Positions 1 to 64,000 of a stretch of DNA of 64,000 nucleotides are shown here, in pieces (position 1 is the stretch's first letter; each line of letters begins with the position of its first letter). The notes under the pieces are model-generated. The model saw nothing but the letters and a program-made list of their open reading frames with translations. It was not told where the DNA came from and did no database searches. Location of the stretch: assembly GCA_964515185.1 (NCBI GenBank), contig CAZESP010000005.1, positions 5,787 through 69,786 of the forward strand, in the 5' to 3' direction. The stretch comes from an uncultured Alcaligenaceae bacterium (GTDB taxonomy: Bacteria; Planctomycetota; Planctomycetia; Gemmatales; Gemmataceae). The translations under genes and the position numbers were made by a program.

Positions 1-752
1 ATGGCAAACTGCCGCAGTCCAGGCCACGCGACTTGGCCGGCAATCGCATGAGTTGGACAGTTGTAGTTCTTGACTACGTCGAACAGGGGAACCTGGAACG
101 GTTATACAACAAGAACATCCGTTGGAATACCGGATCGAACGTAGTTACCGGGCGCCAGGCAATCCCGATTTTCATTTGCCCTTCGGTCCCCGACGGCAAC
201 TCCCGACGTGCCGCCGCGGGAACCGGGACGGCTGTCGATGGCAACATCATGGGACCGCTGGACTACATCGTTATGCACCGGCTTCGGCATCGATTCTATA
301 CCGCTAACGGAATCCCAAATCCGTCCGGTACTTCCGACCACGATGGCGCGCTGGCCCAGGACACGGAAACTCCTTTGCTCGGCATCACCGACGGGACGAG
401 CAATACCATCATGGTGATGGAGGACGGTGCCCGCCCGAACTGGTATGTCTTGGGGAAACCCCAGGGTAGTCTACTTCCCCGCCCGGAGGGCTTCGGTTGG
501 ACTGATCCTGACGGCGGGGCTGGATCCATGGACGGAACGAACGGGACGACCGGTGCCATCAACGGCAGTAGTGGAACCGGGCGCTGCATCATGAACTGCA
601 ACAATGACAGCGAGCCTTATAGTTTTCACACGGGCGGCATGAACGCCGGATTGGCCGATGGGTCCGTGCGATTCTTTCGGTCGAGTATCAACCCTGCGAC
701 ATTTGCGGCGCTTCTCACGGCAAAGGCCGGTGATATTGCCCGTGACGAATAA
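1..752 (+). CDS. DUF1559 domain protein (Planctomycete 'H-X9-DG' family), C-terminal part; 5' end lies outside the window
   Basis: Frame is open from position 3 with no upstream stop. The C-terminus has the 'FICPS' and 'HTGGMNAGLADGSVRFF' motifs typical of DUF1559 C-termini. Family assignment is from motif recall, not a search. Confidence 0.6.
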   Translation, partial: GKLPQSRPRDLAGNRMSWTVVVLDYVEQGNLERLYNKNIRWNTGSNVVTGRQAIPIFICPSVPDGNSRRAAAGTGTAVDGNIMGPLDYIVMHRLRHRFYTANGIPNPSGTSDHDGALAQDTETPLLGITDGTSNTIMVMEDGARPNWYVLGKPQGSLLPRPEGFGWTDPDGGAGSMDGTNGTTGAINGSSGTGRCIMNCNNDSEPYSFHTGGMNAGLADGSVRFFRSSINPATFAALLTAKAGDIARDE

Positions 753-890
753 GTTGGAACCCTCAATTCGTCAGCGAGAGACTTGACAGTGGCGCCAACT
801 CGCTCCCGCGGCTCCTCACGGCGGCGGGTTGGTGTGTTCCTTTTTCTGACGAATTATCTCCCGACGACTCCTCCTGTTCAGGACCCTGGC

Positions 891-1310
891 ATGAATTCAG
901 GAACGATGTTCCGAATCAGTCTGACCGCGGTGCTCGCTACTCTGGTCGCGGCGGGTTGCGATTCAGGCCCACGCGCCAAGCCCGATGGTATCGAGGTCAA
1001 GGGCAGAGTTCTTTTGTCGAGTGGCTCTCCGTTGACCGGCGGGACCATTGTCTTGCGGCCGGCTGACGGTATCCATGGCGCATCGGCTCAAGTCCAGAAT
1101 GACGGTTCGTTCCAATTGCTCGATCCCTCGGGTAACAAGTCTGTGGTGCCTGGCAAATATCAGGTCTACGTACTCTTTAATAACCCCGATCACAAAACCC
1201 TCCGTGAAAAAGTGAACCCGCGATATCAGAGTACCGAAGACGGCGACTCCGATATTGTTGTGCACATCCAGCCAGGACAGAATGACTTGGTCATCCGGCT
1301 GAATCGGTAA
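891..1310 (+). CDS. small lipoprotein with carboxypeptidase-regulatory-like beta-sandwich; the usual downstream partner of DUF1559 genes
   Basis: Internal ATG at 891 gives 'MNSGTMFRISLTAVLATLVAAGCDSG', a lipobox-like signal. 'KGRVLLSSGSPLTGGTIVLRP' resembles a CarbopepD_reg-like fold. Gene order after a DUF1559 gene matches the recurrent Planctomycete arrangement. Confidence 0.55.
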   Translation: MNSGTMFRISLTAVLATLVAAGCDSGPRAKPDGIEVKGRVLLSSGSPLTGGTIVLRPADGIHGASAQVQNDGSFQLLDPSGNKSVVPGKYQVYVLFNNPDHKTLREKVNPRYQSTEDGDSDIVVHIQPGQNDLVIRLNR

Positions 1311-1383
1311 CCGATGCTCGCCGCGCGATTGGAGTACGCCGCGCGAGCAAGTGAAGTGATTGTTACTTGCTTGCGCTGCGTGT

Positions 1384-2538
1384 TCAGCTTGCGCTGCGTG
1401 CCATCTTAACCCACGTCCCTTCGTGGGCGCTGCGCAAGATGGCCTCACACAGCACGATTTCCTTGTGCCCGTCGGCGAAGGTCGGGAAGGGCCTCTCGGC
1501 CGAATAATCATCGGCAGCAATATAGTCGTATACCGATTTGAATAATTGCTTGAACGTGTCGGGGAATCCCTCGTTGTGCCCGCCGGGATAATCGGCAAAG
1601 CGACGGGCGTCGGCGCTCAGCAGCGAAGGGTCCCGCAACAACATTTCGTTGGAATTGTCGCGCGAGCCGAGATGCAATTCGTTGGGGCGTTCGCCGTCCC
1701 AGGTCAGTGACCCGTTGCCGGCGGCGATTTCGTAGCGGATGGCGTTCTTGCGTCCGGCGACCATTTGCGACACGGTGAGGTTGCCTCGTGCCCCACCGTG
1801 GAAACGGATTAACACCGAGCCATAGTCTTCGGTGTCGATGGCGACTGGCTCGACAACGCGACAGGTGTTGAGCTTGCCCGAAAAAGTCTCAACCCCACCC
1901 GCAGGCCTCATTCGCGTCGGCAAGAACGTCGCCAGATCGGCGCAGACGGCTTCGACCTCCAGCCCCGTGATCCACGTCACGAGGTCGAGCCAGTGGGTGC
2001 CGATGTCGGCAACGGCACGCAACGCGCCGCCCTGACCGGCCAAAACCCGCCAGTTGAAGTCGGTCTCTTTGAGAAGCCAATCTTGGAAGTAGCTGCCCGT
2101 GACGTGACGCACCGGGCCGAGGTTGGCGAGGCGCCCTTTCGCTTCACGGTTGAGCGGGTAGTAGCGGATGTTGTAACAGACGGCCGCCGCCACGGGTAAC
2201 GGCGCCGCCAGCCGCACCAACTCCGCGGACTCAGCCGCGGTCATCGCCAGCGGCTTCTCGCAAACGACGTGCTTGCCGGCTTCGAGAACCCGTTTTGCGT
2301 GCTCAAAATGGTGCTGGTTGGGCGACGTGATATGCACAACGGCGACAGCCGGATCGGCAAGCAACTCGTCGAGCGATTCGTAGCCGCGAGGCAGTCCGAG
2401 GCGGGCGGCAGCGGCCTGGCTCTTGTCCGGGGTCGAACCGAGAATGCCCGCGACCGGCACGCCCAGTCGCCGCAACGCTTCGACATGCACCGGGCCGATA
2501 AAGCCCGTGCCAATAACCGCCGTGGTCGGACGACTCAT
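1384..2538 (-). CDS. Gfo/Idh/MocA family NAD(P)-dependent oxidoreductase
   Basis: N-terminal Rossmann motif '[16 protein letters not shown]', 'EKPLAMT' and a C-terminal alpha/beta domain typical of the family. Length 384 aa. Confidence 0.8.
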
Positions 2539-4037
2539 GCCAACTCCTCAGCAATCGACTGTCTGGCGTGGATCAGAAGGATGACGTACTTGATGAAGAC
2601 GACAACGCTGTAAATGGCAATCACCGCCATGATGATGCAGCCAAACGCGGCGAACAACATGGCTCCGCCAACGGCGCCGGACATATCGGGAGGTTGAGCG
2701 CTCTTGGATGATCCCGCCATCGACGCGGCCATGCCCGCTCCGGCGATGAGAGTCATGATGAAACCGCAGCCACACGACAAGAGAATGGCGAGGATTAGCC
2801 CGGCATAGAGCTTGATGACCAGATAAGCTTCTTCAGCGAGATGGCGGTCGCGAAGCGCCTCGCCGACCGACTTCAGGAAGAACAGGAAGCCAAAAAACTT
2901 GCACAATTCCAGGCCGTTGGCGATCAACGCGACGACGGGATGGCTGATGGCGAAGTTGACGCCGAACAGAGATATCGAAAGCAGGCCGAGCACTAAGGTG
3001 ATGATGGCCCAAGTCTGAGCGTTATTCTTGGCGGGGGCCGTCACACACAAGCCATTGCCGATGAGTGCGAGGACGCCTTGAAGTGCGATCAGGCCCAAGC
3101 CGATCACCACGACCCCGCCGCCACCGATGGCTCCGCTCATCGATTGCATCGACGCCGCACCGCCGGCGAACATGCCCCCGAGGATGATTAGAGCGCCACC
3201 GAGAATGGCAACCAAAACCCCGATCAGTACCATCGTCACGCCCCAGAGCACCATTCCCCATCGTTTGCGGGCGGCTTCACGGCGTGAATACCGATCGTCG
3301 TAATCGTCTTCGTAGGGTTCTTCGTCATCGGGTTCAAATGCGCGGTCACGCCGGCGCCGGCGTGGGCGGTCAGCCTCTTCGTCGTCCGCCCGGCGCGAGG
3401 CGGGGTGTTTGCGGCCGGGTTCAACGACCTCGAATTTCGGCTCAGCGGGCGGGCGGGTTTTGGGTGTCGCGCGAATGGAACCGGCGGGGGGGCGGGCCGC
3501 AGGGGTTCGGGGCGGGGCGGCCGATGGCTTGGGAGGGGGGGCCGGCGGCGCCACAAACTCAAAGTCGGCGTCAGCGCTCTCATCCGGAGCGGGGCCGTGG
3601 GACGGAGGATCATCCTGCAAGCGGATTTCATCAAAGCCGCCCGATGCCGGAGGGGGCTTGGGTGGCGACTTCGGCGGCGCAGGCGGGGGGATCGATTTGA
3701 CGGCGGGCGTCGGTTTGATCGGAACCGCACGAGGCTTCGGCGGCGGGACCGATGCGGGCGTCCGAAACTCCAAATTCAGGTCAGGCCCCGCAATCGCGCC
3801 TAGGTCATCGACCTCGAAGCCCTCTTCGATGATGTCGTCGCCCGATCCGGTGTTCGGCCCGTCGTCAACAATCTCGAACCCGACCAGATGACCATCAGGG
3901 CCGATTCCGATCGTAAATGGAGTCTGGCATTTCGGACAGCGCAGTCGGCGGCCCGCCTCCGGATTCGCCACCCCCAGCTTCCGCGAGCAATTCGGGCATC
4001 GCATCATTCGCGCCATGATTATCCTCGGTCCTGCCAC
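2535..4037 (-). CDS. membrane protein with N-terminal zinc ribbon, Pro-rich linker and multi-TM C-terminal domain
   Basis: 'RCPNCSRKL...RCPKCQTPF' is a CxxC...CxxC zinc ribbon. A long P/A-rich low-complexity segment is followed by about 6 hydrophobic helices. The stop overlaps the downstream oxidoreductase start by 4 nt. Confidence 0.6.
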
Positions 4038-4133
4038 GGCAAGCGACGCTTCGACGAAGCGCGGAGTTCGTTGCGCTGCTGCGAAGCGTCGCTTATCGGT
4101 TATGGTGCGTCGCTTATCGGTTTCGTCGTGTCG

Positions 4134-5429
4134 TTAACCTCGACGTAATATCTTCGTCAGGGCACCGTGTAATATTTCTTCACTTTCGGGCGCCGACAAG
4201 GCAACTGTTGGCTCGTAGCCGCCTTCCCAATACCCAATCTTGGTCGGCAGGTATCCCGGTCCGTCATCGCCATAACCCGCGACACATACGAAATCGTCCT
4301 TGCGCAACCCCTGGGCTTTCAGTTGATACTCGATAAATGGTTCGCCCGGAAGGTGCAGCACACAGGCAGGTCCAAAATCGAGACAGGTCAGGTCGATCGG
4401 TATGTGGTTACGTTGAAGCCACGCAACGTGGAGGGCGGAGTTGATCCGTTTGGCCTTGGTTGCCTTAATATCGGCCATGGCCTTGCGACTTTCGGGTTCG
4501 CCAAAAACAGCCTCGGTCCGCGGCGGCAACCGGACCGGTAGGATCCGCCACTGAAACTCCTCGACGGCGTGTCGTTTTGTCGCCTGCCATGCCGACGTCA
4601 TCCCAGCATAAATGCGGTCACGCAAAATACCCCGGTTTTCCTTCGATCCATCGTTGTATTTGCCTGCGGTCACATTGCCTGCACAGCCGGTGAAATAGAC
4701 CTGGAACACCTTCGGGTCATCCTGATGGCGTTTCTCACGGGCCAAGCCGCAGAAATCCGCCGACACGCGACCATCGCCATAGTAACTCATCGGGTGCGTG
4801 GCGTAGTAGTGAAGCGCGGCCAGGGGCGCTTCGCCGTTCCAAAAGCTGAGGGTCCGCAAAATCGGATCAATCAACCCTTCCGGTTCATTCCTCACCTTCG
4901 GATCTTTGGTGGCGCTCGTTCGGGTGAATTTGACCTTTCCGTCCGGCCCAAGAATCCGGCGGTTCGAGGCGACTTGGTCGATTTTCGCTTGGCCAAGGCC
5001 GATGTGGGTAAAGCGATGGGTTCGGGCGAGGCTCCGGCGCAATGCCTCAGCGGTGGTTTGGACGGTTTTTTCGAAGAACTTGAGGTCGAGATGTAGCGGC
5101 GCACCCGGTATGGTATCCAATAGCTTTTGGGCGCCCACATCGACAAACGGGGCGTTGTGGGGATGGATACACTGAAGGGCGACGTTGGCGGGCACGGTAT
5201 GAGCGGCCTCGGCCAACGCCTTGCGCCAAATGAGGTAGGCTTCATTGCGAAGCCCGCACCAATCGACCGACGCCAGCACCACCGGGGCGCCCATGCCCAG
5301 TAACACGACGCCCTTGATGAATAAGGGGTCGTCGTAACCGCGGACCGGCTCGATCCACCCGCCGCACAGGGGATGACCCAACGGCGGCGAAACGTCGGCA
5401 GAAAAGCTGGCCAAGTGTAACGCGGGCAT
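4134..5429 (-). CDS. hypothetical protein, 431 aa; possible neutral-ceramidase-like hydrolase fold (weak)
   Basis: Long ORF with coding-like composition. The N-terminal pattern 'G..L.G.......G..D.L..KG.VL.....VVL.SVD' loosely resembles ceramidase-like hydrolases. No confident family. Confidence 0.45.
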   Translation of the reverse strand: MPALHLASFSADVSPPLGHPLCGGWIEPVRGYDDPLFIKGVVLLGMGAPVVLASVDWCGLRNEAYLIWRKALAEAAHTVPANVALQCIHPHNAPFVDVGAQKLLDTIPGAPLHLDLKFFEKTVQTTAEALRRSLARTHRFTHIGLGQAKIDQVASNRRILGPDGKVKFTRTSATKDPKVRNEPEGLIDPILRTLSFWNGEAPLAALHYYATHPMSYYGDGRVSADFCGLAREKRHQDDPKVFQVYFTGCAGNVTAGKYNDGSKENRGILRDRIYAGMTSAWQATKRHAVEEFQWRILPVRLPPRTEAVFGEPESRKAMADIKATKAKRINSALHVAWLQRNHIPIDLTCLDFGPACVLHLPGEPFIEYQLKAQGLRKDDFVCVAGYGDDGPGYLPTKIGYWEGGYEPTVALSAPESEEILHGALTKILRRG

Positions 5430-5504
5430 GCGACCTCCCGTCGGTGTCGGGGTTAACTTGAAGCAGGGAGCGCCGCTCCCAACTTACTGGCGAGGAACCG
5501 TACT

Positions 5505-6611
5505 ATGCCCCATCTTATCCGATCGTCGAGCTTTTTGGCTCTCGCGGGGCTTTTCGCGTTGGCCACCGCGGTACACGCTCAGACCGGAGCGTTTGGGGCC
5601 GGCGGCGGAGGTGGCGGCGGAGGGTCGGGGTTTGGCGGAGGAGGATCGGGCTTCGGCGGCGGTGGGTCGGGAGCTACCGGCGGATCGGGTAGTGGCGGCA
5701 CGGGGTTTGCCGGTTCGCCGTTGACTGGCGACACGCCCCTGACTTCGGGCGGCAATCTCACGACTGGAAGCGGAAACAGCTCGCTCAATCAGACCAATCT
5801 CTTCCGAGGTTACTACTCCAACCCGATGTCAGCGGGCTTGGCGAGCATATCCAGTTCCGGCAATCGCGGCGGCACGAGTTCCGGCGGCGGCTTCGGACAA
5901 CCGACCTTCGGCACCAGCGCGGGAGGCACTTCCGGTGGCGGATTCGGCTTCGGCGGCGGAAGCAGCTTTGGAGGCGGAACGTCGCGAACGACGGGATTTG
6001 GCGGCACCAATACAGGAACTCGCACCGGGGGGATGACCGGCGGCGCGAGTTTCGGCGGCGGCCGGACGACCACCGGCGGCACTTTTGGCGGGGGCGGCGG
6101 CACCTTTGGCGGAGGAGGCGGCACTTTTGGCGGGGGCGGCGGCACCTTTGGCGGAGGAGGCGGCACCTTTGGCGGCGGGCGCACAGGTGGCGGTACGTTC
6201 GGTGGTGGCGGCGGCACGTTCGGCGGGGGTGGGTTTACGGGAACCGCATCGGTCACCGGAGGGCGTGGTACGGGTTTCGGCGGCGGCGGGGCGTTCGGCG
6301 GTGCCGGCGGCAGCAACAGTGGCGCTGCCGGGTCGCGAATGGCCATGGTGGCCTTGTCCGTCAAGTCGCCCGTCCCGAGGACGATCACCGCTCCTGAGCT
6401 TCAGGCCGATCTGCGCGGGATGATTGCCCAGTCGGATCGCTTGGTTTCACGCGACAAGATTCAGCTCAGTGTCAAGGGTCGCGATGTCGTCTTAACCGGC
6501 ATGGTTCGCGACGATGATGAGCGGCGACTCGTGGAGGCGATGCTGAGGCTGACGCCCGGCATTGGGCAGATTTCAAACAACCTTCAGGTCGAGCCGCCTC
6601 CCAAGCCGTGA
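5505..6611 (+). CDS. secreted glycine-rich repeat protein with C-terminal BON domain
   Basis: Signal peptide 'MPHLIRSSSFLALAGLFALATAVHAQ'. About 250 aa of GGGxFGGGG repeats. C-terminal 'LQADLRGMIAQSDRLVSRDKIQLSVKGRDVVLTGMVRDDDERRLVEAMLRLTPGIGQISNNLQV' matches the BON domain pattern. Confidence 0.7.
   Translation: MPHLIRSSSFLALAGLFALATAVHAQTGAFGAGGGGGGGGSGFGGGGSGFGGGGSGATGGSGSGGTGFAGSPLTGDTPLTSGGNLTTGSGNSSLNQTNLFRGYYSNPMSAGLASISSSGNRGGTSSGGGFGQPTFGTSAGGTSGGGFGFGGGSSFGGGTSRTTGFGGTNTGTRTGGMTGGASFGGGRTTTGGTFGGGGGTFGGGGGTFGGGGGTFGGGGGTFGGGRTGGGTFGGGGGTFGGGGFTGTASVTGGRGTGFGGGGAFGGAGGSNSGAAGSRMAMVALSVKSPVPRTITAPELQADLRGMIAQSDRLVSRDKIQLSVKGRDVVLTGMVRDDDERRLVEAMLRLTPGIGQISNNLQVEPPPKP
6070..6240. repeat. 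coding tandem repeat of a 15-nt period (GGTFG), including a perfect 45-nt tandem duplication at about 6076-6165
   Basis: 'ggcggcacttttggcgggggcggcggcacctttggcggaggaggc' occurs twice back to back. It lies within the glycine-rich protein gene. Confidence 0.8.
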
Positions 6612-6793
6612 TCCGTTCGCGAGATCATTGTTAGTCCCCCCCGTGCCCAGGTCGTTAAGACCGCCGAGCGGCCGAACTCCAATTCGTGCCGCGCGGTCTA
6701 TTTTGGTGATGGACTCCTGCCGCCGAACTCCTTATTCTCACTATCGACGATTCTTCGCCCCGTTCCCCTTCAACCTTCGATCACTAAACGCAT

Positions 6794-7702
6794 ATGAAAC
6801 TTGGATTCGTCAGCGCGATATTGGGCGACTTGACACTGGAAGAAGTGCTTGCCTATGCGGGCGACGAGGGCTTTGAGTGCGTCGAGTTGATGTGTTGGCC
6901 GCCCGGGACTTCCGACCGGCGTTACGCGGGCGTTTGTCACGTCGATGTGACGCAGTTCGACGACGGTCAAGCCCATCGGGTGAAGGAATTGACGCATATC
7001 CACGGTGTTTCGATATCGGGGTTGGGCTATTATCCGAATCCGCTCGATAGCGATCCGGCTCATCGTGCGATGGTTGTCGGGCACCTTCGCAAGGTGATGG
7101 CCGCCGCCGCCAAACTTGGTGTTGGGGTTGTGAACACCTTCATCGGCCGCGACTCCACGAAGAGTGTGGATGCCAATTGGCCATTGTTCCAGCAGGTTTG
7201 GCCGCCGTTGGTTCGCGAGGCTGAGTCCCTGGGAATCAAGATCGGGCTAGAGAATTGCCCGATGCTCTTCACTGAAGACGAGTGGCCTGGCGGAAAGAAC
7301 CTTGCCACAACGCCGGCCCTCTGGCAACGCATCTTCGCCGACTTGAAAAGCTCAAGCGTCGGCTTGAATTTTGACCCCTCGCACTTGATCTGGCAACGGA
7401 TTGACCCAGCTCGTTGCATCCGCGACTTCGGCTCGCGCATTGTCCACGTCCACGCCAAGGACACCCGCATCGACGCCGACAAACTCTACGCGGTCGGCGG
7501 TCAGGGACTGGGATGGCACACCGCCAAGATTCCGGGATTGGGCGATGTCAACTGGGGGGCGTTCTTCAGTGCCCTGACAGATGCCCAATACACTGGCCCT
7601 GTTTGCATCGAGGTCGAGGACCGAGCCTTTGAAGGTTCGCTGGCCGATCGCAAGCGGTCGCTCAGGCAGAGCAAGCGATTTCTCGAGCAATACATCGTCT
7701 AG
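6794..7702 (+). CDS. sugar phosphate isomerase/epimerase (xylose isomerase-like TIM barrel)
   Basis: '[32 protein letters not shown]', '[10 protein letters not shown]' and a conserved His/Asp/Glu metal-ligand pattern. 302 aa. Confidence 0.75.
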
Positions 7703-7823
7703 TCATGGTCAATTGACGTTATGCCGATCCCTACACGGTTACTGAAAAATCGATGTTGAAGTCGGCGCGCTTCTGCGAGAATGGTCGCGACACCGAGTTG
7801 TCGGACGATACCTAGAGGTACGC

Positions 7824-8792
7824 ATGTCGTTCATTAATGATCTCATCAAATTGAAGCGAACCACGAAGAAAGCAAGCACCGCGATCAAGGGGTTTGCCTT
7901 CAACAACGCGCCGTTCAATCCGAACATTCATGTCAATGGGCATGACTATGACATCGTGAGTTATGCCAACGATTGCCTGGGGACATACACCGAGGAAAGC
8001 GGCAAGGAAGCGAAGATTACGGGCACGAAAACGATTGTGAAACCGACGGCCTATCTCCTGCCATGGAAGAGCGATCACATTTGCATTTGCACCATTGGCC
8101 AGGGACCGACCGTGTTTTTGACCTATCGCATGAATAGCTGCGCGGTGTTCATTTCCGGTGACGACCAAGGTCCAACAGTGGTTCACGCCAACACGGGCAA
8201 CATTGTCCCGACCTTGGACAAGAACAACTTGATCAATCAGTTCAGTACGATTTACAACGCCATGGCTCAGGAGTTGGTGAACCAGAACTTGATCGACGAC
8301 GACAATCTCACCATCTTTCAGCCGGGGGACTACGAAGGGTTCGGCGGCGTGTTTGGCATTTGCCGCGGCACGGCATGGAAGTTTTATGGCCATTCGCACA
8401 TCAATTCGACTCAGGCACGAACCTGGCAAATCTGGCCCGATGAAGCCGAGATTCCCAAGAGCGGTTGTTGCTATATCACGACGGCCGTTTGCAAAGGGAT
8501 GGGCCTTGCTGACGACTGCGACGAGCTTCAGACGCTGCGATGGTTCCGCGACGAAGTCATGAGCCGAACCGCTCAAGGCCGCGCTGAGGTCGCCGAGTAT
8601 TACAAGACCGCACCGGCGATCGTCGCCGCTCTCGCTGTCAACGCGGACGCCGGCAGAATCTACCGCGAGCTTTATTCACGTTTCATCCGCCCCGCAGTGA
8701 TGAGCATCAAACAAGGACGCCTGCGCGAGGCTCACGCTCAATACCGCGAAATGGTGCGCGCGTTGGCGGCATTCGTGGAGCGCGGTCACTAG
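7824..8792 (+). CDS. hypothetical protein with a conserved Cys-rich C-terminal module ('CCYITTAVCKGMGLADDCDELQTLRWFRDEVM...')
   Basis: GC is lower than in the flanking sequence. There is no signal peptide. The C-terminal 100 aa match a recurring C[FY]ITTA..C....DxCxEL..LRxFRD..L module that I recall at the C-termini of diverse bacterial proteins. The N-terminal 220 aa have no recognised family. Confidence 0.55.
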   Translation: MSFINDLIKLKRTTKKASTAIKGFAFNNAPFNPNIHVNGHDYDIVSYANDCLGTYTEESGKEAKITGTKTIVKPTAYLLPWKSDHICICTIGQGPTVFLTYRMNSCAVFISGDDQGPTVVHANTGNIVPTLDKNNLINQFSTIYNAMAQELVNQNLIDDDNLTIFQPGDYEGFGGVFGICRGTAWKFYGHSHINSTQARTWQIWPDEAEIPKSGCCYITTAVCKGMGLADDCDELQTLRWFRDEVMSRTAQGRAEVAEYYKTAPAIVAALAVNADAGRIYRELYSRFIRPAVMSIKQGRLREAHAQYREMVRALAAFVERGH

Positions 8793-8845
8793 AAAACCGT
8801 GCCATCAGCTGAGGACCGTCAAGATTCGCCTTGGATGCGCCACTT

Positions 8846-9187
8846 TCACGTCTGCGGGCGGTTGACTCGCACGATTTGGCCGCGCAAGTCAGCGCAGGCG
8901 TCGATTGCTTGATGGATGCGCGACGCCTGACCGATGAAGTCAACGTCAACCGTGCAAACAATGATCCCAGCATGTTTGGGCTGTTGGCGATGCAATCGAA
9001 TAAAATCTTTTCAATTCAGCGTCAACACGGCACGATCTTCCGAAGTTGCTAGAGCAAGGACATCAGCGTCGGAGATCGCTTCATTGGCCTTACTGCGTTC
9101 GTGAATGGTCGTGACATCATGGCCGAGTCGCCGCAGTTCTTCGACAACGGGAAAGGGAAAATTCTCGTTGGAATAGAGGCGGGCCAC
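8846..9187 (-). pseudogene. DUF5615 (Mut7-C/PIN-like) toxin-antitoxin-partner gene interrupted by an in-frame TGA at about 9011-9013
   Basis: Hand translation from a GTG that overlaps the DUF433 stop gives 'MARLYSNENFPFPVVEELRRLGHDVTTIHERSKANEAISDADVLALATSEDRAVLTLN*KDFIRLHRQQPKHAGIIVCTVDVDF...'. Both halves match DUF5615 in one frame. No ORF of 60 aa or more is reported here, consistent with disruption. Confidence 0.55.
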
Positions 9188-9189
9188 AT

Positions 9190-9558
9190 CTACTCCTTTT
9201 CGTTCTCCATGATCGCTTTTTCGATCTCTTCATGATGGTCACGGGCATAGGCCCAAGCCTCAACGAGATCGATCGCGAGTAACGTCGGGAAACTGCGAAG
9301 AATGTCGATCTCCGACGCGCCCTGCTGCCGCATCCGCTCGAGAACCCACACCGGGATCCGCGTTCGAACCAACCTGGCCTCCCCACCGCAAACGCCAGGG
9401 GTGGTGACAATCGAGGGGTAGCCCGATCTTGCGCGCGAATCCGGCGAGATAGGTGCCGCTAGGACAGAACGCCAAATACCAACGGATGCGAAAAACCACG
9501 GTCTTTCGGCTTCAGACCCGACGACAAACTCGTGGAACGGACTTGCCGGATGTTCCAT
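9190..9558 (-). CDS. DUF433 domain protein (antitoxin-like partner of DUF5615)
   Basis: 'PSIVTTPGVCGGEARLVRTRIPVWVLERMRQQGASEIDILRSFPTLLAIDLVEAWAYA' fits the DUF433 consensus (CGG...R.TRIPV...L..G.S.EEIL..YP.L...D..AAL.YA). The exact start is uncertain and the ORF extends upstream to 9618. Confidence 0.65.
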   Translation of the reverse strand: MEHPASPFHEFVVGSEAERPWFFASVGIWRSVLAAPISPDSRARSGYPSIVTTPGVCGGEARLVRTRIPVWVLERMRQQGASEIDILRSFPTLLAIDLVEAWAYARDHHEEIEKAIMENEKE

Positions 9559-9797
9559 ATCACGTTCACCTCGCGCCCTGCCAACGATACTCTCCGATGG
9601 CTGGGAGAGTCGGCTCATTTTGCCGATCCGCCAACACTGGAGCTACCTATGACGGCACAGTACATTCTAACCAAAAATGGTTGTGAATTGCATTCGAGCC
9701 GCCGACAATGTTGGAGAGATCGCGTTTTCTCTGATTGGGTGAGCCATGTACTCGATGGCTCAGCCTTTTTCATGACTTGAGTCGGGAGAGACGAAGA

Positions 9798-10676
9798 ATG
9801 GCGATGTCGACGACAGATGTCAGCGATTTAGTGCTTGCCGCCTTGGAAACGGCGATCCGCCAAGGTGGCGAACATCGCCTGGTGACAAGCGGCAAGAAGA
9901 AAGGGCTGTTGCCGAGAGGTGCCCGATCGGCGGCGAACAAACTCGCCCAGGACCAATGTACCGATCCCAACTTGGCGTTGTTCACGGTTCGACAGGTCGT
10001 CGAGGGGAAAAGCAAAACCGCAAAACCCGTCGCGTTTGTTACAATCACGTCGCGCGGAATTGATGTTCTATTCGAGCGAAAGACGTCGACCGAACATCGC
10101 GAGTTGTTGGATCGGACAGCCGACGCCCACAAGGAGGCCGCCCAGGAAGCTGTACGACGACTGAGCGCAATCGAACTGAAACGGATCGACGAACAACGAC
10201 GGACACTCGACAGCCAGGCAAACGAACTGCAAGAGTTCATCGTAGATTTTGTCAAGCAACGTCTCGCGGAGCTGGAACGCCAACGACGTGAACTTGATGA
10301 ACAAGCAAAGCGCTTGACGCGATCAACGGCCGAGCCGCCGAAGCCTTCGACGGAACGACCGGGGCGTGTTCCAGTGCCAACGACCGACGAGGATCTCGAT
10401 TATCGGCGCGATGTGTGCCGCGAGCTTGTATTTGCATGGCAGGATAATCCCGCACCGGGAACCCGCGCCGCACTTGAGGTCGTCATGCTTAACGCCGGTT
10501 TGGATCAAGTTGGGCAACCTGGCAGTCAGGTGGTCTACACCGGGATTGAACACGAAACGACAGATGCTGTTGATGACGGTGATTTGGTAACAGTCGTGGA
10601 ACCCGGATGGAAACTTCGGTCGCCACGCGGCACATTACTCATTTCCCGAGCGAAAGTAGTTTCTGCCAAACCATGA
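9798..10676 (+). CDS. hypothetical protein with central coiled coil, 293 aa
   Basis: Start chosen at 'MAMSTTDV' with an upstream GGAGAG. Central 'ELKRIDEQRRTLDSQANELQEFIVDFVKQRLAELERQRRELDEQAKRL' is predicted coiled coil. It ends 10 nt before the next gene. Confidence 0.55.
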   Translation: MAMSTTDVSDLVLAALETAIRQGGEHRLVTSGKKKGLLPRGARSAANKLAQDQCTDPNLALFTVRQVVEGKSKTAKPVAFVTITSRGIDVLFERKTSTEHRELLDRTADAHKEAAQEAVRRLSAIELKRIDEQRRTLDSQANELQEFIVDFVKQRLAELERQRRELDEQAKRLTRSTAEPPKPSTERPGRVPVPTTDEDLDYRRDVCRELVFAWQDNPAPGTRAALEVVMLNAGLDQVGQPGSQVVYTGIEHETTDAVDDGDLVTVVEPGWKLRSPRGTLLISRAKVVSAKP

Positions 10677-10685
10677 GGATCAAAC

Positions 10686-12152
10686 ATGCGCCCAATGCTG
10701 TGTATCGATTTTGGCAATACATACACCAAAGTCGCGCTGCGCAAGACGGTTAACGATCGAAGCGAACTGTTAAAAGATGATTCTTTGGTATGGGACGAGT
10801 TCAATTTCTGTGTTCCCACTGTCGCAGCGAGATTCACAGAAAAAAGTAAGACTGTTTGGCGTTTCGGCGAGGAAATCCATCGTCTGAAAGGTAATGAACG
10901 CGATCTTAAAGTCTTCCGCAATTGGAAGCCGTTCTTTTTCGACGGCGACCATGCCAGCCTAGTCAATCAGGCTCTACCAGTCCTATCAGGGCAAGCCTCT
11001 GGCGCTGAAGAACCTCCTCCAGGCATCACACAAGTTGCGTGGAATGTAATGAAGAGTACGCTGCCAAAGGCAGATCTCGAGAAAATCGAGCAAAAGCTCA
11101 GGGGAAACGAACTGTCCGAGGGCCCGGCGGCAGGCATTCCCGATACGACCGATATGGATTACAAGGAATTAGCTCTTGGTTTCTTTCGTTGGTTGCACCA
11201 GTTCTTCGATCCAATTTGTCGTAAGCGCTTCAATCAATGTGTCCGCGACATACCGGTCAGGATTTCTCTGCCAAGTTTCGGATCCGTCGCGGGCGCCGAA
11301 TCACTCCTTGACGAACTCCTAAGTGAAACAGGTTGGAAACCAGATGAGACGATGCCAGTGATCGCAGAACCGCGGGCCAACGCAATCGGGATTTTCACGG
11401 AAGGCCAGAATCGAGTTAACAAGAAAGGGACTTCGCCTCTGTATCCCCCCATGTTTGGACAAACCGGCTTGTATGACAGAATGCGCAACGCTGTAGTGGC
11501 CAATGGTCCGCCGACCGCATGGGCACTTGTCGCGGACATTGGTGGCTATTCGACCGATTTCGCAATGATTGGCTTTGATTTGACCGAACTTGACGCTTCA
11601 CTTGACGGAGTGATAGATGGCCGCCCGCGGCTCGCTCATAATTCTTGGCCGCTTGGGATCACCGATCTTGATAGGATGGTCGGCGAACGGCTACGGGAAG
11701 AAAAGCGTCTTCGCCTCAATCGAATTATTGAAGACCATAATCAGCAGCGACTCGAAACGTTTCACAGTCGTCTTTATGGCGGCGAAGGGCGATTTGCCAC
11801 AAGAGAAGCGATTTTTGGTGATTCGGAACGCGAAAGAGCTGATATCGACATTGCGATACAAGACTTTGGAAAAACGGTTGCAGACCATGCCACACAATTC
11901 CTTGAGATCCATCAGTACGACCGAATCGACGACCTTATATTAACTGGTGGCGGAATGATGATTCCGGCTGTCCGCGAGGCTATTTGCCATCGATTGAAGT
12001 TGTTCGGAGTACGATTTGTGCATCTGTACAATCCCGCCGGAGCGAAATCCATTTCTTCAATTCGAACGCATGGCGTCGATCCGAAATTAACTCGGGGCGC
12101 CACAGCCATCGGTGGGGCAAGTGTCTTTTTCGACTTCGCCGAATCAACTTGA
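10686..12152 (+). CDS. actin/Hsp70-fold (ASKHA superfamily) ATPase of unknown function
   Basis: N-terminal 'LCIDFGNTYTKVAL' is a phosphate-1 motif. 'LVADIGGYSTDFAMIG' is phosphate-2-like. 'LILTGGGMMIPAVREAI' is an adenosine-motif-like segment. GC is visibly lower than in neighbouring genes. Confidence 0.6.
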   Translation: MRPMLCIDFGNTYTKVALRKTVNDRSELLKDDSLVWDEFNFCVPTVAARFTEKSKTVWRFGEEIHRLKGNERDLKVFRNWKPFFFDGDHASLVNQALPVLSGQASGAEEPPPGITQVAWNVMKSTLPKADLEKIEQKLRGNELSEGPAAGIPDTTDMDYKELALGFFRWLHQFFDPICRKRFNQCVRDIPVRISLPSFGSVAGAESLLDELLSETGWKPDETMPVIAEPRANAIGIFTEGQNRVNKKGTSPLYPPMFGQTGLYDRMRNAVVANGPPTAWALVADIGGYSTDFAMIGFDLTELDASLDGVIDGRPRLAHNSWPLGITDLDRMVGERLREEKRLRLNRIIEDHNQQRLETFHSRLYGGEGRFATREAIFGDSERERADIDIAIQDFGKTVADHATQFLEIHQYDRIDDLILTGGGMMIPAVREAICHRLKLFGVRFVHLYNPAGAKSISSIRTHGVDPKLTRGATAIGGASVFFDFAEST

Positions 12153-12163
12153 TTCAACTGTTC

Positions 12164-12182
12164 CCCAGGACGACGTCCTGGG
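12164..12182. terminator. inverted-repeat hairpin between convergent genes
   Basis: 'cccaggacgacgtcctggg' is a perfect 7-9 bp stem. It sits between the + gene ending at 12152 and the - gene ending at 12206. Confidence 0.45.
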
Positions 12183-12205
12183 CTGATCGAATGAGCCTTG
12201 CAGGC

Positions 12206-13798
12206 TCAAGAGAGCGGCGCATATGCCCCAATAATCGCCCTTGCCGTGCGTAGGCCATCGACGGCGGCGCTGATGATGCCGCCCGCGTAACCGGCGCCTT
12301 CGCCGACTGGGTAGAGGCCCGCTAGGCCGGGGGAGCTTCGACTCCGTTCATCGCGCACGATCCTCACCGGCGCGCTGCCGCGAGCCTCGGGGCCGGCCAA
12401 CACCGCCTCCGCCAAGAATCTCCCGCGCCAGCGGCGGTCCATTTGCGGCAGGCCGTGGCGCACGGCGCCGGCGACGAGCGGCGGTAACAACTGCGTCAAA
12501 TCGACACTGACCCCGCCGCGCGGATAGCTCGACTTCGGCACCCCCGGCGACACCCGGCCCTTCATGAAATCCGTCGCCCGTTGCAATGGGCAGCGATACT
12601 CACCATGACCCATAGCAAATGCCAAGGCCTCATACTTCTGTTGCAGCCGCACCCCCGCGAGTACGTCGCTTCCCTCAAACGCCTCGGCCGGCACCGTGAC
12701 GACCAACCCGCTGTTGGCGTAGTACGAGTCGCGGCGCGATAGGCTCATGCCGTTGGTGCAGAAATAGCCTTCCTCCGACACGCTCGGGATGATGTAACCG
12801 CCCGCGCACATGCAAAACGTGAAAAGATCGTTAGGCCCATGAGCCACAAGGGAATAGTCGGCGGCGCCGAGTTGATCCTCCAACGGCGTCGGCCCGTACT
12901 GCACACGGTTGACGGTCTCCTGTTGATGCTCGATGCGAACGCCGAATTGAAACGGCTTCTGCAGCATCGCCACGCCGCGACGAGCGAGCATCGCGTAGGT
13001 ATCGCGGGCACTGTGGCCGATGGCAAGAACGACGACGTTCGCGCGCATGTAGCCCGACGAAGTTTGCAACCCTCGCAGTTGGCCGTCGGCAATGTCGAGA
13101 TCCTCGACGCGGCATCGGAATCGCACTTTGCCGCCAAGGGACTCAACCTTCTGCCGGATCGCCTTGACCACGGCGGGTAGGCGGTTGCTGCCAAGGTGCG
13201 GGCGATATTCGTAACGGATCGACGGCTTGCCCTTGCATTCGGCAAACAGATCGAGGACTCGCCCCACATCCGGGCCGGACATTCGGCAGGTCAGCTTCCC
13301 GTCACTGAAGGTGCCGGCTCCGCCCTCGCCGAAGAGGTAGTTGCTCTCGGGATCAAATGTCCCGCCGTTGTCGAAGGCTCTGACATCGCGAATCCGGTCG
13401 CTGACCGCCGGCCCGCGTTCGAGCAACAGTGGCTTATAACCATGAAGAGCGAGGAAATATGCCGCCACCAACCCGCCTGGCCCGCTGCCGACGACAACCG
13501 GTCGATGCGGCATCGGCAGATTTCCCGTCGGCGGCATCTCGAACGGAGTTTCGACGAAACGCTCAACCTGGGCACGACCATGCCGATGACTCAAGAGCTT
13601 TTCTTCGTCGGCGACGGCGACCTCGGCGGCATAGACGAATCGAATCGCCCGCTTGTCGCGCATGTCGAGGCTTTTTCGCAGAATTCGCCAATGACGGATG
13701 TCGCCGGGAGCGAGGCGAAAAACCTTCGCCAAGTGCTCCGGCAGCGCTGTTTCGGGTTCGTCAAGACTCAAACGGAGATTAGAAACTCGAAGAGACAT
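12206..13798 (-). CDS. FAD-dependent oxidoreductase (COG2509-like uncharacterised FAD-dependent dehydrogenase)
   Basis: 'VVVGSGPGGLVAAYFLALHGYKPLLLERG' is a dinucleotide-binding motif. 'GGAGTFSDGKL' is also conserved. 530 aa. Confidence 0.75.
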   Translation of the reverse strand: MSLRVSNLRLSLDEPETALPEHLAKVFRLAPGDIRHWRILRKSLDMRDKRAIRFVYAAEVAVADEEKLLSHRHGRAQVERFVETPFEMPPTGNLPMPHRPVVVGSGPGGLVAAYFLALHGYKPLLLERGPAVSDRIRDVRAFDNGGTFDPESNYLFGEGGAGTFSDGKLTCRMSGPDVGRVLDLFAECKGKPSIRYEYRPHLGSNRLPAVVKAIRQKVESLGGKVRFRCRVEDLDIADGQLRGLQTSSGYMRANVVVLAIGHSARDTYAMLARRGVAMLQKPFQFGVRIEHQQETVNRVQYGPTPLEDQLGAADYSLVAHGPNDLFTFCMCAGGYIIPSVSEEGYFCTNGMSLSRRDSYYANSGLVVTVPAEAFEGSDVLAGVRLQQKYEALAFAMGHGEYRCPLQRATDFMKGRVSPGVPKSSYPRGGVSVDLTQLLPPLVAGAVRHGLPQMDRRWRGRFLAEAVLAGPEARGSAPVRIVRDERSRSSPGLAGLYPVGEGAGYAGGIISAAVDGLRTARAIIGAYAPLS

Positions 13799-13822
13799 GG
13801 CAATGCCGGCTCGGGGCCGCGA

Positions 13823-15265
13823 CTACTTTCGAACATCAGCCGGCATGAAGCGAACGCCGACAACGGCACAGACGGAAATCTCGCGCTTCTGAAACGGCAC
13901 CAATCCACGGCGGACCAACACCCGCCACACCAACGGGTCTTTGCCTTTGTAGCCTTGCATCGCCTCGACGGCCCGATCCGCGGGATGCGTGGCGATGATG
14001 GTATCCCGCGACGCGCCCGGCGCCAGAGGTTTGTCGTCGTTTTCCTGGCCCTGCAGGTAAATCCGCCGGTTCAACTTCGTCTCGCTGAATGATCCATACT
14101 CGATCACCCCGCCATAGACTTTGAGCTTTCCGATTTCCAACAGGGTGTACGGCTTCACATGCAGCAGGGGGCGACCCTCTTCGGCCTCGGGTTTGAAACG
14201 CCGGTCGAAGACGGGATCCGTCGGATAAAACGGCAAGTTGTCCGATACGTTCTTCAGGCGCAGATGAAGGACAAGGGACTCGCGCTCGAATCGGGTCTCA
14301 CGAGGTTCATCCTCACCGCGGCGAATGGTGTAGGCAACCAGCGGTCGTTGCTCGATGCGCAACGGCGTTAATTCGAGTGAGCCGATGGTTAGAGACTGAC
14401 CAAGATCGACTTTCAAGTTGTCGGGGAGCTTCTGGTCGGCCGGCGGCATCTTGACGCTGCGCGAGACCGTATCGTTTTTCGGGCGATCGTAGTAATAGAG
14501 CAAATCCGGAATCATCTCCAGGGGATGGACCTGCTTGGCCCGTTGATGTGAGACGTAGAAATAGACGGCAAGGATCCACCCGGTGATGGCAAAGGGGATG
14601 AGGAACGTCAGCAAGAGGTTGCCACGCCCGCCGGAAACGGGTTGGCGAGCGGCTCCGGTCGCATTACTCGGAGCGACCCATCCCGCATTGGCGACAGGCT
14701 CGGCGGCCCATGCGGCGTCGGCGGCTGGCTCGATTGCCTCAGGCGGTGTGGTTCCGGCATCGGCCGTGGGTTCCGGCGGTGCCGCGGTCGGGTCGGGCGC
14801 GATTTCGAGCGTCATGGTCGGAACGACGGGGGCACCGGCGTCGGGCGGGGGCGATTCGATCGGCGGCACGGCAGATGGATCGGGATTTGACGGCGCCGGA
14901 TGCGGCAGATCACCCGGTGGCGGATAGTTGGCAAAGCCCGTTCCAACCGGTGTCGCCGGCGGTGCGGTTTCGGCCAAGTGCATGGGAATGACCAATTCCA
15001 ATTCCGGCCGATTCTTGCGGCTGGAGCCGAAAAGGTCTTCGTCATGATCGCTGAAGATGCTTTCGACGCCTTCGGTCGGCACACGAAACTCGGGGACGTT
15101 ATCGGGCGGGGGTTCGGCTGCGGGAACCGGCACCGGTTCGGGGCTGGCGGCCGGCGCTTGCAGGACCTGCGAACACGACGGGCATCGGACGAGTTGGCCC
15201 AGCAGTTCCGGGCCAACGGCCATGAGGTTGTTGCAATGCGGGCATGAGAACTGAACGGTTTGCAT
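13823..15265 (-). CDS. membrane-anchored protein with N-terminal zinc ribbon, Pro-rich linker, single TM and C-terminal soluble domain
   Basis: 'FSCPHCNNLMAV...RCPSCSQVL' zinc ribbon. P/A-rich region. TM 'LLLTFLIPFAITGWILAVYFYV'. The start is uncertain and the ORF runs to 15322. Confidence 0.55.
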   Translation of the reverse strand: MQTVQFSCPHCNNLMAVGPELLGQLVRCPSCSQVLQAPAASPEPVPVPAAEPPPDNVPEFRVPTEGVESIFSDHDEDLFGSSRKNRPELELVIPMHLAETAPPATPVGTGFANYPPPGDLPHPAPSNPDPSAVPPIESPPPDAGAPVVPTMTLEIAPDPTAAPPEPTADAGTTPPEAIEPAADAAWAAEPVANAGWVAPSNATGAARQPVSGGRGNLLLTFLIPFAITGWILAVYFYVSHQRAKQVHPLEMIPDLLYYYDRPKNDTVSRSVKMPPADQKLPDNLKVDLGQSLTIGSLELTPLRIEQRPLVAYTIRRGEDEPRETRFERESLVLHLRLKNVSDNLPFYPTDPVFDRRFKPEAEEGRPLLHVKPYTLLEIGKLKVYGGVIEYGSFSETKLNRRIYLQGQENDDKPLAPGASRDTIIATHPADRAVEAMQGYKGKDPLVWRVLVRRGLVPFQKREISVCAVVGVRFMPADVRK

Positions 15266-15472
15266 GGGAGCGAGGAATCCCGCAGGTAGGGTGAGCGATA
15301 CGATAAAATTATTGTATGACACGCGAGCGTAAAGCGTGGGCTGGAAAGGCGTCGAAGCCGCACGTCGTTGGCGGCTTCGGGTTGCCCCTGTTAGAACCGA
15401 ATGACCCGCTCGTCGGATTGGTAGCGACGGGCGGGAACCGGGTACCCTCGGAAATCAAAGGTTCGTTCGCCG

Positions 15473-16018
15473 ATGCGCAATGGCCCGCCACCGGCTGAGT
15501 CCCGCCGACTCGCCTTCGAGGCGCTTTATCAGCGTCATCATCGCGAAGTCTGGGCGGTTGCTTACGCGCGACGACTCGATGCCGACCTGGCCCTCGAAGT
15601 CACGCAGGAGGTATTCCTGCGATTGTGGAAACAATGGCAATCCGGCGAAGTCATCGAGAATCCGCGTGCCTGGCTGATGCGGGTCGCCCGCAACTTTGCC
15701 GAAGATCATGCCAAGAGTGCCTTTCGCCGCCACGGGACGCAGTCGCCCGATGCTTTCGCCGCCGTGCGATCCGCGACGGCGTCGCCGAGTGAATTGCTCG
15801 AGCACGCGGAATTGCTGGGCCAGGTTCGAGACGCCCTCAATGAACTGCAGGAAGCGGATCGCGCGGTCTTGACCCTACGCTACGCGTTGGATTATGAAGT
15901 CGATCAGATTGCCGAGGTCCTAGACATCAACGTGGCCGCCGTTCACATGCGCCTTAGTCGCGCTCGCAAACGGGTGGCGGAACGCTTGGCCGACCGAGGA
16001 GTGAAATCACCGCCATGA
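15473..16018 (+). CDS. RNA polymerase sigma-70 factor, ECF subfamily
   Basis: Sigma-70 region 2 ('VWAVAYARRLDADLALEVTQEVFLRLW') and region 4 ('LQEADRAVLTLRYALDYEVDQIAEVLDINVAAVHMRLSRARKRV'). Confidence 0.85.
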   Translation: MRNGPPPAESRRLAFEALYQRHHREVWAVAYARRLDADLALEVTQEVFLRLWKQWQSGEVIENPRAWLMRVARNFAEDHAKSAFRRHGTQSPDAFAAVRSATASPSELLEHAELLGQVRDALNELQEADRAVLTLRYALDYEVDQIAEVLDINVAAVHMRLSRARKRVAERLADRGVKSPP

Positions 16019-16392
16019 ATACGAATCCGATGTCGGATGATGCTGTCGATGAACTGCTGCGCCAGCATTTTCGCAGTGTCATGCCGGCTGAGTTCTTCCC
16101 TCCCGTGGATCGCCCCAACGAACCTGTCGATCGGGCGCTTCGGGCCTATTTCACGCAGGTGATGCCCGATCGGTTTCCGGCGCCCTCGGGCATGATTTCC
16201 AAGACTCCGCGAGTTCCAGATCGGACCATGGTTCATGGTCGCCTGGCCATGCTGGCGTCGGTGGCGGCGGTCGCCTTGCTTGGGTGGCTCGTGCTAGGTC
16301 GTCTACCCGTGGTTGAGCGTTTTCGGCCTGAGGCAAGGCCCGATAATGGCTCGGCAACCAAACAACCGCTGCCGCGAGCGCCTCTTCGTTAG
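16015..16392 (+). CDS. putative anti-sigma factor (small single-TM protein)
   Basis: 4-nt overlap with the sigma factor stop. One TM helix ('LAMLASVAAVALLGWLVLG'). Confidence 0.5.
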   Translation: MNTNPMSDDAVDELLRQHFRSVMPAEFFPPVDRPNEPVDRALRAYFTQVMPDRFPAPSGMISKTPRVPDRTMVHGRLAMLASVAAVALLGWLVLGRLPVVERFRPEARPDNGSATKQPLPRAPLR

Positions 16393-16575
16393 AATCGGTG
16401 GAATCGCGCCGATCGAACCAAACCGGCCCGCGCATCGAGGCCGATTGTTCACGCCCGATAGTTCCCGTCGCATTTTTCCGACATTCGTCTCGGATGTTGG
16501 CTATCCTATCTTTATGACGGATGAGGGCGCTATGACCTTTTCCGCAAACGATCCCCGATCGACCACGAGACGGAC

Positions 16576-18921
16576 TTGGTGATGTCGGACCCGGCGATGA
16601 CATTGGCGAATCTGACCGCGGATGAGAGGCGCCTTGCCGACGATTGGCTGAAACGCTTCGACACCGATTGGAGCGAAGACCGGCTGGCCGAACTGCTGAA
16701 GGCACTTCCGGCCGACTCGGCATTGCGGCGGCCGTTGCTCGTCGCCATGATTGAGCGCGATTTGGCCTACCATTGGAAGCATGGCCGGCCCGCTTTGCTA
16801 TCCGGCTACTTCGATGCCTACCCCGAGTTGGGCGGCGCCGATCATGTCCCGCTAGATCTGATTGTCGCCGAGTATCACCTCCGGAAAGAGCATGGCCAAG
16901 CGGACCTTGCCGACTTCGCGGAGATGTATCCGTCGCGAATCGACGACCTCTATTTGCTCGTCAAGCCCGAACTCGATGACGTTGCGAACCCCGCTTCACC
17001 CAATGCCGATAAGACCATTCTCCGGGCGCGACGGCTGGAGTTGTTGAAGGCGCCCGCACCGGACGATTCGGAATCGGACGCGGGGGCGGCGGAGCGTCGC
17101 CGGCAGTTGCTGTTGCAGGGGATGGAAGCTCCGCCGAGCGCGGACGTGTCACCGGAGCCGGCGACCGCAGAACCTCCCCAAACTTCGCCAATCGGAGCGG
17201 CACCCCCACCGGTCGCGGGACCTCCCCCGCCGGATGAAATTGCAGCCGCCCCGAGACTTGGCCCATACACGCTGCAACGAGCGTTGGGCGACGCCACACA
17301 TCCCACGGTGTTTCTCGCGACGGATTCGCAGTTAAACCGGGAAGTTGTCTTGAAACTGCCGCATTTGCCCGACGAGAATCGCGAGGCGATTGAGGCCTAC
17401 TTCTTCAAGGAGGCCCGAGCGGCGGCCACCATTTCGCATCCGAGCCTTTGTCCGGTCCTCGACGCCGGCGCCATTGACGGCGTCAGTTTCCTTGTCATGC
17501 CGTATGTAACCGGCACGCCGCTCAGCCAGGAGATCGAGACTCGGCCGGTGTGGCCCCCCAGCGAAGCCCTCGGCCTGATTGCCCGCTTGGCATCGGCGAT
17601 GGATGTGGCTCACCGCCACGGAGTATTACACCGCGACTTGAGGCCGGCCAATGTTCTCATTACCGCCGGCAACATTCCGGTCATCGTTGATCTGGGCTAT
17701 TCGTTGCAAGCCGAAGAGACGGCTAATCCCAACGACGAGGTCTACTTCGCGCCCGAATCGACCGAAGCCGAGATTGGACCGGCGGCTGATGTCTACAGCC
17801 TGGGCGTCATGCTTTATCGGTTGCTCTGCGGCAAACTGCCGAACGTGCAGTCAGAGAAGATCACGCCGCCGAGCGCCATTGTGCCGGAGGTGCCGGCGGA
17901 GTTGGACGCGGTTTGCTTGAAGGCGATTGCACGCGACCCGACCAAGCGATACGGGACGATGAAAGAACTGAGCATGGCGATCACGCCGTTGATCGCTCCG
18001 AGTCGGCAATTAGCCAAGTCGGATCGCATTTCGGCGCCCGCCATCGTGCGACCGGGCGCGAGTCTCGCGGAGTTGCGCCGGCTCTCGGCGATAATCCCGA
18101 AGCCGCCAGATCCTCCGATGAATCGCGTGTTCAAACAGGCCAATCGCATTTGGCTCGTCGTCGGCGGTTTGGGTGCTGCGGTCGTGACCATAGTCGCCCT
18201 TGCCTACTTCATGGGCGGGAGCAGTCCGCCCACCTCCACGGCCGAGCGAAAGATTGAAGAGACGGATGAACAAGTCATCGCAGGTCTGAAGGCGAGCGAT
18301 CTCGCGACGCGCCAGTTGGCCGCCGAGAAGATCAAGGCTCGTGGGCTTAAGTCGGCAGCCAACGCGTTGATTCATCGTATTGCCGACGACGACTGGGCCG
18401 ATAGCACCCTCACCAAGGATGAAAGCAAGATCAAGGCCCTGGAAGCCCTCAACGCGGTCGCACCGGATAAAGTTCCCGATGCGTTGATTCAAGCCTTGCG
18501 ATCGAAAACCGCCCAGGTCCGCGTTTGGGCGATGCTCGAAATCGTCCGGGGCAAAGACGACGAGTTGTTTGTGCCTCCGCTGATTCGCGCTCTCATCGAC
18601 GAGTATCCGCGAATCCGAAAGCTCGCCGCGGACAAATTGGGGCGGCTGCATCGTGTCTACAAGTCGCCAGAAATCGTTAAGGCGCTAGCGGCCCGTGTCG
18701 CGGATGATCTTTGGGAACCCTCATCGAACGACCCTCGCGCGACCGAGAACCTGCATGACCCGGAATTCGGCGGCAAACAGGCCGCCCTCGAGGCGTTGAC
18801 CGAGATCTCGCCCTCTGACGCGATGCGTGCCTTGGAAAACGCCGTCCTCAAATCGACTCATCGCGACGTGCGATCGTGGGCCAAGAGAGAACTACGCGAC
18901 GTGCGGCGACCTAAGGAGTAG
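16576..18921 (+). CDS. serine/threonine protein kinase with C-terminal HEAT-like repeats
   Basis: Kinase catalytic loop 'HRHGVLHRDLRPANVLI'. 'DLGYS' is DFG-like. 'APE'. A TM segment is followed by HEAT/PBS-lyase-like repeats. It is downstream of the ECF sigma/anti-sigma pair. Confidence 0.85.
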   Translation: MVMSDPAMTLANLTADERRLADDWLKRFDTDWSEDRLAELLKALPADSALRRPLLVAMIERDLAYHWKHGRPALLSGYFDAYPELGGADHVPLDLIVAEYHLRKEHGQADLADFAEMYPSRIDDLYLLVKPELDDVANPASPNADKTILRARRLELLKAPAPDDSESDAGAAERRRQLLLQGMEAPPSADVSPEPATAEPPQTSPIGAAPPPVAGPPPPDEIAAAPRLGPYTLQRALGDATHPTVFLATDSQLNREVVLKLPHLPDENREAIEAYFFKEARAAATISHPSLCPVLDAGAIDGVSFLVMPYVTGTPLSQEIETRPVWPPSEALGLIARLASAMDVAHRHGVLHRDLRPANVLITAGNIPVIVDLGYSLQAEETANPNDEVYFAPESTEAEIGPAADVYSLGVMLYRLLCGKLPNVQSEKITPPSAIVPEVPAELDAVCLKAIARDPTKRYGTMKELSMAITPLIAPSRQLAKSDRISAPAIVRPGASLAELRRLSAIIPKPPDPPMNRVFKQANRIWLVVGGLGAAVVTIVALAYFMGGSSPPTSTAERKIEETDEQVIAGLKASDLATRQLAAEKIKARGLKSAANALIHRIADDDWADSTLTKDESKIKALEALNAVAPDKVPDALIQALRSKTAQVRVWAMLEIVRGKDDELFVPPLIRALIDEYPRIRKLAADKLGRLHRVYKSPEIVKALAARVADDLWEPSSNDPRATENLHDPEFGGKQAALEALTEISPSDAMRALENAVLKSTHRDVRSWAKRELRDVRRPKE

Positions 18922-18928
18922 GCACTCG

Positions 18929-19543
18929 ATGAGCGAGGAGACTTGGACCATTCACATCGACGGGGCCGCCCGAGGCAATCCGGGGCCGGCGGCTTTCGCC
19001 TATGTCATTCAGCCACCGAACGGGCCAGCCATCGAAGAAGCCGATTGCCTGGGCCACCGGACTAACAACGTCGCCGAGTATACCGCTCTCGTTGAAGCGC
19101 TCGCGCGGGCTGCCGACATGGGCGCTCGCCGGCTTCTCGTTTACACCGACAGCGAATTGCTCGTCAAGCAATTGGCGGGCGAGTACAAGGTCAAGAACGA
19201 TAGTTTACGCGAGCTGCTCGACGAAGCTCGAACCTTGATGCGACAATTCGACTTCTTCGGCATCCGCCATGTGCGGCGCGAGCAAAACAAGCGAGCCGAC
19301 CAGCTTTGCAACGAGGCACTGGACGGGCGCTGCGGGAAGGCGGCCATAGCGGCGAAGCCGGCCCCCGTCGAGCGACCGGCTGCCTCCGATGCTCGCGTTC
19401 GGGCCGATGCGATTGCGTGCCTTCAAGGGGCCGCCGCGGCATGGAAGGCCGGCGACAACACACTGACGCCCGAGGCGCTCTGGGAACAACTCTGGAGCAT
19501 CCTCGAAGAGGGCGCCGTTTTGCGCAAACCCAAGAAACGGTAA
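18929..19543 (+). CDS. rnhA: ribonuclease H (RNase HI-like) with about 60-aa C-terminal extension
   Basis: 'WTIHIDGAARGNPGPAAFAYVI', 'TNNVAEYTALVEAL' and 'LLVYTDSELLVKQL' are RNase H catalytic DEDD-fold motifs. Confidence 0.75.
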   Translation: MSEETWTIHIDGAARGNPGPAAFAYVIQPPNGPAIEEADCLGHRTNNVAEYTALVEALARAADMGARRLLVYTDSELLVKQLAGEYKVKNDSLRELLDEARTLMRQFDFFGIRHVRREQNKRADQLCNEALDGRCGKAAIAAKPAPVERPAASDARVRADAIACLQGAAAAWKAGDNTLTPEALWEQLWSILEEGAVLRKPKKR

Positions 19544-19549
19544 CCCCGA

Positions 19550-21856
19550 CTATCGGCTGAAGAACTCGCGCCGAATGTCGTTGAAGATCGTAAAGCCCAT
19601 TAACGACAACACGATGCCCAAGCCCGCGATCGTCAGCCAGAGTCGAATTCGGTCCGTCGGCGGTTTCCCGCGCAACCATTCGTAGATCAGAAAGACCATA
19701 TGGCCGCCGTCCAGAACGGGGATGGGCAAGAAATTCACCACGGCCAGGTTTGCACTAATCATGGCGATGAACAGGATGAAGTAATAGGTATCCTGGTCGG
19801 CAAGTTGATAAGCGGTCTTGGAAATGTTGATCGGTCCGCTCATCGCTTTCACGGATATTCGTCGAGTCAGCAAACTGTGTAGGGTGCGATAGATCTTGCT
19901 GACCGTCTCCACCGTTTCGCGAAACCCCAAGGTCACGGCGTCGCCTAGGCTCGTGGCTCGTTGCAATTGCGTGTCGGCGTCGAAACGGAACCCGCGATCG
20001 ACCATCGGCCACGTCGGGTCCTCGATCATCGTCACTTCGACGACGCGGTCCTTGTTCACGGTCAGCTTGACAGGCCCAACCAGATTCGCAAGTTGCAGTT
20101 CGTGGAAATAGAAGGCCCATTGGTCGTCTTTTACGGTTCGTTTGACCGTCCGCTGCTCGCCGTCGATGGTGAGAGTCACTTCGAGTTCATTGATAACGTC
20201 GTTGGCCTTGAGTCCCGCAGTCTCGGCGGGCGACCCGGGAATGACGGCGTCGATGACGGCCTGCACGCGATACCCCAGACCCAATCCACTGAGCGTGACC
20301 GGTGAATCCTGATTGCTGATCGGCGGGTCATCGGGAAGGTCGCGCGACGAATCCCAAGTCAGGTTGAGATCGACCGGCACTTGGCGCTGGTGACCCTCGG
20401 GGCGTAATACCGTGAGCTTCATCGAGCGATTCGCCGGCTTTGTGGCGGCCCACGCGGCCAATTCCATCGGTAATCGCAGCGGATCAAGCAGCCGGTCATT
20501 CGGCCCAGGTGCACTGGCGAATCGAACCGGCTTCCCCGAGGAGTCAGTTAGTTCAAGTGCGGTGAGGATGTCGCCCGGCTCTTTTTCCTTCACTTTGCGG
20601 GGGCGGACTCCCGCCGTGGCCGCCGGTGAGTTTTCGCGAACCGCCGTTACCTCGCCCATGCGCATGCGAACTCCAAACGTCGAGTAGAACGACGCCGGAA
20701 CGTTCACGTCGAAGGTCGATGGATTCGGACCATCCCGTTGAACTCGCACGGTAATGGGCTTCCCGGCCAGCATCAACAATCGTCGCTGAAGGTCGAAGAA
20801 GTCGAGCCGATCCGTCTCGGGGCGTCGCGGGTCCTTTGCCAGTGGAGTGACGCGGCTGGGGTCGGCCGGATCGGTCGCCGCGATGATTTTGTCGTGAAAC
20901 TCCAACGGCGGATTGGCACGGGCCGCCGCTGATCCGGCAGTGAACGGCGATTTGAGGTAGCGCCGATGCCTCACCATTTGAGGCAACCAGCCCGAGTACA
21001 CGCCGATCAGAGGGGCTAACCCCTCTTCGCTGCGAACCGGCTGAATCTCGGTCTCGGTGCGTCGCGACGAGCCATCGGGGCCATATTCGTCGAAGGTAAA
21101 TGGCAGCGGGCGATTCTCGCGTGAGGTGGCCACCTGGACCCGCAAGTCATCGAAGTGCGGGTTGGTTCGGCGTCCAACCACTCGCATGACCGAACCGCGC
21201 GTCAGGCCGGCCTGCCACGCGGGGCTGCCCGGTTCGACCCCGCCGACGACCGCCGGAATTCGCTCGACGCCGCGAGTCATGAACACGAATACGAACAAGG
21301 CCGCCGCCATGATGAGGTTCATCACCACGCCCGCGGAGATGATTATCATCCGTTGCCAGACGGGTTTGTTCTTGAAAGATCGCGGATCGTCCTCGGCCTC
21401 ATCGCCGTCGCCAGGCTCTCCGCCCTCGGCTCCCTCGCCGACCATCTTGACGTACCCGCCCAAGGGAATGATCGCCAGTTTGTACGAGGTTTCGCCGTAG
21501 CGGAACCGGCATCCGGGAATGGCCGGGCCGAACCCGATACTAAACGTTTGAACGTGGACGTCACACCATTTGGCCGCCAGGAAGTGCCCGAGTTCGTGAA
21601 TGAATATGACTGCCGTCAGACCCACGACCACCAGCCCGCCCGCGATGAGATTTCCCACCGGGTCCGACGATCGCGTGAACAGCATCACCAAGCCGGCGAC
21701 GATGAGCAAAACAAACGGTGCGTTCCGCAAGAACCAAGCCGAAAGCGTTACGGCTTCGTCGGCATCGTTCGGGGTCGCCGGGCTTATTGAGGGGCCGGGC
21801 TGGGCACCGGCCGCGGGGTTCGTCGAGTCCAACGCGCTACCTCCTGCCGGGCCCAT
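19550..21856 (-). CDS. rseP: RIP metalloprotease RseP (site-2 protease) with PDZ domains
   Basis: 'HELGHF' HExxH motif in a TM helix. Central PDZ-like segments. C-terminal 'NFLPIPVLDGGH' is an LDG motif. The true start is probably downstream of 21856 because the ORF overlaps dxr. Confidence 0.85.
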   Translation of the reverse strand: MGPAGGSALDSTNPAAGAQPGPSISPATPNDADEAVTLSAWFLRNAPFVLLIVAGLVMLFTRSSDPVGNLIAGGLVVVGLTAVIFIHELGHFLAAKWCDVHVQTFSIGFGPAIPGCRFRYGETSYKLAIIPLGGYVKMVGEGAEGGEPGDGDEAEDDPRSFKNKPVWQRMIIISAGVVMNLIMAAALFVFVFMTRGVERIPAVVGGVEPGSPAWQAGLTRGSVMRVVGRRTNPHFDDLRVQVATSRENRPLPFTFDEYGPDGSSRRTETEIQPVRSEEGLAPLIGVYSGWLPQMVRHRRYLKSPFTAGSAAARANPPLEFHDKIIAATDPADPSRVTPLAKDPRRPETDRLDFFDLQRRLLMLAGKPITVRVQRDGPNPSTFDVNVPASFYSTFGVRMRMGEVTAVRENSPAATAGVRPRKVKEKEPGDILTALELTDSSGKPVRFASAPGPNDRLLDPLRLPMELAAWAATKPANRSMKLTVLRPEGHQRQVPVDLNLTWDSSRDLPDDPPISNQDSPVTLSGLGLGYRVQAVIDAVIPGSPAETAGLKANDVINELEVTLTIDGEQRTVKRTVKDDQWAFYFHELQLANLVGPVKLTVNKDRVVEVTMIEDPTWPMVDRGFRFDADTQLQRATSLGDAVTLGFRETVETVSKIYRTLHSLLTRRISVKAMSGPINISKTAYQLADQDTYYFILFIAMISANLAVVNFLPIPVLDGGHMVFLIYEWLRGKPPTDRIRLWLTIAGLGIVLSLMGFTIFNDIRREFFSR

Positions 21857-23004
21857 CGATCGGCGGCCAGCAACTCCTCCAGCGCCGGATGAGGGCTGAA
21901 ATGATGCTGATCGAGAACCGCTCGGCAGACCTCGGGAATCTCCAAGAAAGACAGACTTCCATTCAAGAATCGGCCAACTGCCGCCTCGTTGGCGGCATTC
22001 AGGACCGCGCCGCAGGTCCCGCCCTGCTGCGCCACTTCATAACCCAAGTCGAGCGCCGGAAAGGCCGATCGATCCGGCGGCTCGAAGTGAATCGCCCGCA
22101 ACTCGTTCCAATCGAGCCGGCGGGCCGGACCACGCACGCGATCCGGATAGGTCAATGCATATTGAATCGGCAACCGCATGTCGGGCGGAGATAACTGCGC
22201 CAGGATCGAGCCATCCGTGAACTCGACGAAGGAATGAATCAATGACTCCGGGTGAATAATCACGTCGATCTTGTCGGGCGGCAACCCGAACAACCAGCGA
22301 GCTTCAATGACCTCGAGCGACTTGTTCATCAGCGTCGCGGAATCAACCGTGATCTTCTGCCCCATCCGCCACGTCGGATGGTTTAATGCCTCGTCGACCG
22401 TGACCGTCGTCAATTCGTCGCGCGTTCGTCCCCGAAACGGCCCACCGCTGGCTGTCAACACAAGGCGTTCAACCTCATCCGGGCGGCTGCCCGACATCGC
22501 CTGAAATATGGCGCTATGTTCGCTATCGACCGGCAACAATTTTCCGCCACGATCTCGGGCCAATTGCGTGACCAGTGCGCCGGCGACCACCAGCGTCTCT
22601 TTGTTTGCCAAGGCGACGGTCTTTCCTGCTCGAAGCGCCTCCCAGGTGCCTGCCAGTCCGGCGGCTCCCACGATGGCCGACACGACGACATCGACTGAAG
22701 GATCGCTCACCATCCGCGCGACCCCGGCATCACCCAAGAGGAGTTCCGTGCCCGACGGAAGCTGGGCCGGCGATGCGCGGCGTGCCGTCTCCGGATCGGT
22801 CACCACGACCCACCGAGGCCGATGCCGGTGGGCTTGATGAACCAATTCGTCCCAGTTGCGATGAGCGCTGATTCCTTCAAGTCTTAGCCGCTCGGGAAGG
22901 TGTGTGATGACATCGAGGCAATTCGTCCCGATCGAGCCGGTGGATCCGAGCACAACGACTCGGCGTTGTTTCGGCGTTCGATTTGTCGCGACAACATCAG
23001 TCAC
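21784..23004 (-). CDS. dxr: 1-deoxy-D-xylulose 5-phosphate reductoisomerase
   Basis: 'VVVLGSTGSIGTNCLDV', 'LANKETLV' and 'PVDSEHSAIFQ' are Dxr hallmarks. The ORF extends to 23151 but the conserved N-terminus starts near 23004. Classic dxr-rseP adjacency. Confidence 0.85.
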   Translation of the reverse strand: MTDVVATNRTPKQRRVVVLGSTGSIGTNCLDVITHLPERLRLEGISAHRNWDELVHQAHRHRPRWVVVTDPETARRASPAQLPSGTELLLGDAGVARMVSDPSVDVVVSAIVGAAGLAGTWEALRAGKTVALANKETLVVAGALVTQLARDRGGKLLPVDSEHSAIFQAMSGSRPDEVERLVLTASGGPFRGRTRDELTTVTVDEALNHPTWRMGQKITVDSATLMNKSLEVIEARWLFGLPPDKIDVIIHPESLIHSFVEFTDGSILAQLSPPDMRLPIQYALTYPDRVRGPARRLDWNELRAIHFEPPDRSAFPALDLGYEVAQQGGTCGAVLNAANEAAVGRFLNGSLSFLEIPEVCRAVLDQHHFSPHPALEELLAADRWARQEVARWTRRTPRPVPSPAPQ

Positions 23005-23208
23005 ACAGCACCGGCAACGGATATCCGAAAAACCACGACGACTCCGCCCAGGCCATCGCCCCGAACACGGTGAGTCATTGTATTCCGTGATGGGAAAAAG
23101 CCGCAAGGCCGAGGCGCCCAGCGCGAGCCATTTGCATGGGGCGCCGCACAATAGGCTGCATGGCAGCGGATAGTTGACCGATACAAGCTCATTGTCGGGG
23201 GAAGACAG

Positions 23209-23631
23209 ATGACCCTATTGATCCGCGATTATTGCGCCCTGGATTACGAACCCGTCGTGGCCCTTTGGTGCGAGTGCTTCCCCGAGATCATCGAGGGCGA
23301 GACGGCTTTCCAAAAGATGTTGGCGCGAAAACTCGCGTTCCAGCCCCACCCGTTTCTGGTTGCCGTCACGGGCGACCGTGTCGTGGGCACGGCTGTGGGC
23401 GGCATGGACGGTATCTGCGCCTGGGTCTACCTCGTCGCGGTCCACCCCAGTGCGCGGCGGCAATCGGTCGGTTCGCAATTGGTTCGTGGCGTCGTCGATC
23501 GGCTTCGCGACATGGGTGCCGACAAGGTCGCTTTGCAATACTTCGAGGCGAGGCCGGAGCTGCGACAATTCTACGAGTCGCTCGGTTTCAAGGTGGAACC
23601 ACGAGTCACCATGGGACAACGAGTCGGGTAG
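23209..23631 (+). CDS. GNAT family N-acetyltransferase
   Basis: 'VGTAVGGMDGICAWVYLVAVHPSARRQSVGSQLVRGVVDRLRDMGADKV' is a GNAT motif A/B region. Confidence 0.75.
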   Translation: MTLLIRDYCALDYEPVVALWCECFPEIIEGETAFQKMLARKLAFQPHPFLVAVTGDRVVGTAVGGMDGICAWVYLVAVHPSARRQSVGSQLVRGVVDRLRDMGADKVALQYFEARPELRQFYESLGFKVEPRVTMGQRVG

Positions 23632-23789
23632 GAAACTATGTGTCTTGACTGCAAAGACATTCGCGAAGAAAATCACGAATACGAGAAAACAAATGGCGAC
23701 GATCGTATCGCAGACCTTAGCATGGTGAAGGTGGCGGTTTCATCGGCACCACTTCCTTACAATTGAGAATCCATTGAAAGGAGAAAACC

Positions 23790-24530
23790 GTGGCAAAGAA
23801 GGCTTTGATCGTTGTCGGCAGTTTCCGTTGGGAAAGTTCATATTATGTTGAGGCTGCCGCAGGGGTGGTTGCCCTCGGTGGAACGGCGATAGGCCATTAC
23901 GGTTGGCCGGCAGTCGTTGCACCATACTGTCCGGCAATCATTGCATTTGCTGGATTCACCGTCGTCATGAAACATATAGTTGACTACGGGTATGACTCGC
24001 ACGCGTCCAATGTAATGGAAAGTGAAATCAACTTCGCCGTGAGCCGTTTGTTCAACATCTATGGTTCCCGAAATGTCGACGTCCTTGTTGAACCCAAAAA
24101 GGAGAAGTTGTTGTATCCTGTGTTGAGAAAATCTGCCGCGGACCTTGAGACCGTGGTTTTTTTTGGTCACGGAGCTGAACTTGCAGCGGGAGTCGCCATC
24201 AACAAGACAGAAATGCTCGGTGCGGCCGACTTGAAACAGTTTTCGTTTCCGAGCATGACGTATTGCTATTTCTATTCATGCTATCAAGGCAATCATGAAG
24301 AAGCGTGGAAGTCAGCGTTCGGCGGGCAAGTAGAATCCGCCTACATTGGCGACGTCAAAGTGATGGGGTTTGACCAACCCAACATCGGCATCATTTTTGG
24401 TGGGTTTACGTGGGCCAAGGTTCCTTCGTCGCAGTGCGCTGAGTTCCATAAATTTCTTAACACAATAGCAGAGTCCAAGAAAGACACTCAAATGAGGAAT
24501 GAACGTATAGATCCCAGAGTTCCTCGATAG
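23790..24530 (+). CDS. hypothetical protein in an AT-rich islet; possible clan-CD (caspase-like) cysteine peptidase fold
   Basis: GTG start with AAGGAG 8 nt upstream. 'KKALIVVGSF', 'VVFFGHGAE' and 'CYFYSCYQG' give a His-Gly ... Cys spacing reminiscent of caspase/legumain-like enzymes. Composition differs markedly from the flanks. Confidence 0.5.
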   Translation: MAKKALIVVGSFRWESSYYVEAAAGVVALGGTAIGHYGWPAVVAPYCPAIIAFAGFTVVMKHIVDYGYDSHASNVMESEINFAVSRLFNIYGSRNVDVLVEPKKEKLLYPVLRKSAADLETVVFFGHGAELAAGVAINKTEMLGAADLKQFSFPSMTYCYFYSCYQGNHEEAWKSAFGGQVESAYIGDVKVMGFDQPNIGIIFGGFTWAKVPSSQCAEFHKFLNTIAESKKDTQMRNERIDPRVPR

Positions 24531-24668
24531 GATGGAATCAAGACTATCGAAATGGCTGGCATTCTGTATCGTCCAGAGCATCGAGGAGTCGCACGAGAAC
24601 CTCGATCCCACCAGTTGTCTTGGAATTAACGATTCAATGACCGTTTCCTTCTGACCGCGAGCCATCAC

Positions 24669-25226
24669 ATGAACCGGAATTTGTTGCAGTTTCTCCTCGT
24701 CGCATGGATTGCGGGTTATCCGTTGATGGTGTCGGCAGATGATGCCAAGATCGAACCGGGTTTCGCGGCCCTATTCAACGGCAATAACCTCGATGGCTGG
24801 AGAGAGGCGAGCGGCAAAAAAGCGCCGTTGGAAGGGAAGGCCGACGCCTTCGCCGGCCGGTTCAAGGTGACCGATGGCCGTCTCGTGATCGACCCAGCCG
24901 TCAAGGGCGACTTGCACATCGAGTCGGTCAGGGAGTTTGCCAAGGACGTCCATATCAAGTTCGAGTTTAAGCCCGGGCCAAAGTGCAACAACGACCTGTT
25001 TCTGCGTGGCACCAAGTTCGACATCGTCCCTGGAAACAAGGAGAACAAGGCCGTCAAGGAAGGCCAATGGTACGAGTTCGAGATCGTCGTTAGCGGCGAC
25101 AAGATCGAGCACAGGGTAAACGGCGAGGTCGTTCGCACCGCGAAGGCCGGTCCCAAACCGACAGCGTTTCGCATTCGGGCCGAGTTTGGAGCCATTGAGT
25201 TTCGCAATCTCCGCGTAAAAGAATAA
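24669..25226 (+). CDS. DUF1080 (3-keto-disaccharide hydrolase-like / LamG-like jellyroll) secreted protein
   Basis: Signal peptide. 'LFNGNNLDGWREASGKK' and 'FKVTDGRLVI' match the DUF1080 N-terminal consensus (FNGKDLsGW..., W.v.DG.L). Confidence 0.7.
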   Translation: MNRNLLQFLLVAWIAGYPLMVSADDAKIEPGFAALFNGNNLDGWREASGKKAPLEGKADAFAGRFKVTDGRLVIDPAVKGDLHIESVREFAKDVHIKFEFKPGPKCNNDLFLRGTKFDIVPGNKENKAVKEGQWYEFEIVVSGDKIEHRVNGEVVRTAKAGPKPTAFRIRAEFGAIEFRNLRVKE

Positions 25227-25417
25227 CCACGGGGCTGGTCATCGGCTGCCCGAGTCCGCGCGCGAATTAGCCATGATACGCCTGGAAACCGTGTGGAATG
25301 ACCGCTCATTCCCGATGAAATCGCGTTTCCTCGATCCGGCACGTTGATTGCTCTTCAGATGAGTCGAACGCCTGACGCGGAGTGTTGGGCGGGGTCATTT
25401 AGCGTGAGAGCCAATCG

Positions 25418-26413
25418 ATGTGCTGTCCTGGTCGCCGTGCGTTCACCTTGATCGAGTTACTGGTCGTGATCGCCATCGTGGCCATTCTGATTGGGCTACT
25501 TTTGCCGGCGATTCAGCGCGTGCGAGAATCAGCCAATCGGATGAAGTGCTCCAACAACCTCAAGCAGATCGCATTGGCGATCCACAGTCACGAAAACGCC
25601 TATTCGGTCTTGCCGTATTCCAAGCGTGATGTGCTTCCGCAACGGAGCTGGGCGCCGGATTTGTTGCCGTTTCTCGATCAATCGAACATGGTGGCGAGCG
25701 CCTATTTCAATCTGAACGAAAACTGGTGGCGCACCGTCGGCCAGGTCCCGCCCAATGTCGGGCTTCCGATTCCGAATGGGCTGACGGCGCGGCTGCCCCT
25801 TGCGGTTTTCAATTGCCCGAGTACGCCGTCGTCGCCCCGGATGCAAAGCAAGAAAGAGAATCCGCCCGAGCAGGACAAAATCGGTTCGTGCGGCGATTAT
25901 TTCGTGACCGAGGGGGTTCATCTTGCGATCAACAACGAGTTGGCACCGGCGGATCGGATTCCACCCGGTATTGATCTTCGCGGAGCCTTGCGCCGTCACT
26001 CCGAGGGTCCGAATACGTTTGCTCAGATCACCGATGGCACGTCCACCACGATCCTGCTTGCCGAATGCGCCGGTCGCGAGGATATTTGGCGTGGGCGTTC
26101 GATGACACCCGCGCAAACCAATACCGCATTGCCGAACGTGGCCCGTGCCCGTGGCGGAGCGTGGGCCACGAATGACAATCCCTACGAGATCGGACAACGC
26201 ATCCAGTGGCCATCGGGAATCATCCCCGGTAGCGTCCCGATGACGATGAACTCATCCAATGAATGGGGCTTTCTGTTTTACAGCTTTCATCCGGGCGGCA
26301 CGAATGCGGCCTTCTGTGACGGCTCAGTGCGATTCCTTCGTGAAGCGGTACCGCTGAAAACCATCGCGGCATTCGTCACCCGAGCCGGTGGCGAGGTCGT
26401 CAACGCCGATTAG
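25418..26413 (+). CDS. DUF1559 domain protein with prepilin-type N-terminal cleavage/methylation domain
   Basis: 'RAFTLIELLVVIAIVAILIGLLLPAIQRVRESANRMKCSNNLKQIALAIHSHEN' and the C-terminal 'HPGGTNAAFCDGSVRFL' H-X9-DG motif. Confidence 0.85.
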   Translation: MCCPGRRAFTLIELLVVIAIVAILIGLLLPAIQRVRESANRMKCSNNLKQIALAIHSHENAYSVLPYSKRDVLPQRSWAPDLLPFLDQSNMVASAYFNLNENWWRTVGQVPPNVGLPIPNGLTARLPLAVFNCPSTPSSPRMQSKKENPPEQDKIGSCGDYFVTEGVHLAINNELAPADRIPPGIDLRGALRRHSEGPNTFAQITDGTSTTILLAECAGREDIWRGRSMTPAQTNTALPNVARARGGAWATNDNPYEIGQRIQWPSGIIPGSVPMTMNSSNEWGFLFYSFHPGGTNAAFCDGSVRFLREAVPLKTIAAFVTRAGGEVVNAD

Positions 26414-26530
26414 CCGAGCCGTTCGTGAACTGAACAATGATTCCCCGGATGCGGGTTAGCGGTGCCACCGGCTCGCTCCTGGCGCAAGTCGTGGCATTGG
26501 CGAACCACAACGCCATGATCTAAACTGTCG

Positions 26531-29164
26531 TTGATGCGATCAACGACGATAGAGCAACTGTTTGAGCGACAGGTTATCACCACACCCGAGCGGATAGCAG
26601 TCGACTCGGGTACGCGCTCGTGGACTTATGGCGAGTTGAACGCATACTCCAATCGACTTGCACGCCACCTGCGCCGACTCGGAGTGGGACCGGATGTGGC
26701 GGTTGGCATTTGCGTGGATCGGTCGCCCGAGATGATGGCCGCCGTGGTCGCAGTCCTCAAGGCCGGCGGCGCCTATGTTCCCTTCGATCCGTATTATCCG
26801 GAGCGGCGTCTAAATGAGATGTTCGACGACGCCCAAATCGCGGTCATGTTGACATCATCGGGAATGCGCGATCGCTGGCGACGCCTTTCATGCAATCTGG
26901 TTTTTCTCGATGACGCCACGAGCGCGTGGCATGCCGAGTCGGCAAGCAACCCCGACCCGTCGTCGCGGGACGATCGCCTTGCCTACATCATTTACACGTC
27001 GGGATCGACAGGCCAGCCCAAGGGCGTGGCCATGGGGCAACCAGCCCTGGTGAACTTGATCCGCTGGCAACTTGGCGCGTCGACTGCACCCAAGGGCGCT
27101 CGCACTTTGCAATACTCGTCACTCGGTTTCGACGTGTCATTCCAAGAGATGTTCGCGACATGGTGTTCGGGCGGCGAACTCGTTCTTATTCAGGAATCTC
27201 TGCGACATGAACCTTCGGCGATGGTCGATTACATGACGCGTCATCGCGTCCAGCGGTTGTTTGTCCCGTTCATTGCGTTGCAACGGATAGCCGATGCAGC
27301 CGAGGGACGCTCCGAGGTGCTGCCCGATCTTTGCGAAGTGATTACTGCCGGCGAGCAGTTGCGAATCACGCCGCGAATCGCCGGGTTCTTCCAACAGCGG
27401 CCCCGATGCGTTCTTCAAAATCATTACGGCCCAACCGAAAGCCATGTGGTGACGGCGTATGTCATGGATGGCCCCGCGACGCAATGGCCGGCCCTTCCGC
27501 CAATCGGCCAACCGATCGAAAACACCTACGTCCGCATTCTCGATGAGCAACTGCAACCGGTAGCCGTCGGCGACGTGGGCGAGCTGTTCATCGGTGGCTC
27601 CGGTTTGGCTCGCGGTTACATCAATCGCCCGGAACTTACCGCTCAGAGGTTCATTGCCGATCCGTGGGGCAATCCCGGCAGCAGACTCTATCGCACCGGC
27701 GACCTCGCCAAACAGATGCCCGATGGCAACTACGAATTCCTGGGTCGTGCCGATTATCAAGTGAAGATCAGCGGATACCGGGTCGAATTGGGTGAAATCG
27801 AAGCCCACCTCAGCCAGGCGCCCGGAGTGCGCGAGGTGGTCGTAACATGTCCCACGATTCAAGGTGAACGCCGGCTCGTCGCCTATTTGGTTTTCGAAGG
27901 CGACGCGCGGCCGGCCAATCCCGCGCTTCGGGCCTTCTTGCTCGATCGACTACCCGCTTACATGATTCCATCGGCGTTCGTGATCCTGGACGCGCTTCCT
28001 TTGTCGCCCAACGGCAAAGTGGATCGGCAGGCGTTGCCCGCGCCGCCGACGGATCGGCCTGATCTGGGATTTGCCGCCGTTGCCCCACGATCGAATCTGG
28101 AACGCGAGATCGCCGAGGTTTGGGGCGAGGTTCTCGGCATCAGCCGCGTTGGCACCACCGACACCTTCGGCGACTTGGGTGGCAATTCTCTCCAGGCGGC
28201 TGACATGTTCGTCGCGGTTCGTCGCCGCCTCGGTCGTCAACCGCCGACATCAGCCCTGACACGCGAATTGACCGTTGCCAAGTTGGCTGCGATTCTCGAC
28301 TCGGGTCACTCGTCGGTGGAGTCATCCGCGCTGGTGCCGCTTCGTCCCAAAGGAAATCGTTTTCCGCTGTATCTCGTGCATGGCATCGGCGGGCAGGTTC
28401 TCAACTTTGCCCCATTGGTGAATCACCTTGGCGACAATCAACCCGTCTTCGGGTTACAGGTTCCCGTCACGGGTGCCGCCGGCATCCGGTTCTCGACCAT
28501 CGAGGAGATGGCGGCTCGGTACATGCGCGAGGTACTCCAACTCGGAATGGCCGGCCCGTTTCAACTGGGCGGCTTCTCGCTCGGTGGGACCGTCGCCTTT
28601 GAAATGGCGCAACAGCTCACTGCCGCCGGTCACCGTGTCTCGAAACTGATTATCATCGACGAACCCGCGACGGGACTCGGTCCGCCGCCGCCGCAGTTTC
28701 AATCGGTCGCCCGGTTCTTGCGGAATTTGGGCCCGTGGTTCTCCGAGGAAATGCGCCATAATACGGCGAAGCAAATGGTCACCCGATTCCGAAGAAAGAT
28801 CCTCAATCGGTTGCGGCGCTCCATACCGGCAGCCCCATCGCAACAAATCGATCAAGCTCACCGGGACGTTTCGGCCTGGATCGACCCACGACTCCCGGCC
28901 GAATTTCGCTCCTTCTGCGAGCACAACTACCGGATTCTGATGAACTATCGGCCGAAGCGTTACCGTGGCTCCATCGTGGTCATTCGCGCTTCGGCCCAGC
29001 CCTTGTTTTCAACATCTGAAACCGATCTCGGTTGGGGCCGACTGGCGGAGGGCGGCGTTGTGACTCATGTGATAAGAGGCTCTCACGACTCAATTCTGCG
29101 AGAGCCAGACGTTGGTCGAATGGCCGATGCCTTGCGTTCGGTGCTGGCCGCGGGGCCGATTTGA
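26531..29164 (+). CDS. NRPS-like enzyme: adenylation domain, carrier (PCP) domain and thioesterase domain (A-T-TE)
   Basis: A-domain cores 'YTSGSTGQPKGV', 'YGPTE', 'YRTGDL' and 'GRADYQVKISGYRVELGEIE'. Carrier motif 'LGGNSLQAA', with Asn in place of the usual His. TE 'GGFSLGG' (GxSxG). Confidence 0.8.
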   Translation: MMRSTTIEQLFERQVITTPERIAVDSGTRSWTYGELNAYSNRLARHLRRLGVGPDVAVGICVDRSPEMMAAVVAVLKAGGAYVPFDPYYPERRLNEMFDDAQIAVMLTSSGMRDRWRRLSCNLVFLDDATSAWHAESASNPDPSSRDDRLAYIIYTSGSTGQPKGVAMGQPALVNLIRWQLGASTAPKGARTLQYSSLGFDVSFQEMFATWCSGGELVLIQESLRHEPSAMVDYMTRHRVQRLFVPFIALQRIADAAEGRSEVLPDLCEVITAGEQLRITPRIAGFFQQRPRCVLQNHYGPTESHVVTAYVMDGPATQWPALPPIGQPIENTYVRILDEQLQPVAVGDVGELFIGGSGLARGYINRPELTAQRFIADPWGNPGSRLYRTGDLAKQMPDGNYEFLGRADYQVKISGYRVELGEIEAHLSQAPGVREVVVTCPTIQGERRLVAYLVFEGDARPANPALRAFLLDRLPAYMIPSAFVILDALPLSPNGKVDRQALPAPPTDRPDLGFAAVAPRSNLEREIAEVWGEVLGISRVGTTDTFGDLGGNSLQAADMFVAVRRRLGRQPPTSALTRELTVAKLAAILDSGHSSVESSALVPLRPKGNRFPLYLVHGIGGQVLNFAPLVNHLGDNQPVFGLQVPVTGAAGIRFSTIEEMAARYMREVLQLGMAGPFQLGGFSLGGTVAFEMAQQLTAAGHRVSKLIIIDEPATGLGPPPPQFQSVARFLRNLGPWFSEEMRHNTAKQMVTRFRRKILNRLRRSIPAAPSQQIDQAHRDVSAWIDPRLPAEFRSFCEHNYRILMNYRPKRYRGSIVVIRASAQPLFSTSETDLGWGRLAEGGVVTHVIRGSHDSILREPDVGRMADALRSVLAAGPI

Positions 29165-29250
29165 CACGGGCTTCGCCGATCACGACAATCAACGGCGGTC
29201 GTTCATCGCGGCGTGTGGCAAGAATCTTGACCAAGCCCCAGGGAGCGTCG

Positions 29251-29952
29251 ATGATTTCGTTTGTGGTTCCCGCTCACAATGAGGAACGCCACCTGGGGGC
29301 GACCCTCGTTGCGCTTCAGTCAGCGGCGCGGGACGTGGGTGAGCCATACGAGATTATTGTTGTCGATGACGCGTCCACGGATGGCACTGCGACGATCGCT
29401 CGGGAGCATGGGGCCCGCGTCATTTCGGTGCAACACCGGCACATCGCTGCGACGCGGAACGCCGGCGCCAAAGCGGCTCGCGGCGACGTTTTCTTTTTTG
29501 TCGATGCCGATACCCAAGCGAATGCCGCCGCCATTCGTGCGGGCCTGCGTGCCATCAAGTCGGGCGCGGCCGGTGGCGGTTGTGCCTTTCGCTATGATGG
29601 GCACTTGCCATGGTGGGGCCGGCTTCTGTATCCGGTGGGCATCGCGGTTGGCCGAATCCGAAGAATCGTCGGGGGGGCCTTTCTTTTTTGTCCGCGATCC
29701 CATTTCGAAGCTGTGGGCGGCTTCAATATCCGCTATTTTGCCGCCGAGGACCTTGCCCTCATCAAGGCGCTCAAGAAACGTGGGCGATTTGTCATCCCGC
29801 GTGAAACGGTGCTGACCTCGAGCCGAAAGATCGACAAGGTTTCGCTCGGTCGAGTGCTACGAATGCTGCTGAAACTGATCATTCATGGCGAAGAGGCCTA
29901 CCGGAGTCGAGAAGGCCTCGAGTTGTGGTACGGACCGGAAGCCAGGCAATAA
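29251..29952 (+). CDS. glycosyltransferase family 2
   Basis: 'ISFVVPAHNEERHL', 'VVDDASTDGT' and 'FVDADT' (DxD). The start is at the internal ATG; the ORF is open from 29032. Confidence 0.75.
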   Translation: MISFVVPAHNEERHLGATLVALQSAARDVGEPYEIIVVDDASTDGTATIAREHGARVISVQHRHIAATRNAGAKAARGDVFFFVDADTQANAAAIRAGLRAIKSGAAGGGCAFRYDGHLPWWGRLLYPVGIAVGRIRRIVGGAFLFCPRSHFEAVGGFNIRYFAAEDLALIKALKKRGRFVIPRETVLTSSRKIDKVSLGRVLRMLLKLIIHGEEAYRSREGLELWYGPEARQ

Positions 29953-29998
29953 CGCGGGGGCGGTAGGCGAACGGCGATTCTGCCAAGGAGTTCGTGGC

Positions 29999-30568
29999 AT
30001 GTTCGAACTTTTTCATGACTGGTTGGTGAACGCGGCGTCTTGGTGGCGAATCGGTTTCATGTTTGCGGGGTGCGTGGCCTGCGTCGTCGGTTTCACGTTT
30101 CGCGAACATCTGATTCGGCTCCATGCCGCATGTGACCCCGGCCCATCACCCGATTCCTGGCGGCGATTCTACACGCCAAAGGAGGTTCGAGAATACTTCG
30201 ACAAGATCGGGTCGAACGGCCGCGACCTTTATGCTCGGACGCAGTTGACGCTCGACCTGTTGTTTCCTCTTTTCTATGCGGGCTTTCTCGCCGCGCTCAC
30301 GGCCCGTTTGGGACCGCCGGGTGTGGCTCGCTTCCTGATTTGGCTGCCTGTCGCCGCCGCGTTGATGGACGTCGGCGAAAACGTGATGCTGGCCCATCTC
30401 GCGCGGCGTTACAACGGCGCCGAGTCGGGCCTCGCCACGATGACTGCGGTCTTCACTGTCGCCAAGTGGATCTTGATCGGCGTCGCGTTGATCGGGTTGC
30501 TGATTTGTGGTCTCCGAGCGGGTTGGCACGGCCTACCATGGCTCGTCACTCGGGTTCGCGGAAGCTAG
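29999..30568 (+). CDS. hypothetical integral membrane protein (about 4 TM)
   Basis: Internal ATG 'MFELFHDWLVN'. Hydrophobic helices. Follows the GT2 gene. Confidence 0.5.
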   Translation: MFELFHDWLVNAASWWRIGFMFAGCVACVVGFTFREHLIRLHAACDPGPSPDSWRRFYTPKEVREYFDKIGSNGRDLYARTQLTLDLLFPLFYAGFLAALTARLGPPGVARFLIWLPVAAALMDVGENVMLAHLARRYNGAESGLATMTAVFTVAKWILIGVALIGLLICGLRAGWHGLPWLVTRVRGS

Positions 30569-30833
30569 ACGCTAATTGCCACGAAGTTATTCTTCTGACA
30601 GGCTTCCCGCACATGCGACAGTAGAAGATTGTTAGTTCATCGTTCTCGACCCCCCTAAGTCAAACAGCCTGCGGAGGATTCAGGTGGGTCGCGGCGACGA
30701 CTCGACTATCGCTGAGCCGTCTCGTTATTTGGTATCGCCACCACGAGAAACACGACGAACGGGATTCTGAATCTCACTTGAATGGCGTTTCAGTATTGCC
30801 CCACGTGCGTGCGACAGCCGTGAATGGTTGGGT

Positions 30834-30858
30834 GAGTTACCGAATGAATCGGTAACTC
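30834..30858. terminator. perfect 10-bp stem / 5-nt loop hairpin 18 nt downstream of the flotillin-like gene stop
   Basis: 'gagttaccgaatgaatcggtaactc'. There is no obvious U-tract. Confidence 0.4.
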
Positions 30859-30875
30859 GCCCCGGGTGAAAGTGG

Positions 30876-33152
30876 TTATTTCGCAGCCCCATTCGGGGGT
30901 GGGGTCGTGTCGGCGGCAACGGCGTCTTGCACCGAGGCCATCGCGTCGCGGGAAATCTTGTCGGCGAACTCACTCAAGAGAGCCGTGCCTTCGCCGTCAG
31001 CGGTGTGGAACCCGCTCTTCTCGGCCACTAACAAGTTCACGAGCATAGCCAGCATGCCGGCGGCTGTGCCGTTTTCGTTGCCTTCGCCGTTGCCGCCAGC
31101 CACGAAAACGCGCTCGGGCACCAGCGGTTGGTTGCTCTTGGACAAATGCTCCGCAACCAAGTTCAAGGCATACAGCCGAGGGTCGCCATAAGAGTGGATC
31201 TTTCGCAGTAACACCGCCGCTTCGGAGAGACCAATCTGCATGAGTCGAGCGCCCTCGGAGCGGCCGGCGAGGACTCGCTGTTTGGCGTCGGCTTCGGCCA
31301 AAAGGACCGTTTGCTCGGCGGCCCGTCGTGCTCGTTCCAAGTCGGCCTCGGCGGCCAGCACCCGTTGGCGGTTCTCGGCCTGGGCCGTCACAATCAACTG
31401 CTCGGCTGCTTTGCGAGAACGGGCCAGGTCGGCCTCGCCCTGATTCTCGATAATGCGAATTTGCACGTGCGAGTTGGTCAGGTCGGCTTGCTTGGCGGCC
31501 AAGGCGTTCGCCTCGTTTAGCGCTCGCTGGCGTTCCGCCGCCACCCGTTGTCGTTCGAGCGTCTCCAACTGTTCGATCGACAGTTGCCGCAATCGCAACT
31601 GCTCCAAAAGCGTCTCGATCTTATTATCGGTCGGCAGACCCGCGGGCTTGCCAATCAGGACGTCCACGCACTCGATGTCGAACTCACGGAACTTGCGTCG
31701 CAGCTCGTCGCGAGCCTCTTTCTGAATGGCGTCGCGATCCTGTAACAGTTCGAGCATCGTCTTCTTATGAGCCGTGTCGCGGAAGTAAGCCGACAACATC
31801 GGATCAATTGTTTGAGTGATGAGTTTTTTCACATCGCCGAACCGCTGAATCACGCTCGGCGCCTTTTGGTAGTCGATGTGGACGACGACTGAAAGTGGCA
31901 ACAACGGCTCATACGCGTCTCGGGTCACGAGATCGATGCTCTTCAAACTCTCGTCATATCGATGAGTTTCTGAACGTCCGGTGATCCAGTGGAGGACGAA
32001 GTTCGTGGTCGGCACGAGGACGATGTTGCCGGCATAAGTGTTGAACGGGTACTTACCCGGGCCGAGTGGCCTTTCCCAGACACCGCGTTCGCCTTCGGCC
32101 ACTCGCTCGCCGTGCCGGAAGGCATCGCCGGACAGGTCGCGCCCTTGCCGGCCGTAGTAGCTGACGACCACGCCGACGTAACCGATCGGCACGACGGTCT
32201 TGGGTGTCTGTTCAATCGTGGCGAACCAGCGATTGATGAAATAGGTGCCGTCGGTGATGGGCACATATTGGCGACCGCGCCGGCCGCCGGCTCGCAGAAA
32301 CGCTTCGGGGTCCTGGTAGTTGTTGTGATAGTTCGCGTCGGCGCGATCGGTGCCGACAGGCGGTGCAATAATCTCGCCGGGGGGCAAGGCCGGCCCGTCG
32401 TGGATCGTCACAATTCCAATCGAGTCCACTTGGATCGTCTGTTCGGGGTGCAATGGGTCCGGAAGTTCGATCGGGGCGCCGATCACCACCGGGCTGAAGC
32501 CGTCTTGATCGATCAGCTCCTGCTGCCACGCCAACAGGTTTTGAAGCTCCTGGCCACCCGACATCGGTAGCCGATAGACGCATTTCGCCGTAATGACGAC
32601 GAAGAGCGCCTGGTTGATCGCGTAGACGCCTTCACGCAAGATGGCGCGTTGGCGCCCACGCTGCCCAACGATCACTTCCCCGTTATCGCCGGCAAGGCCG
32701 ACCAAGAAACCTTTCGCGTCTTGAAACTGATTGGAAGGGACAACGCGGGCAAGCGTTTGGCTTGGGGCCAACGCCTCACCGTCGCGGGCATAAACGTAGC
32801 CGATTTGTCCCTGTGGGACAGTGACGAGGTTGAGTTTGTGAATACGGAACTGCCATCGCCAGAGCCCCAAGTGGAAACCACCGCGAAGCAACTCGGCCTG
32901 ATAGCCGGCCTCGCCGTTGACGGCGATGATGCGACCTTCGCCGACTGATCCTTTGGGCGACCAGAGCTTTTCGACGATGCCGACGCGATCGTTGGGGATA
33001 TATCGCAACCCCATCGCTTCGACGACGGCGACCAAGCCGACGATCGCCATCAGTAGCCAGACGAGCGGGTTAGACATCAGATCGGGCAGGGCGAACGAGA
33101 TACCATCCGCAAAGAACGGCAACATGGCCGCACTCCAAATGGGGCGCCTCAC
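30876..33152 (-). CDS. SPFH/band-7 (flotillin-like) domain membrane protein with long coiled-coil region
   Basis: N-terminal TM. An SPFH-like core. An extended 'AEQ..A.AE..Q/R' heptad-rich segment typical of flotillins. 758 aa. Confidence 0.7.
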   Translation of the reverse strand: MRRPIWSAAMLPFFADGISFALPDLMSNPLVWLLMAIVGLVAVVEAMGLRYIPNDRVGIVEKLWSPKGSVGEGRIIAVNGEAGYQAELLRGGFHLGLWRWQFRIHKLNLVTVPQGQIGYVYARDGEALAPSQTLARVVPSNQFQDAKGFLVGLAGDNGEVIVGQRGRQRAILREGVYAINQALFVVITAKCVYRLPMSGGQELQNLLAWQQELIDQDGFSPVVIGAPIELPDPLHPEQTIQVDSIGIVTIHDGPALPPGEIIAPPVGTDRADANYHNNYQDPEAFLRAGGRRGRQYVPITDGTYFINRWFATIEQTPKTVVPIGYVGVVVSYYGRQGRDLSGDAFRHGERVAEGERGVWERPLGPGKYPFNTYAGNIVLVPTTNFVLHWITGRSETHRYDESLKSIDLVTRDAYEPLLPLSVVVHIDYQKAPSVIQRFGDVKKLITQTIDPMLSAYFRDTAHKKTMLELLQDRDAIQKEARDELRRKFREFDIECVDVLIGKPAGLPTDNKIETLLEQLRLRQLSIEQLETLERQRVAAERQRALNEANALAAKQADLTNSHVQIRIIENQGEADLARSRKAAEQLIVTAQAENRQRVLAAEADLERARRAAEQTVLLAEADAKQRVLAGRSEGARLMQIGLSEAAVLLRKIHSYGDPRLYALNLVAEHLSKSNQPLVPERVFVAGGNGEGNENGTAAGMLAMLVNLLVAEKSGFHTADGEGTALLSEFADKISRDAMASVQDAVAADTTPPPNGAAK

Positions 33153-33310
33153 CCTTGGGCGGAAGCCCTCCGCGTATGCCCATACGGGCTGCGGTTTCGG
33201 GCCAAGGCGCCGGTTAGGACATTCTAGTATTCGTATGAGTACGCCGGTTATTCGGAGCTAATTGCGTCGCTCACCCGATCTCCAGCGTTGTCATGGAGTT
33301 ACATTTCACG

Positions 33311-34876
33311 CTATGGAGTGTACTGATGGATGATTTCGCAGAGTCGCCCAATCATCTTGCCTTCGCGCGTGGGGCCGACGCCGGCCGGTAACGGGACATC
33401 GTTGACAAAGATCGTGAAGGCCAACTCGCGCCCGTTTGCCGTGGTCAACGTTCCCGCAAGAGCCTTGCTTCGCAAGAGCGTGCGGCCATTCATCGCGTCG
33501 TTCCAGTACAGCGTTCCGGTTTTCGCTTGGACCTTTCCTTTCGCCGGACTATCAGCGGCAACGACGTCGGCCAGCGTTCCATCGACGCCCAGGACAGGAA
33601 AGCCCGCGTGCCAGACCTTATACTCCGGGTGTTTTTTCATGGCCAGAATCAGCTGCACGGTGGCCCGCGGCGTCGTGGCGTCGGCGTTATTGCCGCCGGC
33701 ACCTCCCCCGAACGAAATTGTCCCGACGGGGACGCCCAACTCTTGCATCAGGCGTCGCTGACCGCGCAGCCCGTCGGCAATCGTCCCCTTGCCATCCTTG
33801 GCGGCGACGAGCAGCGGAATGGTGCTGGCGTAGAGATTATGGCTGACCTTGAGCGTGACCTTGATGGCCTCGGAAAGCGGCGGTGAATCGAACTGGGCGG
33901 CCTTGGTGAGTTTTGCATAGGCGTCCGACGCGGGTAGTTCAGCCGACGGCGAACGCAGAGCGCTGGCGTCCACCGTGACGCCGGCCCGTCGCAATGCCTC
34001 GATGAAGAACGCCCGCGCAAATCGCTTCGGTTCGTCCATCGGCCAGATGCGAACCACGGGTTTTCCTCCCGCCGGCACGCGACCTCGAACGGTGAATCTC
34101 TGATCGCCGGCGTGACTGACTTCGACGAACGGCGCCGCCTTGGCTTCGACGGTTTGCACGTCGATGTCGGCCTGAATCAACGCTGTCGCCGGGCGAAGGC
34201 TGACGGTCGCGGGTTTCCCGGTTTCGGCGGCCGGTGTGATCAACACATCGACGACGTTGTCGTTGACGATAATCGGCGTGAGGAAACTCGGTCCGCTGCC
34301 GCTGCCCGTCGCCGACGGAAACAGTCGATCGTCGATGAGAATATCACCCGTGACTCGCTTGATGCCGGATGCCGCCACTTGCGCCGCCAAGGCCTCGATT
34401 CCTGCCAGGGGGTTGGTGTCGGTGACCGCGTGGGTGGTCGATCGGGCGTCGGCGTACGTGTGGTCGCTATTGGCAAAGGCCATGGTTCCGTCTTTGGTGG
34501 TGCGCCCGCCGAGGGTGAAATCGCCGCTGGCCACCAGAATCAGGTCCCCGCGAAGCGTCCCGCCGGCGCGCTCACCCCGCGCGTAGACCGGTGTGCGGAA
34601 TTGGTGGGAGGCGCCGAAGGTGGCTAACGCCGTCGCGCATGTGTACAGTTTCGTCACCGATGCCGGAGCGAAAAGCTTGTCGGCGTTTTGTTCATAGATC
34701 ACGTTTCCGGATGCCGCATCCACGATCAGAATACCCCATCGTCCTTGGCGATAGTCGCCATGATTGGTCACGGCCTGGATGCGTGCGGCAAGCGACCCTT
34801 GCGCGGCAACGGGTGAAGCGACGGCCAGAAACAACAGCGCGAGCACGCGGACGTTTGGCATGGCAATACCTCGCAA
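33311..34876 (-). CDS. dacB: D-alanyl-D-alanine carboxypeptidase/endopeptidase, PBP4 (peptidase S13) family
   Basis: Signal peptide. 'ASVTKL' SxxK motif. 'SHN'-type and KTG-type motifs ('VSHNLYA', 'AKTGTL'). About 520 aa. Confidence 0.8.
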   Translation of the reverse strand: MRGIAMPNVRVLALLFLAVASPVAAQGSLAARIQAVTNHGDYRQGRWGILIVDAASGNVIYEQNADKLFAPASVTKLYTCATALATFGASHQFRTPVYARGERAGGTLRGDLILVASGDFTLGGRTTKDGTMAFANSDHTYADARSTTHAVTDTNPLAGIEALAAQVAASGIKRVTGDILIDDRLFPSATGSGSGPSFLTPIIVNDNVVDVLITPAAETGKPATVSLRPATALIQADIDVQTVEAKAAPFVEVSHAGDQRFTVRGRVPAGGKPVVRIWPMDEPKRFARAFFIEALRRAGVTVDASALRSPSAELPASDAYAKLTKAAQFDSPPLSEAIKVTLKVSHNLYASTIPLLVAAKDGKGTIADGLRGQRRLMQELGVPVGTISFGGGAGGNNADATTPRATVQLILAMKKHPEYKVWHAGFPVLGVDGTLADVVAADSPAKGKVQAKTGTLYWNDAMNGRTLLRSKALAGTLTTANGRELAFTIFVNDVPLPAGVGPTREGKMIGRLCEIIHQYTP

Positions 34877-34932
34877 CGGAACGGGTGATGGGGCTATTGA
34901 TAGCGGTCACGGCTTCGAAGCCGAGTACAATA

Positions 34933-35757
34933 ATGGGTATCATGTCGAATCGCATCCTACGTCTGGGGTTGTACGACCGCGCGCTAAGCCCGATGGGGGC
35001 CGAGCTGTGGGTCGTCGTTGAAACGGAGCAGGTGACAGACACCACGGAGGTACGCGGGCGTCTGGCCGGCCCTCAGTCGGCCCATGCGGCCACCATTGAA
35101 GTCGCCTATCCGCTTCGACCCTTTCCGAAGCATCCCGACGGCCTGCCGCCGATGACTCGTCGCGTGGTCATTCCCGACCCGGGCCTTTGGTCGCCGCAGA
35201 CGCCGTTTCTCTATCAGGGGACCGTCGAACTCTGGGAAGACGGCCAGATGTGCGATCGCGCGCCCGTTCGCTATGGCGTGCGCGTGGCTCAACTCGCGCG
35301 CGACGGGCTGCGTTGGAACGGCAAACTCATTGATTTGCGAATGGTGGAACGGGTGCTGGCCACGGAGCTGGAATTGCGGCGACTTCACAGCGAAGGCATC
35401 AACGGGTTGCTCATTCCCGCCGAAGCTGATTCGCTCTGGGAAATGGCGGAGCGATTAGGTTTTATCACCCTGGGTCAGCTCGGCGATGCACACGCCGACA
35501 TCGAGCGATGGTCGTCATCGCCCTGTTGCTTGGGTTGGGTCGTGCCGGCCGAGGCTTGTCGCGACTGGCCGGCGTGGCAGGCCCGGGTCGCTCCGGCCAT
35601 TCGGCGCCGGCGCGTCATGGGAATGGTTGGGGACGGTGACATGCCTCCACCGGAAATCGATTTCGTGATCGGCTCCGCAGCCATGGCCCGAGACCGCCGC
35701 CCGTGTCTGCTGCGGCCTGCCAATCCCAGCGATCCGCTGCGTTTCGGCGACGGATGA
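34933..35757 (+). CDS. truncated glycoside hydrolase family 2-like protein (sugar-binding/Ig-like region and start of TIM barrel only)
   Basis: 'VIPDPGLWSPQTPFLYQGTVELWEDGQ...RYGVRVAQLARDGLRWNGKLIDLRMVERV' parallels LacZ 'VENPKLWSAEIPNLY..VEL..DG...GFREV......LLNGKPLLIRGVNRHE'. The ORF ends about 275 aa, so the catalytic TIM barrel cannot be present. The N-terminal ORF extension (34591-34932) overlaps dacB and is discounted. Confidence 0.55.
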   Translation: MGIMSNRILRLGLYDRALSPMGAELWVVVETEQVTDTTEVRGRLAGPQSAHAATIEVAYPLRPFPKHPDGLPPMTRRVVIPDPGLWSPQTPFLYQGTVELWEDGQMCDRAPVRYGVRVAQLARDGLRWNGKLIDLRMVERVLATELELRRLHSEGINGLLIPAEADSLWEMAERLGFITLGQLGDAHADIERWSSSPCCLGWVVPAEACRDWPAWQARVAPAIRRRRVMGMVGDGDMPPPEIDFVIGSAAMARDRRPCLLRPANPSDPLRFGDG

Positions 35758-35787
35758 TCCCTGGGTTGGTCGCGGCGCCGTAAGATA

Positions 35788-38700
35788 TTGACCGATCACT
35801 CCAGGGGAATGGGGCTTGATCGAGGAACCCCGCCTATGACCGCCCCCCACAGGCAGAATCCACCTCAATCCGACACGATCTCGAATCCTCGGGGTTTGTT
35901 GAGTCTTATTCCAACCGATCAGCGCCGCCGTTGGCTCCGAGGCGAACGGGTTACGATCGAAGACTATCTCGATCGGTTTCCGCATTTGCGTGAGTCGCCC
36001 GATATTCTCTTGGATCTCATCTACAGTGAGGCGTGCCTGCGTGAGGAAATGGGCGCGGCCGCGGATTGGAACGACTACTACGCTAGGTTTCCCGGATTGG
36101 CCGATGCCCTGAAGCGCCAGCACGAGGTTCATCGGGCGATGGCCGACGCGACGTTGAAGGATCTCGATCGACTTTGCTCGTTGGCGCCTTCCGCGGACAG
36201 CCAACCGATGCGAGGCGTCGGCGACACGGCTCACGATCTACCCCTCGTGCCGGGTTACGATATTGACTCGGAAGTCGGGCGCGGCGGCATGGGTATCGTG
36301 TACCGCGCTCGCCATCTGAAATTGAATCGCATCGTGGCCTTGAAAATGGTTCGCGGCGGCGCCCATGCCGACGCGGAGCAACTGGTTCGCTTTCTCAAAG
36401 AGGCCGAGGTGCTGGCCCAGATTCAGCACCCCGGCGTCGTGCAGGTGTTCGAGACGGGGACCATTGACGGGCGGCCATATTTGGCGATTGAATTCTGCCC
36501 GGGCGGCAGCCTCGCGCAAAAGTTGCGGGACGCTCCGCTCGGCGCCCGCAACGCCGCAATGCTGGTTCAGGGGTTAGCGCGTGCCATTCAGGTGATTCAC
36601 GACAAGGGGATCATTCACCGCGACCTGAAACCCGCCAACGTCCTCTTCGCCGAAGACGGTACACCGAAGATCACCGACTTCGGATTGGCAAAGGTGGTCG
36701 GGTCGGACATGACAATGACCGGTTCCATCCTCGGCTCGCCGGCGTATATGGCGCCCGAGCAAGCCGACGAAAAATGCCAGGACATCGATGGCCGCGTGGA
36801 TCTGTATTCGTTAGGAGTGATTCTGTACGAATGCCTGACCGGCCGGCCGCCGTTTCGCGGAGCGACGATTCTCGAGACGCTCGATCAAGTGCGCCATCAG
36901 ACGCCGGTTGCTCCTTCACGACTGACGCCGAAGGTGCCTCGCAATCTCGAGACAATCTGCTTGAAATGCTTGCAAAAGTCGCCTCGAAAGCGATACGATT
37001 CGGCAAAAGACCTCAGCGATGATCTTGGGCGTTTCTTGGGCGGAGAGCCGATCCGAGCGCGGCCGGTGGGCAGCATCGAACGCGCCTGGCGTTGGTGCCG
37101 TCGCAAGCCGTTGGCCGCCACATTGCTCGTAGCGCTGGCGATTGTTCTCACCGGTTCGATGGTGGGGCTGACGCTCATGTGGCAACAAGCCACGACGGGT
37201 TGGCGGCACGCGGTCGCTAACGAGGCCCAGGCTCGCGCGCAAAAGCACCTGGCCGACGATCAACGGGCCGAAGCCGAGGCTGCCGCCGATAAAGCGAACC
37301 GGCTTTCCGAAATTCTCATCGGCATGTTTGAAGCCAATGACCCGTTGGGCGTGAGCGGATCGGGAGCCTACTCCGTCGGTGCCGGCAGTGACCTGAAAGC
37401 CCAAGAGTTGCTCGAACGTGGTGCGGCCAAGCTCGCTCGGACCGAGTTGCCGCCACTGACACGCGCGCTGATTCAGGATCGCATCGGCACCGTCTTCATC
37501 AGTCTCGGCCGGCTCGATGAGGCGGCGCCGTTGTTGTTATCGGCTCTTCGTATCCGCCAGGAACAGCATGGACCGCTACATCAGGAAGTGGCCGACAGCT
37601 TGCATCAAATGGGGCGACTCGAACATCTCAGCGGAGACTATGCCCGGGCGGAGCATTATTATCGAGCCGCCCTCGATATGCGTTGGAAACTTGGCTCGGA
37701 TGAACTGGATTCCGACCCGACCGAGTTCAGCCTCGCCTGGACGATTGCCGAGGATCTGCGCGTCGATGAAGCTGAGAAGCTGTTTCGGACGGTTCTCGAT
37801 CGACGCATTCGCTTACGGGGCCCCGATCACCGCGACGTTGCGGTGGTGCGATTAGCTGTGGCCGCGGTTCTCCTCGAAAAACGGCACTATGTGGCGGCGC
37901 TCGAACAAGCACGCCTCGCACGCGACATCGTCGCCCGCAACCCCGACGCGGGACCCATCGTTCAAGCCACCGGCCTGTTTCAGGAAGCCGTCGTCGCAAG
38001 TTTCTTGCTCAAACGGCCCGCGGAAGCCGAACGCAAGTTGGCTGAATGCCTCAGTGTTGCTCGAAAGGCTCTTGGTGATCGGCATATCTATCTCGTCCCC
38101 ATCTACATTCAGTTGGCGATTTCTAACGTGCAGCTCAAACATTGGGACGACGCAGAGAAGAATTACCGAGCGGCCTTCGACATCATCCGCTCGACGGGAA
38201 GCCCCAGTCACCCGCAGCTGGGGCGTTTTCTCGAAGGGTATGGCTCTGTCCTCATCAAGAACGGCAAGCTCACGGAGGTGGATCGGCTTTGGGAAGAGTT
38301 TGTCCGAGCCACCCAGAAGCGCTTCGGGCAAAAACATCGCGCCACTGCCGACGCCCTGACGCGATATGCCGACTACTTATTCCAGCGCGGCCGTCGCGAC
38401 GATGAAGCGAATACCCTGCTCAAGGCGGTGGATGCCTTTCGAGCGGACCCCGAGCCGCAACGCCGGCCTCTCTACCTTTTTTGCTTGCGTGACCTGTCGT
38501 CGAGTCACATGAATCGAAATCGCCCCGAAGCCGCGGTCCCGTTGCTGCGCGAGGCCGTCGCGATTGCCCAGGCGCGTCACGGTTCCAACGACATGGTCAC
38601 GGGGGAAATGCAAACTCAACTGGCGACCGCCTTGCTCGACCTCGGCCGGTTCGATCAGGAAGTCGAGGAACTGCTCTCAGCCGCGAAAAAATCATTACCA

Positions 38701-39054
38701 TCACCTTCGCTGATTGGTTCTGGTTCGCCCATGATCCCGGATGTGTATCACAACCTATCGCGACTTCACCGCCTGCGAAAGGAACCCCAACCGGCAGCGG
38801 CCGCTGCGAGACGTTTCCGTTCGTTAGCCAGTCAACCCGGAGAGTTCGTCACGGCGGCTCGCGATCTCGCGTTGACAGCAAAGCTCCTTGGCGATGGCAG
38901 CGACGACCGGCGAGCGTTGCTCGATGATGCCATGCGCGCACTCAACCAGGCAAAGGCAAAGGGCCACCGCAATCTGGCTGCGCTTCGCGATGACACCGAC
39001 TTCGCATTGCTTCGTGATCGCCCGGAGTTTCTCAAGCTCGTGGGCGGCAAGTGA
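35788..39054 (+). CDS. serine/threonine protein kinase with TM segment and C-terminal TPR repeats
   Basis: N-terminal planctomycete-kinase-type helical domain. 'HRDLKPANVLF', 'DFG', 'APE'. TM 'LAATLLVALAIVLTGSMVGL'. TPR-like repeats. Start could be at any of M1, M8 or M17. Confidence 0.85.
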   Translation: MTDHSRGMGLDRGTPPMTAPHRQNPPQSDTISNPRGLLSLIPTDQRRRWLRGERVTIEDYLDRFPHLRESPDILLDLIYSEACLREEMGAAADWNDYYARFPGLADALKRQHEVHRAMADATLKDLDRLCSLAPSADSQPMRGVGDTAHDLPLVPGYDIDSEVGRGGMGIVYRARHLKLNRIVALKMVRGGAHADAEQLVRFLKEAEVLAQIQHPGVVQVFETGTIDGRPYLAIEFCPGGSLAQKLRDAPLGARNAAMLVQGLARAIQVIHDKGIIHRDLKPANVLFAEDGTPKITDFGLAKVVGSDMTMTGSILGSPAYMAPEQADEKCQDIDGRVDLYSLGVILYECLTGRPPFRGATILETLDQVRHQTPVAPSRLTPKVPRNLETICLKCLQKSPRKRYDSAKDLSDDLGRFLGGEPIRARPVGSIERAWRWCRRKPLAATLLVALAIVLTGSMVGLTLMWQQATTGWRHAVANEAQARAQKHLADDQRAEAEAAADKANRLSEILIGMFEANDPLGVSGSGAYSVGAGSDLKAQELLERGAAKLARTELPPLTRALIQDRIGTVFISLGRLDEAAPLLLSALRIRQEQHGPLHQEVADSLHQMGRLEHLSGDYARAEHYYRAALDMRWKLGSDELDSDPTEFSLAWTIAEDLRVDEAEKLFRTVLDRRIRLRGPDHRDVAVVRLAVAAVLLEKRHYVAALEQARLARDIVARNPDAGPIVQATGLFQEAVVASFLLKRPAEAERKLAECLSVARKALGDRHIYLVPIYIQLAISNVQLKHWDDAEKNYRAAFDIIRSTGSPSHPQLGRFLEGYGSVLIKNGKLTEVDRLWEEFVRATQKRFGQKHRATADALTRYADYLFQRGRRDDEANTLLKAVDAFRADPEPQRRPLYLFCLRDLSSSHMNRNRPEAAVPLLREAVAIAQARHGSNDMVTGEMQTQLATALLDLGRFDQEVEELLSAAKKSLPSPSLIGSGSPMIPDVYHNLSRLHRLRKEPQPAAAAARRFRSLASQPGEFVTAARDLALTAKLLGDGSDDRRALLDDAMRALNQAKAKGHRNLAALRDDTDFALLRDRPEFLKLVGGK

Positions 39055-39169
39055 CACTGCCGCGATATTTGAACGATTCTCTGAGCGACCCGCGATTGTC
39101 ACGTTCCGCGAACGAGTCGTGGAAAACCCCGTTGGTAACCACGGTGCGAACCGGTCGTGCGATAACCTC

Positions 39170-40804
39170 TTAAAAGCACGATCCAGTCAACACGATGTCG
39201 GCGTGCTTCCAAGCGTCACGGAAACGAGTCTCGGTCTCCGCCGACGCCTTGCCTTGCATCCGTTGCGACTGTAACAAGCCGAAAAGCGACCAACCATTTT
39301 CGGGGTTTCGTTTCAGATCTTCGCGATAGACTCGCTCGGCGTCATCGGGTTGGCCGGCGTCGAGGTAGGCCATTCCAAGAAGTTGGCGGATGGGGAAGTA
39401 CCAAAACGGCGGCTCCATGTACGGCAGCTTATCCTGCCTGGCAATGGCCTCCTGCAAGCCGCGCCGGCGAGCGTTGGCGTCGCCGCGAGCCCCGGCCAAT
39501 TCGGCCGCCAGCACGACACGGGCCAGTCGGGTCGAGGTCGCGCCGGGGAAGTCGGGTAGTTCGAGCTTCTCCAAATCGGGGTTGCCGACGATTTTCTCCA
39601 AGGCGTCATCTTCGCGAGCGGCGTCATTCAGTTTTCTCTGCCGGATCAACGCCAAGCCTCGAGCGTAGTGCCAAGCCGCACGGACATAAAGCCAACCCGC
39701 ATCCGGCGCCGGCTCGCGCAATATCTGGTCCCATCGCCCAAACCTCGCCAGGACCAGCAACGGCGTTGCCTTGATCCATTGAGTCATCGGCATGTGATCG
39801 ATGACCTCCTTGGTAACTCGATCGGCCACGGCGCGAGCTTCACGAATCGAATCGGCGCTGCGACCCTCCATGCTCGTCGAGTACGACAGGAAATGAATGT
39901 TGTGAGCAAGGTACATCATCGGGTAGATGCCGGTCACTTGGTTTCGCGAGACATACTCGGCATCAACGGCGATGGCGCGTTCATTGCAGACCGAGGCATC
40001 GTGGTACATTCCAACTCGCAAGTAGATGTGTGACGGCATGTGGACCAAGTGCCCGGCGCCCGGTACGAGATTACGAAGGCGATGCGCTGCCGCCAATCCT
40101 CGCTCGGGAAATGGTGATGCCTCGACGGCATGGATGTAATAGTGGTTCGCCCCTGGGTGATTCGGGTTTCGCTTCAACACGGACTCAAGCGTTTGAATGA
40201 CCTCGTCGGTTCCCGGTCGCGGCTGACCGTCGGCCGCCCAGTAGTTCCACGGCATGGTGTTCATCATCGCTTCGGCGAAAAGAGTGGCCGCGTCAAGGTC
40301 GTCGGGGAAGTTCTTCGCCACGTCGCGCATCGCCGCGGCGAACGCCCTGTCGAGCGGAGCGCGATCCTTCACGGCTTTCTCGGTGTATCGCGTGGAAAGG
40401 GCGGCAATGTAAGCCTGTTCGTTCTTGGCGACCTTCGTTGCCAGACTTTGGGCCTTTTTCAAGGCGGCATTGGCCGGCGGAATTGACTCATCGGACATCG
40501 GCATGTTGATGTTCGCCCCGTGCGCGAAGGCAATGCCCCAATAGGCCATGGCACAATTCGGATCGAGTCGCGTTGCCTCCTCGAACGATCGAATCGCTTC
40601 GGGGTGATTGAAGGCGTAGCAAAGAGTCAGTCCCTGATCGAAGAAACGTTGCGCCTCTTTGGAAGAGGTCGTGACAGCGTGATGATGGCTGCCGAGGTTG
40701 TTGAATAGGGTCGCCTTGCCTCGCGGTTTCATATCGTGATCACGTGCGTAACCACTGGCGGCGACGATCAGACATAGGCAGAAATAGCCAACGAGTCGAA
40801 TCAT
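39170..40804 (-). CDS. secreted TPR-repeat protein
   Basis: Start at 'MIRLVGYFCLCLIVAASGYA' (signal peptide). Multiple TPR-like repeats. The remaining 1 kb of the annotated ORF (40805-41866) is non-coding or antisense. Confidence 0.7.
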   Translation of the reverse strand: MIRLVGYFCLCLIVAASGYARDHDMKPRGKATLFNNLGSHHHAVTTSSKEAQRFFDQGLTLCYAFNHPEAIRSFEEATRLDPNCAMAYWGIAFAHGANINMPMSDESIPPANAALKKAQSLATKVAKNEQAYIAALSTRYTEKAVKDRAPLDRAFAAAMRDVAKNFPDDLDAATLFAEAMMNTMPWNYWAADGQPRPGTDEVIQTLESVLKRNPNHPGANHYYIHAVEASPFPERGLAAAHRLRNLVPGAGHLVHMPSHIYLRVGMYHDASVCNERAIAVDAEYVSRNQVTGIYPMMYLAHNIHFLSYSTSMEGRSADSIREARAVADRVTKEVIDHMPMTQWIKATPLLVLARFGRWDQILREPAPDAGWLYVRAAWHYARGLALIRQRKLNDAAREDDALEKIVGNPDLEKLELPDFPGATSTRLARVVLAAELAGARGDANARRRGLQEAIARQDKLPYMEPPFWYFPIRQLLGMAYLDAGQPDDAERVYREDLKRNPENGWSLFGLLQSQRMQGKASAETETRFRDAWKHADIVLTGSCF

Positions 40805-41014
40805 GATGCAACCTCGCGAGACGAACGACTGCCGAAGGGGTGGCGGCACATCGTCATGACTATTCTCGCTACCAAGAGCTAATTGGAATGCGAAACCAAT
40901 GGTGGCCCAAGGTGCCCCGCGGTGGAGCCGGCAACGACACGGAGCCTTGGTTTCGTTATACTGTTCTGCGTCGCTGGCAAGACTTAACCTGGATCGACCC
41001 CAGCCTCGTAATAC

Positions 41015-44000
41015 ATGGAAACCAACGACCAAACGAACGCATATCGCCCTCGTCGCGCGGAACCGATACCCGATTCCGATATGGGCGAGGAGATTCCCGC
41101 TCGGATCGGTCGCTATCGCGTCGAGCGTTTGCTCGGCCGAGGAGGATTCGGGCAGGTTTTCCTGGCCATGGATGAAGCCTTGAATCGTTACGTGGCGATC
41201 AAGGTGCCGTATCGATCGCTGGTTCCCGACAGTAAGAATGCCGAAGCATATCTCCGTGAGGCTCGTGTTGTTGCCGGCTTCGATCACGCTCATATTGTGC
41301 CGGTTTTTGATGTCGGCAGCACGGCAGAGTATCCGTGTTTCATCGTCTCCAAATATATCGAGGGCAGCACACTCGGAGCGAAGATGCGATCGGGGGCAAT
41401 CGGGTTTCGCGAGTCGGCGGAACTGGTCGCCATTGTCGCGGACGCGCTCCACTACGCCCACGTCAAAGGTTTCGTCCATCGCGATGTTAAGCCGGGGAAT
41501 ATCCTCGTCGAGGTGAACGGCAAACCTTATGTCGCGGATTTCGGGCTGGCATTGAGCGAGGCGGATCTCGGTCTTGGGCCAACCTATGCCGGGACTCCAG
41601 CCTACATGAGCCCTGAGCAGGCTCGCGGCGAAGGTCATCGCGTGGATGGGCGCTCGGATGTGTTCAGTTTGGGCGTCGTCCTTTATGAACTGCTCGCGGG
41701 CCGTCAGCCGTTTCGCGCCGACACCCGCGATGAGCTTTTCGACCTGATCACGACCTACGAACCACGCCCGATCCGCCAGATTGACGCTCAGGTTCCCAAA
41801 GAACTGGAGCGCATCTGCTTCAAGGCGATTTCCAAGAGGGCATCGGATCGATACTCGACCGGCCATGATTTCGCCGAGGACCTGCGAGCATTCCTGCGTG
41901 AAAACTCGACGTCATCGGGTTTGGGGCCAGGATTGGCAGTTCCGCCGTCCCATGCCGCGGCCGGTGTCCATGCCGGGATACCGCCGTCGTCGAACGTCAT
42001 GGCTCCAATTACACCAACGAGCCCGGTTCTGAGTGCGGAAGGCTCGGCAATCAAGATTGTCCCCAAGGGCCTGCGTTCGTTCGATGCGCGCGATGCCGAG
42101 TTTTTTCTGGAGTTGTTACCTGGTCCGCGCGATCGAACCGGTTTGCCCGACAGCTTGCGGTTTTGGAAGTCGCGCATCGAGGAAATGGACGCGGACAATT
42201 CCTTCGCAGTGGGCCTCATCTATGGTCCATCCGGCTGCGGAAAATCGTCACTGGTCAAGGCAGGGCTGATTCCGTCCCTGGCGGATCATGTGATCGTGGT
42301 TTATGTCGAAGCGACGGCGGCAGAGACGGAAACGCGGCTTCTCAACGGGCTTCGCAAGCAGTGTCCCTCGCTGCCGGCGGGGTTGGAGTTGAAGGAGACA
42401 CTGGCGGCTCTACGGCGCGGAACAGGGCTACCGGCCGGAAAATCTGTTCTCATAGTTCTCGATCAGTTTGAGCAGTGGCTTCATGCCAACCGGCAAGACA
42501 GCGAGCTGGAATTGGTGCAAGCGTTGCGGCAGTGCGATGGCGGGCGGTTGAAATGCCTCGCCATGATCCGCGACGATTTCTGGATGGCCGCCACTCGATT
42601 CATGCGTGACATCGAAATCGACTTGGTCAGCGGCCACAACGTTGCGGCGGTCGATCTGTTTGACTTGCGTCATGCTCGCCGTGTGCTGACGGCCTTTGGT
42701 CGCGCCTTTGGCGCCTTACCTGAATCCACCGATGATCTCTCAAAGGAACAACACGCATTCTTGAACGAATCCATCGATGGCTTGAGCCGCGAGGGTAAGG
42801 TCATCTGTGTCCGGTTGGCATTGTTTGCCGAGATGATGAAAGGCCGGCCGTGGACGCCCGCGTCGCTGAAGGCTGTCGGCGGAACCGAGGGCGTCGGCGC
42901 CACGTTCTTGGAGGAGATTTTCGCGTCGTCATCGGCGAATCCGAAATACCGCCTGCACCAAAAGGCGGCGCGAGCGGTTCTGAAAGCGCTGTTGCCCGAG
43001 GCCGGGACCGACATCAAGGGCCACATGCGATCGACGTCCGAACTGATGCAGTTGTCCAGCTACGCGAATCAGCCACGCGACTTCAAGGAACTCGTACAGA
43101 TTCTCGATAGCGAGATTCGCCTCATCACGCCCACCGATCCGGAGGGAATTGAAACCACCGACGAGTCGATCAACGCTCTCGACGCCGGTGAGAAATACTA
43201 TCAGCTCACCCATGACTACTTGGTTCACTCGCTACGGGAGTGGCTGACGACCAAACAAAAAGAGACCCGACGCGGTCGTGCGGAATTGTTGCTGTCGGAC
43301 CTAACGGCCGGCTGGCACGCGCGCCAAGTGAATCGACAACTCCCGACTTGGTTGCAATGGCTCCAGGTACAATTCCTAACACGCCGCCGATCGTGGTCGG
43401 AACCGCAACGGGCCATGATGCGCGCGGCGACCCGCTACCATGCGAGCCGAGGGTTGGTCTTGGCGGTTGTGGGCTTGCTGGCTGCCATTGGCGGCATTGT
43501 CATTTTCGGAATGATCAAGGCGAACACGCTGAGCGAACGTCTGCTCGTGGCCCAAACCGAAGACGCTCCCAAGATCATCGAGCAAATGCACCGCTATCGA
43601 TACTGGGTGACGCCGTTAATGCGCCAAGCCCTTGCGGCGGCTGAGGAAGAAGGCGACCTTCGCAAGCAACTGCATGCCAGCATGGCATTGTTGCCGGTTG
43701 ATCGTGTGCAAATCGATTACCTTTTCATGCGAATGCTCGATGCCCGCCCCGACGAGTTGCCGATCATTCGCGAGGCGATGTTGCCCTACAAGGATGAACT
43801 GCAGCCGAAACTGTGGGCCGCGATGGAACGAACCGACCGTGAACATGCCCATCAACGGTTGCGGGCCGCCGGCGCCTTGGCTTTGTATGACTTGGGTGAA
43901 GAAAAATGGAGTCGCGTCAGCGATCAAGTCGCCGCCGATCTCGTGGCGGTGCCTGCCGTCTATTTGGCGACCTGGGTCGATTCTCTGCGACCGGCGCGAG

Positions 44001-45538
44001 AAATGATTCTGCCGTCGCTGGCCGCGATCTACCGCGACAGCAAACGTCGTGAACATGAACGCACCATGGCGACGGATGTGTTGAGCGACCTGGCTGCGGA
44101 TAAGCCGATTCTGCTCGCCGAGTTGCTGATGGACGCCGATGAGAAGCAGTTCAATGTCTTGTATCCAAAACTAGCCGCTCACGGCATCATGGTGTTGCCG
44201 TCGCTCGATGCTGAAATGACAAAACGGTTGCCGGATTCGGCGTCGAATGACAGCCGGGAGTTGTTGGCACGGCGACAGGCGAATGCGGCGGTCGCCTTGA
44301 TGCGGCTGGGCTATTCGACCAAGGTCTGGCCGGCGTTTGAGCATCGCCCCGATCCCCGTCTACGAACCTACTTGATTCATCGCCTCTCGGCCTGTGGTGT
44401 TGATCCTCGGCAATTGGTCAAACGAGCATTGGACGAATCGGTGCTCTCGATTCGGCGCGCACTCGTGCTGGCCCTCGGCGAATACTCAAAAACGGACCTG
44501 CCGGTGGTCGAGCGCGAATTGTGGCTGGATCATTTGCGACATGCCTTTCAGAACGAATCGGACGCGGGACTTCGATCGGCTGCCGAGTGGCACCTGCGCC
44601 AGTGGAATGAGGGTGCCTGGCTTAATCAGGCAATGAGTGTTTTTTCCAGAGACGCGGGATTCCGCGACAAAAAAACCGAGCAGGTTCGGCGAACCGTCGC
44701 GGCAGGGCAGACCGGTACACAGCCGCAATGGTACGTCAACAAAGTGGGCGACACCATGATCGTATTCGCCGGGCCAATCGAATTTCGCATGGGGTCACCC
44801 GGCGATGAAGCCGGTCGCGAACCGGGTGAGGCGCTTCATGGCCGGCGCGTCGAGCGATCGTTTGCATTGGCGTCGAAACCTGTCTCGTTGGCGCAGTTCA
44901 CGCGATTCCAAGCGAAACATGACTTCCCGCCTCACTACGCTCCGACTCACGACTGCCCAGCCTTGCGCGTGTCGTGGTATCTGGCAGCGGAATATTGCAA
45001 TTGGTTGAGCAAGCAAGAGGGCCTGCCCGAATCGGAGTGGTGTTATCTGTCGAACGCGAGCGGCAAATACGCGGAGGGCATGAAACTCGCGCCGAATTAT
45101 CTGCAACGCACGGGCTATCGGTTGCCAACGGACGCTGAATGGGAATATGCATGCCGCGCTGGAGCCATCACCTCGCGCCATTATGGTTGTTGCGAGGAGT
45201 TGCTCGGAAAGTATGCGTGGTACATGAACGTCTCGGATCATCGCAGCCATCCGGTCGGTAATCTCAAGCCCAATGACTCGGGGTTGTTTGACATCCTCGG
45301 CAATGTCTACACTTGGTGCCAGGACCGGCAGAAGGACTTCGTCGTCTCGGACAAGCCAATCGTCGATGTTGAGGAGCCTGTCGAGGTGTTGGACAAAGAC
45401 GCGCGGATCCTTCGAGGCGGGTCGTTTGCCGATGCGCCGGCCGTCGAGCTGCGTTGCGCGTTTCGCGTCGCCGCCAATCCGACGTTACTGAATCCTTATG
45501 CCGGTTTTCGTGTCGCCAGGACGTTTCCCACTCGTTAG
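41015..45538 (+). CDS. multidomain Ser/Thr kinase - STAND/NACHT-like NTPase - helical repeats - C-terminal FGE-sulfatase (SUMF1) domain
   Basis: Kinase 'HRDVKPGNILV'. P-loop 'LIYGPSGCGKSSLVKAG'. Walker B-like 'VLIVLDQFEQW'. C-terminal 'YRLPTDAEWEYACRAG...GNVYTWCQD...ILRGGSF' is an FGE-sulfatase fold. 1507 aa. Confidence 0.85.
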   Translation: METNDQTNAYRPRRAEPIPDSDMGEEIPARIGRYRVERLLGRGGFGQVFLAMDEALNRYVAIKVPYRSLVPDSKNAEAYLREARVVAGFDHAHIVPVFDVGSTAEYPCFIVSKYIEGSTLGAKMRSGAIGFRESAELVAIVADALHYAHVKGFVHRDVKPGNILVEVNGKPYVADFGLALSEADLGLGPTYAGTPAYMSPEQARGEGHRVDGRSDVFSLGVVLYELLAGRQPFRADTRDELFDLITTYEPRPIRQIDAQVPKELERICFKAISKRASDRYSTGHDFAEDLRAFLRENSTSSGLGPGLAVPPSHAAAGVHAGIPPSSNVMAPITPTSPVLSAEGSAIKIVPKGLRSFDARDAEFFLELLPGPRDRTGLPDSLRFWKSRIEEMDADNSFAVGLIYGPSGCGKSSLVKAGLIPSLADHVIVVYVEATAAETETRLLNGLRKQCPSLPAGLELKETLAALRRGTGLPAGKSVLIVLDQFEQWLHANRQDSELELVQALRQCDGGRLKCLAMIRDDFWMAATRFMRDIEIDLVSGHNVAAVDLFDLRHARRVLTAFGRAFGALPESTDDLSKEQHAFLNESIDGLSREGKVICVRLALFAEMMKGRPWTPASLKAVGGTEGVGATFLEEIFASSSANPKYRLHQKAARAVLKALLPEAGTDIKGHMRSTSELMQLSSYANQPRDFKELVQILDSEIRLITPTDPEGIETTDESINALDAGEKYYQLTHDYLVHSLREWLTTKQKETRRGRAELLLSDLTAGWHARQVNRQLPTWLQWLQVQFLTRRRSWSEPQRAMMRAATRYHASRGLVLAVVGLLAAIGGIVIFGMIKANTLSERLLVAQTEDAPKIIEQMHRYRYWVTPLMRQALAAAEEEGDLRKQLHASMALLPVDRVQIDYLFMRMLDARPDELPIIREAMLPYKDELQPKLWAAMERTDREHAHQRLRAAGALALYDLGEEKWSRVSDQVAADLVAVPAVYLATWVDSLRPAREMILPSLAAIYRDSKRREHERTMATDVLSDLAADKPILLAELLMDADEKQFNVLYPKLAAHGIMVLPSLDAEMTKRLPDSASNDSRELLARRQANAAVALMRLGYSTKVWPAFEHRPDPRLRTYLIHRLSACGVDPRQLVKRALDESVLSIRRALVLALGEYSKTDLPVVERELWLDHLRHAFQNESDAGLRSAAEWHLRQWNEGAWLNQAMSVFSRDAGFRDKKTEQVRRTVAAGQTGTQPQWYVNKVGDTMIVFAGPIEFRMGSPGDEAGREPGEALHGRRVERSFALASKPVSLAQFTRFQAKHDFPPHYAPTHDCPALRVSWYLAAEYCNWLSKQEGLPESEWCYLSNASGKYAEGMKLAPNYLQRTGYRLPTDAEWEYACRAGAITSRHYGCCEELLGKYAWYMNVSDHRSHPVGNLKPNDSGLFDILGNVYTWCQDRQKDFVVSDKPIVDVEEPVEVLDKDARILRGGSFADAPAVELRCAFRVAANPTLLNPYAGFRVARTFPTR

Positions 45539-45588
45539 CGCCGGTCGCGTGTCTCTTGGGACGCGTGGATGCGGGGAGGAGCTTCCAA

Positions 45589-47355
45589 ATGCCTCGACGA
45601 CATTCGCGTGTCCCGCTCGAATCCAGCCACGTGACGCACCATCCCGGAGCGCGCACGGCCCGCCTCAAACCGGATGGGTCTAGCATCCACGTAACGGTCG
45701 TCTTGAAATCGTCCCCGTTGCCCGTGGGCCGCCCTGCCGCGGCCAAAGTCGAGGATATCGTCGCGGATCACGCCCGTCTTCGCCCGCGTCTCACGTCGCG
45801 CGAAATGGTTGAGCATCAGTGCGCGGATGATGCCCATATCGCCGCTGTTCGGCGATTCGCAAAAGCCCATGGTCTGCGAGTCGTGGACGTTTCGCATTTG
45901 CGTCATGACGTGGTTCTCGAAGGGGCGCCGGAGGTCATCAATGCGGCATTCGGTGTCGAGTTGCGTCATTATGCGCATCGTCACGGTGTTTATCGCGCTC
46001 ACCCCGGACCGATTCACGTTCCCGAGGAACTGGCTGATGCGGTAGAGTGCGTCTTGGGATTGGACAACATCCCGCTTCTCGATCCGAAACCGGCGCCGGC
46101 GGCGGCTCACGATCCGGCGATCAAGACACTGATGACTCCTCATGACGTGGCGGAGTACTACCGCTTCCCCTCGGCGACAACCGGCAAAGGCCAGCGAATC
46201 ACGCTCATCGAGTTTGGCGGCGGATATCATGCCCGCGATATTCAAGCCTTCTTCAAGTCGATGGGCATCGCCATGCCGGCCATCAAGGATCGATGCCTGC
46301 CCGGTGCCAAGAATGACCCTCTGGATCATCGACTGCTCCGCGAGATAATCACGGCCAGCAAGACAGATCCCGCGGCGGCGGCTCAACGCTACGGCGAGCA
46401 TTTGAACGATTTCATCTCGACTCTCGAAGTGACGATGGATCTCGAAATCGCGGGAAGCCTCGCGCCCGATGCCGAAATTGATGTCCTATTTGCGCCGCCG
46501 ACGGGGAAGGCATGGCGGGACGCGATTTATGCGGCCCTTCATGAGCCGGCAGCCACAGTCATCTCCATCAGTTGGGGAAACGCCGAATACCGATTCAGCG
46601 AATCCCATGTTCACGGGATCAACGATGCCTTGAAGGCGGCTCGATTAGCCCACGTCACCGTTTGCTGCTCTTCCGGCGACTTCGGGTCGCGAGCCACATC
46701 GACGGCAATCGAGTCCAATGGCGTCGCCAACGTCGCCTTTCCGGCTTCAAGTCCGCTGGTGCTGGCCTGTGGAGGAACGGCCCTGAAGCGGGTCGGCCCC
46801 AACATCGTCGACGAAGTTGCCTGGAATAGCCCGATGATGGGCATACGCTATGCGACCGGAGGCGGCATCAGCGGACGGTTTCGCTTGCCGAAATATCAAA
46901 CGAATGTCCGAACGATGGCTTCAAAACGGTCGGCGGACGCGAGAATCTGGAAGACCCCAAGCCATGCAAAAACTCGCGGGTATCGGGGCCGGGGCGTGCC
47001 TGACGTGGCCGGTCACGCCGATACCGTGGACGGCTATCGGCTGATCGTTGGGGGGCAGGAGTTCCCCGGCGGCGGAACGAGCGCCGTTGCCCCGCTTTGG
47101 GCAGCGCTCATCGCGAGGTTGAACGAGGCGATCGGTTTTCAACTCGGGTGGATCAATCCGATCCTCTATCATCCCGAGGTGGCTCAGGCGTTTCGTGCGG
47201 TTCGTGGCGGGACGAACGACGTTGCCGATCGGCAGATTCCGTACTTTCGGGCCCGGCCTGCATGGAATGGCTGCACAGGCCTGGGCGTACCCGACGGCAC
47301 GCGCCTGTTGAAGGCCATCCAATCGATGTTTCGCAAGGCAAAGCACGCAAAGTAG
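45589..47355 (+). CDS. S53 family peptidase (sedolisin/kumamolisin-like) with pro-domain
   Basis: Pro-kumamolisin activation-like N-domain. Catalytic region with 'GGTSAVAPLWAALIARL', the Ser of the SED triad. 'EVTMDLEIAG' is Glu/Asp region. The start is at the internal ATG. Confidence 0.75.
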   Translation: MPRRHSRVPLESSHVTHHPGARTARLKPDGSSIHVTVVLKSSPLPVGRPAAAKVEDIVADHARLRPRLTSREMVEHQCADDAHIAAVRRFAKAHGLRVVDVSHLRHDVVLEGAPEVINAAFGVELRHYAHRHGVYRAHPGPIHVPEELADAVECVLGLDNIPLLDPKPAPAAAHDPAIKTLMTPHDVAEYYRFPSATTGKGQRITLIEFGGGYHARDIQAFFKSMGIAMPAIKDRCLPGAKNDPLDHRLLREIITASKTDPAAAAQRYGEHLNDFISTLEVTMDLEIAGSLAPDAEIDVLFAPPTGKAWRDAIYAALHEPAATVISISWGNAEYRFSESHVHGINDALKAARLAHVTVCCSSGDFGSRATSTAIESNGVANVAFPASSPLVLACGGTALKRVGPNIVDEVAWNSPMMGIRYATGGGISGRFRLPKYQTNVRTMASKRSADARIWKTPSHAKTRGYRGRGVPDVAGHADTVDGYRLIVGGQEFPGGGTSAVAPLWAALIARLNEAIGFQLGWINPILYHPEVAQAFRAVRGGTNDVADRQIPYFRARPAWNGCTGLGVPDGTRLLKAIQSMFRKAKHAK

Positions 47356-47388
47356 TGGCTGACTCGAAAGCGACACGAAACCTCGCAG

Positions 47389-48123
47389 TCAGTGGCTCGC
47401 CCGCGGCGGGATGCACAGTGTTGCCATCGGCGATATTTGGACCTTTGTCAGATTCTCAAGCCGGTGGCGCTCGACGAGTGGCTCGTCATCCAATCGGATG
47501 GACGCCTGATAGACGATTGCCTCATGGTCCGTGCCGTAAATCTTGATCAGGCGTGTCACCAGTTGCGCCAGGCGGCTTGAATCGTAACCGCCCCGGCGAT
47601 AACTGAGGTCGCCAATGACGCCGACTTGCCAGAGGATGAGGAGACTGCCAGGGTCAAAGGCTCGGTCGCTGTTGAGAAAGTCCATCGCTTCATGACACTG
47701 GCAACCGCTCGTACCTGGATCGATGCCGAGATCGGCGAAGAGGCAATCGATCGCGGAAATAGCCGGGAGCATTTTCGCCCGGAAACCCGCGGCCCGCGCC
47801 TGCCTTACCGCCTCATGTCCCAACCACGAAAAGACGCCGGGATGACCGAGCAGGGCGAGACAGGTTGGCGACTTCGATTGGACGAGCGTTAAAATGTGCC
47901 GGACCATGGCCTCAAGGCATTGACGACGCGGCTTGCCCTCGACGTAGAATTGCGAGAGTGAACGCGCCTTCGGATTCATCCCTTCGATAATCCCACCCGC
48001 CAACGGGTCGTAAACGAGATACGGTACGGCATGAGCCTGCTTGATCCAGGCGATGCTCTCCGTGGTCAGTTGACCGATAATGCGAATGCCCGTGCCCACG
48101 ACGATGAGGTTCGGTTGATCCAA
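47389..48123 (-). CDS. tetrapyrrole-methylase-fold (TP_methylase-like) SAM-dependent methyltransferase family protein
   Basis: 'LIVVGTGIRIIGQLTTESIAWIKQAHAVPYLVYDP', 'LALLGHPGVFSW' and 'LPAISAIDCLFADLGI' follow the TP_methylase motif order (GxGPGd..., sGDP..f, vPGiSs). Confidence 0.6.
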   Translation of the reverse strand: MDQPNLIVVGTGIRIIGQLTTESIAWIKQAHAVPYLVYDPLAGGIIEGMNPKARSLSQFYVEGKPRRQCLEAMVRHILTLVQSKSPTCLALLGHPGVFSWLGHEAVRQARAAGFRAKMLPAISAIDCLFADLGIDPGTSGCQCHEAMDFLNSDRAFDPGSLLILWQVGVIGDLSYRRGGYDSSRLAQLVTRLIKIYGTDHEAIVYQASIRLDDEPLVERHRLENLTKVQISPMATLCIPPRASH

Positions 48124-48126
48124 AGG

Positions 48127-49713
48127 TCACCGCCGATCCACGAGCCGCACTCGTGTTTGTTGCTCGAACAAGAAAGCCGGCCTCGCGACTTCGAGGAATT
48201 CGGCGTAACGCACAAAGCCTCGCTCCCGCATCGCCCGGTCGCGATCCCGAAGCGGGCGCTTCCAACGCCGCATCGCCCAGCGTTCCAAGGCATCGTGTGC
48301 ATGGCCGGCAAGTGCGTCGTATGTCAGTTTCAGTTGGGGCTTGCCGTCGAAATAGCGGGCGGAAAAATCGAGGACCCTCGCCGCTGTTTCGAGCGCGGGC
48401 GCGAATCGCCCTTGGAATTTCATCTCTCGAATCAATGGCTCTTCCCAGAGAATTCCCGGGCGCATGAAGAGTGGCCCGTCGATCGTCGCGGCTTCCATGC
48501 CCATGCGTGCGGCCACATCCTGCGTCACCATTTCCAAGAACTCCTGGTGCTCATGGCGCGGGGGCGTCCTTTTGTACTCGATCGATAAAACCGCCACGAG
48601 GGCTTGATCGCGCAGGCCTGCCAATAATTCACTTTCCGTCAGAAAATGGCGACGAAGCCAAGCTAGATAATCGGGCGATCGCTCAAGTCCTTGTTTGCGG
48701 CGAAAGGACGAAAGGCGGTAGGCATCACTGGTGATTGCCAGTTGCCGGTGAATGGCTTCGTCAACGGCCAAACAGCAACGCGATACCTGACGAAGGAACT
48801 CGGGGAATGTCGGCGACAACAATCGATGAAACGCCAGCACGATGCGGTCGGGAATGTGGCGATCATTCACGAATTGGCCCGTGTAGTCGCGTTCGAGGAT
48901 TCGGAGATACTTGGTGCGATGATTCGGAACCGCGACGGGTGCCGGCGACGCTTCACCGTTGATGCGGCGAATAATGAGGGCGAGTAATTCGCGGGCGTCG
49001 TCGCGTTTCAAATCGCATGGCTCGGCACGAACGAATTCGCGGAACGCATTCAGGCCGGAGGTGCCGGTTCGGGTCGCCTCGCGAAGCATCACTGAATAGG
49101 TGCGCTCGGTGTAGTGGAGGCGTTTGGCGATTCGCAACAGCGTCATCGCCGCGGCACGCGAGATGACTCCATTCATTCGCGCGATTTTCAGAATGTGGCG
49201 GATGTTGACGAGTGGTTGGGTGAGCGATCGATACCCCTGATCGGAATAGGCATGCCGTACCGCGACTTCGTCGTCGCTGTCGAGGTCGCCATTCTTGAAC
49301 AGGCGATAGATGGTGCCAACACCTTCCATCCCCAAGGTGTCGAGTTCGGCAGCCCGCAACGCTCCGATGCTGGAAGCACCTAAAACGCGGACGCCGTGTG
49401 CCATCGCGAACAAAATCTCCTTGTGGGGGATCGCGGGAACTTGGTGAAAGTAGCCGTCGATGATCGCCAGAATGTCAGGCAGTTGATATGTCGCGCGAAG
49501 AATGTCACCCTGTTGAATCGGCGGACAGATGCGGACGTCGGCTGGTTGACTCGCGAACGCCTCTTCGATTTCCGAGGCGGGGATTGTCGGCCCAACAAAG
49601 ATCCAGACGCGACGAGGTTGCAATGGCGTCTCCGAATCGACAGCATGTAACGATGTTATCCTATGGGCTTCTAAATTGAAAAATGTCGTCGCGAATAGGG
49701 CGCGACAGGTCAT
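48127..49713 (-). CDS. TfuA-like protein with about 280-aa C-terminal extension
   Basis: 'IFVGPTI...IIDGYFHQVPAIPHKEILFAMAHGVRVLGASSIGALRAAELDTLGMEGVGTIYRLFKNGDLDSDDEVAVRH' closely matches the TfuA (PF07812) core consensus. It ends 3 nt before the methylase-fold gene start. Confidence 0.75.
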   Translation of the reverse strand: MTCRALFATTFFNLEAHRITSLHAVDSETPLQPRRVWIFVGPTIPASEIEEAFASQPADVRICPPIQQGDILRATYQLPDILAIIDGYFHQVPAIPHKEILFAMAHGVRVLGASSIGALRAAELDTLGMEGVGTIYRLFKNGDLDSDDEVAVRHAYSDQGYRSLTQPLVNIRHILKIARMNGVISRAAAMTLLRIAKRLHYTERTYSVMLREATRTGTSGLNAFREFVRAEPCDLKRDDARELLALIIRRINGEASPAPVAVPNHRTKYLRILERDYTGQFVNDRHIPDRIVLAFHRLLSPTFPEFLRQVSRCCLAVDEAIHRQLAITSDAYRLSSFRRKQGLERSPDYLAWLRRHFLTESELLAGLRDQALVAVLSIEYKRTPPRHEHQEFLEMVTQDVAARMGMEAATIDGPLFMRPGILWEEPLIREMKFQGRFAPALETAARVLDFSARYFDGKPQLKLTYDALAGHAHDALERWAMRRWKRPLRDRDRAMRERGFVRYAEFLEVARPAFLFEQQTRVRLVDRR

Positions 49714-49774
49714 AGGATGGGAATGTTACCCAGCGACTGCTGGTAGAACTCGTAGCGAGAAAGCGACCATTTCC

Positions 49775-50422
49775 GTGCCCGATGTCACGCAGATTCTGAA
49801 CGCGATCGAAGCCGGCGACCCGCACGCGGTATCGCAACTGTTGCCGCTGGTTTATGACGAACTTCGGCGTCTCGCGGCGGCGCACATGGCTCGCGAGAAG
49901 CCGGGGCAGACCCTCGATGCCACGGCCTTGGTGCACGAGGCGTATTTGCGATTGGTCAGCGGGCCGGGGGCGTCAGCCCTCGGAAGAAATGGAGGAATTG
50001 CCGAACTCGCAGCATTTCCTCCGAGGGCTGACGCCCCCGGCTCGCCGAATTTCGCGAATCGGCGCCATTTCTTCGCGGCCGCCGCTGAAGCGATGCGACG
50101 CATCCTTGTTGAACAAGCGCGACGCAAGCGACGGATCAAGCATGCCGGCGGCTGGCAACGTACCGACCATCTCACCGGACTTCTTGGCGCCGCGGAACCC
50201 GATGACGACCTGATCGCGCTTGATGCCGCCCTGAGCGAATTTAGGCAACGCTACCCCGTGCATGCTCGCCTCGTGGATCTGCGTTTCTTCGCGGGGCTGA
50301 CCGGCGACGAAGCTGCGGCACTGCTGGGGATTTCCGCCCGCACCGCTGATCGCCATTGGGTGTTCGCCCGTGCTTGGTTGCGCCGCAAGATTCAATGTGG
50401 CGAAGCCCCAAAAAATTCTTGA
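49775..50422 (+). CDS. RNA polymerase sigma factor, ECF type (ECF-STK-associated subgroup)
   Basis: 'DVTQILNAIEAGDPHAVSQLLPLVYDELRRLA' is a Planctomycete ECF N-terminus. Region 4 'LTGDEAAALLGISARTADRHWVFARAWLR'. The start is put at an internal GTG; the ORF is open from 49676. Confidence 0.75.
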   Translation: MPDVTQILNAIEAGDPHAVSQLLPLVYDELRRLAAAHMAREKPGQTLDATALVHEAYLRLVSGPGASALGRNGGIAELAAFPPRADAPGSPNFANRRHFFAAAAEAMRRILVEQARRKRRIKHAGGWQRTDHLTGLLGAAEPDDDLIALDAALSEFRQRYPVHARLVDLRFFAGLTGDEAAALLGISARTADRHWVFARAWLRRKIQCGEAPKNS

Positions 50423-50486
50423 CGCCAAACGCCGGTTTCTGTCGCATTACTCAAGGTGACCGATTCCCAACGTCGTGAGGCTGGCA

Positions 50487-53400
50487 ATGAACGAGGAAAG
50501 CCTATTCCACGAGGCATTGGCACGACCCAATCGCGAGGACCGCGACCGCTTCCTCGCCGAGGCTTGTGCGGGGAAACCCGATATGCGAGCGGCCGTCGAG
50601 GCCCTTTTGGCTGCCCACGAGCAATCGGGCGAATTCCTGGCCCGACCCGCGACGATGGATCCGGCTGTTTCACCGTTTGATGAAACGGCCGGCCGCAATG
50701 CCTCGACCGACCCGGAGAGTCTCCCGCCGGTTCCTTCGGGTCCGATTCCGGCGAAGATTGGCCGCTACGAGGTCCGGGAACTTCTCGGACGCGGTGGCAT
50801 GGGCGAGGTCTATCTGGCACACGACCCTGAATTGGATCGACTCGTCGCCCTGAAAGTCCCGAAACTCGATAGCCCCGACTCCGAGGATCGCTTCCTTCGC
50901 GAGGCCCGCGCGGCGGCGGCCGTGACGCATCCGAATCTTTGCACCGTCCACGACGCCGGTCGCGCCGATGGCGTCCTCTACCTCGCCATGGCCTACATCC
51001 CCGGAAAGACACTGACGCGACTCATTAAGAAGGGCGGGCCGTTGCCGATACCACGGGCGGCGGAAATGACGATCAAGATTGCGCGCGGCATGGCTGAGGC
51101 TCATCGCCACGGCATCGTGCATCGCGACCTCAAACCGGGCAATATTCTTCTGGATCGGCAGGGCGAGCCGGTCGTCACCGATTTCGGGTTGGCGATGCGG
51201 GCCGACGTTTCCGAAGCCACCGTCGATCCGGACGCGACCTTGGACCCGAACCCACGTCTGACTCAGGCCGGCGCTCTAATGGGAACGCCGTCCTACATGC
51301 CGCCGGAGCAAGCTCGCGGTGACCTCGACAAGATCGGCCCGGCCAGCGATGTCTACTCGCTCGGTGCGATCTTTTTTCAATTGGTCACGGGGCGAACGCC
51401 GTTTATTGCCGATTCAGTGCCGTCGCTCCTCGAAAAGATCAAAGTCGAACCCGCGCCGTTGCCCTCGCAGGTCAAGCCCGGAGTCTCGCCGAAAGTCGAT
51501 GCCATTTGCTGCAAGGCGTTAGCCAAGGATCCCGCCGAGCGGTTCCCATCCATGGAGGCATTTGCCGACGCGCTCCTGCCCCTGGCGACCAGCGGCGGCA
51601 ACCCATGGCGGGTCCGCATGGCCATTGCGGCTGCCGCTTTCTTCCTCGCCATTGTCGCCGGCGTCATTTTTTACGTGAAGACCGATCACGGCACCGTTGA
51701 GGTTCGGCTCAGCGACACATCGGCCGATGTCCAAGTTACGGTCGATGGCGACGAGATTCAGGTCAACGACAAGGGCCGTGTCACCCGCCTTCGCACCGGG
51801 CCGCACGCCCTGCAAGTGTCGGGGCCGAACTATCAAACCGAAACGAAACTGTTCAAGGTCACGCGCGGCCAGACAACCTTGGTCGAGATCGAGTTGAAAC
51901 CGAAGACGGTCGTGGCCGAAGTCCCCAAGAATTCACCTTTCGTGGTGCCTGCCAAGCTTGAGCGACTTGCGGCGTTATTGCGGACCGGGAGTGAATTCAT
52001 CGAGCGTGGACTTTTCATGGAGGTGGGACGAGTCGCTGACGAATCGCTGGTCATCGACCCGGAATCGCCAACCGCCTTGGCCTATCGCGCCACGTTCCGA
52101 TATGGCAAGCGTGACGCCGAAGGTGCTCGTGCCGACGTGACGGCGGCTCTCAAGCTCAACCCCAACACGTTTCAAGCGCTCATCGTTCGCGGCTTGCTCA
52201 ACATCGATGACGGAGTGCTGCTGAGCAAGCCGGAAATGGTGGATGAGGCGATCGCTGACAATACCGAAGCCATCCGAATCAGACCCTCAGCCATGATCCC
52301 TTGGGCGAATCGCGGATATGCCTATCTGCTCCGCGGCGAGTTCCATCAGGCGATCGCCGATTCGACCGAGGCGATCCGGCTTGGCGATAAGCGCCCCAAC
52401 GCGTGGCAAACACGCGGCGGCGCCTATGCCATTCTCGGCGACTATCCCAAGTCCCTCGCGGATTATCAGAATGCGGCGCAGGTCGATCCCAGCTTGGCAA
52501 AAATCCAGCTTCAATTGTCGGCTGTTTACGCCAAGATGAAGGATTTCGCTAAATCGACCGAACACTGGAACCTCGCGCGGAAACTCGATTCCACGATCAA
52601 CGACTCTCATCGCATCGTGTTCGATGATCCCCCCAAGCCGATCGAGCGCAAGAAACTGACGCCCGAACAAGCCAAAGACTTGGAACAAGCCTTGGCCAGG
52701 TTCGAGCAAGCATGGTCAAAGAAGGACTTGAAAGCCTGCGAACAGGCCGCCGAAGATGCCTGCCGAATTGACCTGACCTGCGCCGGCGCCCGCTCAGCAC
52801 GTGCCCGAATCTGGGCGCCGCAGGGGCGACTAAAGGAGGCGATCGCCGAGGCTACCGAGGCCATTCGACTCGATCCCAACGACGCATGGGCATATTCCAT
52901 ACGCGGGTATGCGAGGAACGAATCGAAAAACCATGCCGGGGCGATCGCCGATCAGACGATTGCATTGCGGCTCGATCCGAAAAAAACCAATACGTGGAAC
53001 GATCGCGGATTTGCTTACCTCCAGCGTGGTCAACGACTGCAGGCGATCGCGGATTTCAATGAGGCGCTTCGACTCAATCCCAACTTTGACTTGGCGCTCG
53101 CCAATCGGGGGCGGTGTTATCTCGAGTTGGGTGAGACCCAGAAGGCATTGGACGATCATGAACGTCTCGCAGCGATGAAGCCCGCAAGTGCCCTATTGCG
53201 ACTCTTGATCGCCGCGATTCGGGCGAGGCTCGGCGATTTCCAAGGAGCACAAAAGGATCGTGAGACGGCCATCGCGATGGACGCGAATTTGAAGGACGCC
53301 CCTGAGATCACGCTGCCCCCGCCGTTGCCGGCCATCAAACGAGATCCCGAACCAGCCGACCCCAAGGCTACAGTTACCCCGGCAGTGAATCGCGACCGAC

Positions 53401-54767
53401 TGGCGCAACTGCTGGCCCAGGGTCGCAAGCTCATCAACAACGAACGTTACGACACCCTCGGCGCCATTGCCGACGAAGCGCTGAAAATCGATCTCGAATC
53501 ACCGACGGCATTGGCGTATCGAGCCACCTTTCGGCTTGTCGTTCAGGCCGATCGAGCCGGCGCTTTGACCGACGCTGAGGCAGCACTGAAGCTCAATCCC
53601 GAGACCCATCAGGCTTTTACGGTGCGGAGCGTCCTTCGGGGATTCGAGGGGAACGTCGATGGGGCGATCGCTGATCTCACCATCGTCACGCGACTCAATT
53701 CGGCGCACCCCGGGCCTTATTCCAATCGCGCCCATGCCTACTTCCTGAAAAAGGAATATCGCCAAGCAGTGGCCGACGCCACGAAGGCAATCGAGTTGGG
53801 TTTTCGCGGCCCCTCGCCGTGGGGAACGCGAGGTAGTTGTCACGTCTATCTGGGGGAGTACGAAAAAGCCCTGGCCGACCACGATCAGTTCATCAAGTTA
53901 CAACCCGGCGATCCTCAGGTTTTCGTCCAGCGTTCCGCAATCCATGCCAAACTCGGCAATGTGGTCAAATCAGCGGCCGACTGGGACATGGCGAAGAAGC
54001 TCAATCCGAGACTCACGGAGGATGATCGCCTCCCAATTCCGCCGCCGCCAAAGCCGCCCGAGCGCAAGAAACTGACTCCCGCCGAAGTCGATGCTTTCGC
54101 GACAGCGATCAACGAAGCTCAGACCGCGCTGCCGCAGTTCCGGATCGAAGATTGCCGAAAGGCGACGGCAGAAGCGTTGCGCATCGACCCGACGTCGGCG
54201 CTGGCGCATTCCATTCAGGCTCGGTTGCACGCGACCACTGGACAGTTCGAGCAAGCCCGGATGGAGGCCGACGAGGCGATCCGGCTCGATCCGAACGACG
54301 CTTGGGCCTATGTTGTTCGAGGCGGCTGCAAGGCGAATCGCAAGGATCTCATGGGGGCCATCGCCGACTACTGCATCGCGATTCGACTCGATCCCAACAA
54401 TTCCTCCGCATGGTCGAATCGGGGAGATGATTATCTTCGATTGGGACAGGTTCACCAGGCCCTCAGCGATGCGAACAAAGCGATTCGATTGCGACCGGAT
54501 CTCGGGCAGGCCTTTGCCAATCGCGGCGCCTGCTTCATGCGCTTCGGAGAATATGACAAGGCCCTCGCCGAATATGTGAAGGCTGCCGAGTTCCAGCCGA
54601 AGAGTGCTCAAATGCGTCGTATCTGTGCGACACTGTTCGCGAAGCTGGGTCGGAACGAGGAGTCAAAGAAATATCGTGATGCCGCCATCGCCATCGACCC
54701 GCGCTACAAAGACGCCAAGGACATGACGATCCCCGCTCCGTTGCCGCCGTTGAAGATCGACCCGTAG
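50487..54767 (+). CDS. serine/threonine protein kinase with TM segment and very long TPR array containing an internal duplication
   Basis: 'HRDLKPGNILL', 'DFG', 'PPE'. TM 'MAIAAAAFFLAIVAGVIFYV'. More than 20 TPR-like repeats. Two blocks of about 440 aa are clearly paralogous. Confidence 0.85.
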   Translation: MNEESLFHEALARPNREDRDRFLAEACAGKPDMRAAVEALLAAHEQSGEFLARPATMDPAVSPFDETAGRNASTDPESLPPVPSGPIPAKIGRYEVRELLGRGGMGEVYLAHDPELDRLVALKVPKLDSPDSEDRFLREARAAAAVTHPNLCTVHDAGRADGVLYLAMAYIPGKTLTRLIKKGGPLPIPRAAEMTIKIARGMAEAHRHGIVHRDLKPGNILLDRQGEPVVTDFGLAMRADVSEATVDPDATLDPNPRLTQAGALMGTPSYMPPEQARGDLDKIGPASDVYSLGAIFFQLVTGRTPFIADSVPSLLEKIKVEPAPLPSQVKPGVSPKVDAICCKALAKDPAERFPSMEAFADALLPLATSGGNPWRVRMAIAAAAFFLAIVAGVIFYVKTDHGTVEVRLSDTSADVQVTVDGDEIQVNDKGRVTRLRTGPHALQVSGPNYQTETKLFKVTRGQTTLVEIELKPKTVVAEVPKNSPFVVPAKLERLAALLRTGSEFIERGLFMEVGRVADESLVIDPESPTALAYRATFRYGKRDAEGARADVTAALKLNPNTFQALIVRGLLNIDDGVLLSKPEMVDEAIADNTEAIRIRPSAMIPWANRGYAYLLRGEFHQAIADSTEAIRLGDKRPNAWQTRGGAYAILGDYPKSLADYQNAAQVDPSLAKIQLQLSAVYAKMKDFAKSTEHWNLARKLDSTINDSHRIVFDDPPKPIERKKLTPEQAKDLEQALARFEQAWSKKDLKACEQAAEDACRIDLTCAGARSARARIWAPQGRLKEAIAEATEAIRLDPNDAWAYSIRGYARNESKNHAGAIADQTIALRLDPKKTNTWNDRGFAYLQRGQRLQAIADFNEALRLNPNFDLALANRGRCYLELGETQKALDDHERLAAMKPASALLRLLIAAIRARLGDFQGAQKDRETAIAMDANLKDAPEITLPPPLPAIKRDPEPADPKATVTPAVNRDRLAQLLAQGRKLINNERYDTLGAIADEALKIDLESPTALAYRATFRLVVQADRAGALTDAEAALKLNPETHQAFTVRSVLRGFEGNVDGAIADLTIVTRLNSAHPGPYSNRAHAYFLKKEYRQAVADATKAIELGFRGPSPWGTRGSCHVYLGEYEKALADHDQFIKLQPGDPQVFVQRSAIHAKLGNVVKSAADWDMAKKLNPRLTEDDRLPIPPPPKPPERKKLTPAEVDAFATAINEAQTALPQFRIEDCRKATAEALRIDPTSALAHSIQARLHATTGQFEQARMEADEAIRLDPNDAWAYVVRGGCKANRKDLMGAIADYCIAIRLDPNNSSAWSNRGDDYLRLGQVHQALSDANKAIRLRPDLGQAFANRGACFMRFGEYDKALAEYVKAAEFQPKSAQMRRICATLFAKLGRNEESKKYRDAAIAIDPRYKDAKDMTIPAPLPPLKIDP

Positions 54768-54846
54768 ACCGCGCGTGGTCACGAGCACGCAGCGCAAGCA
54801 AGTGATGGCTCGAACACTTGATGGCGCGTCGTGCTCGAACACCGGC

Positions 54847-55287
54847 TCAAACCACCGCCGGCAACACATCGCGCTCGTCGAGGTTCCAGACTGATGGCGT
54901 CGCCAATTCCAAGAGATTCCCGGCAGGGTCGCGGAAATAGATCGAGTGGCCACCGCCCGGCCAAGCGACCTCCGACTCGATGGCCACGTCCGCTTCGTGC
55001 AATCGCTTCCGCCACGGGTCGATCTCGCTTGCGCCGACCGCGAAGGCCATGTGACTCGGTCCGGTGGCCCCATGTCGTGACATGGACCGGCCGTCGACTT
55101 CCACAATCTCCGTTAATGTCGAAATCGGGTTGAAGACGAGGAACATCCCGCGGCCGCATCGGAAAAAAACATGACGGCCGGGTTGCTTCGCGAAGACGGT
55201 GAGGCCCATCACTTCCGAATAGAATCGCTCGGCGGCGTCGAGGTCGTGAGCGTACAAACACGTTTCAAGGATACCGCCCGGAGTCAT
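54847..55287 (-). CDS. VOC family (glyoxalase/bleomycin-resistance fold) protein
   Basis: 'LETCLYAHDLDAAERFYSEVMGL', 'HMAFAV' and 'GHSIYFRDPAGNLLEL' form two beta-alpha-beta-beta-beta modules. Confidence 0.7.
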   Translation of the reverse strand: MTPGGILETCLYAHDLDAAERFYSEVMGLTVFAKQPGRHVFFRCGRGMFLVFNPISTLTEIVEVDGRSMSRHGATGPSHMAFAVGASEIDPWRKRLHEADVAIESEVAWPGGGHSIYFRDPAGNLLELATPSVWNLDERDVLPAVV

Positions 55288-56105
55288 TGCCGGCCCCTGC
55301 GGGAATTCGAGAATGCTTGCGTAAACGATTCGACCATCGTCGTCGCTCCGGGCGTGAGGAAGTCCAAGCCAAATCCAACAATGGCGAAGGTCACCGAAAT
55401 TGCAAACGCGACCTTCCACGTTCGACCGATGGCGCTGCTCAGCCATTCTTGCGTCGAGGGCGGCCGAAACCTGGCGGCGACGCCCGCGACCAGCACGCCA
55501 TCGACGATCAACTCAGCCATGAGCATTGGTGCTTCAACCAAGATAAACAAACTACCGATAAGGGCGACCAGGATGCCAATTCCGACAAGCACGCCGATGG
55601 CGACCAACACGCCATCGGCATCAATGTCGATACCGCCCAGCGACACGCCATCCGATTTTCCTCCGCCCTCACCGGCTGTGGGAACAGACAGGCTGACCCC
55701 GGGAGTCACTGTGTTTTCGCGACGATTCTGCATGACCATGCGGAGATCGAAAAGCGGATCATGGGTCGGATCAACGACAGGCGTGGCGGCGACCGTGGTG
55801 TCGGCAGCGTCCACAAGCTCTTCGGGAACGGTCGGCAGATCGACATGGGTTCGGGCTCGCCGCCGAATCGTTGAAAGCCAAATGCCCAGCACGCCGACGA
55901 AGACGCCGTAGCCAAGAATGACTGAGATGGGGTAGCGAATACCCATCGAGTTCGAGCCCAGAACGTGAAGCCCTTTGGATGTCAGAAAGGCCGACATCCC
56001 GGCGGCGATCAGCACGAGCAGCATGAATCCGCGCGAATCACCCTTGCGATGTAGCAGCGACTGAACCCGTCGAATGGCTCTATTGCGACGACTTATCTGG
56101 CTCAT
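55284..56105 (-). CDS. hypothetical membrane protein
   Basis: Several hydrophobic helices. 4-nt overlap with the VOC gene start. Confidence 0.45.
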   Translation of the reverse strand: MSQISRRNRAIRRVQSLLHRKGDSRGFMLLVLIAAGMSAFLTSKGLHVLGSNSMGIRYPISVILGYGVFVGVLGIWLSTIRRRARTHVDLPTVPEELVDAADTTVAATPVVDPTHDPLFDLRMVMQNRRENTVTPGVSLSVPTAGEGGGKSDGVSLGGIDIDADGVLVAIGVLVGIGILVALIGSLFILVEAPMLMAELIVDGVLVAGVAARFRPPSTQEWLSSAIGRTWKVAFAISVTFAIVGFGLDFLTPGATTMVESFTQAFSNSRRGRQ

Positions 56106-56268
56106 GCCACACCTCGCTAGCAAATGGGCGTCGGGCGCTTCACCAGTGCCCCTGATGGCTTGGCAGAACGGACACCGGTAACCGAGATTACCGTTGTGCT
56201 TGTCAAGATTCTATGCTTGAGAGTCGACGTATACTCAGATAGGCGATCGAATCTCTTTGGAGCGAGCG

Positions 56269-57054
56269 ATGGTTGACACGATCCTGCCGGCGAACCTGGA
56301 CCCTTCGTCGTCGCATTGGGGAATCAATGGCGGGCGCGCCGCGCCGGACGTCATTCGCTTCCTCCAAGGTCCCCAGCGGCGCGGGTTCGAGTTTGTACGC
56401 GCCATTCGCGTCTTTGGAGAGTTGATTAAAGGCTTCCGATCGCTCCATTTCGTTGGGCCCTGTGTCACGGTGTTTGGATCGGCGCGGTTTAGTGAAACTC
56501 ACCCCTACTATCATTTGTCGCGTTCGGTGGGAAACAGATTCGCCAAAGCCGGCTTTACCGTGATGACCGGGGGCGGGCCCGGCGTCATGGAAGGGGCCAA
56601 TCGCGGCGCCCGAGAGGCCGGCGGCAAGTCTATCGGTTGCAATATCCAGCTACCCAAAGAGCAGAAACCCAACCCGTACCTCGATCAGTGGATCACCTTT
56701 CGATACTTCTTCGTTCGCAAGCTCATGTTGGTCAAATACAGTTATGCGTTTATCGTCTTGCCCGGCGGCTACGGCACGATGGATGAGTTGTTTGAAGTGG
56801 CGACGCTGATTCAAACGGGAAAAGTCCATGATTTCCCCGTGGCGCTCATGGGCGTCGAGTATTGGCGCCCGATGCTCGACTTTCTTCGCGATACCATGGT
56901 CCGTGTGGGGACGATTGACCCGATGGACGTGGACCGCTTCATCGTCAGCGACAACCCCGACGAAGTCGTCGAAGCCATAACGAATATCGGCATGAAGCGA
57001 TTTGGCTTGACCTACGGGCCAAAGCTGAAGCGACGTTGGTATTTCGGGGAGTAA
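56269..57054 (+). CDS. LOG family protein (TIGR00730; cytokinin riboside 5'-monophosphate phosphoribohydrolase-like)
   Basis: 'VFGSARF', 'TGGGPGVMEGANRGA' and 'LPGGYGTMDELFE' are LOG-family motifs. Confidence 0.8.
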   Translation: MVDTILPANLDPSSSHWGINGGRAAPDVIRFLQGPQRRGFEFVRAIRVFGELIKGFRSLHFVGPCVTVFGSARFSETHPYYHLSRSVGNRFAKAGFTVMTGGGPGVMEGANRGAREAGGKSIGCNIQLPKEQKPNPYLDQWITFRYFFVRKLMLVKYSYAFIVLPGGYGTMDELFEVATLIQTGKVHDFPVALMGVEYWRPMLDFLRDTMVRVGTIDPMDVDRFIVSDNPDEVVEAITNIGMKRFGLTYGPKLKRRWYFGE

Positions 57055-57058
57055 CGCG

Positions 57059-57499
57059 TCACCGTCGCCTGATTTTGGGAGTTTCGCACAGCGGCGTACT
57101 CTCCGAGGGTTCGGCGATAACCTCGGCGAGTGTGGTGTTGCGGAAGGCATTTTCAAACGATGCCAAGGCGTCGTCGAGCCGGCGATGCAGCGGGCAAAGT
57201 CGCACTCCATGCGATGCCAACCCCAGGGGACAGGTGCGGATTCGGGCAATCGGATCGACCGCGTTCACCACCTCAAGGATCGTCAATTCATCCGGCTTTT
57301 TCGTCAGTGTCATGCCGCCACCGGCACCGCGTTGCGAATGAACGATCCCCGCCCGACACAGACTTTGCAAAACCTTCGACAAATAGGCTCGGGGCACCCG
57401 TGTCGCTTCGGCGATTTGATCCGTGGTCCTGCCTTCGGGTGTCTGATCGGCGAGAAAGACGACGGCTCGCAAGGCATACTCAACCGTCTGGGATATCAT
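57059..57499 (-). CDS. Rrf2 family transcriptional regulator
   Basis: 'MISQTVEYALRAVVFLA' wHTH N-terminus. C-terminal Cys residues ('RTCPLG...RLCPLH') suggest an Fe-S or redox sensor. The start is at the internal ATG. Confidence 0.8.
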   Translation of the reverse strand: MISQTVEYALRAVVFLADQTPEGRTTDQIAEATRVPRAYLSKVLQSLCRAGIVHSQRGAGGGMTLTKKPDELTILEVVNAVDPIARIRTCPLGLASHGVRLCPLHRRLDDALASFENAFRNTTLAEVIAEPSESTPLCETPKIRRR

Positions 57500-57566
57500 G
57501 GGCCACCTCGGCCGGGCAAAAATAGGATCTTGACATCCATTATAGACGCGGTATCCTCTTCTGAAG

Positions 57567-57582
57567 TGGATAATCTTATCCA
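57567..57582. promoter_or_regulatory. perfect palindrome TGGATAA-tc-TTATCCA in the divergent promoter region; candidate Rrf2 operator
   Basis: Lies between the Rrf2 regulator (-) and the heme protein (+). A second imperfect palindrome GGATcttgacATCC is at about 57525-57538. Confidence 0.4.
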
Positions 57583-57654
57583 ATATCGGCGCGGCTCGGC
57601 GGTAACCTACGCTCGGCGCGCGTCCCACCTGTTGACCCCATTGTGAGGTAAGGC

Positions 57655-58170
57655 ATGTCACCATTGCGTCGCTTGCTTCTGTCTATCGTTGTTGTCGCCG
57701 CTGGATTCGCGCTGATTCCCGTTCAAGGCGCCGATCCAAAACGACCGGATAATGCCGCCATCGAACGGGCGCGGACCACGGTCAAGATTCTCGACGATGC
57801 CTACAAGGCCGCGGTGATCAGTGTGACGGAGCATTACGTCGAACAGCAGCAAGACACGCCCGCCGCCGTCGTTGCCAAGGATGTGTTCAAGCACATGAAG
57901 GCGAAGGGCTGGCACGGCGGGCGACTCATTGACGCTACCGGCAAGCCGAAGAACAAAGAGAACCTTCCCAAGTCCGACTTCGAGAAAACCGCCGTGGAGA
58001 AGATGAAGGCTGGTGCCCAATACTACGACGAAGTTGCCGAGGTTGAGGGCAAGCCCGTGTTGCAAGCCGCAACCATCGTCCCGGTCGTCTTGAAGCAGTG
58101 CGCGACCTGTCACGGGAAAAAAGAAGGGACGCTTTTGGGGGCGATCATCTACGAGTTGCCGATCAAGTGA
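57655..58170 (+). CDS. secreted c-type heme protein, Tll0287-like (DUF3365) family
   Basis: Signal peptide. C-terminal 'CATCHG' CxxCH heme-binding motif. Size and motif position match DUF3365. Confidence 0.6.
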   Translation: MSPLRRLLLSIVVVAAGFALIPVQGADPKRPDNAAIERARTTVKILDDAYKAAVISVTEHYVEQQQDTPAAVVAKDVFKHMKAKGWHGGRLIDATGKPKNKENLPKSDFEKTAVEKMKAGAQYYDEVAEVEGKPVLQAATIVPVVLKQCATCHGKKEGTLLGAIIYELPIK

Positions 58171-58183
58171 CCTGAGTGAGCGT

Positions 58184-58216
58184 GTCGCGCTCGCCGGTAA
58201 CCGAGGCGAGCGCGAC
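58184..58216. terminator. 12-bp inverted repeat hairpin between convergent genes
   Basis: 'gtcgcgctcgcc ggtaaccga ggcgagcgcgac'. Confidence 0.45.
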
Positions 58217-58227
58217 AGGCCGGCCTC

Positions 58228-59799
58228 TTACGCCTTTGGCGCCGTCGTGTACTTGCCGTTCAATTCTCCAAGAAGAATCTCCGGCAAAGGCTCCCGATTC
58301 GGCGTCGGCGGCAGTTCTTCCGGCACCGGGGCGGCGACCAATTCCGCATTGGCGCCAGCCGCGTGCTTGTCTTTCCAGAAGCATGCCAAGGCCACTTGAG
58401 CGCATCGCTCCTGAAACTGTGCCGGCGTTTCTTGCAGGTCCGGGAACCGATCGACGAACGCCAGCATCTCGACATAGGCTTCGGGGTAGTCACCCAGAAT
58501 TCGTTTGGCCATCAGTTTCTTGTCGGGCGCTTCCATGAAGGTCAACTCGACAGCTTTATCGACACGGCCGGGACGGGTCGAGATGAACTCCACGGTTCCA
58601 TCGGGCAACCGGCGTGGCTGACCCAGAGCCGGATCGACTTTGGCAATGTCGTTGGTCGTAATGATTGTGAAAATCCCATCCGAACGTTCCACGCCATCGA
58701 GACAGTTCAACAGGCAGTCGAAGGTCAAAGGCGTCAGCGATGGCATGCGGCGATCATCGTCGTTGTTGTCGTCTTTCTTGCGGTGACCGAGCATGAACGG
58801 CATCAAACCGTTCTTGCGCGAGACATTTTCACGCCCATGGAACACGTTGTCGATGTCTTCGATAAGGGCGATGCACGGCACGTTCACCTGCATGTCCACC
58901 CAAGCCTTGATGAGTTCGTGGTTGCTCATCTCGGCGAGATTGAAGACATAGATCGGCATGTTGAGGTCTTCGGCAAATGCTCGGGCGAGGGCGGTCTTCC
59001 CCGTGCCCGGGGGGCCATAGAGCATCCAGCCGCGTTTCCACGGAATGCCACGGTCGCGATACCAGTCTCGGCTCGAACGCCAAAGCTCAATCTCGCGGAT
59101 GAGGGCCTTGACGCGCTCGGGGAAGATGAGGTTTTCCAGGGCCTTGCCGCGATACAGTTTCGCCTTGCCGAGTTGATCGGGCGAATGGGCGAGGAGCCGG
59201 TACATGGTCTGTTGATACCACGGCAGGCCGTTGCTGTCCGATCCATAGTCGCCGTCGTTGTCCTCGCGGGCCGGAACATAGCGGATGACGAATCGGTTCT
59301 TGGCCTGCTCTTCCGCAGAATTGGCCGCCCAGGTTAGGTTGTTCAGACGGGCGCACGCCTCGCGAAGGATCGCCTCAACATTCACGGTGCCGCGGATGAA
59401 GGTGATGGTGGAGTACACTTTGGTCGCGTCCGAGCTATGGCCATCGGTGCGATTGCTTGTCTTGCTCTTCTGTTCCAAGGCGTTGGTAAAAAAGAACGGA
59501 ACCCAGCCGCGCCAGAAAATGACGCTGCGATTGCCGAATTGTTCGTAAGGGATCAAGCCGTAGCGGCCGTCACGCTGATATTCGTAACTGGCCCCGTAGA
59601 GCCGGTCGTAGAACCGCGACTTTCGATGAGTGGCAACAAGATAGGCGATGACGGCCTGATGAGCGTTGTCGCTGGTGATTTCGACTTGTTGAACAAACAG
59701 GTTTACGACACGCCAAAGGAATTCCTTGATCTTCCCCCAGAATCCCGCGATGACGCCCAGGGCGGCACCGCCGGCTAGGAACTTGCCGAACTCGTCCAT
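58228..59799 (-). CDS. BCS1-like AAA+ ATPase
   Basis: Walker A 'GPPGTGKT'. Walker B 'CIALIEDID'. Long N-terminal BCS1-like domain. Start at the internal ATG 'MDEFGKF'. Confidence 0.75.
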   Translation of the reverse strand: MDEFGKFLAGGAALGVIAGFWGKIKEFLWRVVNLFVQQVEITSDNAHQAVIAYLVATHRKSRFYDRLYGASYEYQRDGRYGLIPYEQFGNRSVIFWRGWVPFFFTNALEQKSKTSNRTDGHSSDATKVYSTITFIRGTVNVEAILREACARLNNLTWAANSAEEQAKNRFVIRYVPAREDNDGDYGSDSNGLPWYQQTMYRLLAHSPDQLGKAKLYRGKALENLIFPERVKALIREIELWRSSRDWYRDRGIPWKRGWMLYGPPGTGKTALARAFAEDLNMPIYVFNLAEMSNHELIKAWVDMQVNVPCIALIEDIDNVFHGRENVSRKNGLMPFMLGHRKKDDNNDDDRRMPSLTPLTFDCLLNCLDGVERSDGIFTIITTNDIAKVDPALGQPRRLPDGTVEFISTRPGRVDKAVELTFMEAPDKKLMAKRILGDYPEAYVEMLAFVDRFPDLQETPAQFQERCAQVALACFWKDKHAAGANAELVAAPVPEELPPTPNREPLPEILLGELNGKYTTAPKA

Positions 59800-59982
59800 T
59801 GATGCCTCGCTTTCGTCGTGCCAACCGGTCCCCCAAGACCGACACCCGCACAATTGACGGGGTTCGGGCAAAGGATTTTACGCACCCAAGCAAGCAGAAG
59901 CAAAGCCCGCAGCGACTCAGCGAAGATTTTGCCACTATCATCTTCTTCAGATTCTCATCGAGCGTTACCAGGAGTCATTAAC

Positions 59983-60651
59983 GTGGCCCGAATTCGTCTG
60001 ACTGAGCGTGAAACGCGCCCGAATCGCCTGCCGATGGTCTGTGTCGTCTGCGGAGAACCCGCCGAATTCGCGCCTCATCGCAAATTCTCTTGGGCGCCTC
60101 CCTGGGTTCACATTCTCATCCTTGCTGGATTGTTGCCGTATGTCATCGTCGTTGCGATTCTGACCAAGCGGAAAAGCACCGACATGCCGGTCTGCCGGTG
60201 CCATCGCCACAACAACGCTTATCGGTTGCTGCTGGTTCTCGGATCGTTCTTCGTCATGACCGGGTTGGCCGTTGGAATTGGCTTTTTGATCGACTCGTTT
60301 CAGAAGCGGGACGAGTTGGGCGGATTGATTTGTCTCAGTATCGGCCTGATCATCTTGGCGTGGTTTCTACTGATTGTCATCGTCCAACTGATGTCGATTC
60401 GGCCCACCGAGATCACGGACTCCTCGATCACGCTGACAAACGTGAATATCGCGTTTGTCGATGCCGTTCGAGAGCAACGTGACCAGCGGCGCGTTGACAT
60501 CGACGACGACGAAGACGATGAATACGACGACCGGCGCCGGCGAAGGCGCTATGACGACGATGATGACGAATACGACGACGATGATCGCCCCCGACGCCGC
60601 CGGCCACGCTACGAAGACGAAGACGACCACGACGATCGACGCCGATCGTAG
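59983..60651 (+). CDS. membrane protein with N-terminal Cys pairs and hyper-charged D/E-R repeat C-terminal tail
   Basis: GTG start with GGAG upstream. 'CVVCGE...CRCHRH'. 3 TM helices. The tail 'DDDEDDEYDDRRRRRRYDDDDDEYDDDDRPRRRRPRYEDEDDHDDRRRS' contains a (D/E)n-Y-Dn-Rn motif repeated about 3 times. Confidence 0.5.
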   Translation: MARIRLTERETRPNRLPMVCVVCGEPAEFAPHRKFSWAPPWVHILILAGLLPYVIVVAILTKRKSTDMPVCRCHRHNNAYRLLLVLGSFFVMTGLAVGIGFLIDSFQKRDELGGLICLSIGLIILAWFLLIVIVQLMSIRPTEITDSSITLTNVNIAFVDAVREQRDQRRVDIDDDEDDEYDDRRRRRRYDDDDDEYDDDDRPRRRRPRYEDEDDHDDRRRS

Positions 60652-60660
60652 CCCATGCCT

Positions 60661-61170
60661 TCATGACGATAAGCCATGCGATCGTCGCGATAACTGCCAA
60701 ATCCGCGTCGCGATGCCGGGACATCGAACCGCCACAGTCAGCCGCCAAGGGCGACGGGACAATGCCAGCCGCAACGCCGGCCCTCGCCGCGGAATCAGAC
60801 CCGTTCGCGTCGACTTGTATTGAACGTCGATCCAAAGTGCGGCGGCGCGGGTCTCATCCGAAATCGCTTGCCGTGCCGCCAACCAGCGAACGAAGGCCCT
60901 CCCATCGGCAAGCGGCCCACCGAAACGCGGTATGGGGTGTTGCCGGGAATAGTCACTGAAACAGTCTCGGAATCGCTCGCCCAATTCTCGCCCCAGCATC
61001 GGCCAGGCTTGAGCCACTGTCCTGAGCCGTTTACGGAACAAGGCAACCGACGCCATTCGCAGTCGCTCGTTGTCGAAACCCGCGGGAGCGGCCGCGCCTG
61101 TCATGATCGCCTCGACCAGCGCTGCCTGTCGCGATGCTAAATCATGCCGAGGCTCAGTCGCCGATGACAT
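60661..61170 (-). CDS. DUF2063 domain protein (short; MNIO partner protein, BufC/HvfC-like)
   Basis: 'ERLRMASVALFRKRLRTVAQAWPMLGRELGERFRDCFSDYSRQHPIPRFGGPLADGRAFVRWL' fits the DUF2063 N-domain pattern (RL.vYRNN......AL...fP....L.G..F..l...Y....P..s..L...G..F..FL). It overlaps the upstream DUF692 stop. Confidence 0.65.
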   Translation of the reverse strand: MSSATEPRHDLASRQAALVEAIMTGAAAPAGFDNERLRMASVALFRKRLRTVAQAWPMLGRELGERFRDCFSDYSRQHPIPRFGGPLADGRAFVRWLAARQAISDETRAAALWIDVQYKSTRTGLIPRRGPALRLALSRRPWRLTVAVRCPGIATRIWQLSRRSHGLSS

Positions 61171-62011
61171 GGTGAACCTCGGGCCCGGTTTCAATTCGGC
61201 GTCGGTTGCCCCTCGCCATGGCTGCCGCGATGGCGTCTAACTCCGCGGCGACGGTCGAGTCCGGCGGAAAATTGGCGTCGCGTTCCAGCATCACGCCCGG
61301 AACGTTGACGCGACTGCAAAGGTATTCGAGCAACTCCAGGACCATCGCCGGAACGGCGTGTGCGTGCGTATCGTGATACGCTCCATCGCGCTCGACACCA
61401 CCGGCGACATGGACATAGGCGGTTCGTTCCAACGGAATTCGAGACAGAAACTCAATCGGGTCTTTGTTGAAGTTGCGAGCGTTGGCGTAGACGTTTTCGA
61501 TATCCAGCAAAAATTGGACGTTCGCTCGCTCCAGTATCTCCGTGAGGAACGTTGCCTCGTCCATCTCGTCGTCGGGCCATTCAAAGAGTGTCGCGATGTT
61601 CTCCAGCGCCAACGGAACGGGCAGCATCGACTGAAGCATTTTCGCATTCTTGACGATGAGGGTCACGGCCTCGCGTGTTCGCGGCATGGGGAGCAGGTGA
61701 CCCGTTTCGAATCCGCCGCCACGCACGAAGGCAATATGTTCGCTGACCAATGGTGCCTTGAGGTGGCGGGCAAGGCGAGCCAACGCTCTCATTTGTGTGT
61801 GATCGACAGGATCGGGTCCACCCAAAGAGAGTGAAACACCGTGAAGAACGGGTTGGACGCCGCGATGGATCAGTTGAGAAATCGGCGCGGGCAACGGCGT
61901 GTGAGGGTCGAGATCCTCGGCCATGAATTCAACAAACCCAAGGTCGCGGCGACGGTCAATAAAAAGGGCCAACTCCGGCCGCCATCCGATGCCGAGTCCA
62001 AGCGGGGTCAT
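61154..62011 (-). CDS. DUF692 family multinuclear non-heme iron oxidative enzyme (MNIO; MbnB/TglH/BufB family)
   Basis: 'MTPLGLGIGWRPELALFIDRRRDLGFVEFMAEDL...VQPVLHGVSLSLGG' matches the DUF692 N-terminal hallmark (LG.GLG.R.E.....DF.E..AEN......L....PV..HGVSLSLGS). It is a TIM-barrel-length protein of 286 aa. The start ATG overlaps the upstream stop (ATGA). Confidence 0.8.
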   Translation of the reverse strand: MTPLGLGIGWRPELALFIDRRRDLGFVEFMAEDLDPHTPLPAPISQLIHRGVQPVLHGVSLSLGGPDPVDHTQMRALARLARHLKAPLVSEHIAFVRGGGFETGHLLPMPRTREAVTLIVKNAKMLQSMLPVPLALENIATLFEWPDDEMDEATFLTEILERANVQFLLDIENVYANARNFNKDPIEFLSRIPLERTAYVHVAGGVERDGAYHDTHAHAVPAMVLELLEYLCSRVNVPGVMLERDANFPPDSTVAAELDAIAAAMARGNRRRIETGPEVHHVIGD

Positions 62012-62880
62012 CCGCCGCACCCCCCACAACCGCCGCCGCATCCTCCTCCGCAACTACTGCCGCAACTGCTGCCACCGCCGCAACTGCTCGACACAGTTGG
62101 CGGCGGTCGCATCATCGGCTGAAGCGGCGACAGCGGGCTACCCGCGAGAATGCCAACTCCGAAGAGCGCGAGAGCCATCGCCATGTCATCGCCCGAGACC
62201 TGATCGGCCAGTTTAAGTACCTGGGTCTTCATGGCGGCATTCGTGGTTTTGAGCCGTTCCAGTGTGCCGTCGCCGCGGCGGCTCCGAGTGACTTTTCGCC
62301 CGAATCCGACAAAGGCGATAATCACCGAAGCGATGCACAGTATCACGAGGAATCCCACGGGCTTGCCCCGTGATACTCCGACGAGGATTTTAATGACGCC
62401 CAACGCCGGCACGGCGAGGACGACCAGCAACGGCGCAATCGTCGCGATCGAGGCTTGACTGGGCGATACCAGCAACCCGAGGTCTTGGAGGCGTTCGCGG
62501 ATCGGGGTAAGTTCGGTTTTCGCGGCTCGCTGAACCGTGGCGAGCGATGATCCGGCACTAGGCTCAACCGCATCGAATACCTTTTTCTCTAGCGCGTGTG
62601 CGTCTGCCGGCAGGACATCGCTTTCCCGCACCAGCTTGTTTTCTTTGACACTCAGAATCTCGTCTTGGACCAGGTGAACGACGGCAGCGTTGACGGCAAG
62701 ATCCTCGCCGCCTTCGAGGTAGGCCGCCTCGTATGCCGACAACGGCGCCGTGTCGGGGAATAACTCATCAATGGGCTGTCTTAGATACGATCGCCAGGCG
62801 ATCGCCACAACGACCGCGCTCACGATCAGCATGATGTAAAAGGCGAGGAATTGCGGCCCGGTGAGATTGAGAGGATTCAT
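62008..62880 (-). CDS. 4-TM membrane protein with C-terminal Cys/Gly low-complexity tail (candidate MNIO substrate)
   Basis: TM helices 'FLAFYIMLIVSAVVVAIAW', 'IATIAPLLVVLAVPALGVIKILVGV', 'GFLVILCIASVIIAFVGF' and 'MAMALALFGVGILAG'. The C-terminus is 'PPPTVSSSCGGGSSCGSSCGGGCGGGCGGCGG*'. The stop overlaps the MNIO start. Confidence 0.65.
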   Translation of the reverse strand: MNPLNLTGPQFLAFYIMLIVSAVVVAIAWRSYLRQPIDELFPDTAPLSAYEAAYLEGGEDLAVNAAVVHLVQDEILSVKENKLVRESDVLPADAHALEKKVFDAVEPSAGSSLATVQRAAKTELTPIRERLQDLGLLVSPSQASIATIAPLLVVLAVPALGVIKILVGVSRGKPVGFLVILCIASVIIAFVGFGRKVTRSRRGDGTLERLKTTNAAMKTQVLKLADQVSGDDMAMALALFGVGILAGSPLSPLQPMMRPPPTVSSSCGGGSSCGSSCGGGCGGGCGGCGG

Positions 62881-63629
62881 GGTCGCGCCTCCCCCATGGC
62901 GTGAACCGCGCCGGCGACTTTGGCGATCGCATCGAGGGTCTCGCGGAATAGTTCCACCATGTCGCCGGCCGGTCGCGGATTCTGACGGAGGACCGCGAGC
63001 CGGGCCAACGGTTCGGGCTTCAATCCAAAGGCCGCTGATGCCGATTCAAAAATCGCCGCGGTCCGATCTTCGGCAGGCGATGGTTTCCCGGCAAAGCTGA
63101 GCAACGCCGCCAACTCCAGCGCGAACGGTCTTGCGAATTTCGACAAGATGCGTGCCATACCCACCGAGTCGCGGCCCGACAAAATCAACGCATGCCTTAG
63201 CCTCAAGAGATGATTGCGAAGTTCCTGTTCAATTCGCAATCGGATCATCTCGCGCGGCACCACAAGTTGAGAAAGATCGTTCTCACCGGCCAGGACGATG
63301 TGGTGGTTTTTGATGTCGAGGAATTTGATCGGAAACGCTCGTGCCGCGTCGGGGAGTTCGGCGGGCGTGAGGATCAATGGCTCCACGGCGACGGCTCGCC
63401 ACGCGGTGCGCAACGCCGGCGCGATGGTTGCCAGGGAGTTTGCCGATGCGTCGCGGAGCAGGACAAGGACGTTGACATCGCTCTTGCCCGGGCGATAGCG
63501 ACCCCGGGCCACGCCGCCATAGAGGATTAGCCCGGCGAAGTTGTCGCCGGCGGCATTTGTCAGATCGGCCTTCAAGCGTTCGAGGGCAGACACGACGTTC
63601 GCAGGCACGCCAGAAATGGTTATGGGCAT
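62877..63629 (-). CDS. nucleotidyltransferase (Pol-beta superfamily) domain protein
   Basis: 'LILYGGVARGRYRPGKSDVNVLVLLRD' is a GS/GG...D.D NTase motif. The stop overlaps the start of the Cys/Gly-tail membrane protein (ATGA). Start is at the internal ATG 'MPITISG'. Confidence 0.6.
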   Translation of the reverse strand: MPITISGVPANVVSALERLKADLTNAAGDNFAGLILYGGVARGRYRPGKSDVNVLVLLRDASANSLATIAPALRTAWRAVAVEPLILTPAELPDAARAFPIKFLDIKNHHIVLAGENDLSQLVVPREMIRLRIEQELRNHLLRLRHALILSGRDSVGMARILSKFARPFALELAALLSFAGKPSPAEDRTAAIFESASAAFGLKPEPLARLAVLRQNPRPAGDMVELFRETLDAIAKVAGAVHAMGEARP

Positions 63630-63767
63630 CGGAGGCTCGCTTCCAAACGGGGAACCGAATCGGTCACGACAGTGTCGCATTCGCCGGCGATTGTCGAGGA
63701 TCACCGGGCAATTGTCAATGATGCCGGCGTCGCGTGGCATCATTTCCCGGCCGAGCGACCGGACGAT

Positions 63768-64000
63768 TAACCAATCATGTTCGACGAGATGAGGTCCAGG
63801 ACAGAACGAGGATTCAGTTCTTCGAGTGAGTGAACCACGTGATCGGCGCCAGCGTCGAGGAGTGCCCCGGCCGGATTATGGCCCACGAAGCCGACGGCGA
63901 CGCATCGCATACCCGCGGCCTTGGCCGCGCGAACCCCGGCAACGGCATCCTCAAAGACGACGCATCGCCGCGGGTCGGTCCCGACACGTCGAGCCGCCGT
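63768..64000 (-). CDS. HAD family hydrolase, C-terminal fragment; gene continues beyond the window end
   Basis: The reverse frame reads '...VVFEDAVAGVRAAKAAGMRCVAVGFVGHNPAGALLDAGADHVVHSLEEL...*', which is HAD motifs III/IV. Confidence 0.6.

What the first reader, a model, noticed from the sequence alone, without database searches (positions are those of the whole stretch)
8846..9558. DUF433/DUF5615 toxin-antitoxin-like pair with the DUF5615 gene broken by an in-frame TGA
The DUF433 gene ends with TAG overlapping a GTG. From that GTG a single frame reads a complete DUF5615 (PIN/Mut7-C-like) protein except for TGA at about 9011-9013 ('...AVLTLN*KDFIRLHRQ...'). Either the putative nuclease partner has been inactivated, leaving an orphan DUF433, or this is a sequencing error, or the stop is read through. 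The pair lies in a compositionally atypical stretch.
Basis: seen in the sequence. Interest (0 to 1): 0.55.

Follow-up and report, generated by a model that had tools for sequence, protein, structure and literature searches.

The report
Toxin gene killed by one stop codon
A two-gene toxin-antitoxin cassette (DUF433 antitoxin, DUF5615 putative nuclease toxin) has a real stop codon in the middle of the toxin gene, replacing an always-conserved arginine, so it is most likely a recently disabled toxin with a leftover antitoxin, which is an ordinary event.

Summary
On the minus strand, a 122-codon DUF433 gene (9558-9190) is followed two bases later by a GTG-started DUF5615 frame of exactly the family length (113 codons, 9187-8846). 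That frame is interrupted only by TGA at 9013-9011 (codon 59). Each half passes Pfam's DUF5615 threshold on its own. Codon 59 is Arg wherever it could be read: all 28 aligned homologues and 27 related loci. A single CGA/AGA-to-TGA change therefore explains it.

The stop is not an assembly artefact. A Logan assembly and two JGI metagenome contigs carry the same TGA, and the JGI contigs differ from the window by 1-2 SNPs elsewhere. TGA is an ordinary stop in this window. No hairpin follows it, and homologues have Arg there, not Cys, so selenocysteine or a variant genetic code is not supported.

The part after the stop shows no decay, so the mutation is recent or the tail is still constrained. 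The DUF433 gene looks intact. An AlphaFold model of a 76%-identical homologue puts the stop just after strand 3, so the product loses helix 3, strand 4, helix 4 and strand 5, along with invariant D81.

Best reading: a recently pseudogenised toxin of a known, predicted toxin-antitoxin family. Low interest. Leaky UGA readthrough cannot be excluded computationally.

The parts
9190..9558 (-). DUF433 (COG2442) antitoxin-like gene. It is 122 codons from ATG 9558 and ends with TAG at 9192-9190. It appears intact.
   Evidence: Pfam PF04255 scores 55.8 bits over residues 70-125 of the 142-aa ORF. The match to PDB 2GA1 has E 4e-17. It aligns end to end with the partner proteins of 27 related loci. The conserved 'E-K/R' at residues 18-19 fixes the start at MEHPAS. 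Gene callers in Logan and JGI also give 122 aa.
9193..9198 (-). AAGGAG Shine-Dalgarno-like hexamer inside the last codons of DUF433, 5 nt upstream of the toxin's GTG. This suggests translational coupling.
   Evidence: The junction sequence is GAAAAGGAGTAGATGTGGCC. The closest intact pairs have GAGGAGTAGTCGTG or GAGGATTAGCGGTG with the same 2-nt gap. Function is inferred, not shown.
9014..9187 (-). DUF5615 toxin-like gene, codons 1-58 (GTG start). This is the only part expected to be translated efficiently.
   Evidence: Translation is. Pfam PF18480 scores 48.5 bits over profile positions 2-55. In the homologue model this part corresponds to strand 1, helix 1, strand 2, helix 2 and strand 3.
9011..9013 (-). 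In-frame TGA at codon 59, in place of the family-invariant Arg. The next base is A (UGA-A).
   Evidence: Searches show the codon. Arg is present in 28 of 28 homologues and is invariant in 36 of 36. Homologous codons in 27 loci are CGC, CGG, CGT, CGA, AGA or AGG. The identical TGA is in L001, L032 and L033.
8846..9010 (-). DUF5615 codons 60-113 plus the TAG stop (8848-8846). This is an undecayed remnant downstream of the nonsense codon.
   Evidence: Pfam PF18480 scores 24.9 bits over profile positions 56-109. All invariant residues are kept: H66, H72, G74, I75, C78, T79, D81, L101, N109, R110. Mean identity to homologues is 0.667, against 0.654 among intact members.

Best explanation
This is a chromosomal two-gene cassette of the COG2442/DUF433 - COG4634/DUF5615 type, which is a predicted VapBC-like type II toxin-antitoxin family. 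In intact cassettes the two genes are presumably co-transcribed and translationally coupled: an AAGGAG lies in the last antitoxin codons, followed by a 2-nt gap and then a GTG or ATG. By analogy with the studied relative, the DUF433 protein would bind and neutralise the small alpha/beta DUF5615 protein, which is a putative Mut7-C/PIN-like nuclease.

In this genome a single base change turned the invariant Arg59 codon (CGA or AGA) into TGA. Translation should therefore end after 58 residues. The product lacks helix 3, strand 4, helix 4 and strand 5, and with them Arg59 and the invariant Asp81 and near-invariant Asp83, so the toxin is almost certainly inactive. The antitoxin gene is left as an intact orphan.

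The mutation is evolutionarily recent, because nothing downstream has decayed. It is the consensus allele of the population sampled in at least three sequencing data sets.

What is shown: the anatomy, the family membership, Arg as the ancestral residue, the reproducibility of the stop, and the lack of decay. What is inferred: the toxin-antitoxin mechanism, nuclease activity, loss of function, and translational coupling.
For: - Frame and stop are as described.
- Pfam gives a full-length DUF5615 match split by the stop, and a DUF433 match.
- There are 3523 homologues. The best 120 are 111-135 aa long, most of them 113 aa like the fused frame.
- Arg59 is invariant, and the homologous codons are all Arg codons.
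- The architecture is conserved: a 109-158 codon stop-to-stop DUF433 ORF, a junction of about -1 to +8 nt (mostly 2-3 nt), then the DUF5615 gene. This holds in 29 of 32 loci from Planctomycetota, Chloroflexota, cyanobacteria and others.
- TGA ends 18 of 41 long ORFs in the window.
- There is no stable structure after the stop: z = +0.54.
- The same TGA is in Logan SRR12686701 (100% identity over 13 kb) and in JGI 3300043177 and 3300043267 (99.96-99.99% identity, SNPs elsewhere).
- The C half is not more diverged than in intact members.
- The AlphaFold2 model of the 76%-identical P0001 (pLDDT 88.8) places residue 59 at the start of helix 3, just after strand 3.
- Literature: the PIN-COG2442 pair was predicted as a toxin-antitoxin system (PMC2701414). 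vapBC10 of Synechocystis was shown to be toxic and to be neutralised by its antitoxin (PMC3834315). COG4634 is placed in the Mut7-C group of PIN-like domains (PMC5499597). Stand-alone DUF433 genes are known (PMC4963859).
Against: - The complete lack of decay after the stop would also fit continued selection on the tail, for example through readthrough.
- UGA followed by A is, from my own recollection of E. coli work (Engelberg-Kulka 1981), a comparatively leaky context.
- All four assemblies come from essentially one strain (at least 99.96% identity) and possibly one study, so they show reproducibility but not independent evolution.
- No read-level data were available.
- Toxicity and nuclease activity of this particular subfamily have never been tested. 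The fold searches returned generic flavodoxin-like folds rather than PIN domains.
Confidence: 0.8

Rival explanations
1. Leaky termination. The UGA is read through at low frequency by a near-cognate tRNA, most likely inserting Trp. This would give a small amount of full-length R59W protein, so the locus would remain a weak or attenuated toxin-antitoxin system rather than a dead one.
For: The tail is perfectly preserved in frame and length. The +4 base is A, and UGA is the leakiest stop in bacteria (own knowledge). Toxins can act at low dose.
Against: Arg59 is invariant in 36 of 36 homologues, so a Trp substitution would probably be damaging. No stimulatory structure follows the stop. Among the 120 listed homologues (111-135 aa) and 32 loci, none has a stop here. 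A recent mutation explains the preserved tail equally well.
Confidence: 0.1
2. Sequencing or assembly error. The true codon is CGA (Arg) and the toxin is intact.
For: A single base separates TGA from an Arg codon, and nothing else in the gene is damaged.
Against: The identical base appears in the window, in an independent Logan assembly and in two JGI metagenome assemblies (a third JGI contig was not read). Those JGI contigs carry their own SNPs elsewhere, at 6167, 6173 and 8343. The site is not in a homopolymer longer than 4 (AATTGAAAAG).
Confidence: 0.04
3. Programmed recoding. The TGA encodes selenocysteine, or the organism uses a code in which TGA is a sense codon.
For: Only the in-frame TGA itself.
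Against: Homologues have Arg, never Cys or Sec, at this position. There is no SECIS-like hairpin after the codon. There is no tRNA-Sec or any other tRNA in the window and no Rfam hit. TGA terminates 18 of 41 long ORFs, including Pfam-supported genes.
Confidence: 0.01
4. The 58-residue N-terminal fragment, alone or with a separately initiated C-terminal fragment from TTG 8995, has a function of its own. It might titrate the antitoxin or act as a split protein.
For: The fragment keeps the start, the SD-like site and three of the five strands. A 49-codon ORF starts at TTG 8995.
Against: The TTG is simply the conserved Leu65 codon and has no SD-like sequence upstream. No family members of this short form were seen other than this one strain. 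A fragment with three of five strands of a single alpha/beta domain is unlikely to fold.
Confidence: 0.05

Closest known systems
PIN-COG2442 (DUF433) VapBC-type toxin-antitoxin pairs, e.g. vapBC10 (ssr2962/slr1767) of Synechocystis sp. PCC 6803 (PMC3834315; predicted as a class in PMC2701414)
   Same: The DUF433 gene is upstream of a small PIN-like-superfamily gene in a tight bicistron, and the antitoxin carries the same DUF433 domain. In vapBC10 the downstream protein arrests E. coli growth and the DUF433 protein neutralises it by forming a complex.
   Different: Here the toxin ORF is cut by a nonsense codon. The DUF433 protein here has a ~50-aa N-terminal extension that is shared with its own subfamily.
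[quoted passage not shown]
   Same: There is a full-length HMM match (82 bits). The close homologues listed are mostly 113 aa, and JGI gives several of them the COG4634 name.
   Different: The family is uncharacterised experimentally. This copy is interrupted at codon 59. The AlphaFold model of a close homologue finds only generic flavodoxin-like neighbours in the PDB, with no PIN domain among the top hits.
Stand-alone (orphan) DUF433 antitoxin genes, e.g. ssr2784a and ssl5025 in Synechocystis (PMC4963859, table)
   Same: The end state is the same: a DUF433 gene without a working toxin partner.
   Different: Here the dead toxin is still fully recognisable next to it, so the locus shows the first step of orphaning rather than its outcome.
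DUF433-PIN_10 pair VapBC45 (Rv2018/Rv2019) of Mycobacterium tuberculosis (mentioned in PMC5499597 and PMC2701414)
   Same: A DUF433-containing antitoxin is paired with a Mut7-C-group PIN-like toxin.
   Different: It has a different toxin cluster (PIN_10, not COG4634), and its antitoxin is fused to an extra winged-helix domain. It was not compared by sequence here.

Membership tests
Pfam PF18480 DUF5615 (COG4634) | HMM score above the gathering threshold over the whole domain | tested here: met
   The fused frame scores 82.2 bits against a cut-off of 23.8, covering profile positions 2-109 of 110. The halves score 48.5 and 24.9 bits.
Pfam PF18480 DUF5615 (COG4634) | Uninterrupted ORF of about 111-113 codons | tested here: not met
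   TGA at codon 59. The 120 listed homologues are uninterrupted ORFs of 111-135 aa, mostly 113.
Pfam PF04255 DUF433 (COG2442) | HMM score above the gathering threshold, and similarity to the solved DUF433 structure | tested here: met
   55.8 bits against a cut-off of 23.6, covering profile positions 1-56 of 56. PDB 2GA1 matches with E 4e-17.
Type II toxin-antitoxin system (PIN-COG2442 / VapBC-like) | Antitoxin-toxin bicistron with a tight junction, conserved as a pair across unrelated taxa | tested here: met
   There is a 2-nt gap with AAGGAG upstream. The same pairing is found in 29 of 32 related loci from several phyla.
Type II toxin-antitoxin system (PIN-COG2442 / VapBC-like) | Toxin inhibits growth, and the antitoxin neutralises it by direct binding | not testable with these tools
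   This has been shown only for vapBC10 of Synechocystis (PMC3834315). No experiment exists for this subfamily.
PIN domain-like nuclease fold | PIN-like three-layer alpha/beta fold with clustered acidic residues at the strand ends | tested here: inconclusive
   [not shown]
Selenoprotein gene | Cys or Sec at the homologous position in relatives, and a SECIS hairpin just 3' of the UGA | tested here: not met
   Relatives have invariant Arg. The fold of the 111 nt around the stop has z = +0.54. There is no Rfam hit and no tRNA.
Alternative genetic code with TGA as a sense codon | TGA absent or rare as a terminator of long conserved ORFs | tested here: not met
   TGA ends 18 of 41 stop-to-stop ORFs of at least 250 codons.

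The most novel reading that the evidence does not exclude
The UGA-A at codon 59 is kept as a leaky 'dimmer'. It would let through a trickle of full-length toxin carrying Trp at the invariant Arg position, so the cassette would still work as an attenuated toxin-antitoxin or abortive-infection module. The perfectly preserved tail would then reflect selection rather than youth.
Probability: 0.04. Interest if true: 0.5.

Novelty: new member of a known kind. Interest (0 to 1): 0.12.

Why it matters
It matters little beyond annotation. The locus should be annotated as a DUF433 gene plus a DUF5615 pseudogene with an internal stop. It should not be annotated as two small genes, nor as a 'Trk K+ transport NAD-binding subunit', which is the name JGI gave the 58-aa fragment.

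It is a clean snapshot of the first step in toxin loss: one transition-type hit on an Arg codon, with the antitoxin still intact. That illustrates how orphan DUF433 antitoxins arise.

It also offers a natural negative control. Restoring TGA to CGA would give a matched active/inactive pair for the first functional test of the uncharacterised DUF5615 subfamily.

Tried and rejected
- **Source genome or a near relative with an intact allele.** The genome-contig scan found only relatives of 71% identity or less. The metagenome contigs DNA scan, with N at the mutated base, found nothing. The 90% clusters of both proteins contain only this strain. No orthologous intact copy could therefore be compared.
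- **Second DUF433/DUF5615 pair in the window.** None found.
- **Selenocysteine or recoding.** Rejected: no hairpin, no tRNA, no Rfam hit, and Arg in homologues.
- **Variant genetic code.** Rejected.
- **Damage to the antitoxin.** Its unusual N-terminal 50 residues looked suspicious. However, they align in register with the homologues' N-terminal helix (E-K/R at residues 18-19), and no better frame exists upstream. I treat it as intact.
- **Promoter and terminator scan of 8600-9900.** No sigma-70-like site. The only terminator-like hairpin is on the opposite strand.
- **Defence-system context.** PADLOC gave nothing significant for the pair or its neighbours. No flanking repeats mark an island.
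- **Solved DUF5615 structure by sequence.** None. There was only a weak KtrA similarity.
- **Literature search for 'DUF5615'.** 0 papers.

Full report
**1. What is in the sequence**

The feature lies on the minus strand. An ORF at 9618-9190 carries a DUF433 domain. The start that fits homologues and two independent gene callers is ATG 9558, giving 122 aa (MEHPAS...), with stop TAG at 9192-9190. The junction reads GAA AAG GAG TAG AT GTG. An AAGGAG hexamer (9198-9193) therefore sits 5 nt before a GTG at 9187-9185.

From that GTG one frame reads 58 codons, then TGA at 9013-9011, then 54 codons to TAG at 8848-8846. The total is 113 codons. The only slip is that TAG and GTG are separated by two bases and do not overlap.

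**2. Is it more than chance?**

Yes.
- The fused frame matches Pfam DUF5615 (PF18480) at 82.2 bits over profile positions 2-109 of 110.
- Each half passes the 23.8-bit cut-off alone, at 48.5 and 24.9 bits.
- The upstream gene matches DUF433 at 55.8 bits and the solved DUF433 protein 2GA1 at E 4e-17.
- A search of 5.8 billion proteins gave 3523 homologues. The best is 76% identical. The 120 listed are 111-135 aa long, and most are 113 aa like the fused frame.

**3. What the stop replaces**

In an alignment with 28 homologues, position 59 is Arg in every one. All invariant positions on both sides of the stop are retained in the window sequence. In a second alignment of 36 homologues, R59 is again invariant.

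In the 27 related DNA loci where the motif could be located, the codon is CGC, CGG, CGT, CGA, AGA or AGG. One substitution (CGA to TGA, or AGA to TGA) is enough to explain the stop.

**4. Artefact or real?**

- The 58-aa product is on record from a Logan assembly of SRR12686701. That contig is 100% identical to the window over 13,051 bases.
- It is also on record from three JGI/IMG contigs. I read two of them, from samples 3300043177 and 3300043267. They are 99.986% and 99.961% identical to the window. Their differences are at 6167, 6173 and 8343, not in the pair, and both carry the TGA.

The stop is thus reproduced by different assemblers on at least three data sets from one population. An assembly or random read error is very unlikely. 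Read-level counts could not be obtained.

**5. Recoding?**

- TGA terminates 18 of the 41 long ORFs in the window.
- The 111 nt around the stop fold no better than shuffles, with z = +0.54.
- ARAGORN finds no tRNA, and Rfam finds nothing in the 64 kb.
- Homologues have Arg, not Cys.

Selenocysteine and a TGA-sense code are therefore rejected.

Ordinary low-level UGA readthrough cannot be excluded. The next base is A, which I recall as a leaky context in E. coli (own knowledge). It would insert a non-Arg residue at an invariant position.

**6. Age of the lesion**

The C-terminal 54 codons have no indel and no second stop.
- Their mean identity to homologues is 0.667. The mean among intact homologues is 0.654.
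- The N-minus-C identity difference is 0.052, inside the range of individual intact members, which runs from -0.002 to 0.109.
- Both halves are 74% identical to the nearest relative, L034.

So the mutation is recent, or the tail is still constrained. The data cannot separate these two, but recency is the simpler explanation.

**7. The partner and the architecture**

In 29 of 32 related loci (Planctomycetota, Chloroflexota, Acidobacteriota-like, cyanobacteria and others), the DUF5615 gene is preceded by a stop-to-stop DUF433 ORF of 109-158 codons. That count excludes two loci with no upstream ORF detected and L014, where the upstream ORF is 824 codons. One further ORF, in L021, is cut to 67 codons by the contig end. 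The junction runs from a 1-nt overlap to an 8-nt gap and is mostly 2-3 nt. The closest relatives show the same '...NEEE/D-stop-2 nt-GTG' junction.

The window's DUF433 protein aligns over its whole length. This includes the N-terminal helix motif, with E-K/R at residues 18-19 as in the homologues. It has a ~17-residue insertion before the domain. No alternative upstream frame fits better. I therefore consider the antitoxin gene intact.

One related locus, L025 (an Ardenticatenaceae MAG), has a frameshift near codon 17 of its DUF5615 gene. Toxin breakage therefore recurs in this family, with the caveat that MAG assemblies contain errors.

**8. Consequence for the protein**

An AlphaFold2 model of the 76%-identical homologue P0001 (36-sequence alignment, mean pLDDT 88.8, pTM 0.81) shows these elements: strand 3-6, helix 12-20, strand 24-27, helix 40-49, strand 53-56, helix 59-68, strand 75-78, helix 84-97, strand 105-108.

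The stop falls at the first residue of helix 3. The 58-residue product lacks two of the five strands and two of the four helices. It also lacks Arg59 and the conserved H66, H72, C78, T79, D81 and D83. Loss of function is inferred from this, not measured.

**9. Mechanism and comparison with known systems**

- Makarova et al. predicted PIN-COG2442 (DUF433) pairs as a new type II toxin-antitoxin class, with 2GA1 as the antitoxin fold (PMC2701414).
- Ning et al. showed for vapBC10 of Synechocystis that the PIN-like protein arrests E. coli growth. They also showed that the DUF433 protein neutralises it in a complex, binds its own promoter, and is degraded by ClpXP (PMC3834315).
- Matelska et al. 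place COG4634 in the Mut7-C group of PIN-like domains as 'potential toxins' with no solved structure (PMC5499597).
- JGI's name for several homologues here, 'predicted nuclease of predicted toxin-antitoxin system', is to my knowledge the COG4634 name.

The cassette is thus a member of a known but poorly characterised family. How it works is inferred by analogy.

Stand-alone DUF433 genes are already recorded in Synechocystis (PMC4963859). That is the end state this locus is heading towards.

**10. Context**

The pair sits in the lowest-GC 4.4-kb segment of the window: 7701-12100 has GC 0.537, against a mean of 0.596 with sd 0.017. Its neighbours there are:
- a CFI-box-CTERM domain protein at 7824-8792;
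- a coiled-coil protein at 9798-10676;
- a 488-aa protein at 10686-12152 with GC3 0.50 and only faint actin-like ATPase hits.

There are no PADLOC hits, no flanking repeats, no tRNA and no integrase. Horizontal acquisition of this segment is plausible but not demonstrated.

**11. Verdict**

It is a new, broken member of a known kind and is of low general interest. The residual novel reading, a functional leaky stop, has a probability of about 4%.

Noticed in passing
window 7701-12152: This is the lowest-GC 4.4-kb stretch of the window (0.537 against 0.596). It holds genes of unknown function around the pair: a 322-aa CFI-box-CTERM domain protein (7824-8792, NCBIfam NF041770, 54.9 bits), a 292/313-aa coiled-coil protein (9798 or 9735 to 10676), and an adjacent 488-aa protein (10686-12152, GC3 0.50) with only faint PilM/MreB-like actin-fold hits. 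It may be a horizontally acquired segment. The 292+488-aa gene pair may be a system of its own.
   Followed up: partly
window 9011-9187 (L032 10001-10177): JGI/IMG names the 58-aa toxin fragment 'Trk K+ transport system NAD-binding subunit'. The family profile has a weak, sub-threshold similarity to KtrA (5but_A, two stretches of about 12 bits each). That probably explains the misannotation.
   Followed up: yes
window 8831-9052 (+): JGI's gene caller places a 73-aa gene on the opposite strand, across the stop site (L032 10136-10357, L033 1750-1971). It has no Pfam hit and lies antisense to the conserved DUF5615 tail. It is most likely a shadow ORF called because the real frame is broken.
   Followed up: partly
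L025 5132-5480: The DUF5615 homologue in an Ardenticatenaceae MAG is frameshifted near codon 17. 'MADFYSNENFPFPVVE' is in one frame and 'VVEYLRQLGHDVL...RVNRPQT' is in another. This is a second broken toxin in the family, unless it is a MAG assembly error. L019, L023 and L029 also have aberrant C-termini.
   Followed up: partly
window 6001-6500: The Logan contig starts at window 6137. The JGI contig L032 has its only two SNPs at 6167 and 6173. The 500-nt block has the highest GC (0.698) and GC skew (0.19) in the first 20 kb. It may be a repeat or a hypervariable spot inside the ORF at 5457-6611.
   Followed up: no
[not shown]
   Followed up: partly
window 1-64000: There are no tRNA genes and no Rfam family at gathering threshold anywhere in the 64 kb. 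The best homologues of the pair are from Planctomycetota MAGs. The source genome is not among the GTDB species representatives searched.
   Followed up: no

Follow-up and report, generated by a model that had tools for sequence, protein, structure and literature searches.

A conserved two-gene module that pairs a stand-alone Hsp70-type ATPase core with a winged-helix, GrpE-like partner

INTRODUCTION

Hsp70 with GrpE is among the best-understood molecular machines, in which nucleotide state controls a client-binding domain. Some Hsp70 relatives are degenerate or consist of the nucleotide-binding domain (NBD) only, including human HSPA13/STCH, E. coli YegD, and yeast Ssz1 of the RAC complex; none of them is known to have an adjacent gene for a dedicated GrpE-like, winged-helix partner.

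GrpE itself acts as a dimer: it binds the NBD of Hsp70 and opens it, leading to release of ADP, after which ATP dissociates the complex (PMC10825016). HSP70, GrpE, and NBD-only HSP70 modules have been described in conflict systems centred on GAP1-N2 GTPases (Kaur et al. 2020, PMC7159879), while the CnuD components of CoCoNuT systems are Hsp70-like proteins (Bell et al. 2024, PMC11090510). Here we analyse a gene pair in a 64,000-nucleotide stretch of DNA (the window), which represents a widely conserved bacterial family that keeps the ATPase core and a GrpE-type partner, drops the client-binding domain, and adds a winged helix of DNA-binding type.

RESULTS

Organization of the gene pair

Two co-oriented ORFs, encoding a 292-aa protein (the partner) and a 488-aa ATPase, lie on the + strand of the window (Table 1). 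A preliminary description of this DNA had placed a 293-aa protein 10 nt upstream of the ATPase; the pair itself stands, with the ATPase at its reported length and containing 'CIDFGNTYTKVAL' and 'ILTGGGMMIP', but the partner counts 292 aa from its ATG and 9 nt separate the two genes. Translation of the partner gene probably starts at the ATG at 9798, because NCBI, JGI, and Logan all call an identical 292-aa product and because homologues align from that methionine. An alternative, longer frame initiated at TTG would cross the upstream hairpin and its T-run. The two genes are translationally coupled and form one operon, with the ATPase Shine-Dalgarno sequence overlapping the stop codon of the partner gene.

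The hairpin 5′ of the partner gene is a candidate operator or attenuator. At one other locus (L001) a palindrome of different sequence occurs at a similar offset, while no upstream motif is common to the 64 loci compared and no shared upstream palindrome is found (mean arm 5.9, versus 5.15 ± 0.9 in shuffles). The perfect stem downstream of the ATPase gene lacks a T-run and was not called as a terminator.

Table 1. Features of the gene pair, in window coordinates
Feature	Position	Strand	Basis or remark
Hairpin TGAGCCAT-N7-ATGGCTCA followed by a T-run, 36 nt 5′ of the partner ATG	9740..9762	+	
Partner gene (292 aa): winged helix, long helix, and GrpE-like C-terminal domain	9798..10676	+	ORF, databases, model
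Winged-helix (wHTH) domain, partner aa 1-106	9798..10115	+	
Single highly charged 68-residue helix, partner aa 109-176, putative dimerising stalk	10122..10325	+	Model secondary structure
GrpE-like domain, partner aa 197-289: two helices and a six-stranded beta-domain, conserved family core	10386..10664	+	
Shine-Dalgarno sequence GAGGA, overlapping the partner TGA stop, 7 nt before the ATPase ATG	10675..10679	+	Sequence read directly
Stand-alone Hsp70-type NBD ATPase (488 aa), without substrate-binding domain	10686..12152	+	
Phosphate-1 motif IDFGNTYTK; D8, G10, K15 invariant	10704..10730	+	Aligns to DnaK IDLGTTNSC
Phosphate-2 motif DIGGYSTD; D284, G286, D291 invariant	11535..11558	+	Aligns to DnaK D194-LGGGTFD-201
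Adenosine motif LTGGGMMIPAVR; G423 invariant, T420, G421, G422 nearly invariant	11940..11975	+	Aligns to DnaK LVGGQTRMPMVQ
Perfect 9-bp stem directly 3′ of the ATPase stop	12164..12182	+	Possible operon-end structure

The ATPase is a stand-alone Hsp70-type nucleotide-binding domain

Neither protein has a significant match in Pfam, NCBIfam, PADLOC, or PHROGs. Homologues of the ATPase make up 94 clusters, almost none of which is named; they derive from Gemmataceae and other Planctomycetota, Verrucomicrobiota, Myxococcota, and metagenomes. Across an alignment of 57 sequences, the residues D8, G10, and K15, K81, E228-P229, D284, G286, and D291, and G423 are invariant.

The AlphaFold model of the ATPase (pLDDT 89.8, pTM 0.84) has an actin-like NBD, and a Foldseek comparison of this model with 350,542 chains returns Hsp70 NBDs as all of the top 50 matches (E from 2.6e-13), in agreement with the ASKHA fold assigned in the preliminary description. 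Hsp70 NBDs are also the first matches of the family HMM among PDB sequences (E = 2e-4), with the first actin-like chain at E = 0.07, and hhalign matches the family to the NBD of E. coli DnaK at a probability of 84% (E = 7.5e-6). Under relaxed settings this alignment spans the whole DnaK NBD, placing D8 on D8, E228/P229 on E171/P172, D284/G286/T289/D291 on D194/G196/T199/D201, and TGGGMMIPAV on VGGQTRMPMV. The Hsp70 catalytic set (D8, K70, E171, D194, and T199 of DnaK, with the adenosine motif GGxxR[IM]P) is present in the ATPase. The single ATPase sequence, searched against PDB sequences, returned only spurious phycobiliprotein matches.

The ATPase terminates at the C-terminal helix of the NBD (aa 466-483 of 488), and it therefore has no C-terminal substrate-binding domain, whether beta-sandwich, helical lid, or hydrophobic linker. 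Its extra length is accounted for by family-specific inserts inside the NBD, at aa ~86-160 (partly disordered) and 238-275. The window ATPase has no match to PF00012 and stays below its curated threshold, and the best E-value among the 57 homologues is 0.022. A finding that runs counter to the Hsp70 assignment is that, when the 57 members are searched singly against Pfam, faint matches fall more often on actin-like models (MreB-like_C 33, PilM_2 31, Salactin 17, ParM_N 12) than on HSP70 (10); these span only the generic lobe II core, and a single member exceeds a curated threshold. Sequence alone thus does not tell an Hsp70-like from an actin-like ATPase here; structure, family profile, and partner identity do, and they place the ATPase on the Hsp70 side. 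The closest relatives are neither metabolic ASKHA kinases and activases (sugar and acetate kinases; BcrAD/HgdC-type activators) nor ParM, Alp, or other actin-like filament formers.

The partner joins a winged helix to a remote GrpE homologue

The model of the partner (pLDDT 85.4) has a pTM of 0.46, so the arrangement of its domains relative to one another is uncertain. In it the N-terminal winged helix is followed by one long helix, a disordered linker (aa 179-190), a helix pair (aa 197-232), and a beta-domain (aa 235-289). The winged helix resembles TubR, and the N-terminus of a Myxococcales orthologue matches Pfam MarR_2 (E = 3.6e-6). Of the residues in the long helix 44% are charged, and the verrucomicrobial partners do not conserve this helix. 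The earlier label of a coiled-coil protein is only partly borne out, as it covers just this one 68-residue charged helix in the middle third; the helix fails the single-register heptad test, being not above shuffles (its score was reached by 1711/2000), and the label missed two globular domains.

The conserved core of the partner alignment is formed by the C-terminal ~100 residues, including W214, D216, L226, M230, G234-L235, H252, G261, and P269-G270-W271. The order of elements, with a long N-terminal helix, a helix pair of the kind that forms a four-helix bundle, and a six-stranded beta-domain, is that of the GrpE fold. Comparison of the partner domain profile with a GrpE profile built from 13 sequences of diverse annotated grpE genes gives a probability of 94.3% (E = 1e-7, score 50.4, 62 columns). 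Specifically, partner residues 222-289 align with residues 125-191 of E. coli GrpE, which comprise the last bundle helix and the whole beta-domain to its terminal strand, and a 64-sequence partner profile recovers the same register (E = 4e-5). In the controls (the GrpE profile reversed; 30 GrpE and 30 query profiles with shuffled columns; the profile of the unrelated ATPase), every probability is at most 0.3% and every score about 15 or less.

Less sensitive comparisons remain below detection. The partner does not reach Pfam GrpE (PF01025), and hhalign against the single E. coli GrpE sequence gives probabilities of 2% with the full-length partner alignment and 38% with the domain only. Against PDB sequences the domain-only profile is not significant (GrpE at E = 0.93), and the full-length profile was set aside, since coiled-coil noise dominates its matches and GrpE (3a6m) appears only at E = 1.6. 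Because the profile-profile match to GrpE is accompanied by clean controls, we class the partner as a remote homologue of GrpE that has gained a winged helix, and not as a Pfam-level member of the GrpE family.

The two genes are linked across phyla

Species-representative genomes were scanned, yielding 80 loci, 79 of them with enough upstream sequence to be informative. According to HMMs of both families, a partner homologue lies upstream of the ATPase in 68 of these 79 loci and is directly adjacent in 66, which is pairing far beyond chance and bears out the co-occurrence that the preliminary description had proposed to look for. Paired loci occur in Planctomycetota, Verrucomicrobiota, and Myxococcota; the 11 loci lacking the partner are nine from Gemmatimonadota (mostly Longimicrobium) together with L056 and L061. 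In the six contexts with annotation, a partner-sized gene sits directly 5′ of the ATPase, with an overlap or a gap of no more than 25 nt, and the genes on either side of the two vary. Furthermore, the pairwise distances of the two proteins correlate (r = 0.73, Mantel p = 0.001, 61 pairs). Instead of a metabolic kinase or activase with an unconserved upstream gene, the outcome that the preliminary description had named as fatal to it, the locus thus has Hsp70 NBDs as its relatives and a conserved partner.

A conserved third gene was considered and rejected, the downstream proteins of 545 aa (Gemmataceae) and 525 aa (Verrucomicrobia, HlyD-like) being unrelated. Clustering of neighbours is noisy owing to shadow ORFs in high-GC DNA, and a synteny with hisD-hisC-hisB is still visible. 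The ATPase subfamily of the window (35-52% identity) has variable neighbours and is spread across phyla, with up to three copies in some genomes. A Gemmataceae subfamily (about 29% identity) is placed after hisD-hisC-hisB in about 20 species, and this fixed position indicates long vertical inheritance.

Base composition and surroundings of the window copy

The preliminary description had remarked on the low GC of the ATPase gene, and its GC of 0.506 (GC3 0.497) is indeed below the window mean of 0.597 ± 0.025. A value this low is reached by only 0.4% of segments of equal size, and no other 1.5 kb of the window is poorer in GC than this gene. The partner gene is intermediate (GC3 0.567), and neighbouring genes range from 0.64 to 0.73. 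The lower-GC stretch that holds the pair also contains a CFI-box-CTERM protein and a divergent DUF433/DUF5615 toxin-antitoxin pair, and the window copy looks horizontally acquired. No tRNA gene was found in window positions 1-30000, no direct repeats were found flanking the lower-GC islet, and no integrase is among the genes called around the pair.

The GrpE-like domain of the partner recurs in phage proteins

Word-indexed searches with the partner retrieved only 6-8 homologues, and an exhaustive profile search extended the family to 301 representatives; the latter also detected the GrpE-like domain in far larger proteins. Among these, P0181 is a lambda-family portal fusion, P0151 (with two tandem copies of the domain) and P0162 are InPase/DUF5661(/GNAT) polyvalent proteins, and P0201 is an ABC1-kinase-like protein. 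The first three are carried by phage-like contigs, and P0151 has matches to minor-head and DarB-like antirestriction families in its InPase part. The domains match the partner profile strongly (E = 1e-24 to 1e-32) with no match to Pfam GrpE, and we therefore assign them to the partner type. A tblastn search of INPHARED with a phage-type copy found nothing. Phages carry the domain without a linked ATPase, an arrangement compatible with mimicry or hijack of the host ATPase, or of DnaK.

DISCUSSION

A probable cut-down DnaK/GrpE switch

Our preferred reading, held with moderate confidence, is that the pair constitutes a self-contained nucleotide switch of Hsp70-core/GrpE type, a cut-down derivative of DnaK/GrpE in which the partner controls nucleotide exchange in the adjacent ATPase; the switch is possibly tethered to DNA. 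By homology and linkage, the partner would act on the adjacent NBD-only ATPase as GrpE acts on DnaK. Specifically, the GrpE-like domain would bind lobe II of the ATPase and govern ADP/ATP exchange. By analogy with GrpE and DnaK, the complex would depend on nucleotide state, being tight with the ADP-bound or empty ATPase and released by ATP. The long helix is the likely dimerising stalk, as in GrpE, while the winged helix may position the switch on DNA or another ligand, or read it out. The analysis establishes the folds, the homology, the conserved catalytic residues, the operon structure, and the co-occurrence and co-variation of the two proteins, and from these we predict physical binding, exchange activity, dimerisation, and DNA binding; operon coupling and co-variation lend indirect support to a partner homodimer that would bind one NBD and speed up ADP release. 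Since the ATPase carries no substrate-binding domain, the cycle would have to deliver an output other than client binding, either in the form of the complex itself or through the state of its winged helix and stalk, possibly on DNA.

Biological role and alternative readings

Two sets of observations hint in different directions as to the role. The window copy seems horizontally acquired and adjoins a toxin-antitoxin pair, and phage virion-type proteins have a partner-type domain, which together hint at phage-host conflict; the stable synteny of the sister clade after hisD-hisC-hisB in Gemmataceae hints at a housekeeping or regulatory role.

The conflict reading, to which we give rather low confidence, takes the pair as an anti-phage or conflict module, an Hsp70-core/GrpE-type sensor or switch directed against mobile elements that phages counter or hijack by means of an injected domain mimic. 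It draws on the low GC and toxin-antitoxin neighbours of the window copy, on the variable surroundings, cross-phylum spread, and multiple copies of its subfamily, on the presence of the domain in a portal fusion and in InPase/GNAT/DUF5661 polyvalent proteins while the ATPase is not phage-encoded, and on the NBD-only HSP70 with GrpE reported in other predicted conflict systems (PMC7159879). Several observations weigh against it. PADLOC-DB v2 has no match to the ATPase and gives only coiled-coil-type noise for the partner (mad3 E = 0.0025, LmuB 0.0067), the six annotated contexts have no consistent defence-island neighbourhood, and the pair has no linked effector such as a nuclease, pore, or NADase. 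Moreover, the large Gemmataceae clade keeps the same place after hisD-hisC-hisB from genus to genus, an unusual behaviour for defence genes, and the phage domains could equally recruit host DnaK. This reading concerns biological role and is compatible with the Hsp70/GrpE-type molecular mechanism. The remaining weight on role goes to a regulatory or housekeeping function.

In its boldest form, which we consider unlikely, the pair would be the founding example of an immune or surveillance switch derived from Hsp70/GrpE. The winged-helix-GrpE partner would restrain or cycle the NBD-only ATPase of the host, and phages of Planctomycetota and Verrucomicrobiota would inject portal-fused or polyvalent proteins bearing a mimic of the GrpE-like domain, to neutralise or hijack the ATPase; if true, this would be an arms race around a chaperone core of a kind not seen before. 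Equally, the his-linked paralogue of Gemmataceae may act as an Hsp70-core machine tethered to DNA, serving the cell biology of bacteria whose division does not use FtsZ.

An actin-like cytomotive system, in which the ATPase would polymerise and the upstream winged-helix protein would serve as a ParR, TubR, or AlfB-like adaptor coupling filaments to DNA, for example in chromosome or element segregation in bacteria without the usual cytoskeletal genes, is improbable in our view. The two-gene layout and the TubR-like winged helix fit it, and the faint lobe II matches are more often to actin-like than to HSP70 models. The searches argue against segregation of a mobile element, one of the options raised in the preliminary description: no relatives of the ATPase were found in PLSDB, in INPHARED (tblastn), or in IMG/VR contigs, and the region has no centromere-like, parC-type repeat array, the only repeats in 9100-10000 and 12100-12260 being short two-copy matches; a shared upstream palindrome is likewise lacking. 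The suggestion that the locus is neither a canonical ParMRC nor DnaK is upheld by these results and by the lack of a substrate-binding domain and of a PF00012 match. On the whole, the earlier interpretation is partly supported.

Finally, it is very improbable that the partner is an alternative, DNA-tethered GrpE for housekeeping DnaK with the adjacent NBD-only protein as a competitor, decoy, or unrelated regulator, since the homology to real GrpE and the working of the same domain in phage proteins without a linked ATPase are set against tight and wide gene linkage, translational coupling, correlated divergence, and a domain so far from canonical GrpE that Pfam does not detect it, a divergence suggestive of adaptation to another NBD.

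Significance

The pair would surprise a chaperone specialist, and the proposed interaction is directly testable. If confirmed, it would make the two proteins a simple system in which to study what an Hsp70 core does alone. About 100 clusters of ATPase sequences and about 300 of partner sequences, at present "hypothetical", would gain a function class. In addition, an unannotated domain of phage portal and polyvalent proteins would be accounted for, and a testable link would be opened from chaperone cores to phage-host conflict in little-studied phyla.

Comparison with known systems

Our literature search found no description of this Hsp70-core/GrpE-like gene pair, and the passages retrieved from a review of bacterial Hsp70 machines (PMC8215388) do not mention such pairs. 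We weighed CoCoNuT CnuD and the GAP1-N2 systems as possible families for the pair, and their architectures led us to reject both. The GAP1-N2 systems likewise link an Hsp70 core lacking the peptide-binding domain with GrpE in a non-housekeeping, predicted conflict context, but they occur in actinobacteria and firmicutes and combine GTPases with FNIII-DnaJ or TPR proteins, whereas the present pair comprises two genes with no GTPase and no J-domain and has its GrpE-like domain fused to a winged helix. CnuD resembles the ATPase in being a divergent Hsp70-like ATPase outside protein folding with coiled-coil partners; it is an NBD/SBD unit with HEAT repeats and degenerate ATPase motifs, tied to McrBC GTPases, in contrast to the intact catalytic motifs and the absence of SBD and McrBC here. 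Like ParMRC, AlfAB, and TubZRC, the pair is a two-gene operon that combines an ASKHA ATPase driven by nucleotide with a small adaptor of DNA-binding type. Unlike in ParMRC, the ATPase is not closest to ParM, Alp, or actin-like filament formers, an iterated-repeat centromere is absent next to the operon, and no copies were found on plasmids or phages.

The system that comes closest is DnaK-GrpE. Shared with it are the Hsp70 NBD fold and catalytic residues of the ATPase, the succession of elements in the partner and its homology to GrpE 125-191, and the adjacency of the two genes, which is frequent for grpE and dnaK as well. The pair differs from DnaK-GrpE in having no substrate-binding domain, interdomain allostery, or linked J-protein, in the additional N-terminal winged helix and the disordered linker that separates the long helix from the GrpE-like core, in the family-specific inserts of the ATPase, and in that neither protein reaches the Pfam HSP70 or GrpE thresholds. 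The pair is a conserved, previously undescribed two-gene module that is an offshoot of the DnaK/GrpE machine and not a ParMRC-like system.

Genomic surroundings of the module

The toxin-antitoxin pair that adjoins the module directly upstream, in divergent orientation, is composed of a 58-aa DUF5615 protein of the PIN-like toxin type and a 122-aa DUF433 protein. The lower-GC stretch of the module also holds the gene for the CFI-box-CTERM protein, which has no Pfam match. The partner ATG lies 36 nt downstream of the hairpin, and a different palindrome occurs at approximately the same offset in the compared locus L001.

Elsewhere in the window, a second low-GC patch (23100-24530, GC 0.48-0.52) contains a GNAT acetyltransferase gene and an ORF with no Pfam match. 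GC rises to 0.70 over the gene for a secreted-looking protein that consists mostly of GGGGTFGGGG-type repeats and carries a C-terminal BON domain. The window also encodes a DUF1559 protein, a member of a family that is greatly expanded in Planctomycetota. Taken with the Fimbriiglobus origin of the nearest ATPase homologues, this points to a planctomycete as the source of the window.

Coordinates of features in the window and in the compared contigs
Contig	Position	Strand	Feature	Details
Window	5505-6611	+	Glycine-rich repeat protein	368 aa
Window	7824-8792	+	CFI-box-CTERM domain protein	322 aa; NCBIfam NF041770, E = 5.7e-15
Window	9011-9558	-	DUF5615/DUF433 toxin-antitoxin pair	Genes called on L087 and L088 (identical contigs)
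Window	9740-9762		Hairpin	TGAGCCAT-N7-ATGGCTCA; perfect 8-bp arms, then TTTTT
Window	23209-23631		GNAT acetyltransferase	
Window	23790-24530		ORF	246 aa
Window	25418-26413	+	DUF1559 protein	N-terminal methylation motif
L004	1749-7419		Locus of the his-linked pair	
L091	1014-4442		Partner-type GrpE-like domain protein	Phage-like contig
L092	3822-6002		Partner-type GrpE-like domain protein	Phage-like contig
L106	3861-6878		Partner-type GrpE-like domain protein	Phage-like contig

Distribution of the pair and of the partner-type GrpE-like domain

A Gemmataceae clade of the pair, paralogous or orthologous to the window's pair at ~29% identity, occupies a fixed position after hisD-hisC-hisB (L003, L004 and ~20 other Gemmataceae loci). 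An unannotated gene of ~545 aa and a gene for a CCA-adding or poly(A) polymerase often follow downstream.

The partner-type GrpE-like domain, for which neither a Pfam nor a PHROG model exists, also occurs, in one or two copies per protein, in virion-type proteins of three phage-like contigs. These carriers are large: one is a portal fusion of the lambda family, the others are polyvalent proteins of the InPase/DUF5661/GNAT type. The metagenomic protein P0201 (1337 aa), in which the domain is C-terminal to an ABC1 or PI3/4-kinase-like domain, represents a further architecture.

Resemblances of the ATPase to known proteins

The closest homologues of the ATPase come from Fimbriiglobus MAGs. Faint matches to Pfam baeRF_family10, a bacterial release-factor-like family, were found in 14 of the 57 ATPase family members (best E = 0.0019), and fall in lobe II of the homologues (e.g. 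residues 287-455 of P0047).

Several of the best Foldseek matches of the ATPase model (gene 10686-12152) are crystal structures of Hsp70 NBDs with bound nucleotide-exchange factors or other NBD-binding proteins, namely BiP-MANF, Hsp70-BAG5, BiP-Sil1, mortalin-GrpEL1 and Hsc70-Hsp110. Such matches could have arisen by chance; alternatively, the predicted model may resemble an opened NBD.

What the first reader, a model, noticed from the sequence alone, without database searches (positions are those of the whole stretch)
62008..62110. Cys/Gly low-complexity C-terminus as a built-in core peptide
The last 27 residues of the 62008-62880 protein are SSSCGGGSSCGSSCGGGCGGGCGGCGG. Its TGA stop shares bases with the ATG of the MNIO gene. 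The antisense strand of the same DNA gives a Pro-rich shadow ORF (61841-62122), so simple GC-rich repeats could mislead annotation here. A plausible reading is a membrane-tethered substrate or metal-binding tail, by analogy with bufferins and methanobactin, which bind copper.
Basis: partly seen in the sequence, partly recalled or inferred. Interest (0 to 1): 0.8.

Follow-up and report, generated by a model that had tools for sequence, protein, structure and literature searches.

The report
Cysteine-glycine tail of TIGR04222 membrane protein
The Cys/Gly-rich end of this membrane protein is real and strongly conserved, and it sits in a small operon with an iron-dependent peptide-modifying enzyme, but this protein family and the idea that its tail is the enzyme's built-in substrate were published in 2025, so this is an untested member of a known kind.

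Summary
ORF 62008..62880 (-) encodes a 290-aa protein ending SSSCGGGSSCGSSCGGGCGGGCGGCGG. Its TGA overlaps the MNIO gene's ATG (ATGA), and the antisense Pro-rich ORF is a shadow.

The protein belongs to NCBIfam TIGR04222 (168 bits, cut-off 43). The tail is not an artefact. Two independent assemblies encode the identical protein. A tail-less query still recovers homologues of which 137/150 end in a CGGC-containing Cys/Gly tail, with modal pattern C-x3-C-x4-C-x2-C-GG.

The gene lies in a translationally coupled four-gene operon: a nucleotidyltransferase-like gene, TIGR04222, the MNIO, and a 169-aa partner. The partner's predicted fold best matches the MNIO partners NGO1945, TglI and MbnC.

It is plausible here: no other Cys-rich ORF in the operon, intact MNIO motifs, every tail Cys followed by Gly. 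It is weakened because 37 of 64 evaluable tail-bearing loci have no adjacent MNIO, so the tail must also work without one nearby.

Topology is unresolved. The soluble domain is probably cytoplasmic, and the tail is periplasmic only if a weak fourth hydrophobic segment spans the membrane.

Verdict: new member of a known kind, moderate-low interest.

The parts
62008..62091 (-). C-terminal Cys/Gly/Ser tail (residues 264-290, SSSCGGGSSCGSSCGGGCGGGCGGCGG) plus the TGA stop. It is the candidate in-cis substrate or metal-binding segment.
   Evidence: sequence. (conservation and Cys spacing). (AF2 pLDDT <50 for residues 271-290, so disordered). (varied synonymous codons).
62008..62880 (-). TIGR04222-family membrane protein, 290 aa. 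It has three strong hydrophobic helices (about residues 10-29, 146-167 and 175-194), a soluble domain (about 30-145), a basic loop RKVTRSRRGD, a weak fourth hydrophobic segment (232-249), a Pro-rich linker and the Cys/Gly tail.
   Evidence: TIGR04222.1, E 2.8e-49, 167.8 bits, cut-off 43. (hydropathy and charge counts). (AF2 mean pLDDT 89.9).
61154..62011 (-). MNIO (DUF692) enzyme, 285 aa. Its ATG overlaps the stop codon of the tail gene.
   Evidence: PF05114, E 1.3e-76. (best matches BufB and HvfB, both below their equivalog cut-offs). (closest solved structure 3bww). (His/Glu/Asp/Asn motifs conserved in 27-28 of 28 TIGR04222-adjacent MNIOs).
60661..61170 (-). MNIO partner protein, 169 aa, of the PME-type 2 kind (DUF2063-like helical domain plus a small beta-sheet domain). 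It overlaps the MNIO gene by 17 nt.
62877..63629 (-). Nucleotidyltransferase-like protein, 250 aa, the first gene of the operon. Its TGA overlaps the ATG of the TIGR04222 gene.
   Evidence: weak NTP_transf_2 match. (PADLOC PDC-S09, E 6.6e-9, over the N-terminal nucleotidyltransferase motif). (present upstream in about half of the MNIO-adjacent loci). (120 homologues at 49-65% identity with conserved GGxARG...SDxN).
63690..63718 (-). Promoter-like site TTGACA-17-GACAAT upstream of the operon. This is a consensus match only.
61841..62122 (+). Antisense Pro-rich shadow ORF, 93 aa, GTG start. It is not considered a gene.
   Evidence: It lies opposite two genes with strong family matches.

Best explanation
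The feature is the conserved C-terminal Cys/Gly/Ser tail of a TIGR04222-family integral membrane protein. The gene is the second of four translationally coupled genes: a nucleotidyltransferase-like gene, TIGR04222, an MNIO and a PME-type 2 partner.

The most likely mechanism is as follows. The cytoplasmic MNIO-partner complex recognises the membrane protein, probably through its cytoplasmic soluble domain, which would act as a built-in leader. The complex then oxidises several tail cysteines, all of which sit in G/S-C-G contexts. The most probable product is 5-thiooxazole, the product of the closest characterised MNIOs (BufB and HvfB types). The result would be a membrane-tethered soft-metal (copper) binding module that is not cleaved off.

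Shown here: family membership, operon architecture, tail conservation and Cys spacing, intact MNIO motifs, and the partner fold.
Inferred: that the tail is the substrate, the chemistry, the metal, and the final side of the membrane.
For: - TIGR04222 membership: 167.8 bits against a cut-off of 43.
- Gene overlaps of 4, 4 and 17 nt.
- The MNIO matches PF05114 at E 1.3e-76. Its nearest equivalog models are the Cys-modifying BufB and HvfB. Its catalytic and metal motifs are conserved in 27-28 of 28 TIGR04222-adjacent MNIOs.
- The partner's fold best matches NGO1945, TglI and MbnC.
- There is no other Cys-rich small ORF in the operon.
- In 27 loci from several phyla an MNIO lies downstream of the tail gene, within about 40 nt in most.
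- Tails in MNIO-adjacent loci are richer in Cys (median 6 vs 4, p=0.05) and Ser (9 vs 5, p=1e-4).
- The tail is predicted to be disordered.
- All 6 window Cys are followed by Gly. 72% of family tail Cys sit in a GCG context. The thiooxazole-forming MNIO FonB prefers a Cys-Gly dyad (PMC12668002).
- The same hypothesis is stated for the family in PMC12452194.
Against: - No experiment on any TIGR04222 protein was found.
- 37 of 64 evaluable loci with the same tail have no MNIO in the sequence available on either side (at least 1.5 kb, up to 5 kb). Many of these have a different conserved neighbour instead. The published survey found that a third of genomes with TIGR04222 have no MNIO at all. The tail therefore has a function that does not need an adjacent MNIO.
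- The MNIO scores below the cut-offs of every characterised equivalog, so its chemistry cannot be read off.
- The MNIO is cytoplasmic. The tail may end up in the periplasm (PMC12452194). My own topology analysis leaves this open.
Confidence: 0.55

Rival explanations
1. The tail works unmodified. It would be a family-wide Cys-thiolate motif (C-x3-C-x3/4-C-x2-C) that binds metal or undergoes redox or disulfide chemistry on its own, like a tethered metallothionein. The MNIO and partner would act on something else, or the membrane protein would serve them as a dock or scaffold rather than as a substrate.
For: - The same terminal motif is conserved in 37 of 64 evaluable loci that lack an adjacent MNIO.
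- It is also conserved in roughly 480-aa fusion variants that carry a different N-terminal domain.
- 137 of 150 homologues found without using the tail carry it.
- A third of genomes with TIGR04222 lack any MNIO (PMC12452194).
Against: - This operon offers the MNIO-partner pair no other Cys-containing candidate substrate.
- The coupling is tight (ATGA overlap), and the adjacency recurs across phyla.
- Tails next to an MNIO are richer in Cys and Ser.
- Partner proteins of this fold are dedicated substrate-binding subunits in the characterised systems (established knowledge of MbnBC and TglHI).
Confidence: 0.3
2. This is a classical RiPP with a giant leader. The tail would be modified and then cut off and released as a free Cys-derived metallophore, in the manner of methanobactin.
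For: - The MNIO and partner resemble RiPP machinery.
- A conserved Pro-rich linker (consensus LxPPP) precedes the tail.
- A MacB-type ABC transporter lies a few genes upstream on the source contig.
Against: - The operon has no protease.
- The transporter is not among the conserved neighbours in related loci.
- The membrane body is highly conserved and well folded, which fits a functional protein better than a disposable leader.
Confidence: 0.07
3. The feature is an artefact. It would be a low-complexity GC-rich repeat read in the wrong frame, a sequencing error, or a mis-annotated overlap with the antisense Pro-rich ORF.
For: GC-rich low-complexity DNA does give long ORFs in several frames, such as the 93-aa antisense ORF and the 299-aa TTG-start version of the MNIO ORF.
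Against: - Two independent assemblies encode the identical protein.
- The tail is conserved in frame in hundreds of homologues at 33-55% identity.
- Synonymous codons vary. The peptide GCGGCG is encoded by 66 distinct 18-mers in 78 loci.
- Tandem Repeats Finder reports only a weak 12-nt repeat.
Confidence: 0.01

Closest known systems
TIGR04222-MNIO-PME-type 2 gene clusters (Microb Genom 2025, PMC12452194)
   Same: - The family signature matches.
- The protein is multi-pass and carries an unstructured C-terminal Ser/Gly tail studded with Cys.
- The gene directly precedes an MNIO whose sequence is close to the bufferin-type enzymes.
- The partner lacks the DUF2063 signature but has the NGO1945/TglI-like fold.
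- The paper even models a planctomycete example (Pirellula staleyi).
   Different: - The operon starts with a conserved nucleotidyltransferase-like gene. A text search of the paper for 'nucleotidyl' finds nothing.
- My charge counts and the fusion-variant analysis place the soluble domain in the cytoplasm. The paper describes large periplasmic domains.
Bufferins, oxazolin and fontiphorin ('captophorins'): MNIO-PME1 products carrying 5-thiooxazoles (PMC12668002)
   Same: - The nearest MNIO subfamilies are BufB and HvfB.
- The candidate substrate is Cys-rich with small residues after each Cys (Cys-Gly dyad).
- A copper-related role is plausible.
   Different: - The candidate substrate is a 290-aa integral membrane protein with no Sec signal peptide and no DUF2282, Buf_6/12_Cys or EGKCG signature.
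- The partner is a short PME-type 2 protein, not a DUF2063-RRE PME1.
- The MNIO scores below the BufB and HvfB equivalog cut-offs.
Methanobactin (MbnA/MbnB/MbnC)
   Different: - The MNIO is only distantly related to MbnB (E 3e-8).
- There is no short MbnA-type precursor.
- No MbnC family signature was found for the partner in Pfam or NCBIfam, and the operon's four genes include no transporter.
- The product would stay tethered to the membrane.
DUF2207 (YciQ-like) C-terminal membrane domain, PF20990
   Same: A close homologue (P0008) matches DUF2207_C at E 3.8e-7, just under the cut-off. This suggests a shared membrane module. From my own knowledge, DUF2207 proteins often end in Gly-rich tails.
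   Different: The window protein itself gives no Pfam hit. DUF2207 proteins have a large N-terminal extracytoplasmic domain and are not known to be linked to MNIOs.

Membership tests
TIGR04222 domain-containing membrane protein (NCBIfam) | HMM score above the curated cut-off over the full model | tested here: met
   167.8 bits against a cut-off of 43. Model positions 1-229 of 229 align to residues 14-246.
TIGR04222 domain-containing membrane protein (NCBIfam) | Several transmembrane segments followed by an unstructured C-terminal Ser/Gly region interspersed with Cys (description in PMC12452194) | tested here: met
   three strong hydrophobic segments and one weak one; tail pLDDT below 50; 6 Cys, 14 Gly and 7 Ser in the last 27 residues.
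MNIO (PF05114 MbnB_TglH_ChrH), for the adjacent enzyme | Pfam score above the gathering threshold, and conserved metal-binding and catalytic motifs | tested here: met
   257.8 bits against a threshold of 25; the HG, SEH, EN, LLD..N, H.AGG, D.H and ERD motifs are present, and their key residues are conserved in 27-28 of 28 TIGR04222-adjacent homologues.
BufB / HvfB / ApyH / ChrH MNIO equivalogs | NCBIfam equivalog score above the curated cut-off | tested here: not met
   BufB 183.7 against 310, HvfB 173.5 against 360, ApyH 117.8 against 400, ChrH 67.1 against 600.
PME-type 2 MNIO partner (PMC12452194) | Encoded directly after the MNIO, no DUF2063 Pfam signature, but structurally related to NGO1945 (3dee) and TglI (8hi7) | tested here: met
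Bufferin / captophorin precursors (Buf1 DUF2282, Buf2, EGKCG) | A small secreted precursor with a Sec signal peptide and a DUF2282, Buf_6/12_Cys or EGKCG-repeat signature | tested here: not met
   no such family hit. The protein is a 290-aa multi-pass protein. Its tail Cys contexts are G/S-C-G, not KCG.
Methanobactin system | A short MbnA precursor plus MbnB- and MbnC-type proteins | tested here: not met
   no short Cys-rich ORF in the operon. MbnB similarity only E 3e-8. No MbnC family hit.
RiPP in the strict sense | Post-translational modification of a core segment, shown chemically, usually with proteolytic release | not testable with these tools
   This needs mass spectrometry of the tail after co-expression. 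No protease gene is in the operon.

The most novel reading that the evidence does not exclude
The tail-bearing TIGR04222 module could be a general membrane display platform for a Cys/Gly tail that different cytoplasmic partner systems service in different lineages. The partner would be MNIO plus PME-type 2 plus a nucleotidyltransferase-like protein here, and an unrelated HLHLTYSxxYW-motif domain, separate or fused, elsewhere.

In this operon the MNIO would modify a full-length integral membrane protein in cis. Its own cytoplasmic domain would serve as the recognition element, and the modification would happen before the short C-terminal segment is flipped across the membrane. That would be protein-level, non-cleaved RiPP-like chemistry on a membrane protein. 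It would also place the soluble domain on the opposite side of the membrane from the published description.
Probability: 0.2. Interest if true: 0.6.

Novelty: new member of a known kind. Interest (0 to 1): 0.35.

Why it matters
If the tail is modified by the MNIO, this would extend RiPP-type Cys chemistry from small secreted peptides to a permanently membrane-anchored protein. It would also point to a widespread metal-handling device in Planctomycetota, Myxococcota, Acidobacteriota, Cyanobacteria and Actinomycetota. The family and the hypothesis are already in the literature, so this window adds one typical example.

The added value here is fourfold:
- An unbiased demonstration that the terminal Cys motif is near-universal in the subfamily.
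- The finding that most evaluable tail-bearing loci lack an adjacent MNIO.
- A conserved nucleotidyltransferase-like operon member.
- A topology argument that differs from the published one.

Tried and rejected
- **Profile search of the partner alignment against PDB sequences.** Nothing was found. Only the fold comparison linked the partner to known MNIO partners.
- **Pfam and NCBIfam scans of the partner and of the alternative upstream protein in MNIO-less loci.** No hits. The precomputed families PF26136 and PF27765 gave no match in the local Pfam copy, which appears to lack both.
- **PDB sequence search with the nucleotidyltransferase-like protein.** Only a chance-level hit (E 0.53).
- **Search for an alternative small Cys-rich precursor ORF in the operon.** None found.
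- **The 299-aa TTG-start version of the MNIO ORF.** Rejected. Its N-terminal extension, MRRRMRRRLWGVRR, is the tail DNA read in another frame, and homologues align from the ATG at 62011.
- **A strict split of tail types between MNIO-adjacent and MNIO-less loci.** Rejected. Endings in ...CGGCG[GS] and in ...GGGD occur in both groups. Only quantitative differences in Cys, Ser and acidic content hold.
- **Not possible.** I could not run a dedicated topology predictor or read model coordinates.

Full report
**1. Observation**

The minus-strand ORF 62008..62880 encodes a 290-aa protein ending ...MMRPPPTVSSSCGGGSSCGSSCGGGCGGGCGGCGG. The stop TGA (62010..62008) and the next gene's ATG (62011..62009) form an ATGA overlap. 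The upstream gene's stop overlaps this gene's ATG in the same way (62880..62877). The gene after the MNIO overlaps the MNIO by 17 nt.

The antisense 93-aa Pro-rich ORF (61841..62122, +) exists. It lies opposite two genes with strong family matches, so I treat it as a shadow ORF.

The tail holds 6 of the protein's 7 cysteines. Its DNA is not a simple repeat. Tandem Repeats Finder reports only a 12-nt unit x 2.2 copies, and the tail uses all four Gly codons, both Cys codons and three Ser codons. The identical protein is encoded on a JGI metagenome contig and in an independent Logan assembly. A frame or sequencing artefact is therefore excluded.

**2. What it is**

The protein matches NCBIfam TIGR04222, 'TIGR04222 domain-containing membrane protein', at 167.8 bits against a cut-off of 43, over the whole model.

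The next gene is an MNIO (PF05114, E 1.3e-76). Its best NCBIfam matches are the bufferin maturase BufB and HvfB, but all scores fall below the equivalog cut-offs. Its closest solved structure is 3bww. The His/Glu/Asp/Asn motifs are present, and their key residues are conserved in 27-28 of 28 MNIOs that sit next to TIGR04222 genes.

The first gene (62877..63629, 250 aa) is nucleotidyltransferase-like. A promoter-like site lies upstream of it, and a convergent gene follows the partner. The unit is a four-gene operon.

**3. Is the tail conserved?**

The first homologue search returned 120 proteins at 34-54% identity, and all had Cys/Gly-rich C-termini, nearly all ending ...CGGGCGGG(G)CGGCG[GS]. 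That search pre-selects candidates by shared words, so it could favour the tail.

I therefore searched residues 1-263 only, with no tail, against 1.84 billion representative proteins with full HMMER. Of the best 150 hits, 137 have CGGC within the last 25 residues, and 141 have at least 2 Cys in the last 30. Most exceptions look truncated or frame-shifted.

Over 234 tail-bearing homologues, the commonest count is 6 Cys and the commonest terminal pattern is C-x3-C-x4-C-x2-C-GG. Spacings of 2-4 residues dominate, and 72% of Cys sit in a GCG context. The Ser-rich part upstream varies in length.

In 78 genomic loci the peptide GCGGCG is written with 66 different 18-mers. Those loci were picked by a degenerate pattern for that peptide, so only the synonymous diversity is informative. 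Selection acts on the peptide, not on the DNA.

**4. Genomic context elsewhere**

A genome scan returned 80 loci with tail-bearing relatives. I compared the four window proteins against them.

- 27 loci have an MNIO downstream, within about 40 nt of the stop in most. They come from Planctomycetota, Myxococcota, Acidobacteriota, Cyanobacteria, Verrucomicrobiota and Proteobacteria.
- 10 of these also have a recognisable homologue of the partner.
- About half have the nucleotidyltransferase-like gene upstream.
- 37 loci have at least 1.5 kb of flank on both sides and no MNIO.

Many of the MNIO-less loci instead have a different conserved upstream gene. It is about 184 aa, carries the motif HLHLTYSxxYW and ends in a transmembrane helix. 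In the roughly 480-aa variants the same domain is fused to the N-terminus.

Tails next to an MNIO have more Cys (median 6 vs 4, p=0.05), more Ser (9 vs 5, p=1e-4) and fewer acidic residues. The tail is thus a property of the membrane-protein family. The MNIO is one of at least two alternative companions.

**5. Topology**

Hydropathy gives three strong helices (10-29, 146-167, 175-194) and a weak, Gly-rich fourth segment (232-249, Kyte-Doolittle 19-residue mean 1.75). Across 35 homologues, the loop after helix 3 carries on average 5.1 Lys+Arg against 1.2 Asp+Glu. The N-terminus is slightly acidic.

In the fusion variants, an N-terminal soluble domain without a signal peptide is followed by an extra transmembrane helix and then by the TIGR04222 module. 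Both lines of evidence put the module's N-terminus outside, and the soluble domain (30-145) and the basic loop in the cytoplasm. This differs from the 'large periplasmic domain(s)' description in PMC12452194.

The tail is periplasmic only if segment 4 truly spans the membrane. AlphaFold2 (mean pLDDT 89.9) breaks that segment into short helices (230-240, 242-245, 251-257) and leaves residues 271-290 disordered. I could not run a dedicated topology predictor or inspect coordinates, so the location of the tail remains open.

**6. Mechanism**

The best-supported reading is that the MNIO-partner complex modifies tail cysteines of the membrane protein in cis, and that the product stays tethered. Several observations support it:

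- Translational coupling and recurrent adjacency.
- No other Cys-rich ORF in the operon.
- An apparently competent enzyme.
- A dedicated partner fold.
- A disordered, accessible tail.
- Every tail Cys followed by Gly. The related thiooxazole-forming enzyme FonB prefers a Cys-Gly dyad and rejects charged residues after Cys (PMC12668002).

That paper also reassigns the products of the large MNIO-PME1 group to 5-thiooxazoles with a copper-detoxification role. Thiooxazole is therefore my best guess for the chemistry and copper for the metal. Both are inferences.

The main rival is that the tail acts as an unmodified thiolate motif. It is supported by the many MNIO-less loci and by the published figure that a third of genomes with TIGR04222 have no MNIO.

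**7. Comparison with the literature and novelty**

PMC12452194 (Microb Genom 2025) collected more than 3,500 TIGR04222 proteins. It described the Ser/Gly/Cys tails and noted the link with bufferin-like MNIOs and PME-type 2 partners. It proposed that the C-terminal segment is modified by the MNIO, and it cautioned that the association is loose. One of its two modelled examples is a planctomycete protein.

I found no experimental work on any member.

Points that appear to go beyond the paper are:
- The tail-independent search showing near-universality of the terminal motif in this subfamily.
- The count of MNIO-less tail-bearing loci and their alternative neighbour.
- The conserved nucleotidyltransferase-like operon gene.
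- The topology argument.

**8. Verdict**

The locus is a new member of a known kind. Interest is 0.35.

Noticed in passing
window 62877..63629 (-): The first operon gene is a 250-aa nucleotidyltransferase-like protein. It is more conserved than the membrane protein (120 homologues at 49-65% identity and of uniform length). Its invariant motif is GGxARG...SDxN, so a conserved Asn replaces the second catalytic carboxylate of the Pol-beta-type DxD/E motif. It occurs upstream of TIGR04222 in about half of the MNIO-adjacent loci and in only one MNIO-less locus. A text search of the 2025 MNIO landscape paper for 'nucleotidyl' finds nothing.
   Followed up: partly
loci L034, L036, L037, L047, L048, L051, L057, L058, L060, L063, L068, L074, L076-L078 (upstream of the match); proteins P0027, P0031, P0050, P0082, P0143 (residues 1-200): Tail-bearing TIGR04222 genes without an MNIO often follow a gene of about 184 aa with the motif HLHLTYSxxYW...LHH and a C-terminal transmembrane helix. 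In variants of about 480 aa the same domain is fused to the N-terminus of TIGR04222 (precomputed PF27765). It has no hit in the local Pfam or NCBIfam copies. It may be an alternative partner for the same Cys/Gly tail.
   Followed up: partly
window 62008..62880 (-); proteins P0027, P0031 and others: The charge distribution and the fusion architecture (soluble domain, extra transmembrane helix, then the TIGR04222 module) imply that the module's N-terminus is outside and its soluble domain (residues 30-145) is cytoplasmic. This differs from the published description of large periplasmic domains.
   Followed up: partly
protein P0008 (homologue of window 62008..62880): A close homologue matches Pfam DUF2207_C (PF20990) at E 3.8e-7, just below the cut-off. 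This hints that TIGR04222 is related to the C-terminal membrane module of DUF2207/YciQ-like proteins.
   Followed up: no
window 59818..60651 (+): The convergent neighbouring ORF encodes a predicted membrane protein. Its C-terminus is an extreme alternating Arg/Asp low-complexity run (...DDDEDDEYDDRRRRRRYDDDDDEYDDDDRPRRRRPRYEDEDDHDDRRRS). The source contig calls a 222-aa product there with no Pfam hit.
   Followed up: no
window 61154..62053 (-): The mechanical ORF list and one public gene call (Logan, 295 aa) extend the MNIO upstream into the tail DNA read in another frame (MRRRMRRRLWGVRR...). Homologues support the ATG at 62011 (285 aa). This is a likely recurrent start-site mis-annotation in such loci.
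   Followed up: yes
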